Below are positions 1-64,000 of a stretch of DNA of 64,000 nt, one piece after another. The notes beneath the pieces were generated by a model. It was not told where the DNA came from. It made no database searches and saw only the letters and a list, made by a program, of their open reading frames with translations. Source of the stretch: an uncultured Poribacteria bacterium (GTDB lineage: Bacteria > Poribacteria > WGA-4E > WGA-3G); the NCBI GenBank assembly GCA_958296135.2, contig CATQHZ020000001.1, positions 2,880,001-2,944,000 of the forward strand, given 5' to 3'. Made by a program: the position numbers and the translations under genes. How positions within the stretch are numbered: position 1 is the first letter of the stretch; each line of letters starts with the position of its first letter.

Positions 1-1
1 G

Positions 2-2365
2 TTTCCCGACAACGGCGATGATGGGTTACGTCAAACAACGTCACAGCCCCAACAATCTTTGCAAACGATGCAAGAGCCACCGGCAGATATTGATGAGGCT
101 GAACTGCGCGAACTCATTGCCTCCCTGCGGAATTCCCCGTTTATGTGGCAACAGCGGGTAAAGGGCTATTTTGAGGAGAAGGGGTATGATGGCACAACGG
201 TGGATGTTGAGGAAGCAGATGGCAAGATAACGTTGACGATTCTCCCGGGTACCCGTTATGTCGTCACGCGTGTCACCTTTTCGGGCAACAGAGCCTTTTC
301 GTCGGGAGAACTGTTGCGCGAAATGAAGACAAAGCCGCAGCATTTCTTGGCGCGCCACTTTTGGAAACGTTTTTTTTCTTCTCGGACGCTGGATACGGAC
401 ACAGACCGGCTGGAAATTTTGTATCGGAACGCGGGCTACCCAGATGTCAAGATAGAGACGCGAGTTAAGAAGACAGAAGCATCGGGTGAAATCGAGGTTC
501 GCGTGCAGATTGTTGAATCCTCCCGAGAAGTGATTTATCGGTGTCAGTTTCGCGGGAACAGTGCGTTAGCGGATACGACGCTCCTGCAGGCCCTGCGAGC
601 GGTTGGGTTCTCTCCGCCTCAGCCGAACGCGCGCTTCATTCGGAACGACTATAGGAACGCGGTGTTGCATGCTTATCGGGAACGCGGGTATATGGATGCG
701 ACGGTGGCTGTCAGGTATGCGGCAAAAACGGCGGAGCCGGTTTTCCGGATTGAGGGTGCCGCTGCGGAGAGAATCATTGCGTCGTTGAACGCGGGCATTC
801 TCTCCGATGAACTCCATCGGTATTTTGAAAGTGCGACAGGCATGGCGTTATCAGCGGTGTTTATCGCTACACAAATTGATAACCTCTGGAGCCTTCAGGA
901 TAGAGAAGGCACTGCGCGCTACACACTGCAGCAAGAGGAAATAGGCCTCATGGTTTTTGAGCATCACTTGCTGACGATTGAGATTTCGGAGGGGCAGCCG
1001 ATACACTTTGGCACGTTCTCTTTTCTCGGCGACGCGGGCGTAAAAAAAGAGGTGTTAATGCGGGAGGTAAAACATCTGGTGGGAACGCTCTGGACACCCG
1101 CGAAATTGAGTCAAGCCGTGCGAAATTTGTATAACACCGGGATTTTCCGACGCATTGACGCACAACCGTTACCCTCACAGGACGCGCAATCTGAAAAAAA
1201 TAGCATCCGGAACGTAGGCATCGACAACGGCAATGACGGATTACGTAAAGAAGCCTTATCGCAACAACCCATGTCTCCGAACGCCTTGCGCCAATATGAA
1301 AAACGTGATATGGTTATTCGGGTGGAGAAGCAAAAACCGGGTAGTTATCGCGCTGCGCTCGGCTATAGCACGACAGATGGTTTCCGCACGACGCTCGCGC
1401 TGCGGCACCGTAACCTTTACGAGCGGAATATCGGCGTGTCGCTCCGCGGTAGAGCCGGGCTCCGGGCAGGCACCCTCGGCTATTTGCTGGAAAGCACCCT
1501 GACGAAACCTTGGCTGTTCGGGCGAAACCGCGGGACGCTGCAGGTGTCCGAGAGAAATCTGGAAGAAGATGATAACGTTCGCGCGCTCCAAAGTAGCGTG
1601 GTGCTCAGCCGGGAGCTCTCCACTGAACTGCTGCTGCGGTTCCAATACAATTACAGGTTTCTGCGGCAATCGACGCACGAACTGAGTGAACGAGCTCGCG
1701 AGGGCCAGCCCTTCGTGCTGCAAGCATTTGAAACCGCGCCGGATATCCGCACCACCGTCAGCAGCCTGCGCCTCTCTTGGACGTATGACAGCAGTCTCCC
1801 CTACCTCTCCCCGACATCCGGGATGCTCAACAAGGTGACGCTGGAATACGCCGGCGGGTTCCTGCGAGGCGAAACCAGTTTCATCAAGACGACGACAGAT
1901 TTCCGACTCTACCGGCAACTCTTTGAAGCCGGGCCGACGGTGGCAACGGCCCTGCGTCTCGGCGTTACCAACGGGTTGCGCGCGAATCGCGGCGCGGAAC
2001 TCATCTCGTTTGAACGATTCTGGGCCGGCGGTAGCACCACAGTGCGCGGGTATGCCGAACGCGGCCTCGGCCCGCTGGATAGCGCGGGCAACCACCGCGG
2101 CGATGTCCAGTTCATCTTCAATACCGAGCTGCGCTTCCCTATCTACAAGCCAATTCGCGGGGTGCTCTTCTTTGATACTGGCACAGTGTGGCGTTCGCTG
2201 GATACGTTCGTCTTTGCAATTGAGGAATTGCCGGCTGCTGTCGGCATAGGCATCCGGTTGCAGTGGGGTGCCTTCACGGGTGGCGTAGATTACGCCGTGC
2301 CGCTCCGCGATATCCCCGGTGCCGATGCCACACCGTTTTATTGGCGACTCGGCAGCACTTTTTAA
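2..2365 (+). CDS. BamA/TamA (Omp85) family outer-membrane protein, 5' truncated by the window edge
   Basis: Frame open from base 2; POTRA-like segments (LYRNAGYPDV, AYRERGYMDA, LYNTGIFRRI), barrel motif GGSTTVRGY, ELRFPIY..FFDTG, C-terminal LGSTF. Confidence 0.88.
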   Translation, partial: FPDNGDDGLRQTTSQPQQSLQTMQEPPADIDEAELRELIASLRNSPFMWQQRVKGYFEEKGYDGTTVDVEEADGKITLTILPGTRYVVTRVTFSGNRAFSSGELLREMKTKPQHFLARHFWKRFFSSRTLDTDTDRLEILYRNAGYPDVKIETRVKKTEASGEIEVRVQIVESSREVIYRCQFRGNSALADTTLLQALRAVGFSPPQPNARFIRNDYRNAVLHAYRERGYMDATVAVRYAAKTAEPVFRIEGAAAERIIASLNAGILSDELHRYFESATGMALSAVFIATQIDNLWSLQDREGTARYTLQQEEIGLMVFEHHLLTIEISEGQPIHFGTFSFLGDAGVKKEVLMREVKHLVGTLWTPAKLSQAVRNLYNTGIFRRIDAQPLPSQDAQSEKNSIRNVGIDNGNDGLRKEALSQQPMSPNALRQYEKRDMVIRVEKQKPGSYRAALGYSTTDGFRTTLALRHRNLYERNIGVSLRGRAGLRAGTLGYLLESTLTKPWLFGRNRGTLQVSERNLEEDDNVRALQSSVVLSRELSTELLLRFQYNYRFLRQSTHELSERAREGQPFVLQAFETAPDIRTTVSSLRLSWTYDSSLPYLSPTSGMLNKVTLEYAGGFLRGETSFIKTTTDFRLYRQLFEAGPTVATALRLGVTNGLRANRGAELISFERFWAGGSTTVRGYAERGLGPLDSAGNHRGDVQFIFNTELRFPIYKPIRGVLFFDTGTVWRSLDTFVFAIEELPAAVGIGIRLQWGAFTGGVDYAVPLRDIPGADATPFYWRLGSTF

Positions 2366-2467
2366 TCTCCCATTCAGGTTTTGCTCGGTGTCGGCATCGG
2401 CCGCGCCGCAAATGCGGCATCCCTGCGGATTTATGTCAAAGATGCCGATTCGCTTGTGTTCCAAGCC

Positions 2468-3907
2468 CTATAGGGTGATAAATTCGTGCTGCTGCTTGAA
2501 GAGGGCAGCATCAATCCCCGCGAGGCTCTGTGCCAGCACAAATTGTTTCTCAACTGTCGCTTTAAACGCTTGGAACTTTTCCTCAGAGATGACAGTCATG
2601 CCGTGGGCGTAGATGCTTCGATTCCGTGTATCAGGTAGACTCTTTAACGCATGCCAATTAAGGCCTTTGGCAATCTCATCGTCCAGCGCGTGTAGGACGA
2701 GAAATCCGTCTACCAATCCAATTGATGTTGGAAGAGCAAACACATTTGGATATCGGTAAACCTCCATCCGTTTCCTCTTATACCGGTCGAAAAGCGCGCC
2801 CTCGTCAAATGCCGAATAATCCGGATCGTCAGTCCAGATTCCGTATAGCGCAAGCCGGTGTTGCTCTACCCACTCCAGAAGACGATAGAGCAGCAGACAT
2901 GCCATATCCAGTTTTCTCTGTTCTTCCCGTCGGAGCGCGCTGTGATAGAGCATAAACGCGAAGTGAAATCCATCGGGAGCCTGAAGGGCAAGCCATTCGT
3001 TCTTGCTGAACGTCAGCAAGGTTTGCAGCACCCCCTCTTGTTTACGAAGGCGAGCCTCTGCTTGATACAGCTGCGCCAACCGGCTTAGCGTCGAAAATTG
3101 CTGGATGAGTTTCAACAACTGCTCCAAGCTGTTGCTCGCCTTGCCAAAATCGAGTGCATCCCACGCCTCGTATGTCTCGCAGAGGAATCCGTATGCCTCG
3201 CAAGTTGTGGCTGTGTTCGCATCGCCAACCTGTCCTCTGAGCCGGCGAAGAACACGTTGTGCGCCAGCGTAGTCGTGGGCGTTATAGAGATTTTTCGCTC
3301 TCTCAATCTCCAAATCACCGAACACTGTGTAAGGGTTATCCAAAAGGATTAAGTGCTCACTACCGGGTTCAGGCTTGTTACCTAACTCTGGGTAGATTTC
3401 GCTACAGCCAACATAATAGATATCGGCCCCAAGCACAGCACATGCCATTGTCAAGCCGCTAACCATGGGCTTTCTTCCGCCGGTGATGTCCGCCGCAAGA
3501 TGCTCGGGACGTCCCCAATCGTTGTAAAGCGTCATGATCTTCTCGTAGACCTCAACGATATGAGTCCCGTCAACTTCGCGCAGCTGAATCTGCTCGTGCG
3601 GCAGTTGCGTTTCCTCCTGAATTTGCGAAAGGAATTGCTCGCCTTCCTGCGTATAGAGGAGGCCGACACGTTTCGGTTTCATACCGAGTATTGAGAGAAT
3701 TAGCGGCTCGGGCGCGGAGCCTAACGTTAGGATGAGGCCATCATATACCTTTGGTGGCCGGTTCCCCGGGTCACTGAAGGTTGCTTTGATGAATGGAAAA
3801 ATATGCTTGTCGTAGAAAACGAGCGCGGTGTCTTCCTCGGCGCGGCTAGTTCGCGCCATGTTTTTCCATTCTTGAACGTGCGCATCAAATTCGGGTTTTG
3901 TCAACAT
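2468..3907 (-). CDS. CARF-HEPN protein, TIGR02710 (Cas02710)-like, stand-alone
   Basis: 479 aa; CARF motifs LILTLGSAPEPL and ADITGGRKPM; C-terminal HEPN-like RNRSIYAHG; RBS GAGAGGG upstream. Confidence 0.8.
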   Translation of the reverse strand: MLTKPEFDAHVQEWKNMARTSRAEEDTALVFYDKHIFPFIKATFSDPGNRPPKVYDGLILTLGSAPEPLILSILGMKPKRVGLLYTQEGEQFLSQIQEETQLPHEQIQLREVDGTHIVEVYEKIMTLYNDWGRPEHLAADITGGRKPMVSGLTMACAVLGADIYYVGCSEIYPELGNKPEPGSEHLILLDNPYTVFGDLEIERAKNLYNAHDYAGAQRVLRRLRGQVGDANTATTCEAYGFLCETYEAWDALDFGKASNSLEQLLKLIQQFSTLSRLAQLYQAEARLRKQEGVLQTLLTFSKNEWLALQAPDGFHFAFMLYHSALRREEQRKLDMACLLLYRLLEWVEQHRLALYGIWTDDPDYSAFDEGALFDRYKRKRMEVYRYPNVFALPTSIGLVDGFLVLHALDDEIAKGLNWHALKSLPDTRNRSIYAHGMTVISEEKFQAFKATVEKQFVLAQSLAGIDAALFKQQHEFITL

Positions 3908-4040
3908 TTTTATCCCTCTCTTGATTGCGATTGCATCATCATTCGAGAATATTCACACATCCGCGAGTCCGAGTGCCGCCTCGCGTCGGCGACTGCTCAC
4001 GAACTCACGCAATTGACTTCAGACTGTTCTGATTGTATCT

Positions 4041-4069
4041 AGTATATCACAATAAGCAAAAATTGGCAA
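4041..4069 (-). promoter_or_regulatory. sigma70-type promoter of the CARF gene
   Basis: TTGCCA-17 nt-TATACT with extended -10 TG on the minus strand. Confidence 0.6.
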
Positions 4070-4304
4070 ACAAAATTGTTCGCGAAATGTCGCTGATACG
4101 TTATTAACAAGTTTATTTCTCAAGACATCCAAATTTTGGGCACCCATTGTTAGGGCTGGCCCCAGCGCAAGCATCATTTTTCCTCCAAAAAGTTTTTCAC
4201 GGTGACATGATAACACAACCTTCGGTTGCATCGCAATAAAAACAAGAACGTTGACATCGACGTTGTTGATGGCTCCGTTTTCGATGCGATTTTTCCCTAA
4301 AACC

Positions 4305-5219
4305 TCACGGCTTTCCTAACGCGGCGGGTGCTTCAGCGCGGCCGACGAAACCTGCGAGTACCGCTAAGCAAAGCACATAAGGCAGCATCAACAGCAGTTG
4401 ATGCGGAATGCCCCAGCCTAACGCCTGAAAACGGACATCTAGCGCGCCGCCGAGTCCGAAAAGCAATGCCGCGCCGCACGCTTTCACCGGGTGCCATTTC
4501 CCGAAAATGACTATCGCTAATGCAATAAATCCGCGTCCCACCGTCATGTTCGGCGTGAAATAGGGGACATCCGCCAGCGAGAGGTAGCCGCCGCCGATGC
4601 CGGCCATCGCGCCTGCAAATAAGAGGCACCCCGTGCGCATCAGTGGGACGTTTGTGCCAGCCGCTGCCACTGCCTTCGGATGCTCACCGCACGCACGAAT
4701 GTGGAGCCCCGGGTGCGTGTGGTAGAGGAAAAAATAGACACACGGCATCAGTAGGAACGCGAGAAAGACTAAAATGTTGTGCGAGAAGAATGCCCGGCCA
4801 AAAAAGGATATCTGTGAGAGGAACGGGATTTCTAACGCCTCAAAGGCATGCACCCGTAGCGAGCTCCCAGTAATGCCGAAGAGGCGTTGGTAAAGCACCT
4901 CTGTTAAGCCTAAGGCGAGCAGCGTGATGGCAGTGCCGATAATCACCTGGTCTGCGCGCAAACGGATGGCGAAGAACGCGAAGAGCGCGGCGGTGCAGAC
5001 ACCGGCGAGCCCGGCAAGCAGTAGCCCACACCACGGCGCGAGGATGGGGACATGCGCCATGTAGAACGAACCCACCATGCCAAAGAACGCGCCCATCAGC
5101 ATCATGCCTTCAATGCCGATGTTGATGACACCGGCGCGTTGCGATACGACTTCGCCTAATGCGGCAAATAAAAGCGGTGTCGCGCCTCGAATCGTTGCAG
5201 AAAGTGTTTCTTCAAGCAT
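4305..5219 (-). CDS. ABC transporter permease (nucleoside/sugar CUT2-type)
   Basis: ATPLLFAALGE..GVINIGIEGMML, GRGFIALAIVIFGKW, APAALGKP. Confidence 0.9.
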   Translation of the reverse strand: MLEETLSATIRGATPLLFAALGEVVSQRAGVINIGIEGMMLMGAFFGMVGSFYMAHVPILAPWCGLLLAGLAGVCTAALFAFFAIRLRADQVIIGTAITLLALGLTEVLYQRLFGITGSSLRVHAFEALEIPFLSQISFFGRAFFSHNILVFLAFLLMPCVYFFLYHTHPGLHIRACGEHPKAVAAAGTNVPLMRTGCLLFAGAMAGIGGGYLSLADVPYFTPNMTVGRGFIALAIVIFGKWHPVKACGAALLFGLGGALDVRFQALGWGIPHQLLLMLPYVLCLAVLAGFVGRAEAPAALGKP

Positions 5220-5280
5220 TTTTGTGTTTCCTAGAGGCGCGCTTGCAACGCGCGCTACGGAGTTTGTGAAGAGTCGGTGC

Positions 5281-6324
5281 CTACGTTTTCGATAGAGATT
5301 CGTTGTGTCTCATGAATTTCATGGAACTATATCCGATAACAGACAACAAAATCGTCGCCTGCATGACAAGCGTCACTTTATCGGAGATGCCAACACCGCG
5401 TTGCATCGCGTACGAACCTGTCGTGAGCGCGCCGAACAGCAGTGCCGCCGCCATTGTCAACAACGGGTGCAGCTTCGCCAGCAACGCCACCGCAATCGCC
5501 GTGTAACCATAGCCGGGCGAGAAGTTGAGGAACAGCCGGCGCGTCAGTGCCATCAGTTCAATTGCGCCGCCGAGCCCTGCCAAGGCCCCGCTGATAAAAA
5601 AGACGCGGAGCATGTTTTGAACAATTGAAATTCCTGCTGCTTCTGCTGCCGCGGCTCCCTCGCCGACAGCGCGCAGCTGATATCCAAACGTCGTCCGAAA
5701 AAGGACGAACGTGAGGATAATCGCGAGGATAATCGCGATGACGATGCCGAGATGGATGCGGTGCGGCGGAAACAGGCGCGGTAGAAACACCCATTCCGCC
5801 AGCCGGTCGCTCTGCGGCCCGCGTTGCGATGCCTCTTGTAAAGGGCCGCCGTCTACCATGAGACTGACGAGGTAGATGGCGACATAGTTCAACATAATCG
5901 TGCTGATGACTTCGTTCACGCCGCGCGTTACTTTGAGGAGTGCGGGAATCAGTGCCCAGGTGCCGCCGGCCAGGGCCGCGAGGCAGAGACAGAGTGGCAC
6001 GGCTATCCACGGTGTCGCGGGTAAGAGTGCGGCGAGTTTCGTGCCGAACCATGTTGCTGCCAGTGCGCCCATCAAAAACTGTCCCTCCGCGCCGATATTC
6101 CATATCCCGCATCGGAAGGCGATAGCGACAGAGAGCCCCGCCATGAGAAACGGCGTGCTTTTGACAAGCGTCTCTCCTAATTTTCTGCCGTTGCCGAACG
6201 CGCCGCCGACGGCCGCCGTGTAAGCTTCTAACGGGTTATAGCCGCACACGAGGATGATGATGCCGTTCGTCACAAACGCGCTTATCAGAATCAGTGCCGG
6301 TATCCCAATAGTTCGTTTTAACAC
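5281..6324 (-). CDS. ABC transporter permease (nucleoside/sugar CUT2-type)
   Basis: NIGAEGQF, NEVISTIMLNY, GYGYTAIAVALL; GTG start with AAGGAG RBS. Confidence 0.9.
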   Translation of the reverse strand: MLKRTIGIPALILISAFVTNGIIILVCGYNPLEAYTAAVGGAFGNGRKLGETLVKSTPFLMAGLSVAIAFRCGIWNIGAEGQFLMGALAATWFGTKLAALLPATPWIAVPLCLCLAALAGGTWALIPALLKVTRGVNEVISTIMLNYVAIYLVSLMVDGGPLQEASQRGPQSDRLAEWVFLPRLFPPHRIHLGIVIAIILAIILTFVLFRTTFGYQLRAVGEGAAAAEAAGISIVQNMLRVFFISGALAGLGGAIELMALTRRLFLNFSPGYGYTAIAVALLAKLHPLLTMAAALLFGALTTGSYAMQRGVGISDKVTLVMQATILLSVIGYSSMKFMRHNESLSKT

Positions 6325-6342
6325 CAGGGTGCTCCTTTCTCA

Positions 6343-6620
6343 TCAGAATCAAGAGGTTTTGCAGGTGTTCCAGGGTTACGTTTGCTTTGACAAGGCGAGG
6401 GACAGGCCCTCGCACTACGGGCTGTTTCAGAATCAAGAGGTTTTGCAGGTGTTTCAGGATTATGTTTGCTTTGACAAGGCGAGGGACAGGCCCTCGCACT
6501 ACGGGCTGTTTCAGAATCAAGAGGTTTTACAGGTGTTTCAGGATGACGTTTGCTTTGACAAGGCGAGGGGAGCCCTCGGCGATTCGTGCTCGCCGGGTTT
6601 TCCCTCGCGCTACGGGCTGT
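6343..6620. repeat. Tandem repeat, 84-bp period x3, each unit carrying a REP palindrome
   Basis: TCAGAATCAAGAGGTTTT.. begins at 6343, 6427 and 6511; the third unit has the extended REP variant. Confidence 0.9.
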
Positions 6621-6633
6621 TGCGGTGCTTGTC

Positions 6634-8319
6634 TCAGCACACGGTGTTCTCGCCTGTCATCAGGAGTCCTAACGTCGTGATGTCGTTCCGGTGCGCTGTT
6701 GCTTCATGGAGTTTGCCTTTTGACATGACATAGAGCCTGTCGCTCAGTGTCAGGACTTCGTCCAATTCGGTTGAGATGAGCAGCATCGATTTGCCGCGGT
6801 CGCGCTGCGCTAGCAGGTTCTGATGCACATAGTTGGCGGCATTGATATCCAACCCGCGTGTCGGGTTCACGGCGATGAGCAGAGCGGGTTCCGGCGAAAT
6901 CTCTCTTGCGAGGACAACCTTCTGTTGATTGCCCCCAGAAAGCGCGCCCGCGGCTAACTGCGCATTGGGGGGACGAACATCGTAGGCATCTATCAACCGT
7001 GCCGCCGTCTCCTTTCGCTTTTTCCGTGGGTTTCTGTTGATGCAGGAGACAACGGCCTCTGTTGGTGAGATTGTTTTGGTGGCACCACGCCACCGCGCAA
7101 CATTAAGACGTGACGGCGTAAAAGATGTCTGCCGTAAAAAAGACATCATTTCCTGAAACCATACAAAAAATCCGTATTGCTTGAGGTGTAGCACACTCAA
7201 TTCCAAGTTCTCCGCCACTGAGAACGAAGGGATGAGCCCGAGCGTCTGTCTATCTTCTGGAATGTAGCCGACACCGAGCAGGCGCGTCGCCTTTGTGCCG
7301 CGGGGTGCTGTGCCGAGGATGTTGATGATGCTGGAGTCGCTGGTTTTACGCAGTCCCATGATGGCTTCGGCGAGTTCGCGTTGGCCGTTGCCATCAACGC
7401 CGGCTATCCCGACGATTTCACCGCGATGCGTTGTCAGTGAGACATCGGACACGGCCAATTCATCGCGACTGCCACGGACGCTTAGCCCAGAAACCTGAAG
7501 CACCTTTTCGGTTGCTGCCTTGCGTTCCTCTCTTACAACTTCTGCTACTTCTGCGCCGAGCATCTCTCTGGCGAGTTCGCGGGCGGTTAATTCACCTGTT
7601 TTTCCGAGGTAGACCTTTTTACCGCGCCTTAGTACGGTAATTCTATCGCTAATCTGCAGCACCTCGTTCATTTTATGGCTGATGAAGAGAATGGAGCGGT
7701 TATCCGCCTGCAAGTTGCGCAGAATTGTGAAGAAGCCGTCTACCTCCTGTGGACTCAGCACCGCTGTCGGTTCGTCAAGGATGAGGATGCGCGCATTTCC
7801 GGCGAGTGCCTTCAGGATTTCGACGCGCTGTTTTAACCCGACAGACAACGTTCGCACGAGAGCCTGTGCATCGATGGCGATGCCAAATTTCTCGGCGAGT
7901 GCCTCTGTCGTTTTCACCGCTTCCGATTTTTTGAATCGAAATCGGGACAATATCCCCTGCGTTCGTGGCGCGAGGGGCTGTCCCTCGCGAAGCCTCAGAT
8001 GAGAGAGGCTCAGGGCAATATTCTCCGCGACGGTGAGGTTCTCAATCAGCATGAAATGTTGATGCACCATGCCGATGCCGTTCGCGATTGCATTGCGGGG
8101 CGTTTTGAAAACCTGCGGTTTCCCCGCGACCTGGATGCTTCCCGCTGACGGCTGATAAAGTCCATAGATGAGGTGCATCAGGGTGGACTTGCCTGCGCCG
8201 TTTTCGCCGAGAATCGCGTGGATTTCGCCTGCTTTGAGGGCGAAATCCACGTTATCAACAGCAACAAGGCCTCCAAAGGATTTGGTGATGCCTTGGAGTG
8301 CTAGTATGTTTTCTGCCAT
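6634..8319 (-). CDS. ABC transporter ATP-binding protein (two NBDs, CUT2-type)
   Basis: GENGAGKST, ILDEPTAVL, GVDGNGQ, LSGGNQQK; start taken at MAENIL. Confidence 0.92.
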   Translation of the reverse strand: MAENILALQGITKSFGGLVAVDNVDFALKAGEIHAILGENGAGKSTLMHLIYGLYQPSAGSIQVAGKPQVFKTPRNAIANGIGMVHQHFMLIENLTVAENIALSLSHLRLREGQPLAPRTQGILSRFRFKKSEAVKTTEALAEKFGIAIDAQALVRTLSVGLKQRVEILKALAGNARILILDEPTAVLSPQEVDGFFTILRNLQADNRSILFISHKMNEVLQISDRITVLRRGKKVYLGKTGELTARELAREMLGAEVAEVVREERKAATEKVLQVSGLSVRGSRDELAVSDVSLTTHRGEIVGIAGVDGNGQRELAEAIMGLRKTSDSSIINILGTAPRGTKATRLLGVGYIPEDRQTLGLIPSFSVAENLELSVLHLKQYGFFVWFQEMMSFLRQTSFTPSRLNVARWRGATKTISPTEAVVSCINRNPRKKRKETAARLIDAYDVRPPNAQLAAGALSGGNQQKVVLAREISPEPALLIAVNPTRGLDINAANYVHQNLLAQRDRGKSMLLISTELDEVLTLSDRLYVMSKGKLHEATAHRNDITTLGLLMTGENTVC

Positions 8320-9155
8320 CGCGCCGCACGCGCCTCCGTTAATTCTCCATCGTAAGCGACAACGCGCAGCGAGATTTTCCACGTCTCACCTTTCGGCGTG
8401 GCGATGTTCTCCCTCCATGTCGGGTTATAGAGTGCCATGCCGTAGTCGCGAATGAACCAAGGGCCGCGGATGCCTTCATCAAGAATAGTCATGAGAACGC
8501 CGAAGTTACCGTGGCTGGGCAATCGGTTTTGGTAGGCGACGAAGTCGGAGTCATCTTCGTGGACGACATCGACGTTCCCGCGGCGGTTATTGTCGCCGAG
8601 GACAACGCCGCCCATGACAGGGAGGAGTCTCGGTTCGACGCGGATGCCGATGCTGCCGAATTTCGTCTGTGGGTAGGTGACGGCCCCGTAGGTTGCAATC
8701 TTTTCGCTTGTCATATCGCAGACTGTGGCATCCTGCAGGCACCAGAGGTTCACGGTTCGGATTTCGTCAATCAAAGGTTTTTCGTTTGCGTCGCGCCAGA
8801 TAACCTTCTGGACGAATGTCACGCCATCTGCGTGCGGTGCGATGTCCACCTCTTTGTCCGTGTCCATCCGTCCCATGTTGGCGAAGACTTTGTCGGTGAA
8901 GGAGCGTTGCGGCGGGGCGGCCCAAAAGCCTGCTTCTCGTTCGCCGACGTGGATTGGGCCTTGCCCGACGAAAACACCGTTGTGAAACGGATGATCGAAG
9001 GCGAATTCCTGCACGACGGTGTGTCCCGCGGGGGTGTAGAGCGGAAAGACGAAGGGCCGATAAAAGTTAGCACCTACGCCGCCGAGGCAGCGGCCGCTCT
9101 CTTTTTCCACGACGAGGTGGGTTTTGGCGTTGATTTTGACTTCAAAGGTGTTCAT
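8301..9155 (-). CDS. DUF6807/PmoA-like family protein
   Basis: RPFVFPLYTPAG..DHPFHNG motif; overlaps the ATPase start by 19 nt. Confidence 0.65.
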   Translation of the reverse strand: MNTFEVKINAKTHLVVEKESGRCLGGVGANFYRPFVFPLYTPAGHTVVQEFAFDHPFHNGVFVGQGPIHVGEREAGFWAAPPQRSFTDKVFANMGRMDTDKEVDIAPHADGVTFVQKVIWRDANEKPLIDEIRTVNLWCLQDATVCDMTSEKIATYGAVTYPQTKFGSIGIRVEPRLLPVMGGVVLGDNNRRGNVDVVHEDDSDFVAYQNRLPSHGNFGVLMTILDEGIRGPWFIRDYGMALYNPTWRENIATPKGETWKISLRVVAYDGELTEARAARWQKTY

Positions 9156-9174
9156 TGACGTTCCTTTCAGACGC

Positions 9175-11115
9175 TTACTTATCTACCATTTGGGAGATTT
9201 TCTCCCAATCCCAGAGAAGGATTGTGCCATCTGAACTCGCGCTAATTAGCGTGCTACCATCCACTGAGAATTCTAAATTTCTAATCCAACTCGTGTGGCC
9301 TTGGAGTGTGGACATTGCGAGGGATTCTGCTGTGAAGTTCCCACGCAACCAACTTTGGGCGGGAACTTGTGGGTTGGTATCCGCGTGCCATAATAGCAGG
9401 GAACCCTCCGTGTCTGCGCTCACAAGCGTTTTGCCATCGGGTGAGAATACCACTGATAAGACTCCGCCCCCATGTCTTCCCAGTATCGTGCTGTGGCTTT
9501 CTCTTTTTTTCCAAGGCGGGGTGTCCATTTTTTTTAACGACGCAATATCCCACAAGCGAATGGTTCCGTCCCAACTCCCGCTGCCAAGTGTGCTGCCATC
9601 CGGGGAAAAATCCACTGATTCAACTTCACCGAGATGCCCTGTGAGAGTGAAACGTTCTGTGCCAGTAGCGGTGTCCCACAAGCGAATGGTTTTGTCTCGA
9701 CTGCCGCTTGCAAGCATGCTGCCATCTGGGGAGAATGCCAGCGCGCCAACCCCATTCTTATGTCCGGAAAGGACAAAAAGCGGGTTCCCGGTGACGATGT
9801 CCCACAACCGGATTGTTGTGTCATAACTTCCACTTGCGAGAATACGCCGGTCTGGGGATAACGCCGTTTTCCAAATCGATTTTGTATGCCCTGTCAAGGT
9901 ATAAGTAAATTGCTCGCGGCCAGTTGCAACATCCGCGACCCAGAATGTAATGCTTACGTCGGCGCAGGCAAACGTGCTGCCATCTTCAGCAAACTCTAAG
10001 AATCGGATTAATCCTCCTTTTCCGCTGAAAATGGATTGCACGTGTCCGGTGTTAGCATCCCACAGCCGAATATTGACGTTTCTGTTTACACTTGCCAGCG
10101 TCTTGTTATCTGGCGTGAGAGCGACTTCTTGAACGAAGGGGGCATGCTCCGTTATAACCGCGACCTGGTGTCCAGTATCTGTGGCCCACATCCGAATTGT
10201 GCCATCCCAACTTCCGCTGGCAAGTGTTTTTCCGTCCGGTGAGAATGCCAACGCGCGAATTGCATCCGTTTGGCCCCTGAATGTGTTCAATTCTCGCCCG
10301 GTTTCAACGTCCCAGAATGTCAGCCCTCCGCCGAAATCACCGCTCGCGAGCGTCCTGCCATCAGGAGCGAAAGTTAAGGCACAAGCATCGTTTCTCCCTA
10401 TCAAGGTTATCTTGGGATTCACTTTTGTTTTTCTCGGCGAAGGTTCCAAGTCCTCTGGTTCTCTGTCTATAAAACCATCAGACAGGGTTTCTTCTAGCAA
10501 AGATGGGAGAGCCCATAACCGAATCGTTTTGTCTTCAAACCCACTACTACTCGCGAGCGTTTTGCCGTCTGGCGAAAAGGCTAATGCGCTAAATTCCCCT
10601 TTCCCTATGTTCCCTTCAAAGGACACCAGGTGGGTGCGGGTGTGAACATCCCACAATCGAATGACACCATCTTTTCCACCGCTGGCAAGCATCGTGCCAT
10701 CCTGCGAAAAGGCGACTTTGACAAATCGTTCTCCGTATACCCGTCGTTCCTTTTTCTCCAGTGCTCTCGGAGGCGAGTCGGTGGGCATCATATCCCACGG
10801 CTGAATTGCCCCGTAAATGTCTACACTGAATAGCGTCTCGCCATTTTTCGAGAACGTCACAGCCTCAATTGGGGCTGTGTCACTGCGGCTCAACGAGAGT
10901 TCTTGGTAAATATGGGTATCATATAACCAAATTCCAATTGAACTTCCCACGATGAGTCGAGTGCCACTGGGAGAATATTTTATCGCGTTGATGGTGCCTT
11001 TGCCGAAGCGGATTTTAGCACCTTCCGGCAAATGCCATTGCGTGTAATCTTCGGCGAACCCGATGGCAACCATCGAAAACAGCACGCCGAGGATGAACAA
11101 ACTCTTTTTTATCAT
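9175..11115 (-). CDS. Secreted WD40-repeat protein
   Basis: Signal peptide, QWHLPEGA motif, many FSPDG..LASG..D.TIRLWD repeats. Confidence 0.92.
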   Translation of the reverse strand: MIKKSLFILGVLFSMVAIGFAEDYTQWHLPEGAKIRFGKGTINAIKYSPSGTRLIVGSSIGIWLYDTHIYQELSLSRSDTAPIEAVTFSKNGETLFSVDIYGAIQPWDMMPTDSPPRALEKKERRVYGERFVKVAFSQDGTMLASGGKDGVIRLWDVHTRTHLVSFEGNIGKGEFSALAFSPDGKTLASSSGFEDKTIRLWALPSLLEETLSDGFIDREPEDLEPSPRKTKVNPKITLIGRNDACALTFAPDGRTLASGDFGGGLTFWDVETGRELNTFRGQTDAIRALAFSPDGKTLASGSWDGTIRMWATDTGHQVAVITEHAPFVQEVALTPDNKTLASVNRNVNIRLWDANTGHVQSIFSGKGGLIRFLEFAEDGSTFACADVSITFWVADVATGREQFTYTLTGHTKSIWKTALSPDRRILASGSYDTTIRLWDIVTGNPLFVLSGHKNGVGALAFSPDGSMLASGSRDKTIRLWDTATGTERFTLTGHLGEVESVDFSPDGSTLGSGSWDGTIRLWDIASLKKMDTPPWKKRESHSTILGRHGGGVLSVVFSPDGKTLVSADTEGSLLLWHADTNPQVPAQSWLRGNFTAESLAMSTLQGHTSWIRNLEFSVDGSTLISASSDGTILLWDWEKISQMVDK

Positions 11116-11152
11116 CGTGAAATTCCTTTTTCGCTCCGTTACATTTTGCTGC

Positions 11153-11182
11153 AGTATACCCTAAAATGCTTAAAAGAGCCAA
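11153..11182 (-). promoter_or_regulatory. sigma70-type promoter duplicated upstream of both WD40 paralogues (second copy ~13137-13166)
   Basis: TTGGCT-18 nt-TATACT; near-identical GCAGTATACCCTAA.ATGC.TAAAAGAGCCAACGTTTTTT before both genes. Confidence 0.6.
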
Positions 11183-11203
11183 CGTTTTTTGGGCGGCCGC
11201 GGC

Positions 11204-13099
11204 TCAATCGAGTTTATCCCAGAGGAGAATTGTGCCGCTCCGATGTCCACTCGCTAGCGTTTCGCCATCGGGTGAAAACAGCAACGCGCTCACCGCTGAA
11301 TCATAGCCTATGGAGAAAGAGCGGAGATGCGAGGCGGTGTCTACGTTCCACAACTGGAGAGTGCCCTGGGAACTACCACTTACGAGCGTTTTTCCGTTGG
11401 GTGAAAATGCTAATGCGGCAACGTTTTCTGTTCCCGTGTCAAGGGTAGCCAGCGTGCGCCCTGTATCAACATCCCACAGGCGGATTTCGTATTCGCTGCC
11501 ACTTGCGAGCGTTCTCCCATCTGGCGAGAAGGTTAAGGCATGGATAGAGTCCGAGTGGCCTGCTAACGTCTTAACCAAGGCAAAGGACAAGAGTGCCCAC
11601 ACGCGAATATTATTGTCCGTATCGGCAATCGCTAGCGTTTGACTGTCCGGTGCGAATGCGAAGTGGCCGCCGGACGTTGTCCACAGCAGTTCGCCGGTAT
11701 CTGCATGCCACAATATCACTTTGCGGCGTTCGTTCCCGGCAATCCGCTGTCCATCCGGCGAGAAAACGAAACGAAAGATGGACTTTGGGGTTTCTGTTTG
11801 CAAGGTAGAGAGCTGCTGACGAGTGGCACTATACCACACCCGAATGTCGCCGGCCAAACTCCGGGCAGCGAGTTTGGTAAGGGTTGGCGGGAACGTCACG
11901 ACTTGACTCACGTCTGCCCAATGCGTTTGTGTAGGCGGCGTAATTATTTCAAGTTGTTTGCCGGTGGCAACATCCCACACCCGAACCTTTGCCTCCCAAC
12001 CGCTACTGGCGAGGCGTGCGCCATCGCCGGGGAAAGCCAACGTCTGAATCCACTCAAAATGCTCCGTGAGTGCCAGCGTAGATAGGGGTTTGGCAGCGTC
12101 AATGTCCCAGACGTGAATTGTGCCGTTGCGGCTGCCGCAGCGGAGCGTCTGCCCATCTCGCGAAAATGCGACGGTGTAGACATCCTGCATTTTTCCTATT
12201 TGGCTATGCCCGGGGACAGATAGACTCGGTGTTTCCGGCGGCAAGCGTGTCAATAGGGCCCCGGTATTGACGTGCCACACTCGGACTGCATCGTCTTTAC
12301 CGGCGGTAGCGACGATTTTTCCATCCGGCGAGAAGGCGACATCGCTGATGTCGCGGGTGTGGCCGGATAGAGTTGCGCGCCGTTTGCCGGTGGGGACATC
12401 CCAGAGGTGTGCTGACGTATCCCAGCCGCCGCCACTGACGAGAGTTTTCCCATCGGGTGAGAATTCCAAGAGGGTGATGGAGCCTAAATCGTCAGTTCCT
12501 GCAAAGCGGGTATCCCCGGTGGTGGTATCCCACAAACGGAGGGTGCTACCCGCGCTCGCCAGGAGTTGGCCATCCGGCGAGAAGGCGAGGGCATTTACCG
12601 CACTGGGCGACCCGAGGAACATGGCGAGGAAGTCGCCGGTGGCAACATCCCACAATCGGATTTTCCAGTCGCCGCTCCCGGTGGCGAGTATCATGTTATC
12701 GGGTGAAAATGCCAACGCGTTAATTGAATCCGGATGCTTCTCAAGTGTGGCGAGGGTATCTCCGGTGCGAATGTCCCAGACGCGCAGTGTCGTTCCATGC
12801 GCGCTCGCGACGATGGTGCCGTCGGCAGTGAACGTCAACGCGGTGGGCACTTGAACGGGTAACATTGCAGAGAATAGCGACATTTCTTTGCCAGTGTGCG
12901 CGTCGTAAATCCAGATGCCCATGGCAGTTGGAACGGCAAGACGTGTGCCATCGGGCGAGAACTGAACATCCTTTATCGCGCCCTTGCCGAGACGTGCAGT
13001 CGCGCCTTCCGGCAAATGCCATTGCGTGTAATCTGCGGCGAACCCGATGGCAGCCATCGAAAACAGCACGCCGAGGATAAGCAAACTCTTTTTTATCAT
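11204..13099 (-). CDS. Secreted WD40-repeat protein
   Basis: Signal peptide nearly identical to the 9175-11115 paralogue; WD40 repeats throughout. Confidence 0.92.
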   Translation of the reverse strand: MIKKSLLILGVLFSMAAIGFAADYTQWHLPEGATARLGKGAIKDVQFSPDGTRLAVPTAMGIWIYDAHTGKEMSLFSAMLPVQVPTALTFTADGTIVASAHGTTLRVWDIRTGDTLATLEKHPDSINALAFSPDNMILATGSGDWKIRLWDVATGDFLAMFLGSPSAVNALAFSPDGQLLASAGSTLRLWDTTTGDTRFAGTDDLGSITLLEFSPDGKTLVSGGGWDTSAHLWDVPTGKRRATLSGHTRDISDVAFSPDGKIVATAGKDDAVRVWHVNTGALLTRLPPETPSLSVPGHSQIGKMQDVYTVAFSRDGQTLRCGSRNGTIHVWDIDAAKPLSTLALTEHFEWIQTLAFPGDGARLASSGWEAKVRVWDVATGKQLEIITPPTQTHWADVSQVVTFPPTLTKLAARSLAGDIRVWYSATRQQLSTLQTETPKSIFRFVFSPDGQRIAGNERRKVILWHADTGELLWTTSGGHFAFAPDSQTLAIADTDNNIRVWALLSFALVKTLAGHSDSIHALTFSPDGRTLASGSEYEIRLWDVDTGRTLATLDTGTENVAALAFSPNGKTLVSGSSQGTLQLWNVDTASHLRSFSIGYDSAVSALLFSPDGETLASGHRSGTILLWDKLD

Positions 13100-13300
13100 A
13101 ATGAAATGCCCCTTTGGCCCTGGTACCTTTTTCTGCAGTATACCCTAAGATGCCTAAAAGAGCCAACGTTTTTTCGGCGTACCTAGAGTGATTCGGTTTC
13201 GCGAAGGAATTGTAAGGCTAGGTTTCTATAGCTATCCACTGCTGCCGGAAAACAGGAGCGGATAGAGACATCTGCCCTTACAAATCGATGGCATTCGGTA

Positions 13301-13762
13301 TTATTGTGGATACAGGACAGCCTCATCGATGCGTTGATAAGCATAGAGTTCCTGCGGTGCGAAGAGGATGCCCAACTCGCGCTGGGCGTTCTCCGGCGAG
13401 TCCGATGCATGCACGACGTTGTGCGTTACATTGAGAGAGAAATCGCCGCGGATGCTTCCCGGTTGCGCTGCCAGTGGGTTCGTCGCGCCGTTGAGGGTGC
13501 GGACGAGTTCTATCGCGTTCCGTCCCTCCACAGCTAGGGCGACAATGGGCGCGGCGGTGATGAATCGGATGAGCGTCTCATAAAAGGGTTTGCCGCGATG
13601 ATGCACGGCGTAAAGTGCCTCCGCTGTCGTGAGCGGTAGTTGCACGAGTTTCATGCCTACCAGTTTCAGCCCTTTGCGTTCGTAGCGGGCAACAATTTCC
13701 CCGACAAGTCCGCGCTGAACGCCATCGGGTTTAATTAAAATCAGTGTTTGTTCTGTCTCCAT
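13301..13762 (-). CDS. ndk: Nucleoside diphosphate kinase
   Basis: [40 protein letters not shown]. Confidence 0.97.
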
Positions 13763-13809
13763 AGCCTTTCCTATTATGTGAGGGTGAACGATTTGGTTTT
13801 CAGTTGTCT

Positions 13810-13859
13810 TGACATTAAGTCCTTTTAAGTATACCATATTTTTCAGGCATTTGCTAGAT
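13810..13859. promoter_or_regulatory. Overlapping divergent promoters for ndk and the GNAT gene
   Basis: Plus: TTGACA-17 nt-TACCAT; minus: extended -10 TGGTATACT. Confidence 0.5.
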
Positions 13860-13989
13860 TTATTTTATGATGGACGTAGCTTGAACGCCATAGTTGCGGT
13901 TTCAAACCGCGCCTACGGACAAGGGGACGTTATTACCCAAGATACGTATACGAACGCTTTGTGCTAAGACGAAAAACGAGGAACAATTC

Positions 13990-14967
13990 ATGTTCAATAA
14001 ATTGGAAGAAGTGGTACTAAAAACAGGGGAACGGATGGAAGTCGGCGTGATTGCCGCACCGGATGCCCCACATGCCGAGGAAGTCAAGCAGTTCCTCGGG
14101 CATAAACCGGGTAACTACAAATGGCATATTGAGCGATGCGTAACCGAATCGCTTGACGCGTTGGAAACGCGGTTCTATGTCGGGAAACTTGATGGGAACG
14201 TGATTATCAACATCATGACGGTTGAACACGATGGAATTGGAATCTTGGGGCATGTCTTCACCTTGCCGCACCAGCGCAGGAAAGGCGCGTGCAAAGGCGT
14301 GATGGCGCAGCAGATGGCAGATTTTCGGCACCGCAACGGCCGCGCACTCTACCTCGGCACGGGATACAACAGTCCGCCGTATCACATCTACAATAGTTTT
14401 GGGTTTGAGAGTGTCTGTCCGGCATCGGGATTTATGCAGTATCAGGTGAACGCCGATTTTGTGGAGAGTTACTTCGCGCCTGCACCTGCGCATCCGAAAC
14501 CGGTTGAATGGCACGATTGGCCCAAAATCACGGCGCTTTCGGCGATTGTCGGATGGGATACGCTTCGGAGCTTGACATGGGGTGTCTACGGGCCTACGAA
14601 TCTTGAGGGCGGCTTTCTCTCTTTTAAACGTGACTTGGATACGGAGGATGTCTACACCGATGCAAAGTTGCTCGGCGCGCAGAACGGTGCAATCGTCGGT
14701 TGGGCGACGGTGAGTCGGGATACACGCTGGCGCGGTGAGACTGCGGTGCTCGAGCTCTTTTTCCATCCCAATTTTGTTGATGCTGTCCCTGCACTACTTT
14801 CGGCATTGACGTTCCCTGAATTGAAGGTTCAGTGTTACGTTGACGATGGGGCGACAGTGAAGGCGGATATTTTGGCATCGGCGGGGTTTGAGTGCGAGGC
14901 GCGCTTGAAGGGGCAGTTTGCGTATGCGGGGCGGCGTTATGATGTTTTGGTGTTCTCGCGCGATTAA
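13990..14967 (+). CDS. GNAT-family N-acetyltransferase (probably tandem GNAT)
   Basis: VFTLPHQRRKGAC acetyl-CoA motif, YNSFGF, second ASAGFECE motif; GAGG RBS. Confidence 0.8.
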   Translation: MFNKLEEVVLKTGERMEVGVIAAPDAPHAEEVKQFLGHKPGNYKWHIERCVTESLDALETRFYVGKLDGNVIINIMTVEHDGIGILGHVFTLPHQRRKGACKGVMAQQMADFRHRNGRALYLGTGYNSPPYHIYNSFGFESVCPASGFMQYQVNADFVESYFAPAPAHPKPVEWHDWPKITALSAIVGWDTLRSLTWGVYGPTNLEGGFLSFKRDLDTEDVYTDAKLLGAQNGAIVGWATVSRDTRWRGETAVLELFFHPNFVDAVPALLSALTFPELKVQCYVDDGATVKADILASAGFECEARLKGQFAYAGRRYDVLVFSRD

Positions 14968-15044
14968 ACGCGAGAAGGCACCTGTTGTTGCAAGTCCTGC
15001 GAATCTGAGGGAACCAAGGACGGTTTCGATTTGTGCTAGGGATT

Positions 15045-15726
15045 GCGAGGGGAACCCTCAGCGATTCGTGCTCGCCGAGCCCTCGCGCTGCGGTGGAAGA
15101 AGAACGGACGAAAACTGCCTTGTTCCCGTAGCGCGGGGGCCTGTCCCCCGCGATGCCCCGAGGAAAACCGCCTTCTTTGCATCGTAGCGCGAGGGCCTGT
15201 CCCCCGCGATCTCCCGAGGAAAACTGCCTTCTTTGCATCGTAGCGCGGGGGCCTGTCCCCCGCGATCTTTCAACCGACACGAAAAACACCCGCAGCCCAA
15301 AATCCCCAAACGGCTTTGAGATGACAGGCATGGCGAGGGGAACCCTCGGCGATTCGTGATCGCCGGGCCCGCGCCCTACGGTGACGTGAACGAAAACTGC
15401 CTTTTTACCGTAGCGCGGGGGCCTGTCCCCCGCGATCGCTCGACCGACACGAAAAACACCCGCAGCCCAAAAGCCCAAACGGCTTTGAGATGACGGGCAT
15501 GGCGAGGGGAACCCTCGGCGATTCGTGATCGCCGGGCCCTCGCCCTACGGTGAGGGTAGGGCGGCTCGATGCATGGCGAGGCACAGTGGACATCTCTGCA
15601 GCGAGGCTGCAGAGAGGACAAAGTTTAGGCGTAACGGCCCTCGCCTTACGGTGAAGGGGGGAGGCCCCTGCATGGCGAGGGAAACCCTCGGCGATTCGCG
15701 CTCGCCGGGTTTTCCCTCGCGCTGCG
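15045..15726. repeat. REP array (BIME/REPIN-like)
   Basis: Multiple CGTAGCGCGGGGGCCTGTCCCCCGCG and GGCGAGGGGAACCCTCGGCGATTCG.G.TCGCCG units with repeated linkers. Confidence 0.9.
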
Positions 15727-15854
15727 GGTGCAGCGGTGTCAAGTCCTTACACAGAAAACTTAGCTAAGGGATACCCCGCGTAAGCGGATACGCAGATACG
15801 GATGCCCTGCCGAGTCCTGTTTACCGAACGCTTCGCGCTCATACAAAAACAAAA

Positions 15855-18800
15855 TTATTTGATGACGACAAGCTTTCCTACCTTGTTCCGGCGCGTCTCT
15901 CCTTGGTGCGCGGTGAATTTATAGAGGTAGACACCGTTGGCAAGCGGCTCGCCGTCTGCATCCAATCCATCGTAGTGGAATTCGTTGTAGGAGATGGCAG
16001 CGTCAAGCGTGTCAATCACTGTGATGAGGCGGCCTGTCACCGTATAAATCTTCAGGCTCACTTCGTCCGCACTTTCGGTAAGGTAATAGGCGAAATCGGT
16101 GCCGCGCCCCGGTGTGAAAGGGTTCGGGAAGTTCGCGATGTTTTTGATCTCAAACTCGCCTGCAACGGTGGCTGTCCGGCCTGTGGATGCCGGGTTGCCG
16201 TTTGCATCCTGCGCTTGCAACCGAATCGCGTATTCGCCTGCCTCCAAGATAGGCGTATAGGTTATTAACAACACGTTGGTATTGACAGGCGACGCGGCGA
16301 TGATATACTCGTCTTGCGGCACGCGCTCGCCGTTTTTGGTAAGAACGATATTCTCCGGGCGCGTGTCTACGCCGTTAGCATCCTCAATGCGCGCAGAGAT
16401 AGTCGGCGTATCGGAGATATAGTCGCCATCGATGAAACCTTGATTTTCAACGGTGAGGTCCAACGCCGGTGGGCGAGAATCAGCGTGGGACAGCAGCGCG
16501 AAGGTGCCGGGCAACTTGACTTGGGTTGAGAGCGTCTCTTCGCTGTTCGTCTCATTGCCGACGCGGATCCAATTGCCGGAATATGCGTCCAGCATGTAGA
16601 TGGACGCTGCGTCCGTAGCTCCTGTCCCTCGCGATGTCTCGGATAAACGGAAGGCGGCGGTTGCCGTGAATCCAGTCTGCGTGTCTAAACCGAGTTCATA
16701 GGCGGCCGGGGCGGCCGCTGCATCGTCCCCTGCAACCGGAATGATATCGGGTTGGTTGGTAATGGTAAGTGCTTTCCGCTCAAACGTCATAAGCGTCGGC
16801 GTTTGAATGCTTCCGGGTGGCAGAGAGAGGCGCAACATGCCATCTCCGCTCACAATGTCCCGCTGCTCCGGTGTGAGAAGGACCCAATTGCTGGAGAAGT
16901 GCCGAGCGGCGGTGTTATTCCGCTCTCTGCGTTCAATGATAGTCCCTTTCGGCTGTGCCTCTGACGGCATGTCCACGACAACCGTGACGAGGTAGTTCCC
17001 GGGTGGGGGTTGCCACGGCACGCTTGCCACGACTTCACTCCCCGGCAGCACTTCTGTCAGTATCTGGACTTCGCCAATCGGGGTTGCGTTTTGGAGTTCT
17101 TCTTCAAGCAGCACTGTTTCTTCAGGCTCCCCGGTTGCTGTCGTCTGAAGAAATTGGACAGGCACGTTTCGCACAGGCTCGGTTCCAAGGTTGACAATCT
17201 TCGCGGAGAGCCTGAAGGGCGACTCGGATAAGTGGATATCCCCTGCGTCCGTAGCGCGAGGGCTTGGCCCGCGCGATGGCGTGGTATGCCACATCAGCGT
17301 TTGCTCCAAAACGCTCAAATCAACGTGAATCTCCCCGAACTCATAACTTTCTATCTCCGATTGGAGTGTCCGTCCGTCCTGCAACGTGATTGCCAGATAG
17401 TAGTCGATTAATTCGTTTTTGGGATAGCCGGGGATAGGTTGCTCGGTGCGATAGGTTGAAACCCCATCAACAGAACTATGCAACACGACCGGAATTGTCT
17501 CAAAATTCACGCCATCTAAGCTCCAAAAAAGCGTCATTGCATTAATGGCATTCTCGTTTTTCACCTCGCCGTAAAAATGCACAGGCTGGTTGGGTTCAAC
17601 AGGATAAGGCGCGATGCGGATGTTCGTTACGTATCGCTCAAGCGCGGTGTAACTCATAGAGCCGACGGCATCCTCATCGGCATTCCATGCGTAAGCGCGG
17701 ACATCCGCTTCATCGAATTGGCTGTTCGCGGGAAGTGGGATGTCTGCCGTGAACCGGCCATTGACGACAGAAACCGTCTCCTGTTCAGGCGGCGCGGCCG
17801 GGAGTTCACTCCTACTGGGACGCGCTGTGGGAACTACGGTTATCTCTGCCTGCCCACTAAAATTGCGATTGGACAGAGTGCCTGACACTGCCACCGAGTT
17901 TTCTCCTACATCTGCTGTTACTTGTATCTGCTTGTGCGGCAACCTGAGCTGAGTCGCCGGATCGCCGAAAAGGGTGAAGACTTCCGCCAGGTCAAAATAG
18001 CCGGGCGCGTTAATGATAAATTGGGTTTTCGCTTGGGCGAGGATGGCCCCGACATGCCGCACCGGTTGCTGGCCCCGGTCTTCCGATGCCTCGAAAATCA
18101 CATCAAAAATCTCTCGATTGAGCGCGTAGTCGCCCTCTAGCAGGCCGATGCTTGTTCCACCGACGACAGCGATGGCACCGCCGCTCTGCGAGCGGAGCAG
18201 TTCTTCGGCGAGGCAGCTCTGTGTTCCATCAAAAAAGCCAGTGAAGCAGGTCATGCTGATAACAAAGGGGAGTTGTTCAATATTGGTGAGGTTTTGCTCG
18301 GGGTCTTCCAGATCCAACATGCGGCTAGATGCCCAGATGCCGCCGCCGCCGTGGCCAATGTAGTTCACGAGGGCGGCCCCGTCGTTGAAGCCGTCAATCA
18401 CTTGTCTGGCGATAGGCGAACGGACGCGTTCATTGAAGGTTTGCTCCTCGTTCGTTGGCGCGAAGATGTCCTTAACCTCATACGTCGCGGCGAGATTGTT
18501 CCGGTCGATGAGCCAGTTGGTTTGCAGGTGAAATACCCAATCTGTGCCAGCGAGCATGAGGAGCCGTTTTTGCCAAGGGCCGGTTTCAGCGTGAATTTCG
18601 TAATTCATTACGCGTTCAACGAAGACTCGCGCGTCCACTCGGTTCCTGGCGGGCATTCTTCCGATGAGCATGTCAGGAAAGTTGTCATCGCCGCGGAAGG
18701 TGACGAACTGGTGGTCTGTCGCGGTTGCGCCGTATCCCGGAATTTGCACCTGTATGGTAGGGACAAAACTGATTTCGTTTTTCAGGTCGAGGTGCGTGTC

Positions 18801-21200
18801 CCCGACGAGCAGCACATAAGTCGGCGCGGGCGGTTGCCAGTTTTCGTAGGCGTATTTCAGGAATGCGCGAATCGCGTATGGGCTCAGAATACCGTGGTTA
18901 AATTCATCGTAAATATTTTGAACGTTTACGACTTTGGTGCGCAGGTCTCCTTGTTGCGCCCGGAACTCGGCGAGGGGTTGCACGTCGGGCAGGAAAGGCG
19001 TATCGGTGATGATGATATAATCCGCGCCGTTGTGCGTGCCTCGCAGATTTTCTGTTGTTTGCAAGGCGTTCGATAAGGGTTGTTGGTGTTGTGATGTGTC
19101 TCTACGTAACCCGTCTTCGCCGTTAAAGAATTTCGGTTTCTGGAACTTCTGTCGCGTCAGTGCAATGTATTGAATGGCTGTATCCTGAGCGTTTCCGTTT
19201 TCTACTGTAGCGTGATGGGCTGTCCCTCGCCATGCGGGTGCTACCCCTGATACCAATGTGCCTTGAAAGACGACGCGGTAAGTGCCTGTCTCCTCATTGA
19301 CAAGCGGATTTAACCCGACGTAACGGGAGCCATCAACGCCATAAATTTCAATGTCGCGGTGCGAGAAATTGTTCAATTGCACCTCGAAATGGGGGTTGAC
19401 GTTGCCGTTCTCGTTGGCGAGCGGGGTAATGGCGAACGGAAGGATGTCCTTTTCTGCGTCAAAGGTTCGCCAATAGTCAACTTCAAGCCAGTTCACCATG
19501 ACGATATCCAACTGTCCCTCTATGCTTGGGAGGAGGGCGCGGAGGGTATTGCTCCCGTTTTTGAGGTAGGACTGCAGGAGTTCCGTGTCCACAAATTGAT
19601 ACTCGGTTTCCCCATCCCATCGTGATTCTTCAAAATTGAGGGTATCATTCAGCCACAAGTCGATGCGGTGTTCTGTGTCAGACCTGCCGTAGAAGTTCAC
19701 CCGTATCGTTGCAAACCGGTCTGTTCCTGCGACACCGGCGAGTGTGAAGGGTAAGGCGACGGCTCGCTTCGGTTCACTCTTTTCGGTTCTGAGCGTGGGT
19801 AGCGATTTCCAGAACCAGCTGTCGCTTGGGAGTGCGGGTAGTTCTGTGAGTTGGAAGTTCCGGGTTTGGAGGCCTGCGCCGATTTCTTCGTAGTCGCTTC
19901 CTTCTGGTAGGTTTGCGTTTGGAAATCGTCGGAATTGGCTATCCTTTTCAAAATGCGCGCGGGTGAGAAAGTGCTGATACACTTGTGCGTTTTGTGCATC
20001 GGCTAGGGGTGTTTTCGTTGCCATCCGGAGGCCGCGTGTGCCGTTCCACGAGAGCCAATAGACGTTCTGATCGGAAAAGGGATGGAAATAGGTGGTTGCG
20101 CCGCGCAGGCGTTGGCCGTAGAAAACGATTTCGTCGTCTGCATCAAACCGGCTATCGCCTTCGCCGCGCACGAAGATGGGTATTTGCCGCCCTCGGTTAG
20201 ACAATTTCAGCGTTGCTGGCACGATGGTGCCGATATCTACGCCTGTTGCTTCCGCCAAATCGCGTCCCGTAATGTGATGTATTCCATCGTGCGTAACGAG
20301 GATTTTATAGCGTGGGGTAGGCAAGGTACTGGCTGGCGCGCTCGGAACCGTTCCCCTTTCCTCGGAACCTGTCCCTCGCGGCCTCCCCGATAAACCAGAC
20401 GTTGCGGCGCGCCACTGCTTCGCGGTTTGCGGATTAATCAACAAATTTCCGAACATCGCGTCGTAGACAGGAGATTCGGGCCGCTGAAAGGCTTGCGGTG
20501 CAGCTGGCGCGCCTCCTGCACCGCGAAACTGCACCGCAACGACAAGGCGATGATAGAGTCTTACCTCCCCCGTGGCCGGGTTATACTGCACCGGATTGAG
20601 TTGGATTGGGAGCACGCGGTTCTCTCGTATCCAGCCAGCCTTTCTCATTTCAGCGACGCTTTCTGGGAAAAAGCGGTTCCCGAACCCCCGCGCGGTTTGC
20701 ACCCGGCGCGTCTTAAATTCACTTTGAACCACGTGCACTTCAAACCCTACGTCCGGTGGAACGCCTATCAACGTCGATTGCATCGGCAGCTGCGGCATCC
20801 CCGGCGCTGTCGTGAAGCGGCATCCGGGAAACGAGAAGAGCCGCACGTCCATGCCTTCTGCTCCCGCGCGGCCAGGGGAACGTAGGGCGCGGGCCTGTCC
20901 CTCGCTTTGCGTCCCGATGTGAAAATCTTTCTCGGCGATGCGGAGTTGAATCGTTACGCTTTGCGGTGTTGCACGCACCAATTCAATATCCGCTGCGTCC
21001 GTAGGGCGAGAGCCTGTCCCTCGCGATGGCTCGGGCTGGATACCGGTGTCGTTGCGCGCAAACGCCGTTGTGCCAAACAGGATGAGAAGAATCAGGCAGA
21101 ACGCATCCCGGAGACGGAGAATTGTCGTGAATAAGGTAGCAAGTTTTGGCGAAGCAACGCTCGCAGGCCGTATAGGCGTGACGGTAACCGTGTGTCTCAT
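15855..21200 (-). CDS. C25-family (gingipain/PorU-like) cysteine peptidase with propeptide, CARDB-like domain and T9SS/FlgD-like tail
   Basis: ADYIII, IYDEFNHG, YVLLVGD, catalytic NYIGHG and SMTC; C-terminal NFPNPF..SLKIYTVTGRLI..LANGVYLY. Confidence 0.88.
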   Translation of the reverse strand: MRHTVTVTPIRPASVASPKLATLFTTILRLRDAFCLILLILFGTTAFARNDTGIQPEPSRGTGSRPTDAADIELVRATPQSVTIQLRIAEKDFHIGTQSEGQARALRSPGRAGAEGMDVRLFSFPGCRFTTAPGMPQLPMQSTLIGVPPDVGFEVHVVQSEFKTRRVQTARGFGNRFFPESVAEMRKAGWIRENRVLPIQLNPVQYNPATGEVRLYHRLVVAVQFRGAGGAPAAPQAFQRPESPVYDAMFGNLLINPQTAKQWRAATSGLSGRPRGTGSEERGTVPSAPASTLPTPRYKILVTHDGIHHITGRDLAEATGVDIGTIVPATLKLSNRGRQIPIFVRGEGDSRFDADDEIVFYGQRLRGATTYFHPFSDQNVYWLSWNGTRGLRMATKTPLADAQNAQVYQHFLTRAHFEKDSQFRRFPNANLPEGSDYEEIGAGLQTRNFQLTELPALPSDSWFWKSLPTLRTEKSEPKRAVALPFTLAGVAGTDRFATIRVNFYGRSDTEHRIDLWLNDTLNFEESRWDGETEYQFVDTELLQSYLKNGSNTLRALLPSIEGQLDIVMVNWLEVDYWRTFDAEKDILPFAITPLANENGNVNPHFEVQLNNFSHRDIEIYGVDGSRYVGLNPLVNEETGTYRVVFQGTLVSGVAPAWRGTAHHATVENGNAQDTAIQYIALTRQKFQKPKFFNGEDGLRRDTSQHQQPLSNALQTTENLRGTHNGADYIIITDTPFLPDVQPLAEFRAQQGDLRTKVVNVQNIYDEFNHGILSPYAIRAFLKYAYENWQPPAPTYVLLVGDTHLDLKNEISFVPTIQVQIPGYGATATDHQFVTFRGDDNFPDMLIGRMPARNRVDARVFVERVMNYEIHAETGPWQKRLLMLAGTDWVFHLQTNWLIDRNNLAATYEVKDIFAPTNEEQTFNERVRSPIARQVIDGFNDGAALVNYIGHGGGGIWASSRMLDLEDPEQNLTNIEQLPFVISMTCFTGFFDGTQSCLAEELLRSQSGGAIAVVGGTSIGLLEGDYALNREIFDVIFEASEDRGQQPVRHVGAILAQAKTQFIINAPGYFDLAEVFTLFGDPATQLRLPHKQIQVTADVGENSVAVSGTLSNRNFSGQAEITVVPTARPSRSELPAAPPEQETVSVVNGRFTADIPLPANSQFDEADVRAYAWNADEDAVGSMSYTALERYVTNIRIAPYPVEPNQPVHFYGEVKNENAINAMTLFWSLDGVNFETIPVVLHSSVDGVSTYRTEQPIPGYPKNELIDYYLAITLQDGRTLQSEIESYEFGEIHVDLSVLEQTLMWHTTPSRGPSPRATDAGDIHLSESPFRLSAKIVNLGTEPVRNVPVQFLQTTATGEPEETVLLEEELQNATPIGEVQILTEVLPGSEVVASVPWQPPPGNYLVTVVVDMPSEAQPKGTIIERRERNNTAARHFSSNWVLLTPEQRDIVSGDGMLRLSLPPGSIQTPTLMTFERKALTITNQPDIIPVAGDDAAAAPAAYELGLDTQTGFTATAAFRLSETSRGTGATDAASIYMLDAYSGNWIRVGNETNSEETLSTQVKLPGTFALLSHADSRPPALDLTVENQGFIDGDYISDTPTISARIEDANGVDTRPENIVLTKNGERVPQDEYIIAASPVNTNVLLITYTPILEAGEYAIRLQAQDANGNPASTGRTATVAGEFEIKNIANFPNPFTPGRGTDFAYYLTESADEVSLKIYTVTGRLITVIDTLDAAISYNEFHYDGLDADGEPLANGVYLYKFTAHQGETRRNKVGKLVVIK

Positions 21201-21871
21201 TTCTTTAGATGATATACCTCAATTTCCCGAAGTTGGGCTATCGCAGGTTGAACGACGCGATAGTGCGGGTAATACTGGCCGACAAGGGTTGTCCGCCGGG
21301 CTACGATTTTATCGTCCGGTGCGGCGACGATTTTGTTCACGATAATATCGTCAACAGTGCGCGTGACGTTGACGCGCAGCATCTGGGTGTGAAAATTCAG
21401 TCTATCAAAGACGAACATCGGTTGCGCGTGTTCGCCATCAAGGTTGCGACGTTGAATGACGGTATCAAATGTCACCCACTCGTCCGTTTCCGCGCTCAGA
21501 TAAGCCATCTGGAACCGGAACAGGTTGCCGTTGTGGATGATAATTTTCCGAACGGGCTGGACCTCGGGGAATCGGACGATGAAGTGCCGCTCATTTTTGG
21601 CGGGGAGCGTCGCCACGGTTTGCAGACTCCCATCGTTCAGACCGGGGTGATTCGCCTCTGTCCCGTGATTGGCGAGAGCGACGTTTTGACTATACTGCGT
21701 TGTCAAAACTTCTGCCATTCTGCAGGCGTTCAGTTGCACGCAGAGAACGAGCAGAACCAAAAGTTGCACAGTCGCCAGAGCGTAAGTCTCGGCAACGTTT
21801 AGACGGCCGGGTGGACGAGTCCTTCCGGGCTTGATAACGCGAAATAACGCGTTGCGAGTTACAAAAATCAT
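21197..21871 (-). CDS. Hypothetical exported protein or lipoprotein (discoidin-like beta domain possible)
   Basis: ATG at 21871 with GGAGG RBS; hydrophobic segment ending LNAC; C-terminal LREIEVY; 4-nt overlap with the C25 gene. Confidence 0.6.
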   Translation of the reverse strand: MIFVTRNALFRVIKPGRTRPPGRLNVAETYALATVQLLVLLVLCVQLNACRMAEVLTTQYSQNVALANHGTEANHPGLNDGSLQTVATLPAKNERHFIVRFPEVQPVRKIIIHNGNLFRFQMAYLSAETDEWVTFDTVIQRRNLDGEHAQPMFVFDRLNFHTQMLRVNVTRTVDDIIVNKIVAAPDDKIVARRTTLVGQYYPHYRVVQPAIAQLREIEVYHLKK

Positions 21872-21894
21872 TTTTTCCTCCTTCTGTTTATTCG

Positions 21895-22440
21895 ATGTGT
21901 CGCGAGGGGAACCCTCGGCGATTAGCGATCGCCGGGCCCTCGCGCTACGGTGATGGACGGCTGCCCCGTAGGTTGAGGGCCTGTCCCTCAACATGCATCG
22001 AGCGGTGGGGCGGTGTCTTGCGAGTGACAGGTTCTCGCGCGACGGTGATGGACGGCTGCCCCGTAGGTTGAGGGCCTGTCCCTCAACATGCATCGAGCGG
22101 TGGGGCGGTGTCTTGCGAGTGACAGGCCCTCGCGCTTTCGATGTGTCGCGAGGGGAACCCTCGGCGATTAGCGATCGCCGGGCCCTCGCGCGACGGTGAT
22201 GGACGGCTGCCCCGTAGGTTGAGGGCCTGTCCCTCAACATGCATCGAGCGGTGGGGCGGTGTCTTGCGAGTGACAGGTTCTCGCGCTTTCGATGTGTCGC
22301 GAGGGGAACCCTCGGCGATTAGCGATCGCCGGGCCCTCGCGCTACGGACTTGGGGGCCGAGGCATCGCGAGGGACAGGTTTTCCCTCGCGCTACGGACTT
22401 GGGTACCGAGGTGCCACGAGGGACAGACCTTCGCGTGCCG
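21895..22440. repeat. REP array with GTAGGTTGAGGGCCTGTCCCTCAAC and extended double-hairpin REP units
   Basis: Three copies each of the GTTGAGGG/CCCTCAAC hairpin and CGCGAGGGGAACCCTCGGCGATTAGCGATCGCCGGGCCCTCGCG. Confidence 0.9.
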
Positions 22441-22443
22441 GAC

Positions 22444-22722
22444 TCAGGGACTGTGTATGACATCAAAATGATCGACGATGCCCATGACGAGTTCACGGAT
22501 GGGCGCGTCTTCAACGCCGAAGACTTCTTGGGCAACGCCGGGGCCTGCCCCGATTATCACCGTATCGCCTTCGCCTGCGCCCACGTAATCCACAGCAATC
22601 GTCGGTGTGCGAACGAGCTCGGATTTTAGGCTGAGCGGTTGGATGAGCAGCAGCGTGCGATGCTGATACGCGGGATGCTTCACAATTGAGACAACTTTGC
22701 CAATGACTTTCGCGAGATACAT
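22444..22722 (-). CDS. EutN/CcmL bacterial microcompartment vertex protein (BMC-P)
   Basis: MYLAKVIGKVVS..IAVDYVGAGEGD..VMGIVD. Confidence 0.92.
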   Translation of the reverse strand: MYLAKVIGKVVSIVKHPAYQHRTLLLIQPLSLKSELVRTPTIAVDYVGAGEGDTVIIGAGPGVAQEVFGVEDAPIRELVMGIVDHFDVIHSP

Positions 22723-22879
22723 ATTTTTTTGTTCAGGGCAGCGTAAATTTTTAAACGCTTGTTTAGTAGGCGCGCTTTAATGAAGATTCAGGAAATAACC
22801 GGGGCATTTCGGATCCGGGATACGGGCGGGTATTGACATCCGCCCTGCCGTTATGTTGATGCGTCTTCTCTCTGTGCCC

Positions 22880-23164
22880 CTATGGAACCTCTTCCTGATG
22901 AAGAGAGACAGAATCGACAAGCCCGACGATTGCGACATCCACGGGCATCGATTTGCCGGGGTAGATGCGCACGGCATCTCCCCCTGTGACGAAGTATACG
23001 GTTTCGCCGATACCTGCATCCTGCAGGGTATCTACAGCGACGAGCGGTGCGGCACACGGGTGACGCTTTTCGTCCAAAGGTTGCACGATGAGGAGGCGTG
23101 TCCCTGCTAAACTCGGGTCTTTCCGTGTCGCGACGACGGTGCCAATTACTTTTCCTATGTCCAT
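22880..23164 (-). CDS. EutN/CcmL bacterial microcompartment vertex protein (BMC-P)
   Basis: MDIGKVIGTVVATRKDPSL..VAVD..AGIGE..PVDVAIVGLVD. Confidence 0.93.
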   Translation of the reverse strand: MDIGKVIGTVVATRKDPSLAGTRLLIVQPLDEKRHPCAAPLVAVDTLQDAGIGETVYFVTGGDAVRIYPGKSMPVDVAIVGLVDSVSLHQEEVP

Positions 23165-23290
23165 TAGTGTTATCTTCCGTTGATTTTCTTCGTATTTCCT
23201 AGCCGTGGTTTGACGTTGTGTTGGCGCGTGCCAAACATAGCATCGCACCAGAAACCCCGAACGAACGCCGTGCGAACGACAGAAGAGTTG

Positions 23291-24769
23291 TCAAGCCTTA
23301 CGTTCTTGGAGTTCATACTCGGCGAGTTTGGTGTGGAGCGTGTTGCGGTTAATGCCGAGCATTTCCGCGGCTTTGCTGCGATTGCCGTTGGTGTGCTCTA
23401 GCACAATTCGGAAGAGGGGTTTCTCGAAAAGCGCGCGAATGTGCGCGTAAAGTTCCCCTTTGCCCGTTTTGGCATCCTCCAGATAACGTTCAACCTGCTC
23501 GCGGAGCATCGCGTCAACATGTTTATCAAAATTGAGCGTCATTTCAGGCTGCAGCGCGCCTTGCCCGACGTGCGTGAAATGCTCGGGGAGCAGCATTTGT
23601 CCGGCGCACATCACTAGGGCGCGTTTGATGGCGTTTTCGAGTTCTCGCACGTTGCCGGGCCACTCGTAAGCGGTGAGTTGCTGGAGCACCTCCGATGAGA
23701 CACCGATGTCCGGGAGGCTGTATTCTTCGACGAATCGGCGCGTGAAAAGCGATACCAATTCTGGGATATCCTCTTTCCGCTCGCGTAGCGGCGGCAGCAC
23801 GATAGGAACAACGTTTAAGCGATAATAAAGGTCTTCCCGGAACAGTTTCTGTTCTACTGCTTGTTCAAGCTTTCTGTTCGTTGCGGCGATGATTCGGACG
23901 TTGACAGTGCGGCGTTCGTTGGAGCCGACAGGTTCTACTTCGCGTTCTTGGAGGACACGTAGCAGTTTCATTTGCACTTCTGCGGGGAGTTCGCCGATTT
24001 CATCGAGGAAAATGGTGCCGGTATCGGCTTGTTCAAACTTCCCTTTGCGCGAGGTGTATGCATCGGTATACGCGCCTTTGACGTGCCCGAAGAGCGCGCT
24101 TTCAATGAGACTCGGCGGGATTGCGCCGCAGTCAAAAACGACGAACGGGTTCTCGGCGCGCGGGCTATTTTGGTGAATCAGCTGCGAGACGAGTTCTTTG
24201 CCGGTGCCGCTTTCTCCGAGTATCAGCACAGTCTCATCGCTAACGGCCGCTCTGCCTATCATCTGATACACCATCTGCATTGTGACGCTTTGCCCGACTA
24301 TCTTCCCCTGCCTGTCTATCTCAATAGCGGATTGTGCTGTGCGCGTCTTGCTGACTTTACGGAGTGCGGACTGTGTTTGGTTCGTCGCGGAGGCGGCGCG
24401 CGCGACTAAGTCCAGCAGCTGCTTTTTGTCAACCGGCTTGGTGAGGTAGCCGTACGCGCGTTGCTTCGCTGCATCTATCGCGGTTTGTGTTGTGCCGTGC
24501 GCCGTGATGATAATGATGGAGGCGGTGCTGTTGAACCGCTGGATATCCTCGATGAGTTCCAGCCCATTTGCGTCACCTAAAAAGATGTCGAGGAGGATGA
24601 CATCTACCTCCGTTTTTCTGGCGGTGGCGAGTGTCTCCTTGCCGTTCCGCGCCTTGAGCGTCTGGTATCCTGCTTGCTGAAGGACAGCGGCGAGGACGCG
24701 TCGGAGGCTATCGTCGTCATCTGCGATAAGGATGCTTGGTTGTTCGCAATGCGTTGTTTTCTGTTGCAT
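23291..24769 (-). CDS. NtrC/AtoC-family sigma54-dependent response regulator
   Basis: Receiver (ILIADDD, LLDI, TAHG, KP), AAA+ GESGTGKE, FLDEIGE, WPGNVREL, Fis-type HTH. Confidence 0.95.
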   Translation of the reverse strand: MQQKTTHCEQPSILIADDDDSLRRVLAAVLQQAGYQTLKARNGKETLATARKTEVDVILLDIFLGDANGLELIEDIQRFNSTASIIIITAHGTTQTAIDAAKQRAYGYLTKPVDKKQLLDLVARAASATNQTQSALRKVSKTRTAQSAIEIDRQGKIVGQSVTMQMVYQMIGRAAVSDETVLILGESGTGKELVSQLIHQNSPRAENPFVVFDCGAIPPSLIESALFGHVKGAYTDAYTSRKGKFEQADTGTIFLDEIGELPAEVQMKLLRVLQEREVEPVGSNERRTVNVRIIAATNRKLEQAVEQKLFREDLYYRLNVVPIVLPPLRERKEDIPELVSLFTRRFVEEYSLPDIGVSSEVLQQLTAYEWPGNVRELENAIKRALVMCAGQMLLPEHFTHVGQGALQPEMTLNFDKHVDAMLREQVERYLEDAKTGKGELYAHIRALFEKPLFRIVLEHTNGNRSKAAEMLGINRNTLHTKLAEYELQERKA

Positions 24770-24835
24770 TGAGATTCTCCTACCAGGGCTTCTCGTCCGA
24801 TGAAGATTCAGAGACGAAACGCCATTTGTCTAGAC

Positions 24836-26725
24836 TTACGGTTCTGGTTTGCGTGGATTTAACCCTGTTTCATTTTTCTGTTCTGTTCGCTGCAGACAGG
24901 GAAGCGTGATGTCAAATGCTGTGCCGATGGCAAGGCTGGCATCTACGTCAATGCTTCCATCGTGCTCCTCAAGAATTTTTCGGCTGATGTAGAGCCCGAG
25001 CCCTGTGCCCTTCTGTTTTGTCGTATAGAAGGGATGGAAGAGATGCTGCACCTCATCGGGGGCGATGCCGGGGCCGGTATCCTGAATCCGGAGAAGCACC
25101 GTTTCCTCTGCCTGCCGATATTCTGTCTGAATTTTCAAGGTGCCGCCTGTTTGCATCGCTTCTCTAGCGTTGTAAAAGAGATTCAGGAGGACCTGGGTGA
25201 TTCCCTCTGGGTTCACATTGATTTCGGGGTATGGGGTATCTCCATATTCTGTCACCACGTGAATGCTCTGCCGTTCTAATTCGGCTCGGCAGATGGAGAG
25301 GCTGGCCTCAAGCAATTCGTGGATATCACTGCGTTTGGCGAATTCCATCGCTGGTTTGCTGAAGGCGAGCAGCTGCTCAATGAAGCGGTTCAGCCGGTCT
25401 ACTTCTTTGATGATAATCTCTGTCCATTCGTGGACTTCCTCTTGTGAATCGGCGGCATCGCGAGGGACAGGCCCTCGCGCTACGGAGCCAGGAGCGGCGG
25501 CAGCATCGCGAGGGACAGGCCCTCGCGCTACGGAGCCAGGAGCTGCAGCGGCATCGTGAGGGACAGGCCCTCGCGCTACGGAGCCAGGAGCGGCGGCAGC
25601 ATCGCGAGGGACAGGCCCTCGCGCTACGGAGCCAGGAGCGGCGGCGGCATCGTGAGGGACAGGCCCTCGCGCTACGGAGCCAGGAGCGGCGGCGGCATCG
25701 CGAGGGACAGGCCCTCGCGCTACGGAGCCAGGAGCGGCGGATGTCGGTGGCCTGGCTGCGGTGTGTTGGAGAAGTTGCGTTCCCAACCGAATGCTGCTGA
25801 GCGGGTTCCGCACCTCGTGCGCTATTGTTCTCACCAACCGTCCTAGCGTCGCTAGACGTTCGGATTCGACAAGTGCGTCAATTGTCTGCTGAATTTTCAC
25901 CCGTTGCGCGATGATGGAGGCGATAATTGTCAACAACCGCCTGTCATCATCTGCGGAAAATTCGTCGGATGCCTTGTCAATCGTCAACGTGCCGACGACA
26001 TGCTCTTCAACGATGACGGGGATGCACCAGAAGGCGATGGCATCTTTGGATGCTACGTTCTCGGGTTCAAAGAGTTTGACGTAACTTCGGGGGAGCCGCG
26101 TTTGCGGCACCCCGATGGCTTTGCCGGAGGCAAGCACCCGTTTCTGAATATCCTCCATCTGTCCATCGGTGCCGCGTTTCATTTCAGCGGGGGTAAGTCC
26201 TAAAACGACTTCGGCAGATGCTGTCACCTTTCCATCTTGATAGAGATGCAAGGCACCGCGATAGATGCCGAGACGATTCGAGAGAATTTCGATAATCTGC
26301 TGAAAGAGTTCCTCCAATTCGAGGTTCGCGTTCGCCGTTTGGCTCACCTCAAAAAGGGTAGACAAATCCCGCACCCGTTTCTCTAAATAGGCGTTCGCGC
26401 TGTTTATTTCTGTTAGCTGTTCCCCGCGAATCCCTTGTTCCGTTCGGAGCTGCCGAATGACGTGCATCATCCCCAAGACGAGGACCGGATAGAGGAACAA
26501 GACGAGAATGCTTGCCATTTCGGTTGGATAGCGAGCCACATACACCAAATTTGCCATCGTTGTCAGTGCGAGCAATCCTCTTTGGCCGCGTTGGCTGGCG
26601 TAGATAACGGCGAGAATCATCGTGCCGTAGTAAGCATGGCTCACGGCGTGATAGTAGTGCGGCACCTCGAACAGATGCACTAACAGGTTGGCGATGAGCA
26701 CGAGAAATGTCAGGAAAATTGCCAT
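24836..26725 (-). CDS. Membrane sensor histidine kinase with NifA-like GAF domain and in-frame REP array
   Basis: N-terminal TM helices, GAF, H-box AHEVRNPL, QVLLNLFYNA, DTGPGI, GTGLGL. Confidence 0.92.
   Translation of the reverse strand: MAIFLTFLVLIANLLVHLFEVPHYYHAVSHAYYGTMILAVIYASQRGQRGLLALTTMANLVYVARYPTEMASILVLFLYPVLVLGMMHVIRQLRTEQGIRGEQLTEINSANAYLEKRVRDLSTLFEVSQTANANLELEELFQQIIEILSNRLGIYRGALHLYQDGKVTASAEVVLGLTPAEMKRGTDGQMEDIQKRVLASGKAIGVPQTRLPRSYVKLFEPENVASKDAIAFWCIPVIVEEHVVGTLTIDKASDEFSADDDRRLLTIIASIIAQRVKIQQTIDALVESERLATLGRLVRTIAHEVRNPLSSIRLGTQLLQHTAARPPTSAAPGSVARGPVPRDAAAAPGSVARGPVPHDAAAAPGSVARGPVPRDAAAAPGSVARGPVPHDAAAAPGSVARGPVPRDAAAAPGSVARGPVPRDAADSQEEVHEWTEIIIKEVDRLNRFIEQLLAFSKPAMEFAKRSDIHELLEASLSICRAELERQSIHVVTEYGDTPYPEINVNPEGITQVLLNLFYNAREAMQTGGTLKIQTEYRQAEETVLLRIQDTGPGIAPDEVQHLFHPFYTTKQKGTGLGLYISRKILEEHDGSIDVDASLAIGTAFDITLPCLQRTEQKNETGLNPRKPEP
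25451..25738. repeat. 6 x 48-bp REP tandem array inside the kinase CDS
   Basis: GGCRGCATCGYGAGGGACAGGCCCTCGCGCTACGGAGCCAGGAGC.. period 48; encodes PGSVARGPVP(R/H)DAAAA. Confidence 0.97.
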
Positions 26726-26818
26726 TTTTTGTCGTTCGCAATGCGATGTTTGGGCGGATCTGGCGCGTTGACTTCCGTCTACCGGGCCGTCTTGACGTTA
26801 AATAGTCCTTTCTGACTG

Positions 26819-27499
26819 TCACATTGTGACGAAGTTACGGAGCATTTTGAGTCCGACGCGTCCGCTTTTCTCCAAGTGAAATTGGGTTGCGATGAGATTC
26901 TCGTGCGCAATCGCGCTGCAAAATTCGAGCCCATACGTCGTCTTTCCGATGACTCCCGCCGGTGTTTCCGGCACAGGGTAATAGGAATTGACGAAGTAGA
27001 AGTGCGCTGGGTTCGGGATACCTTCAAAAATTGGGTGCGGTTGCACCTGATGCACCTCGTTCCATCCGATTTGCGGCACTTTTCGTCTTTCGCTAGGCGT
27101 GCGGCTGGCTGTGCTTGTGCCACGGGCCCCTTCTTGCCAAGCTGCATTGGCGTTGTCGATGCTTGCATTTCTGGTTGGAAACTTTTTGACGTGTCCCGGC
27201 AAAAAACCGAGGCATTCGGTGTCCTCTTCGTCACTGTGCTTGAAGAGAATCTGGATGCCGATGCAGATGCCGAGCATCGGTGTGCCGCGCCGGTAAACCT
27301 CCCCTAAGACTTCGTCAAGGCCCCGTTGCTGAAGTGTCTCCATTGTCGCTTTGGCGGCCCCGACACCGGGGAAAATCACGCGTTCTGCCGCCAAAATAGT
27401 TTCAGGCGCGGCAGTGATTTCGTTTTCGTAATTGAGGTGTGTTAACGCGCGGGCGACACTGGTAAGGTTGCCCGCGTCGTAGTCTATAATCGCAACCAT
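26819..27499 (-). CDS. hisH: Imidazole glycerol phosphate synthase glutaminase subunit
   Basis: IIDYDAGNL, FPGVG, LGICIGIQ, VPQIGWN, YFVNSY, TQFHLEKS. Confidence 0.95.
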   Translation of the reverse strand: MVAIIDYDAGNLTSVARALTHLNYENEITAAPETILAAERVIFPGVGAAKATMETLQQRGLDEVLGEVYRRGTPMLGICIGIQILFKHSDEEDTECLGFLPGHVKKFPTRNASIDNANAAWQEGARGTSTASRTPSERRKVPQIGWNEVHQVQPHPIFEGIPNPAHFYFVNSYYPVPETPAGVIGKTTYGLEFCSAIAHENLIATQFHLEKSGRVGLKMLRNFVTM

Positions 27500-27503
27500 G
27501 TTT

Positions 27504-27977
27504 TTAGATGTTTTCCATTGCTTTATAGAGATTGGCCATTTCAATGCCGGCGACGGCGGCTTCAAATCCTTTGTTTCCCGCTTTGATACCGGCGCGTTCA
27601 AGGGCCTGCTCTATCGTGTCAGTGGTAATCACGCCGTAGATGACAGGCGTGTCGGTTTGCATCGCGATGTTTGCGATGCCTTTGGCACTTTCGCTGGCGA
27701 CGTAATCGAAATGCGGTGTTGCGCCGCGGATGACTGCGCCGATGCAAATGACGGCATCGTATCGGCGGCTTTCGGCGAGGCGTTTGGCGGCCCCGGGAAT
27801 TTCAAAGGCACCGGGTGTCCAACACACGTCGACAGCGTCAAGGTTTACGCCGTGGCGTTTCAGTGCATCGAGTGCGCCGGCGAGGAGTTTTTCGGTGACA
27901 AAGTTGTTGAATCGGCTCACGGCGATGCCCAATTTGAGGCCGTCGCCGTTGAGGTTTCCTTCGTAAACAGTGGGCAT
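27504..27977 (-). CDS. ribH: 6,7-dimethyl-8-ribityllumazine synthase
   Basis: [33 protein letters not shown]. Confidence 0.97.
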
Positions 27978-28076
27978 AGTTATGTGATGCTCCTGAGGCT
28001 GAGGGTTAGCAATTTTTGAGCCCGTGATTGCGGTTCGGACTGAAGCAACAAGACGGCTAAATAGTCTCGCGCTTAT

Positions 28077-28676
28077 CTATTTCTCATCCCGACCGGCTTT
28101 GCGTAAAGCCGAGGCGAGCTCTTCAAGTTGACGCGCAACCTCTCCGATATCAACGGCTATCCCTTGGAGGATAAGACGATAACAGAGGTCTTCCCAATTT
28201 TGGTACTGCTTCCACGCGAATTTACAGATTGAGAGCCGAATGTCAAAGCCAAGGGGAAGTAATAACGGCTGGATTCTATCAAAACGGACACCCGCTGAAA
28301 CGCTCAGAGCGTCTCGGATTGACTTCTCCTGATTCAGGACGAGATTGACAATATTTTGACATTCTTTTCCTGTCAGATCTTCCTCCTCTATAATCGCGAG
28401 GGCCAAAACCCACTGATCTTCTTCGCTTGTGAGTCTGGAGATTTGATAGCCTTGCTCCACGCCAATTTGCCCCTCATCAATTTTCCACCGAATGCCTTCC
28501 GGAAGTTGAAAAAGGCGATGCCGCGTATTCCAGAACTTGGCTGACATCCCGAATTGCTGTGCGATGGTTACGTAGGAACCATAATCCCGGTATAAGACAT
28601 CTACAGCTTCCCCAATTTCAGAGTGCATTTTCCCTTCCGGGGCAGAGAGATGTTTTCGTGCAGATGCAGCATTCAT
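28077..28676 (-). CDS. ParB/Spo0J-like HTH protein lacking the N-terminal CTPase domain
   Basis: IAQQFGMS..RLFQLPEGIRWKIDEGQI..QISRL..EEDQWVLA aligns by eye with the Spo0J central domain; AGGAGG upstream; 2 nt after the upstream stop. Confidence 0.6.
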   Translation of the reverse strand: MNAASARKHLSAPEGKMHSEIGEAVDVLYRDYGSYVTIAQQFGMSAKFWNTRHRLFQLPEGIRWKIDEGQIGVEQGYQISRLTSEEDQWVLALAIIEEEDLTGKECQNIVNLVLNQEKSIRDALSVSAGVRFDRIQPLLLPLGFDIRLSICKFAWKQYQNWEDLCYRLILQGIAVDIGEVARQLEELASALRKAGRDEK

Positions 28677-28678
28677 TG

Positions 28679-29536
28679 CTACCTTGATTCCCTCCTGAGT
28701 GTTTCTGCCACCATGTGACCGATTATGGCCTGTTCGTCGTCTAGGCCTCTCTCTTCGCCCCATTGTAACAAGTCGTCATACAGTTCGGCAGGAATTGCGT
28801 ACTGGACAACGCGTCTGGAGTCTCCCCTCCTGCGCGTTACATTGGCATTCAGGGCGGCGATAGAGACACTATGCCCTAGTTGTTCTAGTGCCTTAACAGC
28901 ATGTTTCCGCGTGTCTCTATCAAGTCCAAGAATCCAGGATGCTCGCTCCCTCATGGAGTCTTGTGACTGGCTGACACGCGCTCCATCGTAAGTATTTCTC
29001 ACAATTTTGGCTGCAGTCTGTGAGGGAAGGATGCCTTTATCTACCATTTGCTTAAGGTCATCGGGCAATGCGGATAGGGCATAATACCTCATAACGGTTG
29101 GGACTGTGACACCAAGGTAGGCCGCGGCAAGTTCAAGTGCTTCCTGCGCCGTATACCCATCGCCGTTGTACCGCTTGTAAATCCGCTCTACCCAGTACGC
29201 CCGGTCGCTATAGGTCAAATCCCCGCGCACCTCGTTTTCAAGCCATGAACGTTGAATGGCTTGATCGTCGTTGAGGTCAATGACGAACGCGGGAATTTCT
29301 TCCAAGCCGAGCGATAAACACGCCTTTAACCTGCATTGCCCGGTGACATTCTGATAGTCGTACCGGGAATCGGAATCGGGGTGGGGCCGAACGATAATCG
29401 GTTGATCTGGCCAATAACCGTGTTGCCGGATAGAGGCTTTGACTTTCTCAACGTTCTCTTCCACACCTTGCCGACGCACGTTGATAGTGCTATTCGGATC
29501 AATGCGGCGGAGATCAAGTGTTTGGACTGTATTCAA
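28679..29536 (-). CDS. ParB N-terminal (ParB/Srx fold) domain protein with HTH and RHH-like C-terminus
   Basis: SIRQHG..QPIIVRP, VTGQCRLKA, SWLENEVRGDL; TTG start with AGGAGA RBS (ATG 29608 alternative). Confidence 0.75.
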   Translation of the reverse strand: MNTVQTLDLRRIDPNSTINVRRQGVEENVEKVKASIRQHGYWPDQPIIVRPHPDSDSRYDYQNVTGQCRLKACLSLGLEEIPAFVIDLNDDQAIQRSWLENEVRGDLTYSDRAYWVERIYKRYNGDGYTAQEALELAAAYLGVTVPTVMRYYALSALPDDLKQMVDKGILPSQTAAKIVRNTYDGARVSQSQDSMRERASWILGLDRDTRKHAVKALEQLGHSVSIAALNANVTRRRGDSRRVVQYAIPAELYDDLLQWGEERGLDDEQAIIGHMVAETLRRESR

Positions 29537-29841
29537 TTTTGTTCTCCTATTATGAGCGTAAGTAAGATGCTGCACCGTTTGCCTATGCGTCTGCAGGGAA
29601 TTCTCCATCGCGGAGATGTTTATCAAAGCGTTGAGGCGACATAGGCATATATTCGCATTTTTCAGTTTATTCGTCAAGAAAAATTTTCTGAACCCAGAGA
29701 CATTGGGTTTTTGATTCCCACATCGAGAATCCTCTACTATAGAACCTACATCCCGATCATCGTCGTAGAGCGAGATTGGCGGGTGCTGCTGCGTTTGAGA
29801 TTAGGCGATCTCAAACTACAGAAACAGAAGTTCATTGGGTA

Positions 29842-31068
29842 TTACTCCTCGTGTAAGAGGAGGTGCCCCAATTTCGTGCGCTTCGCCTGGAGATAGGCGC
29901 GGTTAAAGGGATTCGGGCTCGTCTGCAAGGGGACGCGCTCCACAATTTCTAACCCGTAGCCGCTCAACCCCTTTACTTTTTGTGGGTTGTTTGTTAACAA
30001 GCGCATTTTTTTCACGCCGAGTGCTGCAAGGATTTGCGCGCCGATGCCGTAATCGCGAAGATCTGGTGGGAAACCGAGGCGTTCGTTCGCCTCGACGGTA
30101 TCCAACCCTTCGTTATCTTGTAATTGATAGGCGCGGAGTTTCTCCTTGAGCCCCATGCCTCTTCCCTCTTGCCGCATATAGAGGAGGATGCCTCTGCCTT
30201 CTTTCCCAATCATCTCTAATGCCAGTTGGAGTTGTTCGCCGCAGTCGCATCGGAGTGAGCCGAACACGTCGCCGGTAAGGCATTGCGAATGCACGCGTAC
30301 TAACACTGGCGCGGCATCGGCAACGTCCCCTTTCGTCAGTGCGATGTGCGTCCTGGGCATATCCGTGCTACCTTCGGCGATGTCACTACTTTCGTAAGCG
30401 TGGAGTTTGAAGTGTCCGTGCGCCGTGGGGATGTCTGCCGTCGCGATGCGCTTGACAAGCGTCTCCGTGCGCAGCCGATACGCAATCAGATCGGCGATAG
30501 TGATAATTTTCAGTTGATGCTTTTCGGCGAACTGCATGAGTTCTGGGACGCGTGCCATGGAGCCGTCATCATTCAGCACTTCGCAGAGTACCCCTGCGGG
30601 ATAGAGCCCGGCGAGTTGGGCCAGATCGACGGTGGCTTCGGTATGTCCGGCGCGTCGGAGAACGCCGCCCGGTTTCGCCTCCAATGGGAAGATGTGTCCG
30701 GGCCGCACAAAATCGGAGGGGACAGCCGTTTTCTCGACGAATTTTCGGATGGTATAGGCGCGCTCCTGCGCGGAAATGCCGGTTGACACTTCCTTCGCGT
30801 CAATCGTCACCGTAAACGCCGTTTGCATCTGAGCGGTATTGTCCATCACCATTGGTTGGAGTTCCAACTCAGCGAGGCGTTCGGAACACGTTGGGAGGCA
30901 GATGAGCCCTCGGCCGTATGTCGCCATGAAGTTGATGGATTCGGCGGAGACTTTTTCGGCGGCCATCACCAGGTCGCCTTCGTTCTCCCGGTCTGGTTCA
31001 TCAACGACGATAATGATTTCGCCATTCTCGATGGCAACTATGGCTTCTGGAATTGTGCTAAATGTCAT
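29842..31068 (-). CDS. ribBA: Bifunctional DHBP synthase / GTP cyclohydrolase II
   Basis: [49 protein letters not shown]. Confidence 0.97.
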
Positions 31069-31255
31069 TTTTTGTTATTCGCAATGCGTGCTGTTTTGCT
31101 GATGCGTTTGACTTGCCAGGGCGCGTCGACATTGTCGATGCTTGCATTTCTGCGCGTCTCATCGCGTTTGATGAGAGCGGTTTCTGATGAATTCCACAGC
31201 CGGGTGTGGATTGCTGGACGTTTCTCTGCGCGCTTGCACCGCTCTGTGGGACCTA

Positions 31256-31670
31256 TGCGTTTCTGCCTTAATCTGACACAATCTACCAGAGGCATCAGCT
31301 GCCGCACTTCCTGCTTCTGCGCTCACAGCCTCCGAGTCACACCGAGGTGTGCCTACAGCGAGGTCTTACACGAACTCCACAGGCGTTTTACGCGTCACCA
31401 GAGCTGTGTGCCGCGTGTCGTAACTTTGGTTTCGTTGTCGTCTCAGGTATTGCAGCGAGTCATTGGTCTCGCATCGGTCTTACCGTCACCTCCACCGTCA
31501 GTGGTGCCGCCGCACCGCCAACTTTTAGTCCGCTTTTCACGGGGGGTAGGATTGCCTAACGTGCCTCTTGATACCGTGCAGGAGGAACGCTCATCACGCT
31601 CCGTCACCATCCTCTCTAACCTGTGAGATAAGACGACATTACGTCAGATTCTGTTAGATTTTTCGCCACT
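31256..31670 (-). mobile_element. Putative non-autonomous IS607/IS605-derived element with TnpB omegaRNA-like 3' region
   Basis: Minus strand: AAACGCCTGTGGAG, TGTAAGACC, GAAGCAGGAA in the usual order; 10-bp-period AATCT(A/G)AC repeats in inverted orientation at both ends; no transposase or TnpB ORF. Confidence 0.6.
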
Positions 31671-31684
31671 GCACCGAGCCCTTT

Positions 31685-32332
31685 TTAATGAAATCCATGC
31701 CGTGCTAAGAATGCCATGTCAATAGCGGCGGTCTCAGTGGCCGTGTGTTTTAAGAGCAGTGTCTCAACATAACGGGCAAGGAGATCTACCTCAATATTGA
31801 CATGTGCACCGTTCCGTTTTGTTCCGAGTGTCGTCACGTGCTTTGTATGCGGAATCAGTGCGACTTCAACCGCATCGGCGGCGACGTTAGAGATGGTTAA
31901 GCTGACACCGTCTATAGCGATGGAGCCTTTGTATGCAACGTAGCGTATCGCCTTTTCGGAGAGGCTTACCTGCATGCAGGAGGAGGTGCCTTCATCCTTC
32001 CATCCGCTAATAGTGGCTACTTCGTCGACGTGTCCAAGGACGAGGTGGCCGCCCAGCCGGTCTTTCAAACGGAGTGCGCGTTCTAAGTTAACCTGTTCGC
32101 CAGTTTTCCGTTCTGCCAATGTGGTGCGTCGCAAGGTTTCCGCGGAGACATCGGCGAGGAAGGTTGCTGACGTGCATGCACTCACGGTGAGGCAGGCTCC
32201 ATCAACGGCGATGCTGTCGCCTACCTTTGCATCGGTGAGCACGGTGTGTGCCTGAATTTCAAGCGTCGCGCCTTGCGAGTCGCGCTGAAGGCTCACGACG
32301 GTTCCCAGTTCCTCAACGATTCCGGTAAACAT
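31685..32332 (-). CDS. ribE: Riboflavin synthase (alpha chain; ribC in E. coli nomenclature)
   Basis: MFTGIVEE, GDSIAVDGACLT, NLERAL..GGHLVLGHVD, KGSIAIDGVSLT. Confidence 0.97.
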   Translation of the reverse strand: MFTGIVEELGTVVSLQRDSQGATLEIQAHTVLTDAKVGDSIAVDGACLTVSACTSATFLADVSAETLRRTTLAERKTGEQVNLERALRLKDRLGGHLVLGHVDEVATISGWKDEGTSSCMQVSLSEKAIRYVAYKGSIAIDGVSLTISNVAADAVEVALIPHTKHVTTLGTKRNGAHVNIEVDLLARYVETLLLKHTATETAAIDMAFLARHGFH

Positions 32333-32363
32333 TTTCTGTTGTTCCTAGCGGTTGTAAATTGCC

Positions 32364-32392
32364 GGTAGGCGCGGTTTGAAACCGCGCCTACG
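32364..32392. repeat. Palindromic REP doublet GTAGGCGCGGTTTGAAACCGCGCCTAC (relatives near 5232, 13895, 48360)
   Basis: Palindrome with GTAG/CTAC ends between ribD and ribE. Confidence 0.75.
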
Positions 32393-32429
32393 GGGTGTCT
32401 CTTGCGAGTTGAACGAACCCTTGGCGGCC

Positions 32430-33536
32430 CTACAGATAGCCTTGTATGAGGATGTCGCCGTCGCCGCCTTGCACGGGCATCACTGTCACCTTCTCCAACT
32501 TTGGTGCGTCTGCCAAAGCGAGAATTCCTTGGCCTCCAAGCGGTCCCGGGGCATCTGCGCCGCCAATAAGTTTCGGTGCGACAAAACAGATGACTTTATG
32601 GACAACGCCGGTGGCGATAGCGGTGGCGTTGACTTCCGCGCCCCCTTCTATCAAGACGTTCGTTATTTCGCGCGCGCCTAACGTTTCCATGAGCGCGCTG
32701 AAACCGACGCGTCCGTGCTTTGCTGGTACAACGATGACATCGGCCCCCGCCTTTTTCAGCGAGGCGATGTTGTGTGCCGGTGCCTGAGGTGTCACGGCGA
32801 TGATGAGTCCTGCGGTGCTCTCGGCGTTGAAGACGTTTGCATCCGTTGGTGTGCGTCCGCGTGAATCCAGCACGATGCGCGTCGCATCTTTGCCCGGCCG
32901 ATGTGCGAGCCGCGTCGTTAACGCCGGATTGTCGCGGCGGACGGTGCCGCTTCCGACGAGGATTGCGTCCACTTCATCTCGAATCTCATGGACTTTTTGT
33001 CGCGAGGCCTCGGAGGTTATCCATTGCGATTCTCCGGTGGCAGTAGCGATTTTTCCATCAAGGCTCATCGCTGTCTTGAGAATGACAAAGGGCTGCCCCG
33101 TTTGCACATATTTTCGGTGCACCTCATTAAGTTGTGCTGCTTCTTCGGTACATATCCCGATGTTCACGGAGATGCCGGCTGCTTCCAACTGCCGAATGCC
33201 TTTGCCCGCGACTTTGGGGTTGGCATCCACTTCCGCGATGTAAACCTGCGCGATGCCTGCCTGAATGAGTGCATCGGTGCAGGGCGGCGTGCGTCCCCAA
33301 TGGCAACACGGTTCGAGGTTGACGTAGAGGGTGCCGTCTTTGGCGGCCGTTCCAGCTGCCTGCAGCGCGTGGATTTCGGCATGCGGCCCGCCTGCTTTCT
33401 GATGATACCCTTCGCCGACGATGTTCCCCGCTTTCACGATAACTGCGCCGACGAGGGGGTTCGGGCTCGTATGGCCCTTGCCCATTCTGGCTAATGTTAG
33501 CGCGCGCCGCATCAATGTTATGTGTGTCTCATCCAT
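32430..33536 (-). CDS. ribD: Bifunctional deaminase/reductase of riboflavin synthesis
   Basis: PNPLVGAV, HAE, LEPCCHWGRTPPC, SLDGKIA, IEGG. Confidence 0.97.
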   Translation of the reverse strand: MDETHITLMRRALTLARMGKGHTSPNPLVGAVIVKAGNIVGEGYHQKAGGPHAEIHALQAAGTAAKDGTLYVNLEPCCHWGRTPPCTDALIQAGIAQVYIAEVDANPKVAGKGIRQLEAAGISVNIGICTEEAAQLNEVHRKYVQTGQPFVILKTAMSLDGKIATATGESQWITSEASRQKVHEIRDEVDAILVGSGTVRRDNPALTTRLAHRPGKDATRIVLDSRGRTPTDANVFNAESTAGLIIAVTPQAPAHNIASLKKAGADVIVVPAKHGRVGFSALMETLGAREITNVLIEGGAEVNATAIATGVVHKVICFVAPKLIGGADAPGPLGGQGILALADAPKLEKVTVMPVQGGDGDILIQGYL

Positions 33537-33718
33537 CGTGGTTTGTCACTTATTATTGCTATATTTGGCGAGGGGAACCCTCGGCGATTCGCGCTCGCCG
33601 GGCCCGCGCCCTACGGCATAGAGAGACTGTTTTAAAATAGTATACCATATTTTAATTAAAAATGAAAATGTTTTTTTCTCAGGGATAGGGCCATTTCGTT
33701 TTCGACGGACACGGCATC

Positions 33719-34342
33719 CTAGTCTTTTAAGTTGTCTTCCCCCGCGCAGGCTTTGAGTCCCTCTATGAATACCTGAAAACTTCGCGAACGATTGCGGCTC
33801 GGCTCCATGTGCAGCGCAATGTTTTGTGCCACCTTTATCTTGCGTAACCACTTCGGGTAGTATCTTTTCAGCAGGCGTTCAAGGGCTTCACAGGTGCCGC
33901 CGGTGATTGCATCAGGATCCCGATATTTCGCCCGGTTTTGGAAAGTTTTTGAGACGTTAGGATAGGCTATCCTCAGTGCCTCAATGTCTCCAAAAAACCA
34001 TGCCTCTAACTCCTCGACCGCCAACCGATTGACGACGCGAAACTCGCCTTGGGAATTCGGATGGGATTTCGTCAAAAACCCTGCCTCGCGAGCAGCCTGT
34101 TCTAACCGCGCCTTCAGTACCCGGCAATCTTGCCTGTCTTCATCAATAAGCACAAATATTCGCCAGTCGGCAGGCAGCCATCGGCGGTAGCCCTTCAATC
34201 GCGACGGCAGTTTTTTTAACAGGTCTTGTTTGCCTTCAAAGACATGGAAGTGGAAACTGACATTGTCGGCAAGAATCTTTGGCAAGATAGCCTGCAGTGC
34301 CGCTTCGGCAGAGGGTTCTTCCAATAAGAATTCAATGTGCAT
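33719..34342 (-). CDS. DUF4276 family TOPRIM-like protein
   Basis: [39 protein letters not shown]; overlaps the ATPase end. Confidence 0.8.
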
Positions 34343-35555
34343 GCGTGCCTCCCTTGGGGCCGCCTGCATTTGTCAGCGGGTCGCCGATATCAAAGTAATT
34401 TTCCATCCAGAGCTGCCCCAACTTCGCACCGGTTTCCAGAAAATCCTTGATACCTAGCATATCCGCTGTCCGTTTGCAATTTGTAAACCCTTGTTTATCA
34501 CGATAAAGCACCCAGACCTCTTCGGCGCGGAGGCCGTTGATGAAATGAGGCGAATGCGTGGTAATCATCAGTTGAGTGAACGCTGATGCCTCGCGGCACT
34601 CATCTGTCAAACCGGCCAACAAGCGGGGATGTAGGTAATTTTCGGGTTCCTCAATACCTATTAATTCCGGCGGTTCTGCATCGTGTAACAACGTCAAGTA
34701 GGACAGCATCTTCAAGGTGCCATCGGAGGCGAACTTGGCTAAGATGGGTTGCTCAAACGGCACATCCTTAATCTGTAACAGGAGGCGGCCATCCTGCATC
34801 AGTTCTGCATCCACCCGTTCTAAGCGTGGCACCCGATCCTTCAAGGTTGAAAGAATACGCTTCAGCTGCTGCGGGTGCTGTTCTTTCAGATACTGGATGA
34901 CGTTCGGCAGATTGTCTCCCGTTTCCGAGAGCCGTTCTTGCGGGCCCGCTTCGGGCACCCCGCGCGTGGCATCGGCAGACAAGTAGGAGAGATGCCAGCC
35001 GGTAATAAAGCGGCGCAAGGCACTCACGCGAGGGTGCCGCGCCAGTTGTCCAAGTGCGCTGACGGCCAGCATTGATGCATCGTCAAGTTGTTCATCAATT
35101 CGCGTATCCTTCATATCGGGTGCTTCACCAGCGATGACCCGGCCTTCGCCTTGACGAAAATCGAAGAAGCGAAACGGTTGCCCCTTGCTCCCGCGCCGCC
35201 ATCGTAGGGATTCAGTCTCAACATGCACCCCTTTCGGGTTTTCGTTAATTGCTAAGCGGTAGGTGATGATGGGTGTCTTCGGTTTCTCGCGATATTTCAA
35301 TTCAAATTCTATCGCGCCGTCACTCCCGCGGGTTCGGAGTTCCTTAAAACGTCCTCTTTTGTCCCACGCCCGGCGCAAACCCACCGTGAAGCATTCGGAG
35401 AGAAACGCGAATACATCAAATAGGGTTGATTTCCCGCTGCCGTTCGGCCCTAGGAAGGCTGACATCGGTGTTATTTTTCGTAATTCGACATCCCGCAGCG
35501 CGCGATAGTTCTTCACGCGTAAGGATTCAATACGGGGGACAGTCTGTTTCGCCAT
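34332..35555 (-). CDS. ABC-type AAA_21 ATPase
   Basis: [33 protein letters not shown]. Confidence 0.92.
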
Positions 35556-35590
35556 CTCAATTGCCTCTATATGAACAACATTTATCTGAT

Positions 35591-35619
35591 ATGATACCCT
35601 ATTTCAAGCGGCTTGTCAA
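35591..35619 (-). promoter_or_regulatory. sigma70-type promoter of the ATPase-DUF4276 operon
   Basis: TTGACA-17 nt-TATCAT. Confidence 0.7.
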
Positions 35620-35732
35620 TCTTTTTAATTGGTTTAGTTAGCGGCATGGTTCCGGCTGCAGTGCATGGCGAGGCACAGGACCGCGCCCTACGGTAGAAGT
35701 GATGGACGCATGGTTCCGACTGCGGGCTGTCC

Positions 35733-36227
35733 TTACAAAGTTTCGTCAATAGCGCGTAAGTGTTTCAGAATCTCCGTTTGCTTTGCCAAATCAAACTGAT
35801 GCGAGCCGATGTACATATACCGAATAATCCCGCGTTTGTCAATGATAAACGTCGCAGGCCGCGCGATGTTGTAAGCTTCAAGGCTGAGCCAGTGGTAGAC
35901 TCCGTAACTCTTGATGACGCGCCGCTCCTTGTCCACGAGCAAAGGGTAGGTGATGCCGTTGCGTTCCGCGTAGCCGCGCAATTCACGGGGCCACTGGCCC
36001 GCAATGGCGAGAGGGGTGGCATCGTGTTGCGCGTATGCCTCAACTTGTTCTTGCACTGCCGCCAACTGGCGACGGCTATTCGGACACCATGTCCCCCGAA
36101 AAAATGTCAGCACGACGCGCTGCTCGCCGCGATAGGATTCCAGCGACACGGCGCGTCGTTCATGTGAGGGGAGTGTCCATAAAGGGGCGGTATCGCCGAT
36201 GTTGAGAAGTCCGTTTTTGCGTGGCAT
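35733..36227 (-). CDS. AhpC/TSA peroxiredoxin-like redoxin
   Basis: IGDTAP, FFRGTWCPNS, PATFIIDKRGIIRY. Confidence 0.85.
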   Translation of the reverse strand: MPRKNGLLNIGDTAPLWTLPSHERRAVSLESYRGEQRVVLTFFRGTWCPNSRRQLAAVQEQVEAYAQHDATPLAIAGQWPRELRGYAERNGITYPLLVDKERRVIKSYGVYHWLSLEAYNIARPATFIIDKRGIIRYMYIGSHQFDLAKQTEILKHLRAIDETL

Positions 36228-36390
36228 AGCGAAAGTGTGAGAAAAATTAGGCAGGCAGCATACCGAAGTCGCGCTTGCATGAAGACTGAGAAAAGAAACG
36301 GGTTATTTTTCCTCGCAGGAGAAGACATCCGCCTTTACAGGCATCGCGCTTCCACGCTTGCCAAGGCGGTATTTTCGGTATGTGAACTTT

Positions 36391-37518
36391 TCAAGACATC
36401 AATTCCACAAATACCTCATTCGCCAAGAAAAGTCCGCGGTTTGTCAGGCGGAGATGCGTTTCGGTGCGTTCCAGCAACCCCAAGTCTATCCATTCTCCGT
36501 AGATTTCGCCAAGTTCAGTTTCGATTTCTTCTCCAAAACGTTCCTGATACGCCGCAAGCGAGATACCTTCGCGTTTCCGTAGCGCGAGCATGAGCGTCTC
36601 CGCCTTTTCAGCCTGCTCGGTGAGGCGTTCAGCATGGGTGACCGGTTTTATGCCTCGCTGAAGGATGTCAATGTAATCGGCGATGCCGCGAGTATTGGCG
36701 TAGCGGGTTCCGTCAATGTAGCCGCACGCGCCTGTACCTAACCCGATGCACGCCTGATTGTTCCAATAGACGAGGTTATGTTTCGCCGTTCGATTGGGAC
36801 GCGCGAAGTTGCAGATTTCATAGTGTTCGTACCCGCGTGCCGTTAACGTCTCAATCGCATAGTGGAACATGTCCGCTTCTGTATCCTCGGAGGGAAGGGG
36901 CAGTTCACCTGCCTTCCACCACTCATAAAACGGCGTTGCCTCCTCCATGACGAGATTATAGACGGAAATGTGCGCCGGGGCAAGCGAAATGACTTTGGTT
37001 AAGGTATCCTGCCACTCGGCCATCGTTTGCTTGGGGAGCGCGAAGAGCAAGTCAATGTTGATGTTATCAAATCCACAGTCGCGGGCGAGCTGGTAACTGT
37101 GCAGAAAATCGGCGACGGTGTGGCTGCGGCCGAGCTGCTTCAGCGTCTCATTCTGCATCGCCTGCAGCCCGAAACTGAGCCGATTGATGCCGGCATGCCG
37201 CATAACGTTCAGTTTTTCTGCGTCAACGGTGCCCGGATTGCATTCCACTGTGATTTCGGCATCGGCGCGAATTTGGAAATGCGCGTTTAAATCGGCGAAC
37301 ACCTGCGTCAATGCCGCGGCCGACAGCATAGAAGGGGTGCCACCGCCGATAAAAATGGTGCTTAACGGCGTAGTTCTCGGCGCGTAAAGTGCCATCTCTT
37401 CGCGCAGTGCTACGAGGTAGTCCTTCGCCTGCTCTTTGTGGAAAGGATAGGTATTGAAGGCGCAATAGTAGCACTTCGTTGCGCAAAACGGAATGTGGAG
37501 GTAGATGGAAGAAGCCAT
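36391..37518 (-). CDS. hemW: Radical SAM heme chaperone (HemN-like)
   Basis: YLHIPFCATKCYYCAF, GGGTPS, YEICNFA, HNLVYW. Confidence 0.93.
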   Translation of the reverse strand: MASSIYLHIPFCATKCYYCAFNTYPFHKEQAKDYLVALREEMALYAPRTTPLSTIFIGGGTPSMLSAAALTQVFADLNAHFQIRADAEITVECNPGTVDAEKLNVMRHAGINRLSFGLQAMQNETLKQLGRSHTVADFLHSYQLARDCGFDNINIDLLFALPKQTMAEWQDTLTKVISLAPAHISVYNLVMEEATPFYEWWKAGELPLPSEDTEADMFHYAIETLTARGYEHYEICNFARPNRTAKHNLVYWNNQACIGLGTGACGYIDGTRYANTRGIADYIDILQRGIKPVTHAERLTEQAEKAETLMLALRKREGISLAAYQERFGEEIETELGEIYGEWIDLGLLERTETHLRLTNRGLFLANEVFVELMS

Positions 37519-37520
37519 GG

Positions 37521-37814
37521 TCAGCGCTTATGCCACGGGAAGACGGTTATGTTCTTCGCCCAAAACCGCTTGTATTGGGACTCCGTCGTCTCCGATGGCG
37601 GCACCTCGGCGAGGTCTGCCGCGACATTGAACGGATTGTCGTGATAACAGACTATCTGATAATCAACGGAAGCTTCACTGACAGATTGCTGTAAGTCATC
37701 AACTGCCTCGGTTGATTTGCCGAAGATCTCGCTGAGCGTCCAACGAACTAAGTCCCAATATGCATCCACATCGCGCTGCGATAATGGAAATTCTTGCTCT
37801 TTTATCGTAGCCAT
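37521..37814 (-). CDS. Small acidic hypothetical protein
   Basis: 97 aa, AAGGAG RBS, ends 2 nt before hemW. Confidence 0.6.
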   Translation of the reverse strand: MATIKEQEFPLSQRDVDAYWDLVRWTLSEIFGKSTEAVDDLQQSVSEASVDYQIVCYHDNPFNVAADLAEVPPSETTESQYKRFWAKNITVFPWHKR

Positions 37815-37933
37815 TGTGGTAGTCTCCTTTCATACTCTGGTGTTCCCCGGCTGTGTAACACGGGCGCGGGGAGGATTTTCAACGCCGCCTCGCTATGAAA
37901 ACCAACCGGGTCCATGTCTTTGGCAACGAACAA

Positions 37934-39031
37934 CTAAAATTCCACACCCACCCGGATGGCATTCCCACCATCCGCATAAGCAAACGCCTCGTTCAGCTGC
38001 GCAAACGGGAAGGTGTGCGAGATGATTTTATGGAACGGGTATTTGTGTTGTGTCCGGTTCAAAAAATCGAGGGCGCGCGGGATAACCCACGGTTCATAGA
38101 CGATGATGCCGCGGATCGCCTTGCTACACCGCACAATGTTGCCCGGGTCTATCTCTGTCGGAAAGCCGAGGTTAATATTGCCGATCCAGAGGTACCGCCC
38201 ACCCCAACGGAGCATCTCTATGCCTTCGGCGATGACTCGCGGTGAACCGACGAATTCCGCGACCAGGTCTGCGCCGCTACCCCCGGTGTGGTCCATCACG
38301 TAAGCGAGCCGTTCGTTGGGTGGCATCACGTCAACGTTGATGCCGTGGTCTGCCCCGAATTCCCGCGCGAGTGCCAGGCGCGCCGGGAGCCGGTCCAACA
38401 CAATTATTTGTCCTGCGCCCATCTCTTTCGCGACAGCAGTGGCGTAGAGTCCGAGTCCGCCGGCCCCTTGTATGACGACTGTATCGCCGAGGGTGATGCC
38501 GATTTGGTTGAGGCCATATACCACTTCGGCGAGCGCACAGTTGATAGGCGAGACGAGTGCATCGGGGAGTGCGTCTGGTACTTTGAAAACCCAATGCCCG
38601 CGCTTCATATAGTAGTATTCGCCGTATGCTCCGTGAAAATGCGGTGGCTGCTCGCTGGAGACACCGAGCCAATCGCGATAACGGTTTGGGCATCCCGGCT
38701 TCCCGTTGAGGCATGTCCAGCAGTGTTGGCACGGTTTGAAATAGGAGTATGCAATCCGGTCGCCTTCCTCTAACGGTTGCCCGCGGCTATCGGTTGCGAT
38801 ATTTTTGCCTATGGCTTCAATCGTGCCGACCATTTCGTGTCCGAGCACCTGCGGGATGCCGCTGGCGATTTTGGGCCCGTGTCCGCGCCAGAAGTGCAGA
38901 TCGGAGCCGCAGATGTTGGCCATGCGGATTCGGACGAGGATATCGTCATCGCCGACAGCGGGGATTGGGTATTCGCGGAATTCCATCGGTGCCTGCGGTT
39001 GTGTGAAAATAGCGACTTTTCCGGTTTTCAT
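37934..39031 (-). CDS. Zinc-binding (MDR) dehydrogenase
   Basis: CGSDLH, GHE, CxxCxxC, GAGGLG. Confidence 0.92.
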   Translation of the reverse strand: MKTGKVAIFTQPQAPMEFREYPIPAVGDDDILVRIRMANICGSDLHFWRGHGPKIASGIPQVLGHEMVGTIEAIGKNIATDSRGQPLEEGDRIAYSYFKPCQHCWTCLNGKPGCPNRYRDWLGVSSEQPPHFHGAYGEYYYMKRGHWVFKVPDALPDALVSPINCALAEVVYGLNQIGITLGDTVVIQGAGGLGLYATAVAKEMGAGQIIVLDRLPARLALAREFGADHGINVDVMPPNERLAYVMDHTGGSGADLVAEFVGSPRVIAEGIEMLRWGGRYLWIGNINLGFPTEIDPGNIVRCSKAIRGIIVYEPWVIPRALDFLNRTQHKYPFHKIISHTFPFAQLNEAFAYADGGNAIRVGVEF

Positions 39032-39402
39032 GTCAGGTATGATGCCACGTTTTCGACGCGTCCCCTCTCCGCTTCGGCGGCCGGTGTCGCCTCCGTGCCG
39101 CGCGGTTTAAGCGTGAGTCTGCATCCGAGTGTATTGAGGATAGTTACAAGGGTGTCAAGCGGCGGTGCCTCGTCCGCGGCGAGCATTTGCTCAAGGACTT
39201 GCGGTGCAAGCTGCGTTTGCTTTGCAAGTTTGGTAACCCCGCCCTGCGATGCGACAAAGGTGCGGAGTGCCACTAAGAAAACGAACGTGTCACCGTCAAC
39301 TTGGTATTCTTCTAGGGCGAATTGGATGTAGCCTAATGCTTCATCCCTGTCTTTCGCCAGTTGTTCAATGAGGTATTCTCGCCATTTGATCGTGCTGTTC
39401 AT
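39028..39402 (-). CDS. Addiction-module antitoxin (HI1420/TIGR02684-like HTH)
   Basis: EALGYIQFALEE..FLVALR..GGVTKLAKQT..PPLDTLVTILNTLG; AGGAGG RBS. Confidence 0.75.
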   Translation of the reverse strand: MNSTIKWREYLIEQLAKDRDEALGYIQFALEEYQVDGDTFVFLVALRTFVASQGGVTKLAKQTQLAPQVLEQMLAADEAPPLDTLVTILNTLGCRLTLKPRGTEATPAAEAERGRVENVASYLT

Positions 39403-39706
39403 GGTTGTGCCTCCTGATAGTCTCGCCAATACATTCCATTCTGATAGGGAGTGTAGCATTTTCTTGGGAAACGTGTTCCCGAATCCGCTTCTCGGATTCC
39501 GCGATTTCTTCCGCGACGAATTCTCGGGTCTGCTTCTCGGATTTTCCGATTTCCTCCGCGATTTTCATTGTGACGAATTCTCGCATGCGCGCATCGTATT
39601 TCTCAAACATTGCCTCGATTTTCCCCAGGTCTTCACCGCTCAACTCGGCGAACGCCGCCGCATTCATGAGCAGGAACCCGAGCAGCAAAAACAGTGCTAA
39701 TTTCAT
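39365..39706 (-). CDS. Exported coiled-coil hypothetical protein, probably truncated
   Basis: Signal peptide, EEI..SEK..REFV repeats; C-terminus runs into the antitoxin; promoter TTGACA-17 nt-TATACT at 39739-39767. Confidence 0.55.
   Translation of the reverse strand: MKLALFLLLGFLLMNAAAFAELSGEDLGKIEAMFEKYDARMREFVTMKIAEEIGKSEKQTREFVAEEIAESEKRIREHVSQENATLPIRMECIGETIRRHNHEQHDQMARIPH
39399..39434 (-). pseudogene. Possible 3' remnant of the cognate RelE/HigB-like toxin
   Basis: YWRDYQEAQP-stop, TGA overlapping the antitoxin ATG (ATGA). Confidence 0.45.
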
Positions 39707-39867
39707 CGGTTATGCCTCTTAGCGTAAAACGTGAGAATAGTATACCGGAATTGCGCGGGAATGTCAATCTTTTTTTCGGGACGAGCGACTTATAAGGGCG
39801 GAAACCCTAGAAATCCGCTCTTTACAGTCGTGGCAGTCGTGGGTAAATTGCGGAATTTTGCGTCTGT

Positions 39868-40305
39868 TCAATACTCATCAAAGTTGACCACCTTCCATTC
39901 CCCGTTGATGCGTTCGGTGTTGAGGACAACGTTTCGGGTAGTCGCCTCCGTGCCGCGCGGTTTAAGCGTCAATTCGTAGTTGAATAGCACCTGATGTTCC
40001 GACGTGTCTTGCCGGGCAAGCTGCTTGTATTCAATCTTCGGCGGCTCCACTCCCGGTTGCCCGGGCATCCGGACTGCCTGCACGCGCGCGATTTCATCAT
40101 GCAACTTCTCTGCCGCCAGTAAATCGACGAGGAGGAGGGCCGCCTCCTGGTCTGCCCGTTGGTAATAGTTATAGATGAAGTCCTCGCTGACGGCCTGCGG
40201 CGTGTTCCGGTCTGCGCACGCGAGGAGGCATAGCATTAAGAGGCCGATGTAGAACGGCAAAAGGTTTTTGCGTAAGGTTTGAGAAAAATTAGATCCGATT
40301 TTCAT
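39868..40305 (-). CDS. Putative lipoprotein
   Basis: Hydrophobic stretch ending LLAC; C-terminal GEWKVVNF. Confidence 0.65.
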   Translation of the reverse strand: MKIGSNFSQTLRKNLLPFYIGLLMLCLLACADRNTPQAVSEDFIYNYYQRADQEAALLLVDLLAAEKLHDEIARVQAVRMPGQPGVEPPKIEYKQLARQDTSEHQVLFNYELTLKPRGTEATTRNVVLNTERINGEWKVVNFDEY

Positions 40306-40324
40306 TTGGTTTCTTGTGTTGAGC

Positions 40325-40752
40325 ATGGCGCGGGACAGACCCGCTCGCCCTACGGTGGTGCGGTGGTGCTCGGTGGCCTGTCCGCCGCGCTTGTTTCTGT
40401 CTAGGATTTGCTGTCGCCCTCCGGTGGCGCGGTGCATGGCGAGGCACAGGCCCTCGCCCTACGGTGGTGCGGCTGTCGTTCTCCGGTGGCGCGGTGCCTG
40501 GCGAGGCACAGGCCCTCGCCCTACGGTGGTGCGGCTGTCGTTCTCCGGTGGCGCGGTGCATGGCGAGGCACAGGCCCTCGCCCTACGGTGGTGCGGCTGT
40601 CGTTCTCCGGTGGCGCGGTGCCTGGCGAGGCACAGGACCTCGCCCTACGGTGGTGCGGCGGTGGTGCTTGGTGGCCTGTCCGCCGCGAGCGTTTCTGTCT
40701 AGGGTTTGCTGTCGTTCATCGATGGCGCGGGACAGCCCCCTCGCCCTACGGT
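40325..40752. repeat. REP array including a ~61-bp tandem unit
   Basis: TGGCGAGGCACAGGCCCTCGCCCTACGGTGGTGCGGCTGTCGTTCTCCGGTGGCGCGGTGC repeated about 4 times. Confidence 0.9.
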
Positions 40753-43700
40753 AACGGTAACGGGAGATTGTCAACAATCCGCACCGTCTCTAAACTCACG
40801 GTGATAATACGTCCGATTAATTCCATAATATAGCGCGGCGCGGCGGGACGATTCGGGTCGTTCACGATACCGCTCGCATCGGCCTCCGTCACTTGATACC
40901 GTTCTAACACCCAGTCCAACGCCGAATATGTGCCTAACTGATAGGCGAACGCCTCCGCAGGAATGCCCTCCAACGTGAGGAAATCGTTGTAGTGGATGCA
41001 CGTTTTGTCATCGGATAGCCGCATTTTCGCTACGCGCCAATCGAGTTGCATGCCCGGCGTTTCAACGCGCCGGAGCGGATATTCCGGCTGGTTCTCATAA
41101 TGGATATGCAGTTCTGCCAATGCTTTCCCTGCAGTGGCAAATCCCCAAAAGTCTGGCGCGAACGGCAGGTGCGGTAAATCACGTTTGAGGTTCAGCCCAT
41201 ACTTCTCGCGGTAATGCGGATGATGCAAGAGGCCATAAGCATAGTGGAAAATGTGCCACTTCTCAATAGAGGTATCGCCGTAATGCGCGCGAAATTGTGC
41301 CAACGCCCAATCGGTGATGTTCTCGCGCCGATTAGTGCCGTCCTCATCGTAAGTGTAGAAGGGAAAGCACTGATCCGCGCCTAACATGCCAAAAAACGGA
41401 ATGATGTTTGTCATCAGGCAGTGGAACGGTTTTTGACTTCCAACGCCACTGACACATATCGCCCGATTTTCTCCTTCTGTCTCTGCGGTAGGAAAGAAAG
41501 AAGGCAACCGATAAACACAATTATTCAGCACACGATGGAAGAAAAGATTTGATTTTGTGAAAGGACGGTAGAGTGCAGTTCTCACGTTGTTTTCAGCATA
41601 TTCGATTGTTCTACCGCGCGTCAAGTCTTGTCTTAATTCGCGATCCCACTTAATGTGTTCGTCGTCGTAAACCACAAAATCGTTGACGTTGACCTCTAAA
41701 TCTGTCCGCCGTTCCCATCGGAACACTTGCTGATTGTAGAAATCAATTGTCCGTTCAATGTTTGCAGCGAGCACATTTCGGTTGAAGTTGCACACCCAAT
41801 CATCGCGTCCGGTCTTAATAGGGTTGCAATACGTGCGAAATATCGCGCCTTCGGGTTTGCTCTTGCTCGCTTTTACCGCTTTGCTTCCTATCGGCATGAA
41901 GGTTGCGAATTCGGGGCGAAGTCCTTCGGTGAGCCACGTGTGCTTCGCATCGATATCGGCGCGTTTCATCGGCACGGTGGTGTAGTCGCCGAATTGGGTT
42001 AGGACGTTCTGTTTTTCGTCAGATTTCAGATAGTCGTCAACGTGATAGAGCCAGACTTCAGCCGGGTCTGACGTTTTTGTTGCGTCTGCCTTTTTGACGA
42101 GGAGACTGATGCCGACGCTGACCCGCACCTTATCGTCAAAGACGTTGCCGCCCTCTCTGCGCCGTCGTTCGCCGGAGGTTCGCGCGTTACCTTTGAGATC
42201 GATGTGATAAATTTTCGTGAAGTCCTGCGCTAGATGCTTCCGGATGCCATCGGCGGAGATAGCGTCAAGGAAGCTGTTATTCGTCACGAAGGCGATAATC
42301 CCTTCCTTTCCGATTCTATCGGATGCCCAGCGGAGTGACTTAATGTAGGGATCGTAGAGCGAATTTTTGAGTTGCGCTGCGGAGTCTTGCACATAAGTTT
42401 CCCGCACTCGTTCATCCATCGCCTTGTATTTCCGATTCCGGTTGTTATCGCTGTCGTTGGCTTGCCAAGCGTTGTAAGGCGGGTTGCCGATGACGACGAA
42501 CATCGGTGCGTTCTTCTGTTTTTCGGCGCGCTCGGTGTTTTCGCGCGTCAGCAATGGCAGCTGCCGCGATTCCGCCAAATCGAACGTATCGACGAGACAG
42601 ATTTTGTCGAACGGCACATACCGCCCGGTTGCCTCATAAAACTCGTGTTCGATGTTCATGCCGGCGATGTAGTAGGGGAGGAGTAGCACTTCGTTGCAGT
42701 GAAGTTCGTGGCGATACTTGTGTTCCAACGCGGTCTTCTCGATTTCGCGCATGAGGCGGACGATGAAGTTGCCTGTGCCGACGAATGCGTCGATGATATG
42801 CACCCCCGGGTCGGATATCGTGCGTCCGAACTCGGTTTTCAAAATTTGCGCGACGCTTTTCACGATGAAATCGACGATGGGCTGCGGTGTGTAGACGATG
42901 CCGTGTGTATCGGCATCCTTCACGGAGAACCCTTGGAAGAATTGTTCGTAGACGGTGTTGAGGAAGTGCTGTTTTTGGGAGAAGTCTTGGCAGAGGCGCG
43001 CTGCGTCCTCAATGGCGCGATAGAACGTGTCTAGACTGGCGAGGAACTCGTCGCGGCTAAATGCCGCCTCTGTCAGCACGTCAATGACGTTTTCAATTTC
43101 GCGTGCGATGATATTTCGGCGCGTGAAATCGGGGTTATTGAAAACGGTGCGGAACGTGCGTTCTGTCAAAATGTGCTGGCTGAGCATCTCCTCCACGGCG
43201 GCGGTGGAGAGGTTTGGGTTGATAGAGGCGCGGCAGAGCTGATAAAAATCGGCGAAGCTTGTGGTGAAACGTGGATTCGTTTGGCGCGCGTTCTGGATGA
43301 TTTCTGTCAGTTCCTGTCCCAGGGCGGGCACTGTCTCCTTGAATTCGGCGACAGCGGTGTGCCAATTTTCAACAGCGGCTCCCGGGTCGGAGAAGAGTCG
43401 TTGGAGTGCGGCGATGAGGTTCTTAGGCTCGGTGATGTCCAAGTCAAGCACTTTCTGTCCGTTTTGGTAGAGTATCCCGCGTTGCGGCGTGTAAAAAAAG
43501 ATGTTGGTATCGGGGTAGCCGTTGGCAAATTTGCGTTGGATTTCGCGCCCCAGGTCATCGTGAATATCTTTTGCTTCGATGAAAGCGAAGGGGAGTCTGT
43601 ATTCGTCGAGTATTGCGCCATCAATGACGATGCGGTTTCCTGCATCGGTTCGCATTGCGTATTGCGGGACGAAGGTTGCATCGACTTTCTTCGCGCAGGC

Positions 43701-43829
43701 ATCCAATAGGGTTTGCAAGGGCAAACTCACTGCGCCTTCGTGCGTGACGTTGTGGGCATCAAACTGCTGCAGCGTGGCGTAGTATTCTTGGATGGGTTTG
43801 TGGTTGGGTTTGAGGTTGAGTTTTCGCAT
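40746..43829 (-). CDS. Fused restriction-modification enzyme (PD-(D/E)xK nuclease + N6-adenine MTase + type ISP-like C-terminal specificity domain)
   Basis: IDG..FIEAKD; HGIVYTP, DAFVGTGNF, GNPPY; no helicase motifs. Confidence 0.85.
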   Translation of the reverse strand: MRKLNLKPNHKPIQEYYATLQQFDAHNVTHEGAVSLPLQTLLDACAKKVDATFVPQYAMRTDAGNRIVIDGAILDEYRLPFAFIEAKDIHDDLGREIQRKFANGYPDTNIFFYTPQRGILYQNGQKVLDLDITEPKNLIAALQRLFSDPGAAVENWHTAVAEFKETVPALGQELTEIIQNARQTNPRFTTSFADFYQLCRASINPNLSTAAVEEMLSQHILTERTFRTVFNNPDFTRRNIIAREIENVIDVLTEAAFSRDEFLASLDTFYRAIEDAARLCQDFSQKQHFLNTVYEQFFQGFSVKDADTHGIVYTPQPIVDFIVKSVAQILKTEFGRTISDPGVHIIDAFVGTGNFIVRLMREIEKTALEHKYRHELHCNEVLLLPYYIAGMNIEHEFYEATGRYVPFDKICLVDTFDLAESRQLPLLTRENTERAEKQKNAPMFVVIGNPPYNAWQANDSDNNRNRKYKAMDERVRETYVQDSAAQLKNSLYDPYIKSLRWASDRIGKEGIIAFVTNNSFLDAISADGIRKHLAQDFTKIYHIDLKGNARTSGERRRREGGNVFDDKVRVSVGISLLVKKADATKTSDPAEVWLYHVDDYLKSDEKQNVLTQFGDYTTVPMKRADIDAKHTWLTEGLRPEFATFMPIGSKAVKASKSKPEGAIFRTYCNPIKTGRDDWVCNFNRNVLAANIERTIDFYNQQVFRWERRTDLEVNVNDFVVYDDEHIKWDRELRQDLTRGRTIEYAENNVRTALYRPFTKSNLFFHRVLNNCVYRLPSFFPTAETEGENRAICVSGVGSQKPFHCLMTNIIPFFGMLGADQCFPFYTYDEDGTNRRENITDWALAQFRAHYGDTSIEKWHIFHYAYGLLHHPHYREKYGLNLKRDLPHLPFAPDFWGFATAGKALAELHIHYENQPEYPLRRVETPGMQLDWRVAKMRLSDDKTCIHYNDFLTLEGIPAEAFAYQLGTYSALDWVLERYQVTEADASGIVNDPNRPAAPRYIMELIGRIITVSLETVRIVDNLPLPLP

Positions 43830-43837
43830 TATGTTTT

Positions 43838-43867
43838 ATGATAACAGTATTGGGATAAAATTGTCAA
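43838..43867 (-). promoter_or_regulatory. sigma70-type promoter directly before the R-M start codon
   Basis: TTGACA-18 nt-TATCAT, 8 nt before ATG, no SD. Confidence 0.55.
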
Positions 43868-43990
43868 GAGAAAAATAGAAACGGGGCCGCTGGGCCGCTG
43901 CACTCGCGACGGGAGGCTAGGGCGGCAGGGCGCACGCGGGGGACAGGCCCCCGCGCTACGGTGTGCTACGGGCAGCAGGGCACCTTATCC

Positions 43991-45292
43991 TCATTCAGAC
44001 ATCGTGCGGATGAGTGCGACGTTAAAAATTCTGCGTTCGTAACCGTGTGAAGGGCTGTTGGCGACTTGGCCTAACGCCCACAACGTTGAAGAGCTCCCGC
44101 CATCAAAATTAATAGCGTGCTTGATGCCGAGGGAGCGAAAGAAATCTGCCATGTCGTAGAGCGTCATCCCCATGCTATAGCCGGGCTGTCTGCCATCAAT
44201 GGTGATGAGGAACAATTTTTCGTCGTTGAACCCTAATGCACTGCGTGGATTTCGGCGCGTGGCGTTTCGGTGTGCGTTGCCGCCTCTGAAACGTGCGAGC
44301 TTTTCCAACTCCGGTTCAATCTCCCCGTCGCGCAAGAGCCGCAGATTGCCGCCGACACCCGAGTGGACAGTCTGCCATTTTTCCGGTGTCAAGGCGATGG
44401 TGAGTTCGCCTTCAGCGGCTTCTGTTAGCTTATTGCGCCAGGCTTTCGCATGTGATGAGGTTACGGCGACAACAAGGCCGCGCGGCGGAATGGTGCTGTT
44501 GCCGCGCTGCGTGACAGCAGTGACGACAAAACGGCTGCGATACTTTCCGGTAAGCGGGAGTTCCACTTCTGCCAATGTGAGTTCGTAACATCGGCGCGTG
44601 AGGGTGCGTCTGCCAAACCGCGGCGTGTAGATAACGACAGGGCACAACGAATCACAAATCTGGTTGATACCGTCTATCTGAAAGGTCTCGCCGTCAATTT
44701 CAAGCGTTCCGTTTAGCTGCACCATGTCCATGAGAAACTCGCCATTGGGAGTTACGCCGAAGCTGGTTTCGCCCCAAGGTGATGGCGGCGAGTAGCCCCA
44801 TCTATCAAGTGGCATTGGGATGCTGACAAGTTCGCCGTTTTGGATGTGCAGGTTGTACATCATCCCGCCGCGGCCGCGCGAGTCTTCCCGAATGCCGAAG
44901 CTGCCGTTGACACCGGCTAAGGGTAGCATGCCTTTCTCCATGAGCCGTTTCGTTGCGCTGCTGATGGTCTCCCGCCCCAAAATGCGGGTGTTGGCGAGTT
45001 CTACGTCAAAGCGGAGCCCTTTCGCGTTGCGTTCCATCTCTGCGATGTAAACCGCGGCCTTGCCTGTCCACCAATATCGGTAGAGACGAAACCCGTCTGG
45101 CCAGCGTCCTTCCGCCAGTGCATCGCGCTTTCGGACAGTTTTGGGGAGAGTTTCGGCTTTAGTGCCGTTGCCGGGGGCTTCGGCGCGGAACGGTACGCGC
45201 AAGGCACTGATGGCTAAGATGAAAAGGAGGATGAGCCCACAGATGGCAATCAGTTTTTTGGGTATGGTGTTACGTTCTGCTGGATTTGGCAT
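43991..45292 (-). CDS. Phosphodiester glycosidase (NAGPA) family protein
   Basis: AGVNGSF, RNPRSALG, TIDGRQ..S.GMTL, AINFDGGSS; N-terminal TM. Confidence 0.88.
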   Translation of the reverse strand: MPNPAERNTIPKKLIAICGLILLFILAISALRVPFRAEAPGNGTKAETLPKTVRKRDALAEGRWPDGFRLYRYWWTGKAAVYIAEMERNAKGLRFDVELANTRILGRETISSATKRLMEKGMLPLAGVNGSFGIREDSRGRGGMMYNLHIQNGELVSIPMPLDRWGYSPPSPWGETSFGVTPNGEFLMDMVQLNGTLEIDGETFQIDGINQICDSLCPVVIYTPRFGRRTLTRRCYELTLAEVELPLTGKYRSRFVVTAVTQRGNSTIPPRGLVVAVTSSHAKAWRNKLTEAAEGELTIALTPEKWQTVHSGVGGNLRLLRDGEIEPELEKLARFRGGNAHRNATRRNPRSALGFNDEKLFLITIDGRQPGYSMGMTLYDMADFFRSLGIKHAINFDGGSSSTLWALGQVANSPSHGYERRIFNVALIRTMSE

Positions 45293-45315
45293 GGAAGTTC
45301 CTTTTTTATAGTTCT

Positions 45316-45520
45316 GCATGGCGATGGCCAGGTCCTCGCGCGACGGTGCTCAGCGCGCTCGGTGCATGGCGAGGCACAGGACCTCGCCCTACGGTGAGTG
45401 TGGAGTGCCTCGCGTCCGTAGCGCGGGGGCCTGTCCCCCGCGCTCGGTGCATGGCGAGGCACAGGACCGCGCCCTACGGTATGGGGCGGCCGGCCTGGTG
45501 CTCGCCGGGCCCGCGCCCTA
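45316..45520. repeat. REP cluster
   Basis: GCATGGCGAGGCACAGGACC.CGCCCTACGG and inverted CCGTAGCGCGGGGGCC units. Confidence 0.85.
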
Positions 45521-46828
45521 GGGTGACAAGGCCGGTTTTGCTTTTAAACCGATGCCGGTCAGAATGGATACCGTCGTTTCGCCTTCGTTGATGATGCCAG
45601 CCTCGCGAAAATGCTCGTATCCTTTGACAACCACGGCAGAGGTTGGTTCAACATAAATACCACGTGTTGCTAGGGTTTCTATGCCGGCTTTGATTTCAGC
45701 GTCGTCAACGGTGGTGAATGCGCCGTTCGTATGACGCATTGCGTCTAAAATCATCTCGCCGCGGATAGGCAGTTCAGCAGTAATTCCTTCGGCAAGCGTC
45801 GGGCTGGTTTGCGTCATTCTTGAGACAGTTATTCTATTTCGTGGGGCGGCTGCTTGCTTGTGTTTATCGCTGTGCCGCCCTTCCCGATACGCGTTGTAAA
45901 TCGGACAGCAGACCGTGGGTTGAACGCCCAACAACCGCGGCATGTGCGCAATAACGCCAGCCGCGTGCAATTCGCGAAAACCGATGAACAACCCCAAATA
46001 GATGCTCCCGAAACCGACAGGACAGATAACGTGCGCGGGGACATCTCCGCCCAACTGTTCAACGATTTCAAACGCCACTGTTTTTGTGCCTTCCAAAAAG
46101 AAAGGGTGCCAGTTGTGAGAGGCGTAGCAGGTGTTTTTCGCTGCGTCTTTCACCGCCTCGGTTGTCGCCATGCGGTTGCCTTCAACGAGTTTCAATCCTG
46201 CGCCGTAGGCGGCAATCTGTGCTAATTTCCCTTTTGATGTCGATGCTGGGCAGTAAATAGTGCATCGGATGCCGGCTCGCGCGCTATAAGCCGCTATTGC
46301 CGCGCCTGCATTTCCAGACGAATCCTCAACGATTTCTTCAACGCCGAGTGCCTTGAGATGCGTGAGCAACACTGAAGCACCCCGGTCTTTGTAAGAACCG
46401 GTTGGGCAGAGGTAGTCTAGTTTGACATAGTGCCCTGAATCTTCCGCGGTATCAAGCGGTATCAGCGGTGTTATTCCTTCGCCGAGGGTGACGGTGTCTG
46501 CATCGTCAGGTATCGGGAGTGCGGCGCGATACCGCCATAGGGAGATGTCCTCTGCTGTGCGGGCTCCCGTAGGGCGAGGGCCTGTGGCTTGCGATGCGTC
46601 TGCTGCGTGTTCTACCGTAGGGCGAGGGCCTGTCCCTCGCCATGTCTCTGCTGTGCGGGCTCCCGTAGGGCGAGGGCCCGGCGATCGCGAATCGCCGAGG
46701 GTTCCCCCTCGCCATGCCTCTGGGCCCCAAAAACCGTCCCTTAGCCATAACGGTGAACCGCAGTCGCATTGGTAGCGCAGCGGTGATATGGGGTATGTTG
46801 CATTGCAGTGGCTGCAGGTGTATTGCAA
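45518..46828 (-). CDS. thrC: Threonine synthase-like PLP enzyme with in-frame REP insertions
   Basis: Zn-ribbon N-terminus, SLWRY, LGEGITPL, PTGSYKDRG, SSGNAG, VEPTSA, LTGIGLK; TTG start with AGGAG RBS. Confidence 0.82.
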   Translation of the reverse strand: MQYTCSHCNATYPISPLRYQCDCGSPLWLRDGFWGPEAWRGGTLGDSRSPGPRPTGARTAETWRGTGPRPTVEHAADASQATGPRPTGARTAEDISLWRYRAALPIPDDADTVTLGEGITPLIPLDTAEDSGHYVKLDYLCPTGSYKDRGASVLLTHLKALGVEEIVEDSSGNAGAAIAAYSARAGIRCTIYCPASTSKGKLAQIAAYGAGLKLVEGNRMATTEAVKDAAKNTCYASHNWHPFFLEGTKTVAFEIVEQLGGDVPAHVICPVGFGSIYLGLFIGFRELHAAGVIAHMPRLLGVQPTVCCPIYNAYREGRHSDKHKQAAAPRNRITVSRMTQTSPTLAEGITAELPIRGEMILDAMRHTNGAFTTVDDAEIKAGIETLATRGIYVEPTSAVVVKGYEHFREAGIINEGETTVSILTGIGLKAKPALSP

Positions 46829-46847
46829 GTCTTTCTCCTAGTGGACA

Positions 46848-47323
46848 GCATGGCGCGGCACAGGACCGCGCCCTACGGTGCTGGAGAGTTTCTCGTGCCC
46901 GTAGCGCGGGGGCCTGTCCCCCGCGATCGCTGCATGGCGAGGGACAGGCCCTCGCCCTACGGTGGTGCGGCGCGATCGGTGCATGGCGAGGCACAGGACC
47001 GCGCCCTACGGTGGTTCGGTATGCTCGGTGCATGGCGAGGCACAGGACCTCGCCCTACGGTGAGGGTGGAGTGGCTCGCGTCCGTAGCGCGGGGGCCTGT
47101 CCCCCGCGATCGCTGCCTGGCGCGTGACAGGCTCTCGCGCTGCGGTGGTTCGGTACGATCGGTGCATGGCGAGGGACAGGCCCTCGCCCTACGGTGAGGG
47201 TGGAGTGGCTCGCGTCCGTAGCGCGGGGGCTTGTCCGCCGCGCTCGGTGCATGGCGAGGCACAGGACCTCGCCCTACGGTATGGAGCGGCCGGCCTGGCG
47301 CGGGACAAGCCCTCACCCTACGG
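46848..47323. repeat. REP array
   Basis: Alternating inverted GGCGAGG/CCTCGCC and CGCGGGGG/CCCCCGCG hairpins. Confidence 0.9.
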
Positions 47324-47327
47324 ATGT

Positions 47328-48335
47328 TTATTCCTCATCCCAGGGCAGTGGGATACCGAGTCTCTCACTTGCTGCGCGCGCCGATGCTTGTTCCATTTCG
47401 CCGTATCGGATGCCTTTGCGGCGATGTCTTTCTGTGCGTTCTGCCTCAATCGCGCCGGGGAGTAGTGCTTCGTCGGTGCCGGGCATGGGTTCGTAGGTTT
47501 CGCGGATGTCGCGCACCATCCGGTCGACTTCAGCGTGGAATACCGCGGCGGGGACGACGGAGCCAATATCTATTGCTAGCACCATGCCGCCCATGCGGCC
47601 GCCGCTCCACTTCGCCGTGTCTTCGGGTGGCGGTTCGGTGAAGCCGGTCAGTGCGCCGCCGAGCAGACTCGCGATGGCGGTATAGCCGATGCTCTTAAAG
47701 AATGCCGCGGGAATAACAGAAAGCAATGCGTCAAAATCGGGGCCGCGCTGGTAATCCGCCATGATGCAGGTTGCCGCGTCCAACACGACAGGCGGCTCCT
47801 CTCCAGATGGAATGGCAAAACAGATTGGCGGGTTGCCGTAGTATCCGAGTTGCGGTTTTGATTCTTGGTGCCCCGCGTTGCCTTGCCCCCGAGACCCTTG
47901 TACCGAGAAGCCGATGCATCCGGATTCGTTGCAGAGGCGCGCGTAATGTCCGGCGGAGCCGTAGTGCCCGATATAGCGGACGAGTCCCATTCCGATGCCG
48001 ACTTCCTTCGCTTTAGCGATGGCGTATTCGGTGGCGCGCACCATCGGGAGGTATCCGAGGGTGCCGTTGCCATCAAGCACCACCGCGGTCTGCGTTTCAT
48101 GGAGGATGCGGAGTTTGGGACGCGGGTTGTGGCTGCCGTTTTCAAATCCGCCGCAGTAGCCGTTTACTGTCCGAGTGCCGTGGCTGCGAACACCGCGCAG
48201 ATCGGCGTTCACCAACAACCGGCTGATGAGGGCAGCGTGTTCATGTGTCAGGCCCGCTTTTTCAAAGCAGGCTGTTGAGAAATGGAGCAGTCGTTCTTCT
48301 TCGACAAGAACGAAAGTTTCCGGGGGTCTGTTCAT
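47328..48335 (-). CDS. Ldh_2 (malate/L-lactate/sulfolactate dehydrogenase-like) oxidoreductase
   Basis: ADLRGVRSHG, LDGNGTLG, HYGSAGHY, GNPPICFAIP, LLPG. Confidence 0.88.
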   Translation of the reverse strand: MNRPPETFVLVEEERLLHFSTACFEKAGLTHEHAALISRLLVNADLRGVRSHGTRTVNGYCGGFENGSHNPRPKLRILHETQTAVVLDGNGTLGYLPMVRATEYAIAKAKEVGIGMGLVRYIGHYGSAGHYARLCNESGCIGFSVQGSRGQGNAGHQESKPQLGYYGNPPICFAIPSGEEPPVVLDAATCIMADYQRGPDFDALLSVIPAAFFKSIGYTAIASLLGGALTGFTEPPPEDTAKWSGGRMGGMVLAIDIGSVVPAAVFHAEVDRMVRDIRETYEPMPGTDEALLPGAIEAERTERHRRKGIRYGEMEQASARAASERLGIPLPWDEE

Positions 48336-48409
48336 GATGTTGCTCCTTGGACGAATCCGGTGGGCGCGCGTTGCAAGCGCGCCTACCGGGTGCGTGCTGC
48401 GTTTCGCGC

Positions 48410-49567
48410 TTACGGGTCCAACTGTTTATAGAATACCTTCGTCCCGTCCTTGACAGTCATAATAACGACACTCTTGGTAGGATGGCGGTTTGCATTGTAG
48501 CCCGCGATGGTAGTGACACCGACGTAGTTCTTCGTCGCGGCGATTTCATTTCGGATGGCGGTGGCATCGAAACTGCCGGCGCGTTCTACGGCTGCGGCGA
48601 GCAATTTGACGCAGTCGTAGCTGACAGCGATGCCGCCGACCGGGGTGATTCCGTGCAGTGTTTCGTATTTCTTAACAAACGTCTGTATTGTCGGCTGCTC
48701 GGCGTTCGGTGAGAAGTGCGTGCTGAAGAAACTCCCTTCGATTTGCGCTTCTTCACTTTCTAGCAAGGTTGCGCTGTCCCATGCATCTGCGCCGAGGAAG
48801 ATGGTGGGTTTCCCGGCGGCGTTTTGCAGTGCCATAGCGCGCGCCTGCTTCGTGATGTGCACGACACCTTCTGCAAAGCTGGCGATGAAAAGCGCGTCGG
48901 GGGCGGCAGCGGCTACCCGGGTCAGCTGTTCGGTGAAGTCGGTTGCGCCGGCTTCATAAAATTCCTTTGCCACGATTTCGCCGCCCGCTTTGGCGACATT
49001 AGCCGTGAAGATTTCGGTGATGCCTTCGGAATAGACATCTCCCTGTTGCGCTATCACTGCCGCCTTGGTGCCCCCAAGTTCTTTTATGGCGAATTGCGCC
49101 ATCACTTCACCTTGGAACAGATCTGTCGCCGATGCCATAAAGACAAAATCGCCCGCGTTTGTGACGCTCGGGTTCGTCGCTGTCGTCGTAATCATCGGGA
49201 TACCATACTTTTGTGCCACGGGGCCGACTTCAACGGCGTGCGTGGACCGGTTTGGCCCCAGGATAGCGATGACTCCCTCGTCGCGAATCATTCGTTCGGC
49301 AGCCGCGGCAGCAACCGCCGCGTCTTCTATCCCCACTTGGATAACCAATTCGATGGGCATGCCGAGGAGGCCACCCATCTCATTAATCTCGGCGACAGCT
49401 ATCGCTGCACCGTTGGGGAACGTTACGCGGCTCCCTGAGCCGAGGAACCCAATTTTAACGGACTGCGTTTGCTCCGGGGCGATTACCTCTTGGGCTCTGT
49501 TGCATCCAAGGAGCGTCAGCGCGAATGTAAGTAAAGCGAACGTTGCGATACATTTCGTTTTTGTCAT
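48410..49567 (-). CDS. LivJ/K-type ABC substrate-binding lipoprotein
   Basis: LLGC lipobox, AVAEIN..GGLLG, ATNPSVT, DFTEQL, FLGADAWD. Confidence 0.9.
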   Translation of the reverse strand: MTKTKCIATFALLTFALTLLGCNRAQEVIAPEQTQSVKIGFLGSGSRVTFPNGAAIAVAEINEMGGLLGMPIELVIQVGIEDAAVAAAAAERMIRDEGVIAILGPNRSTHAVEVGPVAQKYGIPMITTTATNPSVTNAGDFVFMASATDLFQGEVMAQFAIKELGGTKAAVIAQQGDVYSEGITEIFTANVAKAGGEIVAKEFYEAGATDFTEQLTRVAAAAPDALFIASFAEGVVHITKQARAMALQNAAGKPTIFLGADAWDSATLLESEEAQIEGSFFSTHFSPNAEQPTIQTFVKKYETLHGITPVGGIAVSYDCVKLLAAAVERAGSFDATAIRNEIAATKNYVGVTTIAGYNANRHPTKSVVIMTVKDGTKVFYKQLDP

Positions 49568-49678
49568 ATCATCACCTTTTCTAAAAAAAAGTTTGTCTTA
49601 TTAAGCAATTTCTGATATAATCAGAATAGTTTTGTTATTATACCTTAACTTTGCGAAAATAAGCAAGCAATTTTGATT

Positions 49679-50404
49679 ATGGCTCTCATCACAGTCATCG
49701 GGCGTGGCCATTCTGGGACGCGCGCCATTTCTCACACGTTATACGCCAGCGGTGTTTTCATGGGCAGTCAGTTGAATCCGTCCGGGGATAAAATCCCGCC
49801 GCACGCCATGTATGACGCATGCCGCGTGATGGCACAGTCCGTTAAATGGCACGGCGGCCTCTCCTGGGGATTTGAACGGCTGCTAACGATGCCGATTGAT
49901 TCGGCGTTCAAGCGGCTTATCAACGACTACCTTGCGGATGTCCTCGAAAATGATGCTGCGCATAAAGGTTGGAAGCTTCCGGAAACGACGTTGGTTTACC
50001 CGTGGATAGCGCGGATGTTTCCGGAAATAAAATTCATCCATTGGATTCGCGACCCGAGGGACTGCATTTTGGGTAGCCACAAGACGGACGATTTGCGCGA
50101 TTTCGGCATCAATTACCCGCAAACTGACGATGTCTATGAGCGACGCGCGATCTCTTGGGTTTATCAATATCGGTTGATGCAGGCAACGCCGGCACCTGAG
50201 AACGTCACCCAGGTCCGCTTTGAGGACTTCGTGCTGAAGCAGGAAGAGACACTCCAGCGGCTTGAGGCATTTTTAGGGATACCGTTGGGTAGGATTATCG
50301 TCCGGCCGGACGCGGTCGCGCGCTGGAAAAGGGAGCCGGACGAACGGCGATACAATTTTGAATTTCTTCACGAGGCGATTGTTGAAAACGGTTATCTATT
50401 GTGA
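49679..50404 (+). CDS. Sulfotransferase family protein
   Basis: IGRGHSGT, GWKLP, IHWIRDPRD, VRFEDF. Confidence 0.85.
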   Translation: MALITVIGRGHSGTRAISHTLYASGVFMGSQLNPSGDKIPPHAMYDACRVMAQSVKWHGGLSWGFERLLTMPIDSAFKRLINDYLADVLENDAAHKGWKLPETTLVYPWIARMFPEIKFIHWIRDPRDCILGSHKTDDLRDFGINYPQTDDVYERRAISWVYQYRLMQATPAPENVTQVRFEDFVLKQEETLQRLEAFLGIPLGRIIVRPDAVARWKREPDERRYNFEFLHEAIVENGYLL

Positions 50405-50407
50405 GGC

Positions 50408-51449
50408 TGCCGCGCTGCGGTGCAAAGGCCTCTTCATCCGTAGGTTGAGGGCCTGTCCCTCAACAGGCATCGATTCGGCTAACGGCCCTCGCGCGACGGT
50501 GATAAGAAGCGTTCCTTGTACCGTAGGTTGAGGGCCTGTCCCTCAACAGGCATCGATTCGGCGGGGCGGTGCATCGCGAGGCACAAGACCTCGCGCGACG
50601 GTGATAAGAAGCGTTCCTTGTACCGTAGGTTGAGGGCCTGTCCCTCAACAGGCATCGATTCGGCTAACGTCCCTCGCGCGACGGTGATAAGAAGCGTTCC
50701 TTGTACCGTAGGTTGAGGGCCTGTCCCTCAACAGGCATCGATTCGGCGGGCGGTGGATCGCGAGGCACAGGTTGTCCCTCGCGCTGCGGTGCAAAGGCCC
50801 CTTCATCCGTAGGTTGAGGGCCTGTCCCTCAACAGGCATCGATTCGGCGGGGCGGTGGCATCGCGAGGCACAGGTTGTCCCTCGCGCGACGGTGATAAGA
50901 ACCGTTCCTTGTACCGTAGGTTGAGGGCCTGTCCCTCAACAGGCATCAATTCGGCTAACGGCCCTCGCGCGACGGTGATAAGAAGCGTTCCTTGTACCGT
51001 AGGTTGAGGGCCTGTCCCTCAACAGGCATCGATTTGGCTAACGGCCCTCGCGCGACGGTAGAATGGGCGGTTTTGAGGGGTCGGTGCATCGCGAGGCACA
51101 GGACCTCGCGCTACGGTGCAAAGGCCCCTTCATCCGTAGGTTGAGGGCCTGTCCCTCAACAGGCATCGTTCGGCGGGGCGGCCCTCGCGCGACGGTAGAA
51201 TGGGCGGGTTTGAGGGGTTGGTGCATCGCGAGGCACAGGACCTCGCGCTACGGTGCGGGCAGGCTGCTCCGTAGGTTGAGGGCCTGTCCCTCAACAGGCA
51301 TCGATTCGGCGTGACGGCCCTCGCGCTACGGTGGGAGAAGGCGGTTTTGAGGGGTCGGTGCCTCGCGAGGGACAGGCCCTCGCGCTACGGTAGAAGGGGC
51401 GGGTTTGTTAGGCGTTGCTTCGCGAGGCACAGGACCTCGCCCTACGGTG
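50408..51449. repeat. REP array with nine CCGTAGGTTGAGGGCCTGTCCCTCAACAGGCATC units and inverted partner REPs
   Basis: Copies near 50438, 50521, 50623, 50706, 50807, 50914, 50997, 51134, 51269; linkers are themselves repeated. Confidence 0.92.
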
Positions 51450-51505
51450 AGAGCGGGCGGGCGGATTTCTATATCCGCCTGCTCCCATGAAATTGAGGAA
51501 CCATT

Positions 51506-52528
51506 ATGTCAAAAAACATTTATCGCGTTGGGCTTGTCGGCACAGGCGGCATCGCCCGGGCGCACGGCAAGGCATGCCAACTCGCAGAAAGTGCCGAATT
51601 GGCGGCCGTCTGCGATGTGTCAGAGACAGCATTAACCCGTTTCGGCGAGCAGTTTGAAGTGAGTCCTGAAAACCGCTACCTCTCGTTAGATGAGATGTTG
51701 GCGACTGAAAATTTGGATGTCGCGATTATCTGCACGTGGGGTGCTTATCACGCCGAGACAGGCATCCAAATCGCCGAGTCCCGTCAGGTCCGGGCGATTT
51801 TGTGCGAGAAGCCGTTCACGTCAACGGCGGCGGAGGCAGAGGCGTTCGTCGGCGCGGCGCGGGAGAACGGCGTGCTTGTCGCCGAGGCGTTCAAGTTTCG
51901 GCATCATCCGATGCATCTCAAGGCGAAGGCACTCATTGATTCGGGTGCAATCGGTGAATTCCTGACGTTGCGCAGCACGTTCTGCACCGGCGGTGGCGGC
52001 GGTGGTCCGGAGACGCGCCGCCCAGAGGCGAATTGGCGGTTCAACAAAGCGAAAGGCGGCGGCAGTATCTATGACCTGGGTTGTTACTGTATTCACCATG
52101 CGCGCTTCATGTTCGATGCCGAACCGATCCGGGTCTCGGGCGCGTCACAGGCTGGTTTAGAAGTAGACGACGCGGCGTATCTGCTGCTCGTCTTCCCCGG
52201 CAACCGAACAGCGCAGATCTCTGTCGGGTTCAATTGTGCCGGTGGGCAATACGCGGAGATGTCTGGCACGGGCGGTATGTGTCGCCTCGACCGGGTGTGG
52301 AACAACGAGGATTCGCCTGTTAACATTGAGCTCACTACGCGGGGTGGCCGCGAGGTGATTGATATTGAGCCGTGCTTCCAGTTTGCGTTGCAGCTGGAGC
52401 ATCTCTGTGAGTGTTTAGCGACGGGGAAGCCGCACCGGATTTCGCCGGAGAGTTGCGTCAATCAGATGCGCGTCATCGATGCTGCTTTTGAAGCGATGGC
52501 GACGGGGAGAACGGTGGAATTACGGTAG
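51506..52528 (+). CDS. Gfo/Idh/MocA family oxidoreductase
   Basis: VGLVGTGGIA, ILCEKP, GGGSIYDLGCY. Confidence 0.92.
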   Translation: MSKNIYRVGLVGTGGIARAHGKACQLAESAELAAVCDVSETALTRFGEQFEVSPENRYLSLDEMLATENLDVAIICTWGAYHAETGIQIAESRQVRAILCEKPFTSTAAEAEAFVGAARENGVLVAEAFKFRHHPMHLKAKALIDSGAIGEFLTLRSTFCTGGGGGGPETRRPEANWRFNKAKGGGSIYDLGCYCIHHARFMFDAEPIRVSGASQAGLEVDDAAYLLLVFPGNRTAQISVGFNCAGGQYAEMSGTGGMCRLDRVWNNEDSPVNIELTTRGGREVIDIEPCFQFALQLEHLCECLATGKPHRISPESCVNQMRVIDAAFEAMATGRTVELR

Positions 52529-53525
52529 AAGGGGCCCCTTAGTCCGTAGGGCGCGGTCCTGTGCCGCGCCATGCCGCGGTCTATCAAGAGGGCTCGCGAG
52601 GGACAGGTTCTTGCGCGATGTGAAAAGGTGCCTTTCTTGTCGCGTGAACGATCGCGAGGGACAGGCCCTCGCGCTACGGTTCAAAGGGGCCGTCGGTGAA
52701 AAGGGCCCCTTAGTCCGTAGGGCGCGGTCCTGTGCCGCGCCATGCCGCGGTCTATCAAAAGGCTTCGCGAGGCACAAGACCTCGCGCGACGGTGAAAGGG
52801 GCCGGTTTGTGTGGTCGAGAGATCGCGAGGCACAAGACCTCGCGCTACGGTAGAAGGGGCCCCTTAGTCCGTAGGGCGCGGTCCTGTGCCGCGCCATGCT
52901 GCGGTCTATCAAGAGGGCTCGCGAGGGACAGGTTCTTGCGCGATGGTGAAAAGGGGCCTTTCTTGTCGCGTGAACGATCGCGAGGGGAACCCTCGGCGAT
53001 TAGCGATCGCCGGGCCCTCGCGCTACGGTTCAAAGGGGCCTTCGGTGAAGGCCCCTTAGTCCGTAGGGCGCGGTCCTGTGCCGCGCCATGCATTGGTCTA
53101 TCAAGGGGGCTTCGCGAGGCACAAGACCTCGCGCTACGGTGAAAGGGGCCGGTTTGTGTGGGCGAACGATCGCGAGGGACAGGTTCTTGCGCGATGTGAA
53201 AAGGTGCCTTTCTTGTCGCGTGAACGATCGCGAGGGACAGGCCCTCGCGCTACGGTTAAAAGGGGCCGTCGGTGAAAAGGGCCCCTTCGTCCGTAGGGCG
53301 AGGGCCTGTGCCGCGCCATGCCGCGGTCTATCAAGAAGGATCGCGAGGGACAGGCCCTCGCGCTACGGTTCAAAGGGGCCCTCGGTGAAAAGGGCCCCTT
53401 AGTCCGTAGGGCGCGGGCCTGTGCCGCGCCATGCCGCGGTCTATCAAAAGGCTTCGCGAGGCACAAGCCCTCGCGCTACGGTGAAAGGGGCCGGTTTTGA
53501 GGGGCACAAGACCGCGCCCGACGGG
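52521..53525. repeat. REP array (inverted REP pairs with conserved linkers)
   Basis: CCGTAGGGCGCGGTCCTGTGCCGCGCCATGC and CGCGAGGGACAGGCCCTCGCGCTACGG units with AAAGGGGCC..GGCCCC linkers. Confidence 0.92.
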
Positions 53526-53706
53526 AAAACAGATTTTTAATTCGACAAAAACGCGAAAATAGGGTACTATATAAACAATGTTTTATTTTGCTCTCATTTT
53601 CACGCCGAAACAATGAGGAAAAACTCATGAAATATCTATCGACTCTCACCCTAGCGGCACCCATTGGCCGCTTGAAGACTGCTGTCACCGCGTTGCTGCC
53701 AAAGCT

Positions 53707-56700
53707 GTGCGCGTTTGCGCGTTGCGGTGCCGACTTCACCCGATTTACCCCCCCCTTGCTCTACGTCCGTTAACCTATGAGCCGCACAGCGGGAAGACGC
53801 ACGGCGGCACGGACACGCCACGCTTCCCGCGAAACCGACACGTTTTCACGGGGAGCCTGCTGCTTTGGTTCGCCCTGCTCACATTGTTTGCACTCCCGAT
53901 GGAGACAGCGGCGCAATCCTGGTCCTTCAAAATCAATTGGATCCGGGTCTATAAAAATCCGAAGACCACGCCTTACGCTACGCTGCGAGCACAAAAGAAG
54001 GTGCTCGGTAGAACGGTGTGGGGAAGGAATCCGTCTGGCAGACGTTACAATTCTTTCCCGTTCCCTCACGTTATCAATCCGGGTGACGGTTTTGCCGGAA
54101 AGAACGCGCCGCTTCTTCCTTCTCTGCATGTGGATGGGGAGAGTGAGCCTAGTTATGAGGATGTGCTTAACGATAAGGTGTTGGACCTGGATACCCTTTT
54201 CTGGGTGGATTTCGATCCGTATGAGGGCTCCCTATTTGATACCGGTGCCAACAGTGGGCTTGTCACCGCCACGGAAAACACCGTGGTGCGCCCTGGGGAT
54301 CTAGTCGCGATTGCGGTGAACATCGAGACATCGGAAAGTCGTGGTAGCGTAGAACCAGACATGGTACTCATGAAGGGCAAGCCGGAAGAGATGCGCCTCA
54401 ACCCCAACTATCCGCTGAATCACTATCTGAAGTTTAACGGTGACCCCAGCGACCCTCTCAATGATTTGGAGCGTTACATAGACCCGGATCCCGAGAATCC
54501 TGAGCTCAACGCCCATCAGGATGGGGGCGACTTCGGCAACCTCAGACTCGATAATGACTACCTCTTGGAATACATCGCCGACGTTGGAGACTATCGGGAT
54601 ACCCCCAGGCATACGCTCGTCTACCAGTTTCGGGTGGAAGCGAAGCATGTCGCGCTGAATGCAGAAGGCACTTGGATGAAAGGCGGACCCGAGAACGTGA
54701 ATCCGTTTAATGTCCTCTGGTCTCCTCCTGATAATTTTGATATATGGGCCCCCGCCACCACTGAATACGGACTCGGCACCGCCTGCAATACCGCAGCCCC
54801 GGATATTGCGGATGAACCCATCAATGATCCTTGCCGGCCCACGTTTGACACCACCGATGCCGGGAAGGGGGGCCCTGTCTATTATCCGCGGATAGGTGAC
54901 TACGAGGCGATGGCAGACATAGTTGATGTCCCCACGGAGCCCCAGACGGGGCCGTTTGCCGTGACGCTGCGCTTCTATGAGGACTACGGTGACTACGGGC
55001 GCGCGTATGTGCCCCATGAAAGGAGTGATGCCTTTTTGGCGGCGTTTCAAACCAAACTGGCAGCCGGCGTGCCGCAAGGCACGGTGACTGATATTGAGCC
55101 ACTGAGCGTTCAGTTCTCGGCGAATGGGCAGCGGCAGGAGTATACCCGCTACAAAGTCACCATTACCCCGGGCTTAGGGCTCAGCGAGATGACACTCCAG
55201 GTGCCGGCGGAGACGGTGGCTGATATTCTCGGGCGGGGCAATCAGGCCTCACCCCGCGTCACGGTGCCGGTAGATACGGCGCTGCGTCTGGTTGCGGGGC
55301 AACAAGCGGCGATTGTTCCCTCCGAATCCGGCGCGTATCTCAGCGGCGATGAGATAGAGGTGCAAGTGCCGTTTGCGGCATCGGGTCTGACGTATACGGG
55401 TGACAACCCGCCGTATGTGACGATATATCTGGGTGAGCGGGTAGCGGCGCATGCGCGGCATGCTGTGTGGCAGCGAGGCGAGGAGCGTTCAGGTTCCACG
55501 ATAGTGCCGTTCGTGTATACGGTGCACGTAGGAGATCCGGTAGTCGCATCGGTGAGCGTAGACATCAACAGTTTGTCGATTCCAGCCGGGACGACGCTAG
55601 TGAGTGCGTCGGGTTTTGAGCGTCGCGGTACAGCCGCGCCGGCTGTCATTTCAGGTGAGGTTGCGCCGGTATCGGCTGCGTCGGATGTGCCGGTTGTTGA
55701 AATCGTCAACGCGGCGGGTGAGCGGCCATCGGCACTGACAGCCGAGGTGTCGGTGGTACCGGTGGTGCCGGTGGTGGTAGAGGAGACAGCACCGAAGGCA
55801 GCTGCGTCGGATGTGCCGCGCAGTCCGCTGGTTTTCAATGAACTCGGCAATGGCAGCGGTGCGGCAAATGACTGGCTGGAATTGCGGAATGTCACGGGCG
55901 CGGCTGTCTCCCTGAAAGACTATGAGCTCAGCGTCGTGCAAGATGACAAAAAGGAAGATACGTCGCTGCTTGTTTTCGCGGATGTGAGCGTGCCGGCAAA
56001 CGGCCTGCTGTTGGTAACAAACAGCGCGCCAGAGAAAACGCCGCTGGCAGGTGGTGCCAAGAAAGGGTTGTCGCATGCGTTTTTGGTGGATGCAGGGCTC
56101 TCGCTGCCGGATGATGGGAAGTTCCTGTTGATTCTGCGAAACGCCAAGGAGAAACTTGGCATGAACGCGGCGTTCGTGGATGTCGCCGGTGGCGGTGGCA
56201 GTGACACGGATGCGTTCGTTCGCGAGCAGACGGGCGACTACGATACGCACGTCTGGCCGTTGCAAGTGCTACAAGCTCCCGGTGGTGATACGGAAGACGC
56301 GCTGAGTTCGGGCAAAGTGTGGCAGCGCGCGAAAGCGGATATCGTTGGGTATCACAAAGATGCATGGGCAGCAGCGGCGTTCACCGGTATCGGCTATGAT
56401 AGGAAGGTGACGAAGTCTGCTGCCACCGCTGGCACGCCGGGGTATCCGAATGGTGCCGTGAAAACGGCAGCAGCTACGCCGAAGGGCAGTATCACCATCA
56501 GCGAAGTGATGTTTGATTCGGGTGGTGGCACGCTGCCGCAGTGGATAGAACTCTATAATGCCTCGAAAACGGAGGCACTGAATCTGAACCGGTGGCAATT
56601 GGAGTTCCAGAACGTCGATTCGGAAGATTTGGTAGGCAGACCTATTGTGGCGTTGACGTTGCAAGAGAAGGTGATTCAACCGAATCAGACGCTGCTCATC

Positions 56701-57480
56701 GTTGCGGGCCCTGCGCGTGCCTCGTCGGCGGATGTTTTCCCGGCCGATAGGGTTTACAACCTATTGGCATTGCATCAGAGGAATCTGCGCATCAAGACTG
56801 CGCGGGATACGTTCCTGAGCGCGGAAGGCTTCTATCTGAAACTTACCGATAGCAACGGTAACCTCGTAGACGAAGTCGGCAACACCGATGGCAATCGTCG
56901 GACGAAGGATGCGCCGGCGTGGGCGTTACCGGTGAGTGGCGAGGCAGGCGTTCGGAGTTCGCTCATCCGCCGTTACAAGGATAACGTGGCGCGAGATGGG
57001 AAGGAGAAGGCCAGCTGGGTCTTGTCTGCGAACGTCCGGCAGGTTGCCACGGGCGAACTCCATTATGGGCATGCTGACGATATCGGCACGCCGGGGTATC
57101 GGAAAGGCGGTGCGTTGCCGGTGGAGTTATCAAGTTTCACCGTGTCTCGCACGGAGGCCGGCGCGGTTGTCGTGACATGGACGACGGAGTCTGAGGTGGA
57201 TAACGCCGGGTTTAATCTGCGTCGGAGCGAGCGGCGCGATAGTGGATTTACGCTGCTGAATGCTGCGCTGATTGCGGGTGCTGGCACGACGGGTGAACGG
57301 CAAACGTATACGTTTACGGATACGTCGGCGAAGCCGGGTGTTGCGTATTACTATCAAATCGAGGAAGTGGCGTTTGATGGGCGGCCGCAGACGTTAGTGA
57401 CGCGTCGGTTGCGGGGCCCTGTGTCTGCGGCGCATCGGCAGTTGACGACGTTCGGTGCTGTTAAGCGGCGGGCGAAATAA
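53707..57480 (+). CDS. Large secreted lamin-tail-domain protein; true start probably ATG 53627 via a poly-C frameshift
   Basis: Signal-like LLLWFALLTLFALPMETAAQ; LVFNELG..DWLELRN and ITISEVM..QWIELYN lamin-tail motifs; C-terminal LPVELSSF..WTTESEVDNAGFN. Confidence 0.8.
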   Translation: MRVCALRCRLHPIYPPLALRPLTYEPHSGKTHGGTDTPRFPRNRHVFTGSLLLWFALLTLFALPMETAAQSWSFKINWIRVYKNPKTTPYATLRAQKKVLGRTVWGRNPSGRRYNSFPFPHVINPGDGFAGKNAPLLPSLHVDGESEPSYEDVLNDKVLDLDTLFWVDFDPYEGSLFDTGANSGLVTATENTVVRPGDLVAIAVNIETSESRGSVEPDMVLMKGKPEEMRLNPNYPLNHYLKFNGDPSDPLNDLERYIDPDPENPELNAHQDGGDFGNLRLDNDYLLEYIADVGDYRDTPRHTLVYQFRVEAKHVALNAEGTWMKGGPENVNPFNVLWSPPDNFDIWAPATTEYGLGTACNTAAPDIADEPINDPCRPTFDTTDAGKGGPVYYPRIGDYEAMADIVDVPTEPQTGPFAVTLRFYEDYGDYGRAYVPHERSDAFLAAFQTKLAAGVPQGTVTDIEPLSVQFSANGQRQEYTRYKVTITPGLGLSEMTLQVPAETVADILGRGNQASPRVTVPVDTALRLVAGQQAAIVPSESGAYLSGDEIEVQVPFAASGLTYTGDNPPYVTIYLGERVAAHARHAVWQRGEERSGSTIVPFVYTVHVGDPVVASVSVDINSLSIPAGTTLVSASGFERRGTAAPAVISGEVAPVSAASDVPVVEIVNAAGERPSALTAEVSVVPVVPVVVEETAPKAAASDVPRSPLVFNELGNGSGAANDWLELRNVTGAAVSLKDYELSVVQDDKKEDTSLLVFADVSVPANGLLLVTNSAPEKTPLAGGAKKGLSHAFLVDAGLSLPDDGKFLLILRNAKEKLGMNAAFVDVAGGGGSDTDAFVREQTGDYDTHVWPLQVLQAPGGDTEDALSSGKVWQRAKADIVGYHKDAWAAAAFTGIGYDRKVTKSAATAGTPGYPNGAVKTAAATPKGSITISEVMFDSGGGTLPQWIELYNASKTEALNLNRWQLEFQNVDSEDLVGRPIVALTLQEKVIQPNQTLLIVAGPARASSADVFPADRVYNLLALHQRNLRIKTARDTFLSAEGFYLKLTDSNGNLVDEVGNTDGNRRTKDAPAWALPVSGEAGVRSSLIRRYKDNVARDGKEKASWVLSANVRQVATGELHYGHADDIGTPGYRKGGALPVELSSFTVSRTEAGAVVVTWTTESEVDNAGFNLRRSERRDSGFTLLNAALIAGAGTTGERQTYTFTDTSAKPGVAYYYQIEEVAFDGRPQTLVTRRLRGPVSAAHRQLTTFGAVKRRAK

Positions 57481-57519
57481 ACGGTGGGCGGGGGAAACTT
57501 GTGCCTCGCTGTGCATCGG

Positions 57520-58292
57520 TTAAAAGGCCCCTCGTCCGTAGGGCGCGGTCCTGTGCCGCGCCGTGCATGGCGCGAACGATCTCTGGCGCGATGGTAAAAA
57601 GGGGCCTTTCTTGTCGCGTGGACGATCGCGGCGGACAGGCCGCCGCGCTACGGTGAAAAGGGGCCGTCGGTGAAAATGCGCCTTAGTCCGTCGAGGTCCT
57701 GTGCCGCGCCATGCCTCGGGCTGTCAAGGGGCTTCGCGAGGAACAGGTTTTCCCGCGCGCGATAGTGAAAGGCTGCGGGTTCGTGTGGATCGAACGATCG
57801 CGGCGGACAGGCCGCCGCGCTACGGTGAAAAGGGGCCGCCGGTGAAAATGCGCCTGGGTCCGTAGGGCGCGGTCCTGTGCCGCGCCGTGCGGCGGTCTGC
57901 ACAGAAGATGGCCGAAGCCCCGGGGCTTCGGGCGTTTTTGGTGTGGGTCGAGAGATCGCGAGGGACAGGCCCTCGCGCTACGGTGAAAAGGGGCCGTCGG
58001 TGAAAAAGCCCCTTCGTCCGTAGGGCGGGGTCCTGTGCCGCGCCATGCATCGGGCTGTCAAGGGGCTTCGCGAGGGAAACCCTCGGCGATTAGTGATCGC
58101 CGGGCCCTCGCGCTACGGTGAAAAGGGGCCGTCGGTGAAAAAGCCCCTTCGTCCGTAGGGCGCGGTCCTGTGCTGCGCCATGCCGCGGTCTATCAAAAGA
58201 TCGCGAGGCACAGGACCTCGCGCTACGGTACAAGGAGCGGTTCTTTGCGCTGCCGTGCTCGATGCATGGCGAGCGGAACCCTCACCCTACGG
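57520..58292. repeat. REP array
   Basis: Same families as 52521-53525 plus the covariant CGCGGCGGACAGGCCGCCGCG hairpin. Confidence 0.9.
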
Positions 58293-58306
58293 GAACGCGG
58301 ACACGC

Positions 58307-58335
58307 TTGCAATGAATTCCAAATGTGGGTATAAT
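58307..58335 (+). promoter_or_regulatory. sigma70-type promoter of the HAD gene
   Basis: TTGCAA-17 nt-TATAAT. Confidence 0.7.
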
Positions 58336-58376
58336 GTGCACACGTTATGAATTTTCTCCACGAAGGATGAAAAACG

Positions 58377-59090
58377 ATGACTGACTTTTCTGGCACTAAA
58401 GCCCTTACCTTTGACCTGTTTGGCACCATTCTCGATCTTGGTGGGAGTCTGATGCCCTTCATTGCGGAATCGCTGGAAGAACGCGGCGCTGAGGTATCGG
58501 CAGATAGTTTTTGGGAGCAGTGGCGATACCGACAACGCATTGAACAGTATCAAGATACGATGACGATGCTGGGACATAGCGGCTATCTGGAGACGGTTCG
58601 GCGCGCGTTGCACTACACTTTGCGCCGCAACGGCATCGATGCCGCTGATGAGACATTAGCAGCGTTTATGGCGGCATGGGAATACCTCTCGCCGTTTCCA
58701 GAGGTGCTGTCGGCACTGGGATGTCTGCAGGCCGACTATCGGTTGGTGGTGCTATCCAACGGCGACCCGGGTTTTTTAGACACCCTCGTTACCGAGCGCG
58801 TCAATTGGGATTTTGACGATGTGATTTCGGTGACAGGTTTTGGGGCGTTCAAACCGCATCCGGCAGTCTACCGTGGGGCGGCGGGAGTATTGGGGCTTGA
58901 GGTGAACGAGTGTCTCATGGTATCGGCGAATTCGTTTGACATTATGGGTGCGCGGGCGTGCGGGTATCGCGGCGCGTTTGTCAATCGCTACAAGTTGCCG
59001 TATGAGGATACGCCTTATCAACCGGATGTGACGGTGGGCGATTTTACGGAATTGGCGGCGGCGTTGGAGAAGAGTGAGTCTGGTTCGTAG
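58377..59090 (+). CDS. Haloacid dehalogenase type II (HAD-like hydrolase)
   Basis: FDLFGT, LSNG, FKPHPAVY, VSANSFDIMGA. Confidence 0.9.
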   Translation: MTDFSGTKALTFDLFGTILDLGGSLMPFIAESLEERGAEVSADSFWEQWRYRQRIEQYQDTMTMLGHSGYLETVRRALHYTLRRNGIDAADETLAAFMAAWEYLSPFPEVLSALGCLQADYRLVVLSNGDPGFLDTLVTERVNWDFDDVISVTGFGAFKPHPAVYRGAAGVLGLEVNECLMVSANSFDIMGARACGYRGAFVNRYKLPYEDTPYQPDVTVGDFTELAAALEKSESGS

Positions 59091-59192
59091 TGGGAAAGCG
59101 CGCGGGCGGGTGCATCGGGACAAGGATGTCCCTCCTACCCGGATGCATCGCTCGCGTTGGACAGGGCCCCGCGAGCGATGGGGCCGCGGTGG

Positions 59193-61526
59193 TTATTTTC
59201 GGATGAGCATTTTCCTTGTGGCGGTGAACTGCCCTGCAGCGAGGGTGTAGAAATACATGCCACTCGCGACCGGTTCCCCGCCTTCATTTTTTCCATCCCA
59301 ATAGGCGGCTTGGTGCTGCAGCCGATAGCTGCCCGCGTGCTGATATCCGAGTGCGAGTGTGCGGATGCATTGCCCTGTTGGTGCGTAGATTCGCACAGTC
59401 ACGGTTGCGGGTTCAGCCAATTGATAAGGTATCCACGTTTCTGGGTTGAACGGATTGGGATAGTTGGGCAGGAGTGCAGTCTCTTTAATCTTCTCAGAAT
59501 CAATCGGCGACGCTGCCGTTGTAGGAGGAGCGGCGGTTATTGCGAGTGGCTCTTGCAAGTGGTGTGATACATCCCACAAGAACATCGTGCCATCGTAACT
59601 TCCACTGGCGAGCGTGCGTCCGTCGGGAGAATAGACTAACTCAGAAATATCGTCCGTGTGCCCTGTGAATGTCTGGACATTTTGTCCGGTGTCCAGTTCC
59701 CACAAGCGGATGGTTTTGTCGCGACTCCCACTGGCGAGCATGCGCCCGTCGGGCGAGTAGGCTACCGCGGACACATAATGCCTATGCTCTGTGAAGTCGT
59801 GCCGGATTTCTCCGGTTTGCGCGTCCCAGATGCGAACGCCGTCCCAGCCACCGCCGGCAAGTGTGCTGCCATCCGGCGAGTATGCACTTGCTGATAGCCA
59901 TGCATCCCATCTAAAAATGTATTTGAGCGTGCCGCTCTTGAGATGCCAGGTGACGATTTCTTCTGGTTTGCTACCAACAAGTGTGCTGCTATCCGGCGAA
60001 TACTCGAGGCCTCCTGCCCACTCTGTAGGCACAGCGAGCGTCTGCAGGAGCTGCTGCGTTTCGACATCCCACACGCGAATTTCTTCACTATTTCCGCTTG
60101 CCAATGTTCTACCATCAGGAGAATAGGCTAAGGAGAAAACATATCTGGTGTGCGCGAGGAGGGTTTGTTGCAGGAACTGCCCTGTTTCAATGTCCCAGAA
60201 CCTCAGCGCGCCATCCTTATTACCACTTGCAAGCGTTCGTCCATCGGGGGAATAATGAAAAAAAGTGACATGCTGCGTGGGCCCGGCGAGGGTGTGCAGG
60301 CGTTGTCCCGTTTCAGCGTCCCAGACGCGAATGGGGCCGTTCCAATACTCCCGCGTCACAAGTGTGTTACTCTCCGGAGAATACGCCAACAGTTCCAATT
60401 CACCCGTTAGCGTTTTTTTATGCTTGGCCGTGGTGGCGTTCCACAAATTCACCCTCTTCCAACTCGCGCTAACAAGTGTGCCGCCATCAGCAGAATAAGT
60501 TAACACAAAAATTCGCCCGGTATGCCGCGTGAAGATGCCTTTATATTGCCGAGTGTCAGCGTCCCAGAAGTGAATCTCTGTTTGACTTGCACCGGCAAGC
60601 GTGCTTCCGTCGGGCGAATACGTTAACGAAGTGACACGTCCTTCGTGCTCGGTGAGCGTATCTATGTGTTCGCCGGTGTCAGTGTTCCACAAGCGAATTT
60701 CCTTCCAGCCTGCGTTGGCGAGTGTGTTGCTTTTGGGAGAATACGCTAACGGATAAACGCCCCGGTTCTCTTCCGCTGTAAGCACTTGCTTGTGTTCCCC
60801 TGTGTGAGCATCCCACAAGCGGATGGTATTATCCCAACCGGCACTAGCGAGCGTGCTGCCATCGGGAGAATACGCTAACGAAGGAATAGGTGCCTCATGT
60901 TCGGTGAGCGTTCGTAAGGGCTGCCCAGTCTTTGCGTCCCACAAACGGATAGTGTATTCAGGGTACTCCCCGCCTGAAGCAAGCGTCTGTCCATCAGGAG
61001 AGTAGACAAGCACTTCAACGTCCTGTTTATATGCCTTGATGGTTTGCATCAGTTGGCCAGAGGCCGCATCCCACAAACGAATCTGGCCAGACTGAGCTCC
61101 GCTCGCAAGCGTATCACCGTCGGGTGAATAGACTAATGTCGTGACACCTCCGCCGCTGCCGGCGAGTGTCTGTTTGTGTTCCCCTGTGTGTGCATCCCAC
61201 AAGCGGATAGTGTTATCCAGACTCCCGCTGGCAAGCGTGTTCCCATCAGGAGCATACGCGAGTGCAAGGAGTTCCCAGGTGTGCCCTATGAGCAGGTTGA
61301 TTGCTGTCTTAGTGGCCACGTCGTATATCCAGACTCCGTGACTACTTGCGACAGCTAACCGCGTGCCATCGGGGGAAAATTCGATGTCGTTAATGCGCCC
61401 TTTGCCCATGCGCGCAATGGCTCCTTCGGGCAAGTGCCATTGCGGGGTATGCTGCGCGAAGGTATGGGGTAGAAAGCAAACTGTGGCGACAAGGAGCGTT
61501 AACATCAAAAAGCGTTCCGTTTTCAT
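59193..61526 (-). CDS. Secreted WD40-repeat protein with T9SS/FlgD-like C-terminal domain
   Basis: Signal peptide, QWHLPEGA, YSPDG repeats, LLPNYPNPFNPETWIPYQL..ASGMYFYTL..TRKMLIRK. Confidence 0.92.
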   Translation of the reverse strand: MKTERFLMLTLLVATVCFLPHTFAQHTPQWHLPEGAIARMGKGRINDIEFSPDGTRLAVASSHGVWIYDVATKTAINLLIGHTWELLALAYAPDGNTLASGSLDNTIRLWDAHTGEHKQTLAGSGGGVTTLVYSPDGDTLASGAQSGQIRLWDAASGQLMQTIKAYKQDVEVLVYSPDGQTLASGGEYPEYTIRLWDAKTGQPLRTLTEHEAPIPSLAYSPDGSTLASAGWDNTIRLWDAHTGEHKQVLTAEENRGVYPLAYSPKSNTLANAGWKEIRLWNTDTGEHIDTLTEHEGRVTSLTYSPDGSTLAGASQTEIHFWDADTRQYKGIFTRHTGRIFVLTYSADGGTLVSASWKRVNLWNATTAKHKKTLTGELELLAYSPESNTLVTREYWNGPIRVWDAETGQRLHTLAGPTQHVTFFHYSPDGRTLASGNKDGALRFWDIETGQFLQQTLLAHTRYVFSLAYSPDGRTLASGNSEEIRVWDVETQQLLQTLAVPTEWAGGLEYSPDSSTLVGSKPEEIVTWHLKSGTLKYIFRWDAWLSASAYSPDGSTLAGGGWDGVRIWDAQTGEIRHDFTEHRHYVSAVAYSPDGRMLASGSRDKTIRLWELDTGQNVQTFTGHTDDISELVYSPDGRTLASGSYDGTMFLWDVSHHLQEPLAITAAPPTTAASPIDSEKIKETALLPNYPNPFNPETWIPYQLAEPATVTVRIYAPTGQCIRTLALGYQHAGSYRLQHQAAYWDGKNEGGEPVASGMYFYTLAAGQFTATRKMLIRK

Positions 61527-61690
61527 GGTTGTGTCCTCCTAAGACCCAATTCACCTCTTTAGTTCGGGAGTGCCCTGCTTCGCAGGAAACCCGAACAGGT
61601 CAAACTCTGGCGGGCTGGTTTCCCTACAGTGGTTGGGGGCCGCGAACGCTCGCGGGGGACAGGGCCCCGCGAGCGATGGGGCCGCGGTGG

Positions 61691-63940
61691 TTATTTTCGG
61701 ATGAGCATTTTCCTTGTGGCGGTGAACTGTCCTGCGGCGAGGGTGTAGAAATACATGCCACTCGCGACCGGTTCACCGCTTTCATTCTTTCCATCCCAAT
61801 AGGCGGCTCGTTGCTGCTGCCGATAGCTGCCCGCGTGCTGATATCCGAGTGCGAGTGTGCGGATGCATTGCCCTGTTGGTGCGTAGATTCGCACAGTCAC
61901 GGTTGCGGGTTGAGCCAATTGATAAGGTATCCACGTTTCCGGGTTGAACGGATTGGGATAGTTGGGCAGGAGTGCAGTCTTTTCCGGCTTGAATGCCGCT
62001 CTGAGCGGGAGGGCATCTAATACAGGTGACGGTGCTGCTTGCAAGTGGGCTGACACATCCCACAGTAGCACGGTGTCTTGGGAGTCCGCACTGGCGAGAA
62101 CTAGCCCATCAGGCCGAAAACTGAGTGCGTCCACAGCCCCGTTCTGCTTGAGGAAAGAACCGATGCGCGTGCGTGTCTGTGTATCCCATAAAATCACTGT
62201 GCCTTCGTCGCTTCCACTGGCGAGGATGCGGCCGTCCGGACTGAAAGCAAGGCTTGAGACAGTTCCTGTATGTCCCCGGAGTTCTGCCTTGAGGGTGCCT
62301 GTGCGAACATTCCACAGCAGCACCTTTTCCAGACTCCCACTGGCGAGGGTTTCGCCGTTAGGGTTGAAGGCGATGCTGGGGATTCCCCTCCCCCGTGCGT
62401 GCCCTGTGAGGGTGGCTTTGTGATTCCCAGTGTCAGCATCCCACAAGCGCACGGTATTTTTATTTGTCCCTGCGAGCGTCTTGCTGTCTGGACTGAAGGC
62501 AAGACTCAAAAACCGGTCTGCCTGCACAAGGAGCGTGCGTTTGTGGTGGCCTTCTCTTGCGTTCCACAGGCATATTTTGTTGTGACTCGCGCTGGCGAGC
62601 GTCTTTCCATCAGGACTGAAGTCGAGCCTTAACACGTCGCGCGTGTGGCCTGTGAGGATGTTTTTGAGGTGTCCGGTTTCCACGTTCCACAAGCGCACGG
62701 AGGAGTCATTGAGACTCCCGCCGCCGCTGGCAACCGTCAGTCCATCTGGGCTGAAAGCGATGGCTGAAATACTGCCGGGGTGCCCGGCGAGGGTGGATTT
62801 AAGTTCACCCGTGCGCGTATCCCACAATCGGACTCTCTTGTCATACCCGCCACTAGCAATGGTTCGCCAGTCGGGACTGAAGGCAAGTCCATCGCTATCA
62901 AGTGCGTGGGCTTCAAGGATTGTTTTCTGTTGTCCGGTGACGGTATCCCACAGATGCAAGGTGCTGCTCCAAAGGACACTTGCCAGTGTGCGTCCATCGG
63001 CATTGAAGGCGATGCTCATCACGCCCTGTGGATGGCCGAGGGTGGCTCTGTAGCTGCGGGTGTGAACATCCCACAGGCAGACGGTGCCATCCGAGCTTGC
63101 ACTTGCAAGGGTGCGTTCATCAGCACTGAAGGCGAGCGCGTTGACGCTGCGCGTATGTCCGGTGAAGAGGGCGACTTGCTCACCGGTGGTAGTGTCCCAT
63201 AGCCGCACCGTGTTGTCAAATCCTCCACTTGCAAGCAGGTGCCCATCCATGCTGAAGGCGACTGAATCGACGCTTCTTGTGTGGCCAGTAAGCCTTAAGA
63301 TAACGTGCCCCGTGACAGCATCCCGCAGGCGGATGGTGTTGTCCTTCCACCCGTTACTGGCAAAGGTTTTCCCATCCGGACTAAAGGCGATGCTTGAGAC
63401 ATCGTCGGTGTATCCGGAGAACGTCGCCTTATGTTCGCCGGTGATAGCATCCCACGCCCGCACGGTGTCGTCGTATCCGCCAGCACTGACGAGGGTGTGT
63501 CCATCGGGACTGAAGACAAAACTTTCGGGCCGGCGTGTATGCCCGATAAGTGTCGCTTTCTTCTCGCCTGTGAAACTATCGAACATCAGCAGTGTGTTTT
63601 CTTCCCCTGCACTGACGAGCGTTTTCCCGTATGGACTGAACGCACTCCCGTGGTGCCCGCCGGTAAACAGATTCAGTGCTTTGAGCGTGCGCGCGTCGTA
63701 TATCCAAATCCCGATGGTGGAAGGAACAGCAAGTCGAGTGCCATCGGGTGAGAAGGTGACGTTACCAGATATCCATCCTCTCCCAATGCGAGTTGTGGCA
63801 CCTTCGGGTAAATGCCACTGCGCGGCATTTACCGCAAAAAGGGGTGAGCCGCTCAGGAGACTGATGATGAACATTATCGCTATGAGGCATCTCACGGTGT
63901 GCGTAGCGGAAGAGTGCCTTTTCAACTGTAAGGTTTTCAT
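61691..63940 (-). CDS. Secreted WD40-repeat protein with T9SS/FlgD-like C-terminal domain
   Basis: As above with FSPDG repeats; ATG 63940 has a GGAGG RBS (63955 and 63961 are alternatives). Confidence 0.92.
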   Translation of the reverse strand: MKTLQLKRHSSATHTVRCLIAIMFIISLLSGSPLFAVNAAQWHLPEGATTRIGRGWISGNVTFSPDGTRLAVPSTIGIWIYDARTLKALNLFTGGHHGSAFSPYGKTLVSAGEENTLLMFDSFTGEKKATLIGHTRRPESFVFSPDGHTLVSAGGYDDTVRAWDAITGEHKATFSGYTDDVSSIAFSPDGKTFASNGWKDNTIRLRDAVTGHVILRLTGHTRSVDSVAFSMDGHLLASGGFDNTVRLWDTTTGEQVALFTGHTRSVNALAFSADERTLASASSDGTVCLWDVHTRSYRATLGHPQGVMSIAFNADGRTLASVLWSSTLHLWDTVTGQQKTILEAHALDSDGLAFSPDWRTIASGGYDKRVRLWDTRTGELKSTLAGHPGSISAIAFSPDGLTVASGGGSLNDSSVRLWNVETGHLKNILTGHTRDVLRLDFSPDGKTLASASHNKICLWNAREGHHKRTLLVQADRFLSLAFSPDSKTLAGTNKNTVRLWDADTGNHKATLTGHARGRGIPSIAFNPNGETLASGSLEKVLLWNVRTGTLKAELRGHTGTVSSLAFSPDGRILASGSDEGTVILWDTQTRTRIGSFLKQNGAVDALSFRPDGLVLASADSQDTVLLWDVSAHLQAAPSPVLDALPLRAAFKPEKTALLPNYPNPFNPETWIPYQLAQPATVTVRIYAPTGQCIRTLALGYQHAGSYRQQQRAAYWDGKNESGEPVASGMYFYTLAAGQFTATRKMLIRK

Positions 63941-64000
63941 CGGTTTGTCCTCCATAGTCATTCAGTTATCGGTGATTGCGGGGGACGGGCCCCCGCGCTA

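Follow-up and report, generated by a model that had tools for sequence, protein, structure and literature searches.

What are two ParB-like genes, with no parA beside them, doing between ribBA and ribH in the riboflavin operon of an uncultured Poribacteria bacterium, and do they belong there? The locus lies within a 64,000-nucleotide stretch of DNA (GCA_958296135.2 CATQHZ020000001.1:2880001-2944000), referred to here as the window, from whose first letter all coordinates are counted. The two genes, g1 and g2, were characterised by profile and structure comparison, their distribution was followed across related and unrelated genomes, and possible roles of the pair were weighed against one another.

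Insertion of a two-gene segment into the riboflavin operon

The genes of the locus are all on the minus strand, in the order ribD (33536-32430), ribE (32332-31685), ribBA (DHBP synthase + GTP cyclohydrolase II, 31068-29842), g1 (28679..29536), g2 (28077..28676) and ribH (lumazine synthase, 27977-27504), with ribBA as the upstream and ribH as the downstream flank of the pair. The products of the four rib genes are confirmed with Pfam. g1 encodes an orphan ParB-family protein of 285 aa, with a ParB N-terminal (CTPase-fold) domain, a ParB-type HTH and a helical C-terminal region, and g2 encodes a protein of 199 aa that consists of a ParB DNA-binding domain only (DUF7119/HTH_ParB) and a helical C-terminal part. 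The start of g1 is most likely the TTG at 29536, which is preceded by AGGAGA 6 nt upstream; this start, giving the 285-aa form, is favoured because homologues align from its residue 1. Two bases (CA) separate the g1 stop (TAG, 28681-28679) from the g2 start (ATG, 28676), and the g2 stop is at 28079-28077. A promoter-like stretch on the minus strand upstream of g1 (29649..29684, with TTGACG at 29677-29672) is similar to the ribBA-ribH spacer of the sister genome G002 and to the region upstream of g1 in the relative G004. Its -10 element is poor, and the promoter scanner made no call there. A scan for terminator-like sites called none on the minus strand between g2 and ribH. A hairpin repeat, GTTTGAGAT-N6-ATCTCAAAC, is found just 3' of ribBA (29793..29816).

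The gap between ribBA and ribH is approximately 1.84 kb in the window versus 110-160 bp in three relatives (110 bp in G001, which is of the same genus, 128 bp in G012 and 160 bp in G030). DNA matches end at 27994 and resume at 29834, leaving a segment with approximate limits 27995..29833 that has no counterpart in the relatives' spacer. Seen against genomes of the same genus and of the same family, the g1-g2 segment is inserted DNA. Other DNA occupies the same spacer in further relatives, namely REPs in G002 and an apparent IS605-type tnpB element, read by eye, in G004. No direct repeats or target-site duplication were found flanking the insertion. Both genes differ in composition from their surroundings: GC is 0.520 in g1 and 0.483 in g2, versus 0.543-0.584 in the rib genes and 0.539 in the genome, and GC3 is 0.545 in g1 and 0.48 in g2, versus 0.57-0.65 in the rib genes. 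There are no REPs between 25724 and 33600, though the window has 54 REP matches.

Much of this had been anticipated in an earlier note made from the sequence of the window. That note described two genes without parA that split ribBA from ribH, the second starting 2 nt after the first, with no parA, integrase or nuclease adjacent, and all of this is confirmed by the gene calls, by the CA-ATG junction and by Pfam matches identifying the flanks as ribBA and ribH. Its view of the segment as horizontally acquired is supported to the extent that the segment is an insertion, given the short spacers in G001, G012 and G030. The greater AT-richness that it attributed to the segment is seen in both GC and GC3, and its coding part is free of the common REPs, as had been stated.

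g1 is a ParB superfamily protein with an altered arginine motif

g1 belongs to the ParB superfamily and has the ParB-CTPase fold. It scores above the cut-offs of both Pfam ParB_N (PF02195; 50 bits, cut-off 26.3, E-value 3.1e-13) and NCBIfam parB_part (TIGR00180; 68.4 bits, cut-off 58.45), and its best PDB sequence matches are Spo0J (1vz0, 3.9e-11), ParB (6t1f) and Noc. The AlphaFold2 model of g1 (pLDDT 88) matches ParB, Noc and KorB over the N-domain plus HTH in Foldseek, with E-values down to 2e-10 and alignments that span 220-230 columns. HTH_ParB was not detected in g1 itself in the Pfam search.

In the alignment to Thermus Spo0J (1vz0), GQCRLKA of g1 stands opposite GERRYRA, and ENEVRGD opposite ENLQRED. 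G66-Q67-C68-R69 is invariant in 18/18 aligned g1 family sequences, and the same 18 sequences conserve E100 and N101 (at least 90%) as well as E102; C73, H39, H52 and N19-V20-R21-R22 are also invariant among them. The first Arg of GERR is thus replaced by an invariant Cys, and GxxR and ENxxR are retained. These conclusions uphold the description in the earlier note of a ParB N-domain with GQCR and ENEVR followed by an HTH, on the combined evidence of Pfam, NCBIfam, the Spo0J alignment and Foldseek. Nucleotide gating of g1 is plausible, because the GxxR and ENxxR phosphate motifs are kept, and the substitution of Cys for Arg at the GERR position may alter its NTP binding. Box II of the ParB-CTPase fold has been defined as GxxR, and nucleotide specificity has been described as not predictable from sequence (Kaljevic et al., bioRxiv 10.1101/2025.10.10.680097).

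The N-domain + HTH fold is the same as that of chromosomal ParB/Spo0J and Noc. However, g1 differs from these proteins in that no ParA or parS was found with it, in the replacement of GERR by GQCR, in its C-terminal region and in its sporadic occurrence. The ParA-binding motif [LIVF]G[KR]G[LIVF] is absent from g1 and no ParA is adjacent, and a ParABS partition system was rejected on these grounds.

g2 is a ParB DNA-binding domain without an N-domain

No ParB_N domain is found in g2 with Pfam. The protein is marginally above the cut-off for DUF7119 (PF23433; 31.0 bits, cut-off 30) and just below that for HTH_ParB (22.4 bits, cut-off 22.6). In the g2 model (pLDDT 84), residues 1-119 superpose on the Spo0J/ParB DNA-binding domain, both with 1vz0 (Z 10.8, rmsd 2.5, 105 aligned, g2 residues 1-109) and with 6s6h (Z 10.4, rmsd 3.2, 112 aligned, g2 residues 2-119). 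In ESM Atlas, the closest clusters consist of stand-alone proteins named 'ParB HTH domain-containing'. The DUF7119 score and the fold matches agree with what had been noted at the outset, that g2 resembles only the Spo0J HTH/helical domain. Profile comparison of g1 with g2 gives a weak match (probability 6%).

RHH-like tails had also been proposed for the two proteins, and these gained no support: a profile built on the g1 tail retrieves no RHH from PDB or Pfam, and the tails of g1 and g2 are unlike each other (hhalign 0.2%). The g1 tail appears in the monomer model as coil followed by two helices, a pattern that does hint at RHH, as does a weak RHH_5 match in a paralogue described below. A 499-aa record (P0393) was considered as a g1-g2 fusion, and was rejected as not reliable since the two parts are joined via a frameshifted g1 tail.

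Distribution and spread of the pair

The g1-g2 pair is single-copy in its own genome. Among 60 relatives, g1 is found in 11 and g2 in 14, and g2 lies directly after g1 in all 11 that have g1; in G040 an IS1595-type transposase gene interrupts g2. A scan with the g2 alignment over one genome per GTDB species yielded 36 loci, which are distributed by record as 23 Poribacteria, 7 Dehalococcoidia, 1 Anaerolineae, 1 Chloroflexota, 2 Verrucomicrobiota (Pedosphaera and Limisphaerales), 1 'Bacteriovoracaceae' and 1 other. g1 precedes g2 at 27 of the 36, including every g2 locus in non-Poribacteria records (13/13), and one further locus is cut by a contig end. At the other eight, all in one genus, g2 occurs alone and always after an unrelated protein of approximately 1000 aa. 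These solo copies, which indicate that g2 can work without g1, are syntenic and look vertically kept within that genus. Conservation of the two genes as a pair, which had been put forward as a check, accordingly stands as regards co-occurrence (11/11 relatives, 27/36 loci) but not as strict pairing. The stop of g1 and the start of g2 overlap or are a few bases apart, as in the window, at those loci for which ORFs are listed.

The g2 family is tiny, with 161 of 1.84 billion representatives reaching an E-value of 1e-3 and 26 reaching 1e-30. No third conserved gene is present among 40 loci. Contexts vary widely: some loci lie among RM, TA, integrase or IS genes, others inside the nuo, atp and ilvC operons. 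Searches of IMG/VR with both alignments found no relative of g1 or g2, and g2 has no match among 72,556 plasmid and 50,697 phage records. These results argue against the pair being a fragment of an ordinary parAB or prophage locus, in line with the original reading.

Identity of g1 in the window to Chloroflexota records is 60-70%, compared with 48-54% between Poribacteria families. This suggests transfer between phyla, of which the tree topology gives no proof. In the g1 tree, generated from 27 rows with four disrupted-g1 loci left out, the Verrucomicrobiota rows appear as a distant clade, and the Chloroflexota rows share an unresolved polytomy with clades of Poribacteria; more than one origin for Poribacteria is not required by the starred branches. 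Both genes are under purifying selection, with dN/dS versus relatives of 0.09-0.15 for g1 and 0.13-0.21 for g2. Additionally, g1 is disrupted in 4/31 paired loci, and this, together with the one IS-split g2, indicates that the pair is dispensable. Pairwise distances of g1 and g2 correlate (r 0.81, 23 loci), as co-inheritance alone would also cause them to do.

A paralogous pair is linked to dndCDE

Apart from g1, the genome has a single ParB_N match, a 310-aa ParB-like protein carrying GQRR (ParB2). It is followed by a 236-aa HTH_ParB-only protein, the stop and start of the two overlapping. With hhalign, ParB2 aligns to g1 with 95.6% probability (approximately 227 columns), and its partner to g2 with 96.4%. 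The tail of ParB2 has a weak match to RHH_5 (E-value 0.06). The paralogous pair remains paired in 3/3 relatives that hold it, and is followed by a 340-aa metallo-beta-lactamase/beta-CASP-like protein, beside dndC, dndD and dndE (PADLOC E-values 7e-202, 2e-212 and 7e-33, respectively). All six genes are found together in 4/4 genomes, that is, the window's own and 3 of the 60 relatives. Given this paralogous pair, the architecture is older and wider than the g1-g2 family of the window, and in one branch it is linked with a DNA-modification cluster accompanied by a nuclease. Dnd genes are absent from the window and from every g1-g2 locus, and DndD shows no association with the pair across genomes, being present in 5/11 genomes with g1-g2 versus 16/49 without (Fisher p 0.49).

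The GQ of GQCR in g1 and of GQRR in ParB2 recalls the DGQHR motif of DndB. Identification of g1 or ParB2 as DndB was rejected, as there is no match to a DndB/DGQHR model (NCBIfam, g1 at E-values up to 1) and g1 is not beside dnd genes. As a ParB-superfamily regulator of dnd clusters, DndB does have a likeness to the dndCDE-linked ParB2 (PMC10853773).

ParB_N is above the cut-off in 14/60 relatives, represented by g1 in 11 and by the second ParB-like protein, ParB2, in 3, and no canonical ParB was found in any of the genomes searched (the 60 relatives and the window's own). Because no other ParB was found in the sampled relatives, work on the g1-g2 family would not be confounded by a chromosomal ParABS.

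Proposed role of the pair

Building on the domains, motifs, pairing, translational coupling, co-inheritance, mobility and purifying selection described above, we favour a reading to which we give about an even chance: g1 and g2 form a self-contained, horizontally spread two-gene operon, in which an orphan ParB-type NTP switch is combined with its cognate DNA-binding partner for a purpose other than partition. The lack of the ParA-binding motif in g1 and of a parA nearby fits this reading. We infer that g1 would bind a specific DNA site, and that it would use NTP binding to switch or close, like other ParB-family proteins. g2 would then contact it as a cognate, DNA-bound partner that modulates g1, much as in KorB-KorA or in BisD and its partner. 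Such a pair would act on DNA, in silencing or regulation or in a conflict with foreign DNA, and chromosome partition would not be its role. The interpretation in the earlier note, a horizontally acquired heterodimeric nucleotide-gated clamp/regulator or defence pair, is thereby supported in part.

There are precedents among characterised systems for a ParB-family clamp with a partner, both in KorB-KorA, where KorA latches KorB (PMC11790492), and in BisD (PMC12409273). KorB-KorA of RK2 combines a ParB-family NTP-switch clamp with a separately encoded HTH partner in a regulatory role that does not need ParA (PMC11790492), and g1-g2 would resemble it in this. The g1 model matches the KorB chain 8qa9_A in Foldseek with an E-value of 2.3e-9 (TMq 0.51). 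However, g2 is a ParB-type DNA-binding domain, while KorA, a small repressor, bears no relation to ParB. KorB is also plasmid-borne with known operators, whereas no plasmid, ParA or operator was found for g1-g2. The ParA homologue IncC accompanies KorB on its plasmid.

Orphan ParBs are common and often carried on mobile elements, and those with the ParB-CTPase fold are like g1 in lying outside a parAB operon, in lacking the ParA-binding motif, in horizontal transfer and in having GxxR (Kaljevic et al., bioRxiv 10.1101/2025.10.10.680097). The sections of that survey considered here describe no obligate partner for them consisting only of a ParB DNA-binding domain; its supplements may list proteins such as those studied here. 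No paper on DUF7119 or on the g1-g2 pair was found in the literature. Stand-alone ParB-HTH proteins and orphan ParBs as a class are already known, and the conserved g1-g2 pairing, the invariant GQCR, the cross-phylum spread of a bare two-gene unit and the Dnd-linked paralogous branch are new here. Orphan ParB-fold proteins constitute a large and mostly uncharacterised pool of NTP switches, to which g1-g2 adds a compact case: a pair that lands inside housekeeping operons and moves between phyla, and in which the seemingly obligate partner is a ParB DNA-binding domain in its own right. The paralogous pair beside dndCDE and a nuclease additionally offers a testable link between this architecture and DNA-modification-based defence.

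Alternative explanations

Defence against foreign DNA is the first alternative to be considered. Here the pair would be a module against mobile elements that senses or coats foreign DNA, as an offshoot of nuclease or DNA-modification modules. The association of the paralogous pair with dndC-dndD-dndE and the metallo-beta-lactamase/beta-CASP-like protein in 4/4 genomes is in keeping with this, as are the patchy, cross-phylum distribution of the pair, the RM, DarT/NADAR, MazF, HNH, Uma2, HicB or PIN neighbours at some loci, and the discussion of ParB-superfamily proteins as conflict effectors in Dnd systems (PMC10853773). However, no Dnd gene accompanies g1-g2 itself, with DndD unassociated genome-wide, and no effector domain is found in or beside the pair in the window. 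The contexts also include many plain housekeeping operons (rib, nuo, atp, ilvC). PADLOC-DB v2.0 gives no system match, g1 matching only the ParB part of MTase_II (4.8e-6) and g2 nothing, which agrees with the initial statement that the pair is not assignable to a named system. The defence enrichment that had been suggested as a check was not seen in methylase neighbours: a DNA methylase lies within 3 kb at 6/31 loci, which is not above the very high background of approximately 0.115 (binomial p 0.14); the window's own genome has approximately 75 methylase matches in 5.19 Mb. A defence role for the pair in the window is considered unlikely.

An addiction pair resembling a toxin-antitoxin system is distinctly improbable, although several features would suit it. 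In such a pair, g1 would be harmful if left unrestrained, for instance by spreading on or compacting DNA, and g2, as a ParB without the NTPase gate, would neutralise it by occupying its sites or by forming dead-end complexes. The unit is minimal, with g2 beginning 2 nt after the g1 stop, and it sits inside operons without mobility genes; decay is frequent, as seen in the 4/31 disrupted copies of g1; the solo copies of the second gene could be orphan antidotes; and a ParB-fold ATPase toxin with an immunity protein has been reported (bioRxiv 10.64898/2026.05.05.722872). However, no match of g1 or g2 to a known toxin or antitoxin family was found, only one copy of the pair is present in its genome, and the synteny of solo g2 points to vertical maintenance in one genus.

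A more far-reaching proposal, to which we likewise give little credence, is that a ParB-like protein with a partner consisting only of the ParB DNA-binding domain makes up a modular unit of DNA conflict, so far undescribed, in symbiont communities. One branch, with dndCDE and the beta-CASP nuclease, would be a phosphorothioate-linked restriction or sensing module in place of DndFGH or Pbe. The branch in the window would be free-standing and self-spreading, with the gate-less g2 serving as antidote to, or brake on, a DNA-clamping g1 whose chemistry would be altered by the invariant GQCR cysteine.

The pair could also be what an integrated plasmid, ICE or prophage has left behind of its partition or maintenance cassette. 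The best family matches are indeed to partition ParB/RepB and phage 'ParB-like partition protein' models, and G040, G052, G041 and G032 have integrase or transposase genes close to the pair. However, ParA and the ParA-binding motif of g1 are both missing, the plasmid and phage records contain nothing like g2, and IMG/VR contains neither gene. The same two genes recur across 31 distinct contexts that have no further element gene in common, and both are under purifying selection. This origin is very improbable. Finally, a local regulator of the riboflavin operon, for which the position of the pair between ribBA and ribH and the lack of a called minus-strand terminator-like site before ribH might speak, is scarcely credible because the contexts of the pair vary, 0/30 other paired loci being in a rib operon.

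Candidate DNA sites

Against the preferred reading, in which an NTP switch would act on DNA with a DNA-binding partner, the search for a conserved candidate binding site found none in the flanks, within the genes or among a genome-wide set of palindromes. The flanks of 31 loci contain no conserved k-mer beyond Shine-Dalgarno words and those shared by close kin, g2 has no peak of synonymous-site conservation, and a genome-wide search found no palindrome family linked to the pair. The palindrome AACCCA-N7-TGGGTT, which the earlier note had proposed as an operator, is present at 29691..29709, but is not conserved upstream of g1 elsewhere. Palindromes inside g1 and g2 occur in approximately the number expected by chance, and where some of them recur at a given codon position, the loci concerned are related.

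ParB proteins in Poribacteria and a second ParB-like pair beside dndCDE

ParB_N (PF02195) matches above the cut-off were found in 14 of 60 relatives, and all of these are either g1, the 285-aa orphan ParB-family protein of the ribBA-ribH insert, or a second ParB-like protein that is its distant paralogue. A canonical chromosomal ParB was not found by the ParB_N search in any of the Poribacteria genomes covered, most of which are >90% complete and many closed.

In the genome studied here, the second ParB-like protein lies outside the window, in a gene cluster at G000:C1:3049.9-3056.5 kb (2866-9456 of the extracted locus L083). It carries GQRR, and together with an HTH_ParB-only partner and a metallo-beta-lactamase/beta-CASP-like protein it adjoins dndC-dndD-dndE. 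This six-gene set is kept together in all three of the relatives that have the second pair (3/3). None of the three non-Dnd genes of the cluster matches the PADLOC Dnd, Pbe or Ssp restriction models. The second ParB-like pair, with the beta-CASP-like protein, is a candidate for a new companion module of DNA phosphorothioation.

In the same genome (5.19 Mb), ~68 matches to N6_N4 and ~7 to D12 methylases pass the cut-off, so that a DNA methylase occurs about every 70 kb, and this high background undermines arguments from methylases in a gene neighbourhood. A perfect 16-bp palindrome, CTCCCGTATACGGGAG, is dispersed over contig C1 in four copies, at about 280, 3276, 4379 and 4724 kb, with three copies of an 18-bp form in the genome; no link to the g1-g2 pair was found.

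Solo homologues of g2 and a joined g1-g2 record

Solo homologues of g2, the ParB DNA-binding-domain-only protein encoded directly after g1, are found in loci L042, L047, L049, L050 and L053-L056 (around 2850-6600 in each), with 56-61% identity to g2. In these loci the solo homologue is always preceded by a protein of ~1000 aa, the N-terminus of which resembles an ECF sigma factor by eye. The C-terminal part of this preceding protein falls into one cluster with a BNR/sortilin-like protein. In a single metagenome record of 499 aa (P0393), g1 and g2 are joined via a frameshifted g1 tail, probably as the result of mutation or sequencing error.

The rib spacer and flanking repeats

The spacer between ribBA and ribH is apparently a repeated target of insertion. 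In G004, a relative from another genus, ~1.8 kb is inserted in this spacer (L036), and when read by eye the inserted sequence looks like an IS200/IS605-type tnpB element. Downstream of ribBA in the window, at 29793-29816, is a hairpin repeat, GTTTGAGAT-N6-ATCTCAAAC, which has two copies in its own genome and takes most of the 23 query matches in the sister genome G001 and most of the 44 in G002. A DUF4276 protein (33719-34369, minus strand; Pfam 1.2e-32) is encoded directly upstream of ribD.

Inside a sensor histidine kinase gene (26725-24836), the REP core that is common in this genome occurs six times, at 25470-25723 (minus strand). The copies follow a 48-nt period and are in frame, encoding the repeated peptide AAAPGSVARGPVPRD/H.

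Follow-up and report, generated by a model that had tools for sequence, protein, structure and literature searches.

The spacer between ribE and ribBA in the 64,000-nucleotide window (the whole stretch of DNA that was analysed) harbors a protein-free element, MITE A, which to judge by its ends and relatives is very probably a gene-less derivative of the IS607 family. Between an IS607-type left end and a 3' part resembling the omegaRNA scaffolds of TnpB nucleases, it carries an additional RNA domain whose helices show compensatory changes across copies from two genomes. This pattern of conservation suggests that the domain is likely to act at the RNA level.

The element and its setting in the riboflavin operon

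The genes ribD, ribE and ribBA all lie on the minus strand (Table 1), and their coordinates reproduce the 616-bp gap between ribE and ribBA on that strand described in an earlier, sequence-only reading of the window. Within this gap the element is placed 3 nt downstream of the ribE stop codon and 170 nt upstream of ribBA, in the same orientation as the latter. The earlier reading had assigned it the span 31256-31670; the element is real, but its true extent is slightly larger (31239-31681), the bounds being fixed by a second copy of 98% identity, an alignment of 15 copies and an assembly unitig of exactly 443 nt. No open reading frame is conserved between the copies of the element, and a 55-aa ATG frame at 31443-31610 is stopped in the copies from a related genus. 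Hence, the element can at most be a non-autonomous derivative.

The omegaRNA-type motifs reported for the minus strand are found where they had been placed, namely AAACGCCTGTGGAG at 31375-31388, TGTAAGACC at 31362-31370 and GAAGCAGGAA at 31308-31317. The same holds for the repeats AATCTAAC-AG-AATCTGAC at 31643-31660 and their inverted counterpart at 31270-31286. The consensus AATCTRAC occurs 4 times in the 64-kb window against a shuffle mean of 3.08, a total not above chance; three of the four occurrences lie inside the 443-bp element, where one end has two of them and the other end has one in inverted orientation.

Two further gene pairs in the neighborhood are of note. Just upstream of ribD (33719-35555, minus strand), overlapping genes code for an AAA_21/AAA_15 ATPase (407 aa) and a DUF4276 protein (216 aa), a combination reminiscent of a defence system. 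Directly downstream of ribBA (28077-29677, minus strand), two overlapping ParB-like ORFs (one with ParB_N, the other with DUF7119 and a weak ParB HTH) occupy the position where ribH might be expected.

Table 1. Features of the ribE-ribBA region and of the element, in window coordinates
Feature	Position	Strand	Description
ribD	32430-33536	minus	
ribE	31685-32332	minus	Riboflavin synthase, two lumazine-binding domains; Pfam PF00677, E = 9.8e-47
ribBA	29842-31068	minus	DHBP synthase fused to GTP cyclohydrolase II; Pfam PF00926 + PF00925
Whole non-autonomous element (MITE A), 443 bp	31239-31681	minus	Begins GGGCTCGG, finishes GAGCGG
Left junction	31679-31682	minus	AGGG, TAM-like; last two G are the presumed GG crossover core
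Left end	31638-31681	minus	GGGCTCGGTGCAGTGGCGA, then AATCTAAC / AATCTGAC / AATGTCGTC with 10-bp period
Extra structured RNA domain, 201 nt	31437-31637	minus	RNAalifold and pair counts on 29 copies
Closing helix P-a	31630-31637 with 31437-31444	minus	
Hairpins P-b, P-c and P-f	within 31437-31637	minus	
Long-range helix P-d	31571-31575 with 31446-31450	minus	GGTAT with ATACC; covariation
Helix P-e		minus	G/C-rich; CCCCCCGT with ACGGTGGAGG; encloses hairpin P-e2
OmegaRNA-like scaffold, 178 nt	31239-31416	minus	Ends at the right boundary; holds AAACGCCTGTGGAG, TGTAAGACC, GAAGCAGGAA
Hairpin S1	31390-31416	minus	First helix of the omegaRNA-like part; ACGCG.CAC ... GTG.CGCGT
Right end	31239-31307	minus	Inverted AATCT repeats at 31270-31286; terminal CATAGGTCCCACAGAGCGG
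Predicted guide portion	31219-31238	minus	Flank 3' of the right end, into which the transcript would continue; predicted from the TnpB/omegaRNA model as given in the portions of the literature consulted

Copies, boundaries and empty sites

We compared the organism's own genome (G000, with main contig C1) with two genomes of the same genus (G001 and G002) and one of a related genus (G004). The ribE-ribBA spacer matches 45 places in G000 (43 in a separate BLAST search). Among these is a second A copy at C1:3280211-3280656, which is 98% identical over window positions 31239-31688, after which the similarity stops and the flanks are unrelated. An alignment of 15 copies likewise starts at GGG(C/T)TCGG and stops at CCCACAGAGCGG (..GCGG) with unrelated flanks. 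Among the DNA contig sets from one sample, a unitig of 443 nt corresponds exactly to 31239-31681; its depth of 194 compared with 122-126 for its flanks (about 1.6x) fits a two-copy repeat. A joint across the element, representing an empty site, is absent from the four DNA contig sets of this sample.

Contrary to what a single-copy sequence would have implied for the earlier reading, gene-less copies bearing the domain number nine in G000 (two of type A and seven on the backbone of a second subfamily, B), and G004 has dozens of copies at no fewer than 30 loci. The domain-bearing form is the commoner one among the loci fetched from G004, with 23 copies in two subfamilies versus 7 without the domain. 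These seven retain the same ends and omegaRNA core around a different middle of about 100 nt. In a crude longest-open-frame count, which is noisy and miscalls ribBA, the gene downstream of the copies points the same way 27 times and the opposite way 9 times; for the upstream gene the figures are 22 and 11.

Empty-site alleles, which the earlier reading had proposed to look for, exist in both congeners searched: ribE and ribBA are adjacent there, separated by 49 nt in G001 and by 64 nt in G002. Past the ribE stop codon, G002 reads CGG and then TGCAA; the five bases TGCAA also come after the terminal GG of the element in the window, and this empty site has a single GG; the G001 and G002 spacers are otherwise too diverged for a base-perfect comparison. 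The other part of the window spacer (31069-31238, 170 nt) is likewise missing in G001 and G002. It has several palindromes and shares stretches of sequence with C1:1350803-1350892, C1:2907133-2907173 and two sites in G002; possibly it represents a further small repeat. A separate observation on G000 concerns its contig C2 (143,886 bp), whose G+C content of 36.8% versus 54.4% for the main contig may mark it as a plasmid, a foreign replicon or contamination.

Parental TnpB and TnpA genes and the ends of the element

G000 shows 34 matches to the TnpB zinc-finger domain, which fall into five groups by their N-terminal sequence. Group 1 elements are about 1.4 kb long, code for TnpB only and finish ..CATAAGTTCTAGGGAGCGG; their proteins display OrfB_IS605, Cas12f1-like_TNB and HTH domains and match NCBIfam guided_TnpB. 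A group 3 TnpB (359 aa) aligns end to end with ISDra2 TnpB structures (E = 3.7e-48). Y1-transposases are represented in G000 by two weak matches only, and Resolvase by three matches, each adjoining a tnpB. G004 has 66 TnpB-domain and 12 Resolvase matches, mostly adjacent to each other. A serine-recombinase TnpA, with its MerR-like HTH and Resolvase domain, is not encoded by the element itself.

The tnpA/tnpB-bearing relatives that the earlier reading had anticipated are present in G000, both as TnpB-only elements and as a tnpA+tnpB element with related ends. TnpB-only elements of groups 1 and 2 have left ends that agree base for base with the first 20 nt of the element. In the tnpA+tnpB element at C1:3725815-3727840 the left end reads GGGCTCGTTGCAG.. 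(with GGGCTCGTTGCAGGTCGAAG and two AATCTG) and the right end ..CATAGGTTATGTAGTGCGG, as compared with GGGCTCGGTGCAG.. and ..CATAGGTCCCACAGAGCGG in the window, and by this alignment the two clearly appear to share one end family. The end pattern CATARGT..GWGCGG also recurs in the group 1 elements and in the tnpA+tnpB element. GG is found at both junctions with unrelated flanks, and the unitig ends agree with this placement. Of the 31 elements with both ends located, 15 have A as the base 5' of GG(G), 9 have G and 7 have T; C does not occur. The GG junctions, the subterminal AATCT repeats and the likeness of the ends to those of a serine-recombinase-bearing element uphold the IS607 assignment made from the window sequence. 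The left-end repeats are the presumed binding sites for the serine-recombinase TnpA, by analogy to the family.

These features agree with what is recorded for IS607 elements in the sections of the literature we consulted. There, IS607 is described as inserting at GG-containing targets (PMC4227781). The serine recombinase of CboIStron is reported to require a strict GG core and to prefer TGGG, which is also the TnpB TAM; its right end is given as TCGG, and 40 bp of left end with 60 bp of right end as enough for excision (bioRxiv 10.1101/2023.11.20.567912, in the portions available). In one G004 copy, a joint that keeps GGG gives the upstream gene back a stop codon immediately behind its last codon, which fits an NGGG-type target.

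The tnpA at C1:3725930-3726602 is interrupted by an in-frame TGA behind codon 30, in the stretch that separates the HTH from the Resolvase domain, and may be a pseudogene or read through. As this is the sole tnpA in G000 beside A-type ends, the A copies may be immobile now. The group 5 elements have intact serine recombinases, and in G004 there are tnpA genes beside ends of the A type.

Subfamily B is represented on C1 by copies at about 825k, 944k, 1558k, 2122k, 2279k, 3031k and 3579k. Together with group 3 TnpB elements (e.g. L010:412-1641), these are sense-oriented and lie just upstream of start codons: a long ORF begins 7-12 nt past the right end in 5 of the 7 B copies, and an ATG is found 5-12 nt past it in 6 of 8 group 3 elements. 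The left junction in both is Shine-Dalgarno-like (A|AGGAGGAG..), and the right end finishes GGGGAACAG or AGGGAACAG. From these sequences, it looks as if the B and group 3 elements target ribosome-binding sites and supply a substitute. A different peculiarity is seen in the domain-less relatives from G004 (L080-L086), which have two copies of ATGTGGTATAATCT in the left end that are missing from domain-bearing copies. The presumed recombinase-binding repeat in these left ends would thus double as an extended -10-like promoter box.

The omegaRNA-like 3' part

The likeness to TnpB 3' ends that had been proposed from the order of the motifs is confirmed by alignment. The segment 31308-31391 is 79% identical to sequence within or after the 3' end of group 1 tnpB and 90% identical in the case of two group 3 genes, the best group 3 matches being C1:2951993 and C1:4516131. 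For the 109-nt core, which extends from hairpin S1 to GAAGCAGGAA, the best local alignments comprise 84/93 identities with group 3, 75/88 with group 1 and 76/98 with group 2. For the final 69 nt of the scaffold, no TnpB group gives a good match. Hairpin S1 shows changes on both sides in 4 of its 8 pairs, with 98.1% of cells paired; the consensus fold of the scaffold is predicted by RNAalifold, and the pair counting covers S1 only. On the strength of this homology, the 3' part is likely to be a real omegaRNA scaffold.

The scaffold stops at the element boundary, and hence the guide would be provided by the flank immediately beyond it. The two A copies differ in their flanks at this predicted guide position. 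A gene-less carrier of an omegaRNA is not new in kind, given the precedent of the PATEs, which often encode omegaRNAs needing use in trans (Meers et al. preprint, in the Discussion, the part available to us).

Structure of the extra RNA domain

The 201-nt domain folds into eight predicted helices, obtained from RNAalifold plus refinement on 29 aligned copies. Standard pairs occupy 95.1% of the pair cells, and 14 of the 54 pairs show a compensatory change, a count reached in 0 of 500 shuffles and compared with 0-4 in slid controls; these counts rest on few lineages (two genomes and about four subfamilies), and the sequences that served to derive the structure were also those on which it was tested. 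The clearest case is P-d, which reads GGUAU/AUACC in the window, GAUGC/GCAUC in G004 and GAUAC/GUAUC in subfamily B. The helices proposed from the single sequence therefore do covary, the outcome opposite to the one named at the outset as speaking against the element. Several of the individual pairings are also kept across copies, namely GTCGTCT/AGACGAC, GGAGCG/CGTTCC, GGTGC/GCACC and GCGAG/CTCGC. Two others fall away: the CAGGT/ACCTG part of the long-range pairing is unsupported, with ATACC pairing with GGTAT instead, and the CCAC/GTGG hairpin is not conserved across copies.

Folded singly, the window sequence is no more stable than its shuffles (z = -0.09). The support for the structure hence comes from the comparison of copies rather than from energy. 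Three of the 29 aligned copies are without two inner hairpins and many carry nested insertions, which indicates that parts of the domain are dispensable. The nested insertions, which are small and palindromic, sit in hairpin loops, not in stems. Some unpaired stretches of the domain are invariant. Two tertiary contacts noticed by eye were dropped, as variation is too low to test them: a pseudoknot linking the domain's CUGCAG-like junction to the invariant CCUGUGG in the omegaRNA part, and a resemblance to the 11-nt tetraloop receptor.

Tiny nested elements (about 90 bp and longer) with terminal inverted repeats CCGATTTTTGCG...CGCAAAAATCGG lie in loops of other elements, including B copies (L005-L009) and 3 of 9 full-length group 1 elements (among them L014 and L016). 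In G004 (loci L058-L079), REP-like 36-nt palindromes (GGTATTTACCC..GGG..ATACC) are repeatedly found in hairpin loops of both the domain and the right end.

Distribution of the domain

The domain is confined to gene-less copies, where it always lies directly 5' of the omegaRNA part; it is absent from all 34 tnpB loci of G000. Its sequence is 73-80% identical between A and the seven gene-less copies of subfamily B, and the subfamilies as a whole differ by 20-35%. The left end of subfamily B resembles group 3/5 elements and its right end group 3, whereas A is of the group 1/2 type. Thus, the same combination of domain and omegaRNA core is found on two IS607 backbones with different ends.

A covariance model of the domain (R1) retrieves the 9 copies already known in G000, with no others there, and at least 15 copies in G004, all in gene-less elements. 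In the 149 other genomes of the phylum (151 in total) it finds nothing convincing, a single 20.5-bit match being read as chance. A phylum-wide BLAST search places the domain in 2 of 176 genomes, again G000 and G004, with two further matches (E about 0.007-0.008) read as chance; over both searches, such weak single matches come from three other genomes. Scanning of the genome contigs with a pattern returned 42 stretches, one of them real and at the locus of an already known copy; pattern scans gave one chance match inside a coding region in metagenomes and none in viral contigs.

Known RNA families account for none of this, whether Rfam is applied with its gathering thresholds or by E-value. 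An Rfam search of window positions 28000-36000 with E up to 1 has no match to the element, and one of 31200-31720 with E up to 10 has only an 8-bit RNase P fragment, which we take as chance. Five other copy loci give no match with E up to 5, and ARAGORN recognises no tRNA-like gene. The group I intron model RF00028, run over the whole genome, matches at no copy and has one match of 11.6 bits elsewhere. Other chance matches in Rfam were V_AS9 inside ribBA and a palindrome resembling a miRNA family.

A model for the element and its alternatives

We propose that the element entered the operon at a GG immediately behind the ribE stop codon, pointing in the direction of the rib genes, and that a serine recombinase encoded elsewhere would move it by means of its AATCT repeats and GG core. 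Neither a sigma-70-like promoter nor a terminator was recognised on its strand, and hence its transcription would come from read-through of the host operon. The 3' part could then mature to an omegaRNA with the adjacent flank as its guide and load onto one of the TnpB nucleases that other loci of the genome encode. Cutting of the empty site by this complex after excision would restore the copy. The domain may fold compactly, shielding the untranslated insert and keeping the omegaRNA insulated against the host mRNA context, and it perhaps sets the 5' end of the omegaRNA. Thereby, a gene-less copy could still yield a usable guide RNA with little harm to the operon. Taken as a whole we regard this explanation as moderately probable. 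The specific role given to the domain, that of a shielding and insulating cis-acting RNA module in place of the tnpB frame, is put forward tentatively and is the more doubtful part of it.

A skeptical reading is that the domain is a neutral passenger, a relic of ancestral internal sequence spread by recent amplification. Its occurrence in 2 of 176 genomes of the phylum by BLAST and 2 of 151 by covariance model, its unremarkable thermodynamic stability, the deletions and nested insertions that it tolerates and the existence of domain-less relatives would all accord with this. We consider it unlikely, given that subfamilies 20-35% divergent still have 95.1% of cells paired with 14 of 54 pairs changed on both sides, that the same module is kept on two backbones with different ends, and that nested insertions fall in hairpin loops rather than stems. 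Alternatively, the domain could be a new self-splicing or self-cleaving RNA playing the part of the IStron group I intron, which would remove the element from transcripts or free the omegaRNA. The layout of left end, structured RNA and omegaRNA at the right end is that of the IS607 IStrons, and ORF-less IStron variants of 482 nt are on record, both by the portions of the IStron literature consulted; the copies also lie sense-oriented within operons and 5' leaders, and the invariant unpaired stretches would suit a ribozyme. This is distinctly unlikely in view of several observations. The element matches no group I intron, group II intron or self-cleaving ribozyme family in Rfam, and the sole genome-wide RF00028 match is the low-scoring one outside the copies. 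Group I 5' splice sites have a conserved U, whereas the left junction is preceded by A in 15, by G in 9 and by T in 7 of the 31 elements. Removal of the element opens a frame of at least 80 codons on both sides in 0 of 31 copies; among four borderline in-gene cases inspected by eye, one (L062, the best candidate) lies at the last codon of its gene and one upstream of a gene start. With the copies being intergenic, splicing is not needed to explain why the insertions are tolerated, and IStron-like splicing is unsupported. The broader proposition, by which the domain would belong to a new RNA class with a catalytic or processing function and would be a counterpart to the IStron ribozyme outside group I, coupled twice to an omegaRNA on gene-less IS607 backbones, is in our estimate a long shot of much the same order.

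That the domain is always joined directly to the omegaRNA core and co-varies with it between subfamilies could instead indicate a single long guide RNA, in which the domain adds a protein-binding part suited to one particular TnpB lineage. We deem this very unlikely: in G000, the domain precedes the omegaRNA at none of the 34 tnpB loci, the same omegaRNA core is present in elements that lack the domain, and the group 3 TnpB has an ordinary size (359 aa) and matches ISDra2 TnpB over its full length. An interpretation of the element as a host regulatory RNA of the riboflavin operon, e.g. a riboswitch-like ribBA leader, draws on its position inside that operon only and is extremely improbable. 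It is already contradicted by the distribution of the copies, as the element is absent from the same operon in both congeners and the domain recurs at 8 other, unrelated sites in G000; moreover, there is no match to the FMN riboswitch or any other Rfam family. Returning to the insulating-module explanation, if the fold helps to make or protect the guide RNA, it would show how parasites-of-parasites persist and would offer a small natural module for omegaRNA expression inside other transcripts. If it is catalytic, it would constitute a new ribozyme class.

Relationship to known systems

The element agrees with members of the IS607 family, such as the IS607 part of CboIStron, in having GG at both junctions without target duplication, and the pairing of TGGG with TCGG in CboIStron is paralleled here by NGGG at the left junction and GCGG at the right end, as far as the consulted sections of the CboIStron report describe these features. 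Further points in common are the short subterminal repeats, the omegaRNA at the right end and ends homologous to those of a tnpA+tnpB element. It departs from the family in lacking TnpA and TnpB and in having the 201-nt structured RNA domain where these genes would be. The TnpB omegaRNAs (e.g. that of ISDra2) and the RAGATH-18-derived reRNAs of IS607 TnpBs resemble its scaffold in lying at the 3' boundary of the element, with a guide that is predicted to come from the flank, and the scaffold has its homologues where tnpB ends, in sequence that overlaps or follows the 3' end of the gene. RAGATH-18 is a family in Rfam; the element matched no Rfam family.

IStrons, in which a group I intron is fused to an IS605/IS607 element, have the same order of left end, structured RNA and omegaRNA/right end, and like them the element is sense-oriented in transcribed regions. 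Its 443 nt are similar in size to the 482 nt given for the ORF-less BcISt1 variant in the literature sections consulted. In contrast to IStrons, the structured part of the element is not a group I intron by Rfam, it has no conserved 5' exon base, and its copies are intergenic.

The element is short (443 bp), non-coding and multi-copy and has the ends of an autonomous family, the properties by which MITE- or PATE-like elements are recognised. PATEs, which are gene-less derivatives of IS200/IS605, resemble it in being protein-free and multi-copy, in the retention of the ends and omegaRNA and, by analogy, in the presumed dependence on TnpA and TnpB in trans (Meers et al. preprint, in the portion available). 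They differ in that the backbone of the element is of the IS607 type (double-stranded DNA, serine recombinase, GG core) rather than Y1/hairpin, and in that it adds an RNA module. A literature search, with supplements outside its reach, yielded no described IS607-derived gene-less element with an added non-intron RNA domain. Gene-less omegaRNA carriers, in the form of PATEs, and ORF-less IStrons are already published, and what is new here is the extra RNA module. Beside these two, it presents a third arrangement, in which an omegaRNA is joined to a conserved, covarying RNA fold that is not a group I intron.
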